Source of the DNA: Trypethelium eluteriae
Lineage: Eukaryota
NCBI GenBank assembly: GCA_051942245.1
Contig: JAVECL010000004.1
Coordinates: forward strand, 123,950-143,949
Reading direction: 5' to 3'
Length of the DNA stretch: 20,000 bases
Both the position numbers and the translations under genes were made by a program. The notes under the pieces are model-generated. The model did not search any database and was not told where the DNA came from. It worked only from the letters and a program-made list of their open reading frames with translations. Below are positions 1 to 20,000 of the stretch, piece after piece. The number at the start of each line of letters is the position of its first letter. Within the stretch, counting starts at the first letter, position 1.

Positions 1-53
1 GAGGTGAATGAGAGCAGCACTGTCACGGCTGCAGGGACGCCCCTGATGCGCAT
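1..53 (-). CDS. Possible 5' end of a secreted-protein gene running off the left edge (MRIRGVPAAVTVLLSFT...)
   Basis: ATG at 53-51 followed by a basic-then-hydrophobic, signal-peptide-like stretch, with a pyrimidine-rich leader upstream. Only 17 codons are visible. Confidence 0.25.
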   Translation of the reverse strand, partial: MRIRGVPAAVTVLLSFT

Positions 54-655
54 GCCGAAGTTTAGTCGAAGAGAAATGACAAGGTCGGAGAAGAAATGCA
101 GGATGCGAAACGCTACCATTAACGGTCAACCCACAGTCTTTACCGTAACACGACAATTGCCCCCCTTAATATTCTGGCTTCGGTGTTCTGCGGTAGCAGG
201 TGCAAATTCAGAGCTTATCGAAGGTTATTACACCCACGTCCTGGCATATCTAACCCATATATACGCCGTACATGGGGTTAATTGGGCCTGATCGCGAACA
301 TGCGACCCAGGCCATGGCGATTGTGACAAAGGTATTACGGGCTGCGTCGGTAGTTGTACAGGCATCCTAGGCGGACAACGGCTGGTAATGCGAGCTGCAA
401 GGTTGGTGAGCACACCCTCGAGGAAGCGGCACGTTCTAGATAATTAATTATGCCTCATTAAGACAAGAAGCTCGAGCCAAGCTGCACGGCTGACCAGACC
501 GGACTATTCCTTGCCAGAAAGTCGCTCAGCTGAGATCAACTTGTTCTAGAGTACGGACTACGGAGTTCAAGACAGAGAAAGCAGATGCCACACTTTTTCG
601 CTGCTTTCAGCCTTCCTCGACTTATTTTCTCTGTGCGCGGTAGAGTAGTGCGCGG

Positions 656-745
656 TTAAGACACGATCCGCCGAAACCCCCGCGTAACGTCAAGATTCAC
701 GAACCTCACCAAATTTAGCAGGGAAGTTACAATTTTACTATTTCA
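656..745 (+). repeat. Left terminal inverted repeat
   Basis: Hand alignment to reverse complement of 1542-1632, including a 15-bp exact block ACCTCACCAAATTTA. Confidence 0.85.
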
Positions 746-794
746 AATATGGGGCTGTTTGGATGTTAAGCTTGGTCTAGAGATCTCTGCTTTA

Positions 795-996
795 ATCTCT
801 GCGTAGGGTTCACCTCTCTGTAGGTCTTCGCTCTCTGCATAAGCGTCTCATCTCTACATAGTCGTCTTATCTTTGCCTAGGTCTTGCACCTCTGCCTGGG
901 TCTCGTACCTCTCTATGTAAGTAGGCCTCGTACCTCTACGTAAGTAGATCTTGTATCTCTATATAGGTAGGTCTTGTGCCTCTACCTAGGTCTCTT
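795..996 (-). repeat. Degenerate tandem array (~10 units, 17-25 bp) of the 19-bp motif in reverse orientation (CTCTCTGYGYAGGTCTCGC-like)
   Basis: Units such as ATCTCTGCGTAGGGTTCAC, ACCTCTGCCTGGGTCTCGT and GCCTCTACCTAGGTCTCTT resemble reverse complements of the 1008-1311 units. Confidence 0.75.
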
Positions 997-1007
997 ATCT
1001 TGATATA

Positions 1008-1311
1008 GCGAGATCTACGCAAAGAGGCGAAACCCGCACAGAGAGGCGAGACCTACGCAAAGAGGTGAGACCTGCGTAGAGAGGCGAATCCTACGTAGAG
1101 AGGTGAGACCTGCGCAGAGAGGTGAGACTTGAGCAGAGAGGCGAGACTTGGGCAGAGAGGTGGGACCTGTATAGAAAAGCGAGACCTACACAGAGAGGCG
1201 GGACCTACCTTCACAGAGAGGCGAGACCTTCACAGAGAGGCGAGACCTACAGAGGCAAGACCTGCGTAGAGATGAGAGGTCTACACGAAAAAGCGAGATC
1301 CACATGGAGAT
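1008..1311 (+). repeat. Minisatellite, ~16 copies of 19-bp unit, consensus GCGAGACCTRCRCAGAGAG
   Basis: Directly readable units, e.g. GCGAGACCTACGCAAAGAG / GTGAGACCTGCGTAGAGAG / GTGAGACCTGCGCAGAGAG / GCGAGACCTACACAGAGAG, plus one 23-bp and one 15-bp variant. Confidence 0.95.
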
Positions 1312-1541
1312 AAGATAGGAGGCCAATATAAAGGTCAGGGATTAGATCAACTTAGATTAAGATTAAGAATAAATCAAGGATCTTTGGGAACCAAGGTTCT
1401 TCCATTTGTGCAGCAAGGTACAATAATATCCACAACTCTCTACAAATTAGACAAATCAGGCGTATATAGTAAAGTAGGTCAACAGCAAGGCGGATTGGTT
1501 TGCAACTTTCAAATTGGGCAATAAAAGTGGTGCAAACTGTG

Positions 1542-1632
1542 TGAAACAGTGAAAATTGTAGTTTGACTAGTAAATTTGGTGAGGTGTGTGAATTTTGACG
1601 TTGCGCGGGGGATTTGGTGGATCAAGTCTTAA
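1542..1632 (-). repeat. Right terminal inverted repeat
   Basis: Reverse complement matches 656-745. Confidence 0.85.
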
Positions 1633-3476
1633 TCCCACAACGTTGGGCGGTCTAGCAGAAGCATGCTCGACAGAGCCGACAAATTTTGACAGGACAACAA
1701 ACCAACCTCTAGACTGATATGTTAGTGCTCAAGATGCAGGAACGCAGGTCTGCTAAATGTCACTCGGCCGAAAATTAATGTTTAGATCTCGATCCATTCG
1801 TAGGGAGTGTGCTCAAAGTGCTGGCTAGATGATGATCAAGTCTGTGCAGTCAAGTACAGTAAGGTTAGAAGGCTGGCACTGAAACAGACGATGGAGAAGA
1901 ATCCAGTAGTGTTTTGGGAGACTGGAGAGCTTTGTCTTGCTGTTGTCAGAATAACGGCATTTCAAGAGCACTCAACGCAGTTGGTGAGCGTCGACTTGTT
2001 GAACAGAGTTTGGTACAAGTTTTGCATACCCTGTAGAGCATCGAGAATGTGGAGTCCGGGGGTCAGGCCCCTCTTTCAATGATCGAAACAGGGTGCCATT
2101 TCATATTCAAATTGTTACAGAGTATCAGTCAGGAAATGAAGAAGGCGAAGAAGGTGAGGTAGGGTACAAAGGACGCCAAGGAGTCACGCGTCAGAGATCC
2201 GGCTGGGCCGGTTCAGGATACAATTGGCACAGCGGACCAATGAGAGACCGCTCAATTTGGCACACTGGGGCGAGCTCCGCACCTCCGCAGGTCAGATCGA
2301 ATCAAACTTTGGATGACGGCGTGGGGTCCGACGGCGATCTGTTGAACGAGCCGGGCACTCAGGGAACTCGACTGGCACCAGGATGACTGAGAAAGACGGT
2401 GGGCGGCGTGGCCGGGCAGGGAAGGTTCCCGAGGTTATGCCGACCTAGATATCTATCTGCACTGCTCTCCATGTCTCCCTCCAATCCTTTCCCTTTCCCT
2501 TATGCGTACCATGGCACGGCCCAGTGGCTCCAACGACCCCTCGTACGCCACAGTACCACATGTTGAAAACTTTATTCCGCGAACCCATGCCAACTACTTC
2601 TCTTTCTGAGACGCTCCACGAACGGTCCTTCACATTGCAGTGGCTTAGCCTGCAACCCTGTACCTGCCCCAAGCTGCTGCTACCGAACTCTTTCTTCAGA
2701 CACAGAAGATTCACTCCACAATTCTCCTGTAGGATCAAACTCCTTTCGTAGCTCCTTAGGAGCAACATAAAACTCGTTCGTTCCGTTACGTGATCTAATG
2801 CCATGGAGAACCCGGTTAAAACAGGCGTCCAGCAAATTATGAAAGATCTTCATCCTGGGCGAGCCATTCCGGATCATGTAGGGTGCGTATCGGAAGGAAA
2901 AAAATCCTCAGACTCGAGCACAAAAGTCTCAGACCATGTCCAATTATGATTTGCGGTTCATCATCTTCCGGTCCGGCTCGATTTTCGCTGTTCTCGCTAT
3001 TTACTCCTTTTAGCTCCCATGTGCGTAGCAGCGAACCCATTGGATGCCCTTGAACTAGGTCTGATGGCGGAGAAGGAGCGCGTAGATAGTGATGATCCAT
3101 GGTTCTCGGGTCAGACGTGAACATGCAGATGACTTAACGCTACTCGGAAAGACTTCCCCGTCCCGTGGTCGTAGGGATTCTCGCTACGCTTCAATGCCCC
3201 ATTATTTTCTTGGTCCTGGCGCGCTGATGATCTTCGCTCACCCTGCTCTTGATGTACTGGACGCCTGCCCAAGGTGCTTCAAATTCCTATTGTGGTATAT
3301 ATGTTTTTTTTTTCCTTCGCAATGTCCCAATGATGCATCAATGATTCCCCCAAATTCAGCTCCCCTCCAAGTGCCAGATAGCAGTTGTACAAAAGTATCT
3401 AATACGTTCGACTCATCACGGTCTTTCTGTCGATACCACTCAATAGCCCGGTAGTAATCGCGAGCGCTCAGCACTC

Positions 3477-4973
3477 ATGCCTGCACTTCTCTCAGTTAGA
3501 GACAATGGGCCGCCGCCACTGCCTTCTAGCTATGTTGAATACAGCAACGCCAGTGGCATTCTCGCCATTGTTGGCACTCTTACAGCGCTGGCGCTGTTGG
3601 TAGTGCTGCTGCGAATCTACGTGCGAGCATGCATGTTGAAGGTCTTTGGCATCGACGATCATCTCATGGTTTTGGCTATGGTGAGGGAACTGCATTCATT
3701 CCTAGTTACGTTAATGTTAACACCCACAGTTGCTATCATGCATGCTACTGGTCTGCTTTGTGGAAGAGACGAAGAATGGTCTTGGCAGGCACTTCATTGT
3801 TGCTCTTTCAGATCCAACAACATATAGGACATTCCTGATTGTAACGGCAATCCATCAATCCGGCTCGAAATCTTTTATTTACTAACCGCACACTAGTGGA
3901 ACTGGGTTCATGCCATCCTCTTTGTGCTTTCAAATAGCACCCTCAAAATATCCGTTGCTTTTTTCCTAATGCGAATCACTGCAAGAACGCACTATCATCG
4001 CTTCCTCTGGGGAGTGGTCAGTGAGTGGTCCACTGACCTTGCAGCATCGAACCTACTAATCTTCCTCACAGTCTTCATCATCCTCTTCACCATTGCTTGC
4101 TTTGGTACACTCCTGTTCCAATGCATTCCTGTCTCTGCAGCATGGGACAGTTCGCTGCGACCCCCACCCTTCGGCCACGGAACGGCAAAATGCTATTCGC
4201 TTACAATCTTTCGCGACATCGGGGTTTTCAATAGCAGTATAATGATGGCTACCGACGTACTCTTTGCCTCTCTACCGGTGCCACTCATTTGGTCCCTACA
4301 GCTCAACAAACGTCAGAAGATATCTCTGATTTGCGCTCTGGGTCTAGGATTCTTTAGTTGCGCTGCGAGTCTTGTCAAAACGGTTCTGCAGTTCAACTTT
4401 TTAAAGAACAAAGACTGGACGGTTCATGATAGCTTCGATGTCTGGGCCTCGGTTGAAGTGAACGTTGGCATTCTAGCAGCAAGTCTACCCGCACTGAAGC
4501 CTTTATTGAACGGGATGCTTGAGCCGGTCAAACGAGCTCTTACCGGATCATCAAAACTTCCCGGACTGGACTCGAAAGGCAGTTCGAACCGCTCCAGAAA
4601 GGCATCATCGATGTTTGGAGTTCGCGTCATCAATGGCAGAAGTGCAAGCAGTCTCGGATATCTCAAGCACTCGAGTGATAAAGACATACCAATGAATCTG
4701 CTCCCAAGCGAGACAATCCACGCCAATCACCGGGGTTCCTTCTGCGAAGGACCAAAAGGAGGATTTGGGGTTGGCGTTTCTAGCGGAGAACTTTATCCTT
4801 CGCACAGAACTGAGATTGCAAGCACATCCGACGACAGAAGGGAATATGGCGGAGGCGTTACGTGGTTGAATTACGCGGCTCAAGGCAGTGACGACAATCT
4901 TAACTATTCACAGCCAAGTGGTGCGAGTGGAAAGAATGGGATCATGAAGACTACAGAAGTCAGACTTACTTGA
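3477..4973 (+). CDS. PTH11-like (fungal rhodopsin-domain) multi-pass membrane protein, no CFEM domain; exons 3477-3680, 3730-3840, 3897-4020, 4072-4973 (~446 aa)
   Basis: Family motifs LRIYVR...FGIDD, GLGRH, KISV..F.MRI, FQCIP...WD, TDVLFASLPVPLIWSLQL..RQK, W..VEVNVGILAASLPALKPL, then a Ser/Gly-rich tail. Three GT-AG introns (49, 56, 51 nt) with TTAAC/CTAAC/CTAAT branch sites give one continuous frame. Confidence 0.9.
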
Positions 4974-5100
4974 ACTGAAGACTTTCATCCATCTCTCGAC
5001 CATCCATCGAGCTTGGATTCTCGGACCGCATTTAATGGGAGGCGACGGCGTTGCATTTTTATGTATGGCACAAATGTAAGGATGTAAAGTGATCACTGGG

Positions 5101-5124
5101 TTTTTTTTTTTTTTTTTTTTTTTT
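5101..5124 (+). repeat. T24 homopolymer between convergent genes
   Basis: 24 consecutive T. Confidence 0.95.
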
Positions 5125-5392
5125 CTCTATTTCGAGGAATTGGGGTTCGATGGACGAATATGGCATATCTGGAATATGACGAATGTACTGTACTAAACAC
5201 CTCGATTTTCCGTTCTCGGAGCATGTAAATCTAATATACCTATAGATAAAAGAGGAGCAACTTGATGATTTGATAGCGTCTCTGCTTGAGCTACTGCATT
5301 ATTGATGTGGTATGCCATTTTGGAGTTTCAACACGGCCTTGCTAGCGGTGTACCGGGATATCTCATGCAACACTCAGTCGCTCCCTTCGAGT

Positions 5393-7304
5393 TCACATTG
5401 TCGAAGGATTTCCGCCACCTAACGCGGACAAATTCGCGAAATTATTCAGCCCACCGAGGAAGGCTTCCGCGGCAGGAGAGGCAGATCCACTGCTCAATTG
5501 ATTCAAGGCACCGAGGAGGCCTCCTGGAATTGGTGCTGCCAGAGTCTCCAACGTCGAACATGCGTAATCGAAAGTGATTGGAGAGATGTAACTAGGCTGC
5601 GTTTGGTTCATGTAGGCGAACCGAATCAAAGTTGACATGTTTTGGTCGTATGTGGGAAATTCATATGGTGCCTCGTCGAATCCGCATTCTGGATTCTTGG
5701 CAAAAGAGGCCCAGACACCCATCAGGTAAGACGAGATAGACTGTTCCACGGGTGTGTCTTGCTGCTGACTTGCGTTCTGTGCGGTTCCCCACACAACAGA
5801 GATTTCAGAACCGTGCCAAGCGCCCGAATTTGGTACACTCGTCAAACGCAGGTTTGGGAATTCGCCAAAGTAGCGGTACCGCCAGACAGGTACATTGTGT
5901 GTAGCACGAACGTTCGCAGCGTCAGACGCGGGACAGGTGAAGACGGCAAGGTTGAAGATGGCCCAAAGAATGTCAGGGATGCGCTCATTGCCTGCTTTAG
6001 CAAGGACCTTGAATAAACCCGCTTCATAATCGTTGTTACCCGTAAAATACGGTTTTTGGATGAATTTTCCCTCGGCGGCACGGGTGCTGTAATTGGAAAA
6101 GACAACCTGCTCGTCCGCGGTGGGTCCAAATTGACCAAGTACGGCCATCAGCGGATTGGTGGTTCTAGTGGCGGCGAGGATCTCAGAGGTGCTTTTGTTG
6201 CGCACGCAGGCGAGGGTTACCGGGATGCCTGCTAATTCGCCGCCACATCCAAGTATCTGAGAGGCGTTGAACCAGGCTGCAGTATTATTCGGAGGCGCAG
6301 GGGTTGCGAATGATACTGCGGTTCCAGATTCGGGAATGAAACCTGCAACAATTGGATTTTCAGTCCAAGCATAGCTGTAATAGTCGACGCTGGTACCTCC
6401 AGCAGATTGTCCAAAGATCGTAATACGATTAGGATCTCCTCCAAATGCAGCAATGTTATCCCTAACCCATTCGACAGCTAAGCGTTGATCGAGTAACCCA
6501 GGATTTTGGGGTGCATCAGGCTGATCAGGTAGACCTGGAAAACCGAATACGTTCAAGCGGTAGCTATTCGGCCGTTAATGATGACGAACGAAAGTAGAAT
6601 AGAGAGAGGTGACCCACTTCGCACTGACCACGATGACATCCTCCTCATCTGCAAAATATTCGCCGTCATAGGTAGGATTGTTTGTGTTCCCGGTTTGGAA
6701 GCCTCCACCATAGATCCAGAAAAGCACAGCCTTTGCTTTTTCTCCTGACTGTGGTTTGGTCCAGATGTTTAGTGTCAGACAATCTTCGCTTGTGATGTCT
6801 CCAGATTGGATAAGTTCGGCAAGTACAAGGTCAGAATTGGTACCGGCCAAGCCCAAGCTTGAAGCTTCAGATGTTGAGATTGCTTCGAGGTTGGCTGCAC
6901 AGTCACTGCCCTCGGTGTCAACTTAAGATTCGAAATCTTGCCGAATGTCGGTGATACGTACGGAGACTGTGGATTATTAGTCTCAAATGGCAACTGAAGA
7001 TGACTCGACTCACAAATTTGGTGGCGTTTATAAAGCCTGAGCCGAGAAAGGGTCTCGGGGCTGCAAATCTCAAGGCTCCCACCGGTGGTTGGGCAAAAGG
7101 GATACCCAAGTACTCAGAGACCTGGTCACGATACGTAGCTACTTTCCCTATGACCGTACCACTGGTAGTTTTCACGGGCTGACCAGGAGTGAAGCAATAC
7201 TGATCATGCACGCCATTGTATCTTTTTGGTTGTGGTGAACCAAGAACGAGTTGAAACTCGTTGAAGAAACTGGCAACCGCAACAAAAACTTGGAGAATCT
7301 TCAT
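5393..7304 (-). CDS. Secreted type-B carboxylesterase/cholinesterase-like alpha/beta hydrolase; exons 7304-7014, 6966-6962, 6905-6618, 6563-5393 (~584 aa)
   Basis: Signal-peptide-like N-terminus, YLGIPFAQPPVGALRFAAP, SEDCLTLNIW, WIYGGGF, NYRL (made across a splice junction), GLLDQRLAVEWVRDNIAAFGGDP, nucleophile motif GQSAG, GNNDYEA (Glu), WHGSEI (His). Introns of 47, 56 and 54 nt. Confidence 0.93.
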
Positions 7305-8233
7305 TCTGCTAGAGAAGAGAATGTTGAATTGATGAATTGAAATGTGAAAGTGGATCGATTGTAGAGGTGTTTTGGAAACTAGTGGGTCTGCAGGAAGCAG
7401 GTGAGAGGGAGGTATACACTAGTACAAATGAGGTAATAACGACCAAGGTCTCCACTGCGACTGCCTTCCAATAGAGAATGCAAAAAGCAGAAAGGAATAA
7501 CGAAAAACATAGGAATGAACATTTCGCTTTTTATCTAGAAGACGTCTTCATGAGTATGGGATCGCAATTTGCAATCTTTGATGTTTGCCAATCCCCAAGG
7601 TAAGCCGGTAACTACTAGGCCTTTTGTGTCACATTGGCTGATGCGGGGAATACATTTGGGTGGTTTTGGCCCTGGATTACGGATATAGCAAGGCAACAGT
7701 CTAATAAAGGCCGTGCACGACTAAGGGATTGAAGCGATTCAGAAAGTAATCCTCTTTTGCTGATTTGGCTCGGTATTTTTTGTAGCCATCAAGGACTGGC
7801 ACGACGTAGCGTACATAAGATAAAGCGGCGAGGAAATGGTTCCTAGGTAGGGTGATGCCATGATTGCTGATGGCACTGCATCGCAATCGATGATGCAATC
7901 TACGTCTGTCTCTACAATGGCTGGAGTAGGAGACAACCTCGGTCTCTGTAAAATAAGGAGTACGAAGTGCGGTGGCTTGTAGATTAGCACCCAAGATTCA
8001 ATTGCTCATACTCTACAAGAGTGGGAGATTGTTGAGTTTCACATGATGAGACGAACAGGAGAACATGTGGTTCTAGAGGAATGAGGTCTGACGTCACACT
8101 CGAGTCGCCTGCGTAGTAGCCTGTGTTACGTGCCGCTAACCTTTTTAGGAAAAGTGGTAATCGCCTCGTCTCTGCTTCGACTACGGAGCACAGTATCATT
8201 GCTGGGGGCAGGTCCACGCATGACACGACTGCT

Positions 8234-10108
8234 ATGTTGGCAGACCTTCCCTTTGAGCTTCTCGCCCATATCGTAGCCCATCTATCCACCGCGCGTGCCG
8301 TTCGAGCTCTTTCTCTTACTTGCCGTACTTTGAAGGAATTTGTCGATCAGGAAGCATGGCGAATTTTTACGCACTCCCGCTTCCCCTCAATATCTACTCC
8401 TGGGTTATGGAAAGAGGCAGCCCATGTTCTCACGACCTTGTCGAGGAACTGGGATCGTCGTTCACTTGTTGCCAGATACCTGGAGCCTAATGGAGCCATC
8501 ACTACCCTTCCTACCGGAAATCAGATCCAAAGATGGAAGAGGCCCCAAGGCCAGAGCATGGGCTACCAACCTAGGATCGAAAGCTTTACCGAGTGGATCG
8601 GCCCCAAATGGATTGACCAAAAGGAACTCCTGGCCTGGAGCGCCGGTACTGAACTTGTCTTGCGGATCCAGCAGACAACACAAAGAGCTGCCCGTCAATG
8701 GCGGCGAGCTGCTTCCGATTCTCATCGATTATTCTGTCAGAACAGGTGGTTCACCTTCAAGTCGCCCGACACCAGCGAGGGAAGAGATGACATCACTTCG
8801 CTAAAGCTGCTGCGACCTTGGCAATGTGATGTCGAGTCGGTAATTGGCGAGGTTCAGCATGTAATCTTAGGGAGAGCCAACGGGGACCTACGTCGCTTGG
8901 AGTTTAATTTAACCTCACCTAGTGCGCCATATCAACAAGTATACGCGACGAGACGGCAAAGTGTATTGTCGATAGATGTCTCCCCATCATCCTCTCCACT
9001 ACTCGCTTCCTGTTTAGGTGACTCTCGAGTCACGTTATACAACGTGTATAATGACAAAACCTTTAACGAGCCGATTTCTGAGACTACACTGTCTAATTCA
9101 CAGCCGAATAGTAGGCTCTGGTCAACCAAGTTCCTTTCTGATACTTGTCTCGCTGTCGGTACAGGACCGTCGAGGAATCCTTTAAGCATTTACGACGTCA
9201 CCCCGACTGGCATTCGCCAATACTCTACCCGGAAATTGGATCAGCTCAGTTTGGAATATAGTGCAGAATGTACCTGGCCGTCCTCAACGTCCGTGTACGC
9301 AGTCACACCACTGCCATCTTCCTCAGTTGCGAGCGCTCTACCTGGCGAAGTTTTTCTTAGTGGTGCCTTTGACGGTAGGATTAGGCTTCATGATCTTCGT
9401 TCACCAAACGCAGCCGAGCAGTCGTATTTTGATGGTGCTGATGAGTCTGCTATCTACTCTCTTGCTACTGTTGGCCGCGAACGTCTAGCGGCGGGCACGG
9501 CGCGTCATAGTATGGTCAAGTTCTTCGATTTGCGCGTAGATGGTGGCCGCGTCTATCACTATATCGATGCTCTTGCACAGGAACGGAAAAATCGAAACGA
9601 CAAATTGCGTTCATCTGATGTAATTGCAAGATTTACGGACGAAGCTACAGAGTCCGGGTTCAAGAACCTGGACGGCGGAGCAGGCTGGAACTTATTCCTA
9701 AATCCACGTGAGATGCATGCTGCACCTGGCCGTGGTCACTCGACCTGGTCGTCTCGTCGTGCTGTCGAATCGCCAGTATATTCGCTTTCCATGCCATCTA
9801 CATATTCACCAACCCTCTTCGCTGGCGTTGAAAATGCTCTTGTGCAGCTTGACTTTGCTTCGGTGCTGGACCGGCATCCTGACCCCACGCACGCTACCAG
9901 TATGAAATTTGATGCGACTGGCGACGTAGATATTAGACAAACATGGAACAGAAAAAGTGATGTGCTCAATTTGGGCATGTATGAGCAGATGAATGGCATA
10001 AATGCAGAGACGCTGCGGCTAAAGGTCCAAAAGAGTCTTCAGAGCAAGGACTGGGAAGTGAGACCCAATGGTCTTGATGAGCGCTGGCGAGATAGCAGTG
10101 AACTATGA
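8234..10108 (+). CDS. F-box protein with degenerate WD40/beta-propeller region (~624 aa, intronless)
   Basis: First in-frame ATG at 8234 gives MLADLPFELLAHIVAHL...LSLTCRTL (F-box pattern). WD-like blades include VLSIDVSP..LLASCLGDSRVTLY, FLSGAFDGRIRLHDLR and LAAGTARHSMVKFFDLR. Confidence 0.85.
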   Translation: MLADLPFELLAHIVAHLSTARAVRALSLTCRTLKEFVDQEAWRIFTHSRFPSISTPGLWKEAAHVLTTLSRNWDRRSLVARYLEPNGAITTLPTGNQIQRWKRPQGQSMGYQPRIESFTEWIGPKWIDQKELLAWSAGTELVLRIQQTTQRAARQWRRAASDSHRLFCQNRWFTFKSPDTSEGRDDITSLKLLRPWQCDVESVIGEVQHVILGRANGDLRRLEFNLTSPSAPYQQVYATRRQSVLSIDVSPSSSPLLASCLGDSRVTLYNVYNDKTFNEPISETTLSNSQPNSRLWSTKFLSDTCLAVGTGPSRNPLSIYDVTPTGIRQYSTRKLDQLSLEYSAECTWPSSTSVYAVTPLPSSSVASALPGEVFLSGAFDGRIRLHDLRSPNAAEQSYFDGADESAIYSLATVGRERLAAGTARHSMVKFFDLRVDGGRVYHYIDALAQERKNRNDKLRSSDVIARFTDEATESGFKNLDGGAGWNLFLNPREMHAAPGRGHSTWSSRRAVESPVYSLSMPSTYSPTLFAGVENALVQLDFASVLDRHPDPTHATSMKFDATGDVDIRQTWNRKSDVLNLGMYEQMNGINAETLRLKVQKSLQSKDWEVRPNGLDERWRDSSEL

Positions 10109-11116
10109 ACTAAATTATTTTCCAACTGGTGTTTATTGCTTTGTCACAAGCACTCTGCCTCACTTTTTATGATGAAACCAGATGAATGAACAACTTTCCC
10201 AAGACAGTGACAGAATGAGTGCTGTGTGAGAAGGCGATTCTTTGAGAAGGGGTACTTTTGTATTTGCGTCTTATGCGAAGATAGCCGAGAGTACTGCTTT
10301 TATACTAATTGTGCAATGCCATTAAGAGAGCGCGTTCTGTCATGGCCATGTGGTGACCAACATGATTTTTCTCGATTGAAGATCGACCAGGCTGCGGAAG
10401 CAACGCATAGAGACCACCAATCGTCTATCAGAACGATAAACCAATGATCTTACTTCCTCATCGTATTCAAATGGAGTGCGGGATGAGGTAACGGACCACT
10501 GACACAGAGCTCAGTTAGATGATGCATAATTGCGGCAACCCGACGGCATGCCGGGCATGGGTTGAATGGTCGACCTCGGATCTATTCATTGTTCAGTATG
10601 GAAGTTAGCTGTCTGGTTCATATACTGGCTGGTCATAATATCTCTTGCTCCTTTTCAGAGAAAGACGAAAGTAGAAGCTACGAAATAAACAAGGGTCCTG
10701 GGGTTACTATCTTGGTGGTCTTTCTCGGCACGTCTGGCACTGTCCGTTCTCAAAAGTCCTGGAGAAAGATAGGATAAAAGATAAGAAGATGTGAAAGGAT
10801 ATAGACTAAAATTTTTGGCACATCCTAAATATTGTGGGACATGGGAGTAGCGCCACCTATATACAGAGCTGCGCAGAGGTCCATGCGCATAGCCTGGTGA
10901 CACATTACATGACCTTTCATCTCATCTCCAAGCACAGAGATCAGAAGCACAGCTGCATAGAATAATGGATGAGAATAGAAAGCTGTAGATATGCATAAAT
11001 TCAATCGCAAAATCATAAAAAATAATTCTCATGAAAAGGAGTTTTTGGTAAAAAAAAAAGAGACGAAAGCTAGATAGAAGAGATGAAAAGTGAAAATATT
11101 AAAATTATCAATTATT

Positions 11117-11123
11117 TATATAA
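11117..11123 (+). promoter_or_regulatory. TATA-like element upstream of tRNA gene
   Basis: TATATAA 31-37 nt upstream of tRNA position 1, within an AT-rich tract where TFIIIB/TBP would be expected to bind. Confidence 0.5.
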
Positions 11124-11190
11124 TTTTACATGCTCTGAAGCCCAGAAAGCGGCGGCATTGTGGCCGAGCGGTTATGGCGCAGGTTTCAGG

Positions 11191-11202
11191 ATTATCCGTG
11201 TT
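11191..11202 (+). other. Canonical tRNA intron (position 37/38), ATTATCCGTGTT
   Basis: Starts one base 3' of the anticodon. Removal gives the 7-nt loop TTCAGGT. The antepenultimate G could form the anticodon-intron pair with U32. Confidence 0.8.
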
Positions 11203-11229
11203 TACCTGTGGGAAACTTCGTGGGTTCGA

Positions 11230-11283
11230 GTAAGTTGTATGAGTGAATTGTTTTGTTTACATCCGTAATAATTGTGGACGCAG
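11230..11283 (+). other. Spliceosomal-type intron inserted in the tRNA T-loop (58/59)
   Basis: 54 nt, starts GTAAGT, ends GCAG, has a T-rich middle and a non-consensus branch candidate (CGTAAT 11264-11269). Removal yields GTGGGTTCGAATCCCAC. Confidence 0.75.
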
Positions 11284-11308
11284 ATCCCACCAATGTCAAT
11301 TGCTCTTC

Positions 11309-11317
11309 TTTTTTTTT
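11309..11317 (+). terminator. RNA polymerase III oligo-T terminator
   Basis: T9 run beginning 11 nt after the discriminator base. Confidence 0.8.
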
Positions 11318-11809
11318 CCCCTCCCAGGTCAACATCATGTATCAGAGGGTCCCAAGTCTTTTGAATTTCTGAGAACAGTACCCTGCTTTTTTCTTTTTTG
11401 CTTCAGTGTGTCATAGCGAGGGTATTCACTGACGGTAGAATATTATTTGGTTATAGAACTAATGGAGTGCAACCTCAACTCTACTGCCAGAATCTTTTGA
11501 GTCAACTCATGTCTATTTGCGACGTAGCGATAATCACACTGGTTTAGAGGTAAGCGATGCTTTGCTTTCTTGAGGAATTACTAGTGGTGGATTGGTCGAG
11601 CCTTAAGCTCCGAATAGCGGGCAGCTCCGCGGATGCGCTCCTCCCAACTAACGTCTAGAGCTCCTCGCGCTCCTCTACGATATGACTATTTCATCTTCCT
11701 TCTGTCTTTCCCTATGCCTCGCCTGTCATTCTCGGTTACGGAGTCGAGATATGGTGAACGTGCTACGCTCCATACTTTGATTGATTTACGATAGAAGCTG
11801 GCCCACAGA

Positions 11810-13612
11810 ATGGCGTTCTTGTTTGGTTGGCGAAAAGTACCCGCCCACTTAATCCTTCTGGTATCTATATTTGTTCCTGTTCACGCTCTCATTATTTCAA
11901 GCCCAATAACAATACTCACGAGATGGAGCTCCGAAGCATCTCTTAACCAAGGCCAACCCATGCGCCACATCGATACCAGCGACCAAGATGAGCAATACTC
12001 CCGCGCTTTCCCATCTCCTGTGAGTACAACCAACTTGAATCCTGCTCCCGGCTTTGGGGTACTTGAGGACCTTCACGGTGCGCTAGAAACTCTACAGTCC
12101 CGTTTCTTTGAGGTATGGCTTGGAACATGGCCAGACGCGATAGATTGGACCGCGGCGGTCATAGGTACACACATCTCAGACGGGCTCAGCTCGCTCACCA
12201 AATCTCTCGAATATCTCTTGCCCTTTGACGGCACTTCTGCAGAAGAGAACCCGATCGCAAGAGCGCAGGCAGTAGAAAACGAAATCAACAAGTATTTTTC
12301 GCAGAGCGTGGCGTATTACTTTGGGGAGGATGCATTCGCAATCCGCACTCAAGCATACGATGACATGCTTTGGGTTGTACTGGGCTGGCTTGAAAGCGTG
12401 AAATTCATTAATTTCCACGTTAATAAGCATTACCCTAGGATTCTGCATTCGACTACACTAAAGCAATCACCCTGGTACGGACACCAATTCCAGCCATCGT
12501 TCGCTCATCGCGCGCGCGTCTTTTACGAACTCGCTTCAAAGGGCTGGGATACCACGCTTTGCGGGGGCGGCATGGTCTGGAATCCCAATCTAGGCCCCTA
12601 CAAGAACGCCATCACGAACGAACTCTTTATCGCCGCCGCAATCGGCATGTACCTTTATTTCCCAGGCGACCCGAATGACTCTCCCTTCCTCGACGGCGTC
12701 CGTACGCGCTCGATCCCAAGAAAACGTCATGATGATCGCTTCCTCGCCGCCGCTATCAATGCCTACGGCTGGCTCCGTAACGCCAACATGACCAATACAC
12801 AAGGCCTTTATGTCGATGGCTTTCACATCAAGGGGTGGGGCAAGAACGGTTCTATCGGTACGGGTGAGTGCGATGTTCGGAATGAGATGGTCTATACCTA
12901 CAACCAAGGCGTCATTCTCTCCGGCTTGCGTGGACTTTGGGAAGGTACTGGTAATACCTCATACCTCACAGACGGACACCGACTTGTCCGGAACGTCATT
13001 GCGGCAACTGGGTGGTCAGCGACAAACGGAAAGCGCACCAGAAGTTGGTCTGGTCTTGGGCGCGATGGCGTGCTCGAGGATTACTGTGATAGCAGGGGGG
13101 ATTGTAGTCAAGATAGTCAAGGTTTCAAGGGAATCTTTTTTCACCATCTCACCCTCTTCTGCGAACCGCTCCCATCAGAGGCGACTATGCCAGGTAGGAC
13201 CTATCCAGCCACACCCGAGGAAAGGTTTCTCCACGCGCAAAGCTGTCGGGAATACGTGCCTTGGGTCGCGCATAATGCGAATGCCGCTCTGAAAACAAGG
13301 AACGACGACGGCCTTTTTGGGATGTGGTGGGGATATCATACGGTCGAAACTACCTCCGATTCTTCATTCGAGATACCGTCACTACCGAATTATGCGGAGG
13401 ATTACCGAAATACTGCCAAGGTACCTTTGGATGGCTTCTATGGCGAGCACGACTCATCGATTAGAAAGAAAGAAGACCATGACTGGGCAAATGCAAATAT
13501 CCAAGACGTAAATGATCGAGGGAGGGGTAGGACTGTAGAGACGCAGGGAAGTGGCGTTGCTGTTGTCAGGGCATTGTGGGAATTCATTCATATGTTCCGG
13601 CATGATAATTGA
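11810..13612 (+). CDS. Glycoside hydrolase family 76 (alpha-1,6-mannanase-like, six-hairpin), probably secreted, 600 aa, intronless
   Basis: YDDMLW catalytic di-Asp motif, CGGGMVW...YKNAITNELF, GLYVDG, YTYNQGVILSGL, FKGIFFHHL; hydrophobic N-terminus; no obvious GPI-type C-terminus. Confidence 0.92.
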   Translation: MAFLFGWRKVPAHLILLVSIFVPVHALIISSPITILTRWSSEASLNQGQPMRHIDTSDQDEQYSRAFPSPVSTTNLNPAPGFGVLEDLHGALETLQSRFFEVWLGTWPDAIDWTAAVIGTHISDGLSSLTKSLEYLLPFDGTSAEENPIARAQAVENEINKYFSQSVAYYFGEDAFAIRTQAYDDMLWVVLGWLESVKFINFHVNKHYPRILHSTTLKQSPWYGHQFQPSFAHRARVFYELASKGWDTTLCGGGMVWNPNLGPYKNAITNELFIAAAIGMYLYFPGDPNDSPFLDGVRTRSIPRKRHDDRFLAAAINAYGWLRNANMTNTQGLYVDGFHIKGWGKNGSIGTGECDVRNEMVYTYNQGVILSGLRGLWEGTGNTSYLTDGHRLVRNVIAATGWSATNGKRTRSWSGLGRDGVLEDYCDSRGDCSQDSQGFKGIFFHHLTLFCEPLPSEATMPGRTYPATPEERFLHAQSCREYVPWVAHNANAALKTRNDDGLFGMWWGYHTVETTSDSSFEIPSLPNYAEDYRNTAKVPLDGFYGEHDSSIRKKEDHDWANANIQDVNDRGRGRTVETQGSGVAVVRALWEFIHMFRHDN

Positions 13613-15105
13613 GTAGAGAGCTTCCTAAAGCTCAACTCTTACTACAAAATTCCTATATTAAGGACGGACTGTAGTCGAAAATGGATGGCCACCAGAACCA
13701 CCATCGTAGATATTCGTCAAGGCTCGGCATATTGGGCTCTGACATACAGGTCCAATGCCCTTCCAGCGTAATGCTTTCAGGTCAGCGGCAGCAAGAAAGT
13801 CTGTCTACGTGGTTGTAAATGCTCAGCAGTGACCAAAGGATTGAATAATCAGACGTCAATAACCCAACCACAGGAAGAGCACTCTTGGGAGTTGACGGTG
13901 AGCGTACGACTGGGAACGATGCCTCACGTAGTGGCAATTTCGTTATCCTGACTCCTCTTCGCTGGTATCAGAATTTGGTCGTAACAAACTCCCTTCAAAC
14001 TGCCAAAATTACAAATAGACCCATGTAACATTAGCGGAGAGGAAATCTTGATAAGCAACAAGCCTTGCTACCTTGCCGTCGGCTCTTCCCATTTACTGCC
14101 TTTATTCGGAGATTCGTTCACACAGAATTGGCAAACAGGCAGCTGTACGGCGTTCCAACCTGCTTTTCCAACTGGCACGCTCTTGCTACTAGAATTCTAT
14201 CAGTTTTGAGAACCGGTTTGGATCTATATACTCTTCACAAGAACTCGATGGAAGGCAACAACACCATGCTATCATAGACGGACACGTCAAGGAAATTGTT
14301 CACAGACCCTTTTCAATGGGCCAAGTAAGATGCATCCCATATGCTGTAAGTTCTAGAGGCATATCAAAGTTTTAGTTGAATTGCATCTCGGGATATGTAA
14401 ACCCTCGTTGCATACCTGTCAAATTGAAACCGATTCAGAATCAGAAATTTGACTGATCACATCAGTCCGACCGCTACGACCATGACAGTGGGTTATGTAT
14501 TGAAGTCACCCTAAAACCGCCAGTCCATCAGCACGTGGCGAAGCTTCACACACATCATGCTTCGCACCTCGAGAAGAGAGTACTGACCTGGTATAGCCAA
14601 GCCATTGCAAAAGTGATGGATTTGACAAGACGCGCCGGGGAGTTGTCCAATTTCTGATAGACTTATGTGTTGGAATTTATGAGACAGGTGAAGAGGCTGC
14701 CAAAAAGCTTCATCAGAACATCGCCATACAACGACACAGGAATGAGTTTCCCTTCGTTGCAATCGATTTTAAGAGAAAGCTCGCCCGTGTTGCGGCTTAA
14801 AATACCCTTGGACGTAGGACTAAGCAAAGACCTGCCGATTTGCATCTCGACATTCTACAATCTTTCAGGCATTTTTGAGAAATCGAGAATTCTAATGTAG
14901 ATACTAGTAATCGTAAGAACGCGAAAATGTCGGTGGGGAAAAAGAAGCACATACCTGTTTTCGAAAGAGACCGCCAACCCATCATATTGTAGACAGATTG
15001 GCTTTCACGCTTTGAATTTGCTGCGAAGACCATATTGCAGCCGCGTTTATAGTACCGCAGTATTACTTTCTGGAGATCCGGATACAATAGTCAGTGCTCC
15101 GTGCA

Positions 15106-15747
15106 TTAATCAACTTCGTCGACATCCTCTCTCTTCTCATCTCCAGGACTCCTGCTCCGATTCCTGCCTCCTCTGTTCGGTGCTCCCCTTCCCCCAGCCC
15201 TTCGCGCTCCTTTTTCCGGCGGTGGTCGAACGAAAGCGAAATCTACCGAAATTGTCTGGTCAAGAAGTTTGGTTCCGTTGGCGCCTTCAATTGCTGCCTT
15301 CGCTTCTGAGTGGGTAGGATACTCGATCAGGACGTAGCCCTAGAATAATGGAGCTTGTTAGCCTTACTATTCAAAGGGAACGAATGTCTAGAAGGAAAGA
15401 GGCAAATGTGAAGTGCACAGAGCTCTGCGCTGCCAGAGTCTTAAGGTCAAAGGATGTGTCTTGAATTCATGCCGCCCAAAACGCCTTAAATCCATGCAAC
15501 TTACTTTCACGTATCCAGTTCTTCGATCGAGATTGAGGTGTAAATTCTTGATCTCCCCATAATCGCCGAACAGCTCCGTCAAATCCTCCTCCGTCGCCTC
15601 CTCATGCACATTGGTCACCATGATAATCCAGCCCTCTATGGAACGTACTGCAACAGCTCCATCCGTGGTACGTGTATCGGGAGCAGCACTGGTACCATTC
15701 TTGGGGGGTGGGGAGGCAGCGTCAATGTCCATTTCGGTGTCTGCCAT
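15106..15747 (-). CDS. RBM8A: RNA-binding protein 8A / Y14 (exon junction complex RRM subunit); exons 15747-15505 and 15339-15106 (158 aa)
   Basis: [21 protein letters not shown]...[29 protein letters not shown]...VDFAFVRPP, with an RG/RS-rich tail (RNRSRSP). 165-nt intron GTAAGT...GCTAAC...TAG. Confidence 0.96.
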
Positions 15748-17005
15748 AGCTATAGAAGATAGCAATTGGCAGGTCGCAATTGAGGTTGCGATACAACGAA
15801 ACGAGATAAGTAGTGTCTGTCACAGCCGACAATGTAGTGCTGACGAGTCCGGTGGAGCTTCGACACAATTATTCGAGAGACAATGAGTGGATCTTCGAGG
15901 GGAAAGGCCAAGAGCTTTGTTTGGAGAGGCATGAGAGGGCAAGGTCAAGCTACCAGGTATGCAGTGAGTGCGGGAAAGGCTCGCGTCCCGCCGCCAGGAC
16001 CACCACCGTACCTACTACTTATCGTACGCAGTATTATGTACATTGCTACACCCGGTACGCTGGTGCAATTATGCAATAATACGCAAAGAACTCAATACGC
16101 TAGATTCTCTTGTAGAATAAATACTGCTTTGCATTATCACATATTTCACACACATGTGTCAGAGGGCACATTTCAGAGACCATCCCCATTCTCAGCTCAG
16201 GGTAAAGATGATGCGCTAGGATATTTTAGGCACGATGTGAAGACAATATCTTGAAGGGAAACGAAGGAGGCGTCATGGTACAGTCCGTACTCTTGACCCT
16301 AGCGAGCTCGTTTCATCTCAGAGGATGCTGTCTGTCGAGCTTAGGACAAGCGGTCTATTGGATGACAGTACAAAACACCAAAGCATGTCGCAAAGTATTT
16401 CGAGGTATCCTTCCAGCGTCTGCATCAACAGTGCATCTGGTCAAGCGTTGTGTCAATTCAAATATCTCCCTATCAAAAACAAAGAAAAGGACAATGCTTG
16501 CCCAAGAGATCCGAGCAGCGAGTGACGCACTTGGGCTACGTCTTCAGGGTCCTAGTCGAAGTCGGCACGGCGATATTTTGTTCGTTGCGGAAGAAATCAT
16601 ACATTTTACAGTTGTTGCTACCTGTGAAAAGATTTGATTTGTTATTTAGCAGCAGATAGAAGTTCACCGGGCTTAGCTTGTAGATACAATCTAAGGTGAC
16701 AGACAATTGATGCATATCTTCAACCAGCTTGTCGGAGCAGACCATAACCTGAATGCAAATTTTATGATTCAGACCACTCCCTAGACGGTGACTCCGCAAA
16801 TCTTGGGCGGAGATTGAAAATTGGGCAGATACCGAGACACTGTAGTTTTGTTGGATAAACCCGAGTTTGTGTGCGTAAATATACGCATTGATTAGTAGCT
16901 GTACTAGATAGACAGCCCGGGGAGTGTAACTTCTTGTTCTGCCGCGAATGAAATGTAGCTGACTCTCACAGCTTTGCAGAATCCCACAAAACCGCGATGA
17001 GATCT

Positions 17006-19492
17006 TCATGGAGGTCGTTTCAAATTGGCTGTCTTCCGCGATGTAAACGCTCGAATGTCATGTAAGCTGTCGCGAACTAGTGCTGGTTCCTTTTGTGGGG
17101 AATCCGTCGAGTCACTAGTAGTAGAATCAGTGTTGCTCCGCCTTAAAGCCTCTGTTTGCGTCATTCTCGACTGATCAAGCCACCACTCGACGTCTTCAGG
17201 AGACTTTAACCGCGGTTGCTCAAATTTATGCGTCGCACATAAGTGGCTTCTGAGGGCGTCCTCGTCCCGAAAGACATGAATGCCGTAGTGAGAGCAGGTA
17301 TCATATACACACGCGTATTGATATCGACGAGGCGGGTTCTTGATTGGAACCAGTGGCACAAACTCGTGCTCCTCGATAGCATGACGTCGGAGATCATCTC
17401 GGCCGAAGAATGAATGAGAATTTGGTCCTTTGCATGTTTGTTCTTGGCACACGTAAACATAATCATGGGCGAATGCTTCCCATCTATCGCCACGTGCTCG
17501 CTCACGGCGAACCTGCACAAGCTCCTCTGCACATCGTAGTAGGTCCTCATGCGCGTTCCTGTGTTGTAGATGTCTGGGAGTTAGGCTGGTTAGCTAAGTG
17601 AAGACACCACTAGTGCTTGTAATGTTTGCGTACTTCTTTGTAAGACTAAGAATGCGTTCTTTTGTTCTGGCACCGCTCGTACTTGGCTTCCATTCGTCGA
17701 GCTTCATATCTTTGAGAGCGGACCCTACGTTCTGGCGAAAATAAGTGATCCCAAGGGCTTTGCAGTCATCTCGTACATCCTGATGTGTTGATTCGGACTG
17801 AGTTGCGAGCTTACTGAGCAGCCCCACGAGGTTTCCCCAGTCACGAATGTATCCCTGATTGCGTGGAACTTTACCTTTATCTGAAGGCCGGCCGGTACCA
17901 ACTGAGAGTAATAGCCTTGGATTCTGAGCATGCATCTGACGAACTTCCTTGAGCGCGAGTGAAGAGGGGTTATTAGCCCCCATACCGCCATCCCGGAATG
18001 TACGGTCACCAATTTCGATGTTCGAGAAGTATTTGGGAGCTGCGGCAGTAGCCCGAGCAATCCTCCAGATCTCATGGGTGTGAGCAGGACCAGGATTTTT
18101 ATGACCCCTGATATCATCCCGCTCGGAAAGAGGAGAGGGATGAGGATGATCATATGTGCGGAAAAGGTATGAGGACTCGTAGGCTTTATTCGTCCCTGGC
18201 CCGTGAGCTATAATGATTCTATTTAAGACCGTCAGTCTGGAGCCAATATCGTCAGGACCGAATCTGCTTGGGAAAGACCGTTTGGGATTCGCATAGACCT
18301 CAATCACCACAATGACTCTTGGAAGCTTGGAAGCTCCAATGCCATAAAATGACAACGTCTCAATTCCCACAATATCTCCTCCAGCCTGCTCCAACATTGT
18401 GGCAAACCATGTATTTTCCACTCTCACAGAAAAAGGAGGCTGCACTTACGTCCTGCATTTCTTTGGATTACTCAAAAATGGTATCTTCTCCTTCGTATAC
18501 GGCTCCTCGTTATTATGTTGTCCCATCTCCTCGGCAAGTCCTACGTTGATGACCTTCTGGATGGCTCGTTCCATCTGCTTTGGACCGTATTTTGGCGCGA
18601 GTAGATCTGCGAATTTAAGTTGAACATGAAGTGGTCGTGGCTTTCCAAATACGTCGTTCCCCACTGTATCGTATTGACTGAGCGCTGCATCAATGTTCAT
18701 TTGCATTCGGCCAAGCATGATAGCACTGAGTCCGCCTGTACTTGTGCCCGCAATGTAGTCGAAGTAATGGTGTGGCTTGTATGCTGAGTCGCTCTTCTCA
18801 AAAGTTGCGTTAACGGATTCAGTAAGATCATGCTCGTCAGGATTGGTCTTCGTTCGAGAGGGTGGCCGTGATGAAGAAGCAGGTGGCGTCATTGATCTAT
18901 ACCAGGGGTAATCTCCACTACTGATATTTGGCTGCCAGTAGTCATCCTCTGAAGGCATCTGACCCGGATTGATCTAACGAGATTCAGTATTGTCCGAGGT
19001 CAAACACATGAGTATCGGGGAGCGTAGGATGTGCAAGGGATGGTCGATTTAGTCAATCGAGCCGCTGGAAAGTATCTGCGAACACGTAGCGGTATAAATT
19101 AAGAAAAAAATTGTTTGTTGGCCTGCGATGGGTTCTTCCTCGGGAACTAGATTGAGTCGCAATTCCCATTTCCTACTACTGACCTTATGCTTCGGACGTA
19201 ACCCCTGCTCGATCTGAGCAACCAGGCTCATCAGCCTCTTGACTATCAGCAGCGAGGAGTAGCCTTTGACTCCACCACCGTCTAGACTCAATATCATCTT
19301 TCGGGACCATGGTGAGTCGCGATCATTATCGGAGACGTCGACTCGCGTTCGGGTAGGCAATGGAGGCTGAGAACCTTCGTCGTCCGGGTATCCATGCGTT
19401 TCTTCTGTGTCCGCTGGACTTGAATCCAGAGAGCCCTCCTGTGTTGGAGTTGGAGGATGTGTATTTAACAGTGGAACGATTCCTCGCAACAT
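17006..19492 (-). CDS. Patatin-like phospholipase with C-terminal C2H2-like zinc fingers; exons approx. 19492-19184, 18973-18450, 18218-17634, 17573-17006 (~661 aa)
   Basis: ILSLDGGGVKG glycine loop, FDYIAGTSTGG nucleophile elbow, ARATAAAPKYF, RDGG catalytic Asp, LLSVGTG. GT-AG junctions join four ORF-track fragments in frame. The first intron acceptor is uncertain (exon 2 starting at 18973 or 18958). Confidence 0.88.
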
Positions 19493-19953
19493 CGTTGCCG
19501 CTGATGGCACCGCCAGGAGTAGGGACAGCTATGAACGGTCCCCAACATATCCAAGAGGATCGCTCCACGAGGCAATACAACACTTCTTATGCGCGAAGTC
19601 GAAGGACGTTTTCGAGGCGTTGAGGGAGGCTGCGATTTGGTCTCCAAAATTGGGGGCCACAAGGAAACTGAGGTCGCATCGTGTTCTGCATCAGGATGCA
19701 TAGAAGCACTCACTCTATGGAGTGCGAACAGCCAATTAGAGAAAGGCGTCAAAATAGTAAAGGAGGCGGAGTCGCACGGCTCCTGCATAAGAAAAGTCAG
19801 GGGTATCAGCCCCAAGAGGCACCGAGACGTGCTAAAGCGTTCAATTTACATAACGAAAACCCTCAGCAGTATTTAACCGTCTTGTTGCGTTATGCCAAGT
19901 AAATAGGACACATGGGTGAGCAGACTGAGCAGGCCTGACAGGTATGGTCAAAG

Positions 19954-19956
<3 letters not shown>

Positions 19957-20000
<44 letters not shown>
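19957..20000 (+). repeat. Poly-T tract (at least 44 nt) running off the window end
   Basis: Uninterrupted T run to position 20000. Confidence 0.95.

Follow-up and report, generated by a model that had tools for sequence, protein, structure and literature searches.

A tRNA-Leu(CAG) gene with a canonical 37/38 intron and a probable mRNA-type intron in the T-loop

The window, i.e. the whole stretch of 20,000 nt of DNA that was analysed, has a G+C content of 48% and codes for a fungal rhodopsin-domain protein, a GH76 protein, a carboxylesterase, an F-box/WD40 protein, a patatin and an RRM protein, a gene content in keeping with a filamentous ascomycete. At nucleotide positions 11154–11298 it also contains a tRNA-Leu(CAG) gene made up of three exons and two introns, which ends in the discriminator A73 at 11298 and is on the plus strand, as are all window features below for which no other strand is given. 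An initial annotation had described a tRNA-Leu(CAG) gene split in its T-loop, and this is borne out by reading of the sequence and by an ARAGORN call obtained once nucleotides 11230–11283 are removed.

The gene has the properties of a class II tRNA, with acceptor strands GGCATTG and CAATGTC followed by A73, and a Leu/Ser-type D arm. Exon 1 (11154–11190) encompasses the 5′ strand of the acceptor stem, the D arm, the 5′ strand of the anticodon stem, the anticodon CAG (11187–11189) and G37; its D arm includes the A-box-like sequence TGGCCGAGCGG at 11161–11171. The anticodon stem is CAGGT/ACCTG, and its loop, TTCAGG...T, is interrupted between positions 37 and 38 by a canonical 12-nt tRNA intron (11191–11202) that ARAGORN finds with its intron option (-i). 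This is the expected substrate of the tRNA splicing endonuclease (TSEN). Exon 2 (11203–11229) has the 3′ strand of the anticodon stem, a variable arm of 11 nt, the 5′ strand of the T stem and the T-loop residues T54 to A58. The T stem is GTGGG/CCCAC, and the order of elements in the T arm is TTCGA, GTAAGT...GCAG, AT, CCCAC. Between positions 58 and 59 there is thus a 54-nt mRNA-type (GT-AG) insert at 11230–11283, whose boundaries come from the sequence, ARAGORN, a deletion control and a comparison of introns. Exon 3 (11284–11298) supplies T-loop positions 59–60, the 3′ strands of the T and acceptor stems and the discriminator A.

With the insert removed, ARAGORN -i calls a mature tRNA-Leu(CAG) of 79 nt with the 12-nt 37/38 intron, and all four stems pair to form a cloverleaf with A73, G37 and a TTCGAAT loop. 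The call on the deleted sequence thus confirms that excision at GT-AG gives the canonical loop. The description of an otherwise intact cloverleaf holds for the stems, which do pair; it passed over the second interruption, i.e. the 37/38 intron. A run of nine T residues resembling a Pol III terminator is found at 11309–11317, 11 nt past the gene, as had been stated, and a TATATAA sequence at 11117–11123 is at −37 to −31 of the gene.

Standard scanners overlook the gene. ARAGORN, whether in default mode or with an intron search, makes no tRNA call in the intact window, and Rfam gives no tRNA match in it at the gathering score and none at E ≤ 10 around the locus; a permissive threshold applied to 11100–11340 yields a chance sRNA match only. 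It had been suspected that scanners could miss the gene and proposed that they be run with and without 11230–11283, and the comparison is clear-cut: no call on the intact sequence and tRNA-Leu(CAG) after removal. In a deletion control, each GT..AG segment of 35–100 nt on both strands of the window was removed singly and the product given to ARAGORN. Only one deletion of 9,736 led to a tRNA call, and that was the deletion of 11230–11283. The same control on 15 related metagenome loci, described below (30,139 deletions), produced tRNA-Leu(CAG) genes and one poor tRNA-Glu, and nothing else. The ‘tRNA-Glu’ (97 nt, from L003=L015) was rejected as spurious, because it folds poorly and its strand is not the one that GT-AG requires. 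Among these loci and the window together, ARAGORN called only one of the 16 intact genes, and that one was misfolded.

The insert is also found in a second assembly. A 14.9-kb contig of public run X1 spans 11050–11400 including the insert, which contradicts an assembly artefact, with the proviso that X1 may be the source sample of the window itself. Over this region window and contig differ only once, by A>T at 11148, a site 6 nt ahead of the tRNA, and they agree throughout the gene. No second X1 contig or joint was found over 11050–11400 at a likeness of at least 80%, a search that would reveal a near-identical intronless paralogue and miss diverged ones. An introner-like, multi-copy character of the insert is thus not seen, as one X1 contig covers the region at this likeness, the sensitivity for a 54-nt piece being uncertain. 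In X2, a small-share air-metagenome run, two short pieces less than 90% alike fall at 11050–11128, outside the gene.

The T-loop insert has the donor GTAAGT at 11230–11235 and the acceptor CAG at 11281–11283. Its length and acceptor are what is expected of a short intron with a YAG end, and the inserts of related loci are 50–63 nt long. As had been noted, other genes of the window use this donor too: the RRM (Y14-like) gene has it at 15504 and the patatin gene at 18449. The statement that local introns measure 47–60 nt is only partly upheld: candidates that bridge open reading frames in the carboxylesterase and patatin genes, taken without a homology check, are 47–65 nt long, but the RRM intron has about 165 nt. 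This intron (15340–15504, minus strand) reads GTAAGT...CTAAC...TAG. Ab initio prediction of mRNA introns for the window gives 98 candidates, a noisy list that serves as illustration only. Candidate branch sites in the T-loop insert are TGTTTAC (A11259, 24 nt from the 3′ end) and CGTAAT (A11268, 15 nt from it). They are non-consensus, as had been pointed out, and no YTRAY motif is found. The insert also has a single TTTT at 11251–11254.

Metagenomes were scanned with a pattern consisting of the T-stem/loop, GTNNG, a gap, AG and the rest of the T arm; since GT..G and AG were required, inserts of other kinds at 58/59 are invisible to the scan. Fifteen loci matched, and all 15 are tRNA-Leu(CAG) genes with a 50–63-nt GT..AG insert at the identical 58/59 site. 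Nine distinct T-loop introns are represented (L001; L002=L005; L003=L015; L004=L014; L006=L011=L013; L007; L008=L009; L010; L012), together with five distinct mature sequences. Removal of the T-loop insert gives a tRNA-Leu call by ARAGORN in all 16 genes, window included, and removal of all inferred introns gives an 82-nt tRNA-Leu(CAG) in each of the 15 metagenome loci. The 37/38 intron is absent from all 15 relatives, unlike the window gene. The pattern had no match in a bacterial/archaeal genome collection and none in viral contigs, and the window-type 5′ half (23 nt) had none in a genome contig collection. The T-loop intron appears to be old, as sequence comparison shows tRNA-Leu(CAG) genes to be interrupted at this very site in five or more other fungus-like lineages.

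The scan pattern forced GT, G at +5 and a terminal AG, and therefore conservation at those positions proves nothing. Unforced positions are more informative. Among the nine distinct metagenome introns, A is present at +3 in eight (and in the window), T at +6 in eight and a pyrimidine at −3 in all nine, and each of the nine has a single CTAAC or CTAAT with the branch A 9–12 nt from the 3′ end. The 5′ splice site is GTRNGT-like, being GTAAGT in the window, GTACGT in eight of the nine distinct relatives and GTTCGA in one. The YTRAY branch motif (fungal consensus CTRAY/YTRAY, looked for 5–40 nt before the 3′ splice site) is missing from the window alone, i.e. from one of ten distinct introns, the best sequences there being the two candidates given above. 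What is conserved in the family are elements of a U2-type intron: GTAYGT, CTAAY and YAG.

The rest of the intron has diverged. Across lineages the intron interiors are 44–55% identical (random 30-mers about 55%) and the flanks 55–63% (random 58%), with near-invariant exons. In the close relatives L003, L008 and L010 the flanks are 89–91% identical, the exons 100% and the intron 82–86%. An alignment of related loci had been proposed as a test, and it gives the outcome looked for: GT/AG and exons are kept and the interior of the insert has diverged. This is the pattern expected of a spliced intron that is selected only at its signals. The structure of the gene is thus established, and so is the conservation of the intron site and its splice signals in other lineages. 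Avoidance of T runs inside the introns was considered as a sign of Pol III transcription and dropped: the longest T run is two to three in all nine metagenome introns, and shuffled sequences reach four or more T residues in just 6–46% of cases, which is not significant.

Five of the nine distinct metagenome genes have a second GT..AG intron with a CTAAC or CTGAC branch motif. In four it is in the D-loop, after GCCGAG, with lengths of 55 nt in L001, 66 nt in L002=L005, 69 nt in L004=L014 and 61 nt in L012. In L006=L011=L013 it is a 57-nt intron with an AAG acceptor between positions 6 and 7 of the acceptor stem. The genes concerned are L001:1262–1451(−), L002:800–1002(+), L004:282–495(−), L012:2883–3083(+) and L006:2887–3076(+). 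The 5′ introns of L006 and L012 can be aligned, yet they are 9 nt apart (L006:2857–3010(+) and L012:2853–3010(+)); common parts are a GTTCGT start, TCCCAGT, ACTGG and CTAACT..GAAT. The exon piece ATGGCCGAG follows the 5′ intron in L006 and precedes it in L012. This 9-nt shift looks like intron sliding or re-insertion, such as reverse splicing would give.

Other signatures of the relatives are of interest. Taken with the exon G before it, the 14-nt start of the 5′ intron reads GGTTCGT..(T/A)CCCA in L001, L006 and L012 and resembles the spliced T arm/B-box. Local alignment against shuffled sequences gives P values of 0.0015, 0.002 and 0.03, respectively; these introns are probably homologous, and thus the values reflect about one event. 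Such a start might stand in for a TFIIIC site or be left over from the origin of the intron. The motif GCTTAGTCATA is found 13–27 nt upstream of the tRNA in L002, L003, L004, L006, L008, L012 and their duplicates, in flanks that have otherwise diverged; the window, L007 and L001 lack it. This conserved motif may belong to the promoter, or it may signal orthology.

Not all copies look healthy. In L004=L014 the six nucleotides GTTCGA are duplicated in tandem at the donor of the T-loop intron (L004:297–359(−), L014:1469–1531(+)), the D-loop intron has the donor GTACCT, and the D-loop itself shows a T>C change. This paralogue may be degenerating, or else the first, unusual donor may be the one in use. 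L007 and L012, both intron-bearing, have contig names with one assembly prefix, and L002, L003, L004, L006 and L009 have one metagenome id. One organism may therefore hold several paralogues, all with the T-loop intron.

The relative L007 shares the gene context of the window. The window tRNA gene is followed by a GH76 open frame on the same strand (11795–13612), and in L007 a tRNA gene is followed by a same-strand GH76 frame of 602 amino acids that is 55% identical to the window GH76 over 550 amino acids. In both, the tRNA is 0.5–0.9 kb upstream of GH76, with similar spacing, and a TATA-like hexamer is found at −37 (TATAAA in L007). The F-box/WD40 neighbours upstream in the window were not found in L007 within the 2.7 kb covered. 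The GH76 linkage, the spacing and the hexamer indicate that the two genes are most likely orthologues, and the extent of divergence that they are long separated: the flanks are 59–60% identical, i.e. at the random level (58%), and the intron interiors 44%, with the exons kept. Five pairs in the acceptor stem and three in the anticodon stem have changed on both sides between window and L007, all are still Watson–Crick, and no stem pair is broken. Genes of the L003 and L001 types show further compensatory changes in the acceptor stem. A dead gene would not show such changes, and thus it would seem that the gene did not die on arrival of the insert.

A run of 5–11 T residues starts 9–15 nt past the discriminator in all 16 genes, and an A-box-like sequence is kept in the D arm. 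The B-box is split in the DNA of all 16 genes by the T-loop intron. Position +4 of the intron is C in all nine distinct metagenome introns despite their randomised interiors, and 10 of 11 positions of the B-box consensus are matched as a result. As this C keeps the B-box nearly complete, it faintly suggests that TFIIIC still has to bind the interrupted DNA, i.e. that these genes would be transcribed by Pol III. In the window +4 (11233) is A, and the B-box place has 9 matches of 11 against the same consensus, the poorest of the set.

The explanation we consider the most probable, at a level well short of certainty, is that of a working tRNA-Leu(CAG) gene whose precursor is made by Pol III and carries two unrelated introns, the one in the T-loop being spliceosomal. 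The spliceosome is most likely the agent that removes the 54-nt intron, because no bulge-helix-bulge (BHB) is conserved, TSEN is described at 37/38 only and U2-type elements are conserved. The GT-AG spliceosomal reading of the initial annotation thus gains support from the shared site of the relatives, their signals, the synteny and the missing BHB. Pol III would transcribe the gene by way of the A-box-like D arm, the partly kept B-box, the TATA-like element at about −37 and the T9 terminator. The spliceosome would recognise GUAAGU in the T-loop, the weak branch site and CAG, excise the intron and join A58 to A59, so that the TTCGAAT loop is restored. The T and D loops would dock only after T-loop splicing, and removal of the 37/38 intron would therefore follow it: the tRNA splicing endonuclease and ligase, measuring from the folded body, would take out the 12 nt. 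End trimming and CCA addition would come last.

The main rival, which we think unlikely, accepts the family as real and holds that the window copy was recently inactivated, with poor splicing or transcription, and that CUG is read by other tRNA-Leu genes. The missing YTRAY, the TTTT within the intron and the A at +4 could be marks of a decaying copy, and together with the poorest B-box remnant (9 of 11 against 10 of 11 in the others) and the damaged-looking L004=L014, which shows that copies can degenerate, they suggest that the family is real but that its member in the window may be in decay; the variable arm, at 11 nt, is short as well. However, the four stems pair, the donor GTAAGT and the acceptor CAG are complete, and the T9 terminator and the −37 TATA are kept. 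The window and the X1 contig are identical inside the gene, and the eight compensatory pair differences with respect to the syntenic L007, none of them a broken pair, also argue against inactivation.

A point against the preferred reading is that, U6 snRNA apart, Pol III transcripts are not known to be spliceosome substrates. In another rival reading the spliceosome acts on a Pol II transcript, e.g. a GH76 leader, in which the tRNA is embedded and from which it is freed by RNase P/Z after co-transcriptional splicing. Spliceosome recruitment is normally tied to Pol II. As the tRNA precedes GH76 on one strand in the window as well as in L007, there is room for such a Pol II host transcript, and the interruption of the B-box in all 16 genes would fit it. 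On the other hand, the T5–T11 run past the 3′ end in every gene and the intact A-box-like D arm are not expected of it, other members are in other gene contexts (L006, L011 and L012 are linked to dDENN), and the C at +4 in nine of nine, which keeps the B-box at 10 of 11, fits selection for a Pol III promoter. A Pol II host thus seems improbable, and more so than inactivation of the window copy.

According to PMC10485636, tRNA introns of eukaryotes are at 37/38 and are removed by proteins only, the four-subunit eukaryotic endonuclease acts at 37/38 only, with red algae as the known exception, and T-loop introns of the BHB type are found in archaea and red algae. As such T-loop introns exist, and as the 58/59 site lies in a loop, the insert might be a BHB-type intron at a non-canonical position that is cut by the tRNA splicing endonuclease. 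Folding of the 10 distinct sequences with RNAalifold reveals no conserved BHB, i.e. no 4-bp helix with flanking bulges: the T stem and two trivial pairs are all that is found, and there is no covariation in the intron. The fold of the window precursor is no better than that of shuffled sequences (z = −0.3), and GTAYGT, CTAAY and YAG are conserved instead. Together with the limitation of the four-subunit enzyme to 37/38 introns, as given in PMC10485636, this leaves a BHB-type intron very improbable. A self-splicing group I or group II intron was rejected, as the insert has only 54 nt, as opposed to a ribozyme core of hundreds of nucleotides, and has no Rfam match. An assembly artefact or an accidental tRNA-like fold, which might be suspected of one locus in one window on which standard scanners are silent, is the least credible of all, given the X1 contig with the whole stretch including the insert (possibly from the same sample), the 15 independent metagenome loci of the same architecture and the single call among 9,736 deletions.

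Spliceosomal removal of the T-loop intron, our preferred reading, can be compared with several known systems. Schizosaccharomyces pombe U6 and Rhodotorula hasegawae U1, U2, U5 and U6 genes have mRNA-type introns, and lineages differ in where their snRNA introns are, which points to gain through reverse splicing. These are short GT-AG introns inside a small structured non-coding RNA gene, like that of the window, and they have a branch motif, as do the metagenome relatives, the window having candidate branch sites. The stretch of RNA that they interrupt is likewise conserved and critical for function, and the U6 gene is transcribed by Pol III. Unlike the U6 and snRNA hosts, tRNA is not a component of the spliceosome and has its own protein-based splicing, and the window gene has both kinds of intron. 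The idea of intron entry at the catalytic centre is thus not directly applicable, since tRNA is not a spliceosome component. Spliceosomal introns are also present in rRNA genes of lichen-forming ascomycetes, i.e. in non-Pol II genes, and introner-like elements of Dothideomycetes attest to active intron gain in fungal lineages; these have another class of host gene, and the window insert is not multi-copy in X1 at 80% likeness. The mRNA-type intron of fungal U6 genes is the closest known case. The mRNA-type introns of fungal snRNA genes were reportedly described by Tani and Ohshima in 1989 and 1991 and by Takahashi et al. in 1993 and 1996.

Non-canonical tRNA introns are also known from archaea, the red alga Cyanidioschyzon merolae and nucleomorphs (Soma et al., 2013, cited in PMC10485636); they are similar in that they interrupt the gene outside 37/38, including in the T-loop, that several may be present in one gene and that gene finders miss them. 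They differ in having a BHB or a relaxed variant that is cut by the endonuclease, whereas the window family has no conserved BHB and conserves GTAYGT, CTAAY and YAG. The canonical 37/38 intron, which is processed by TSEN and tRNA ligase, is represented in the window gene by the 12-nt intron; the 54-nt insert is at 58/59 instead, a site at which, going by PMC10485636, no action of the four-subunit enzyme is expected. Three types of intron in eukaryotes are described in PMC12530127. A search of the open full-text literature, with subscription journals largely outside its scope, found no description of a spliceosomal intron in a tRNA gene. A tRNA host for an mRNA-type intron, with both kinds of intron in one gene, thus appears to be undescribed.

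The findings may have a broader meaning. We lean, by a narrow measure, towards the view that in an ascomycete-like clade all tRNA-Leu(CAG) genes carry an ancient spliceosomal intron in the T-loop, and that CUG decoding there would depend on the spliceosome acting on Pol III pre-tRNAs. The introns would still be mobile, as the extra introns in the D-loop and acceptor stem and the 9-nt shift might indicate, and they would be the fourth class of tRNA intron, one not described so far, and would mean that the annotation of fungal tRNAs has a gap that goes unnoticed. As ARAGORN and Rfam overlook genes split in this way, fungal genomes may seem to be without tRNA-Leu(CAG) although it is present, and its apparent absence may therefore be false. 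If the preferred reading is true, the spliceosome is linked to tRNA biogenesis, and Pol III transcripts beyond U6 can be spliceosome substrates. An order would be imposed on two splicing systems that act on one precursor, and these genes would offer natural material for studies of intron gain and movement.
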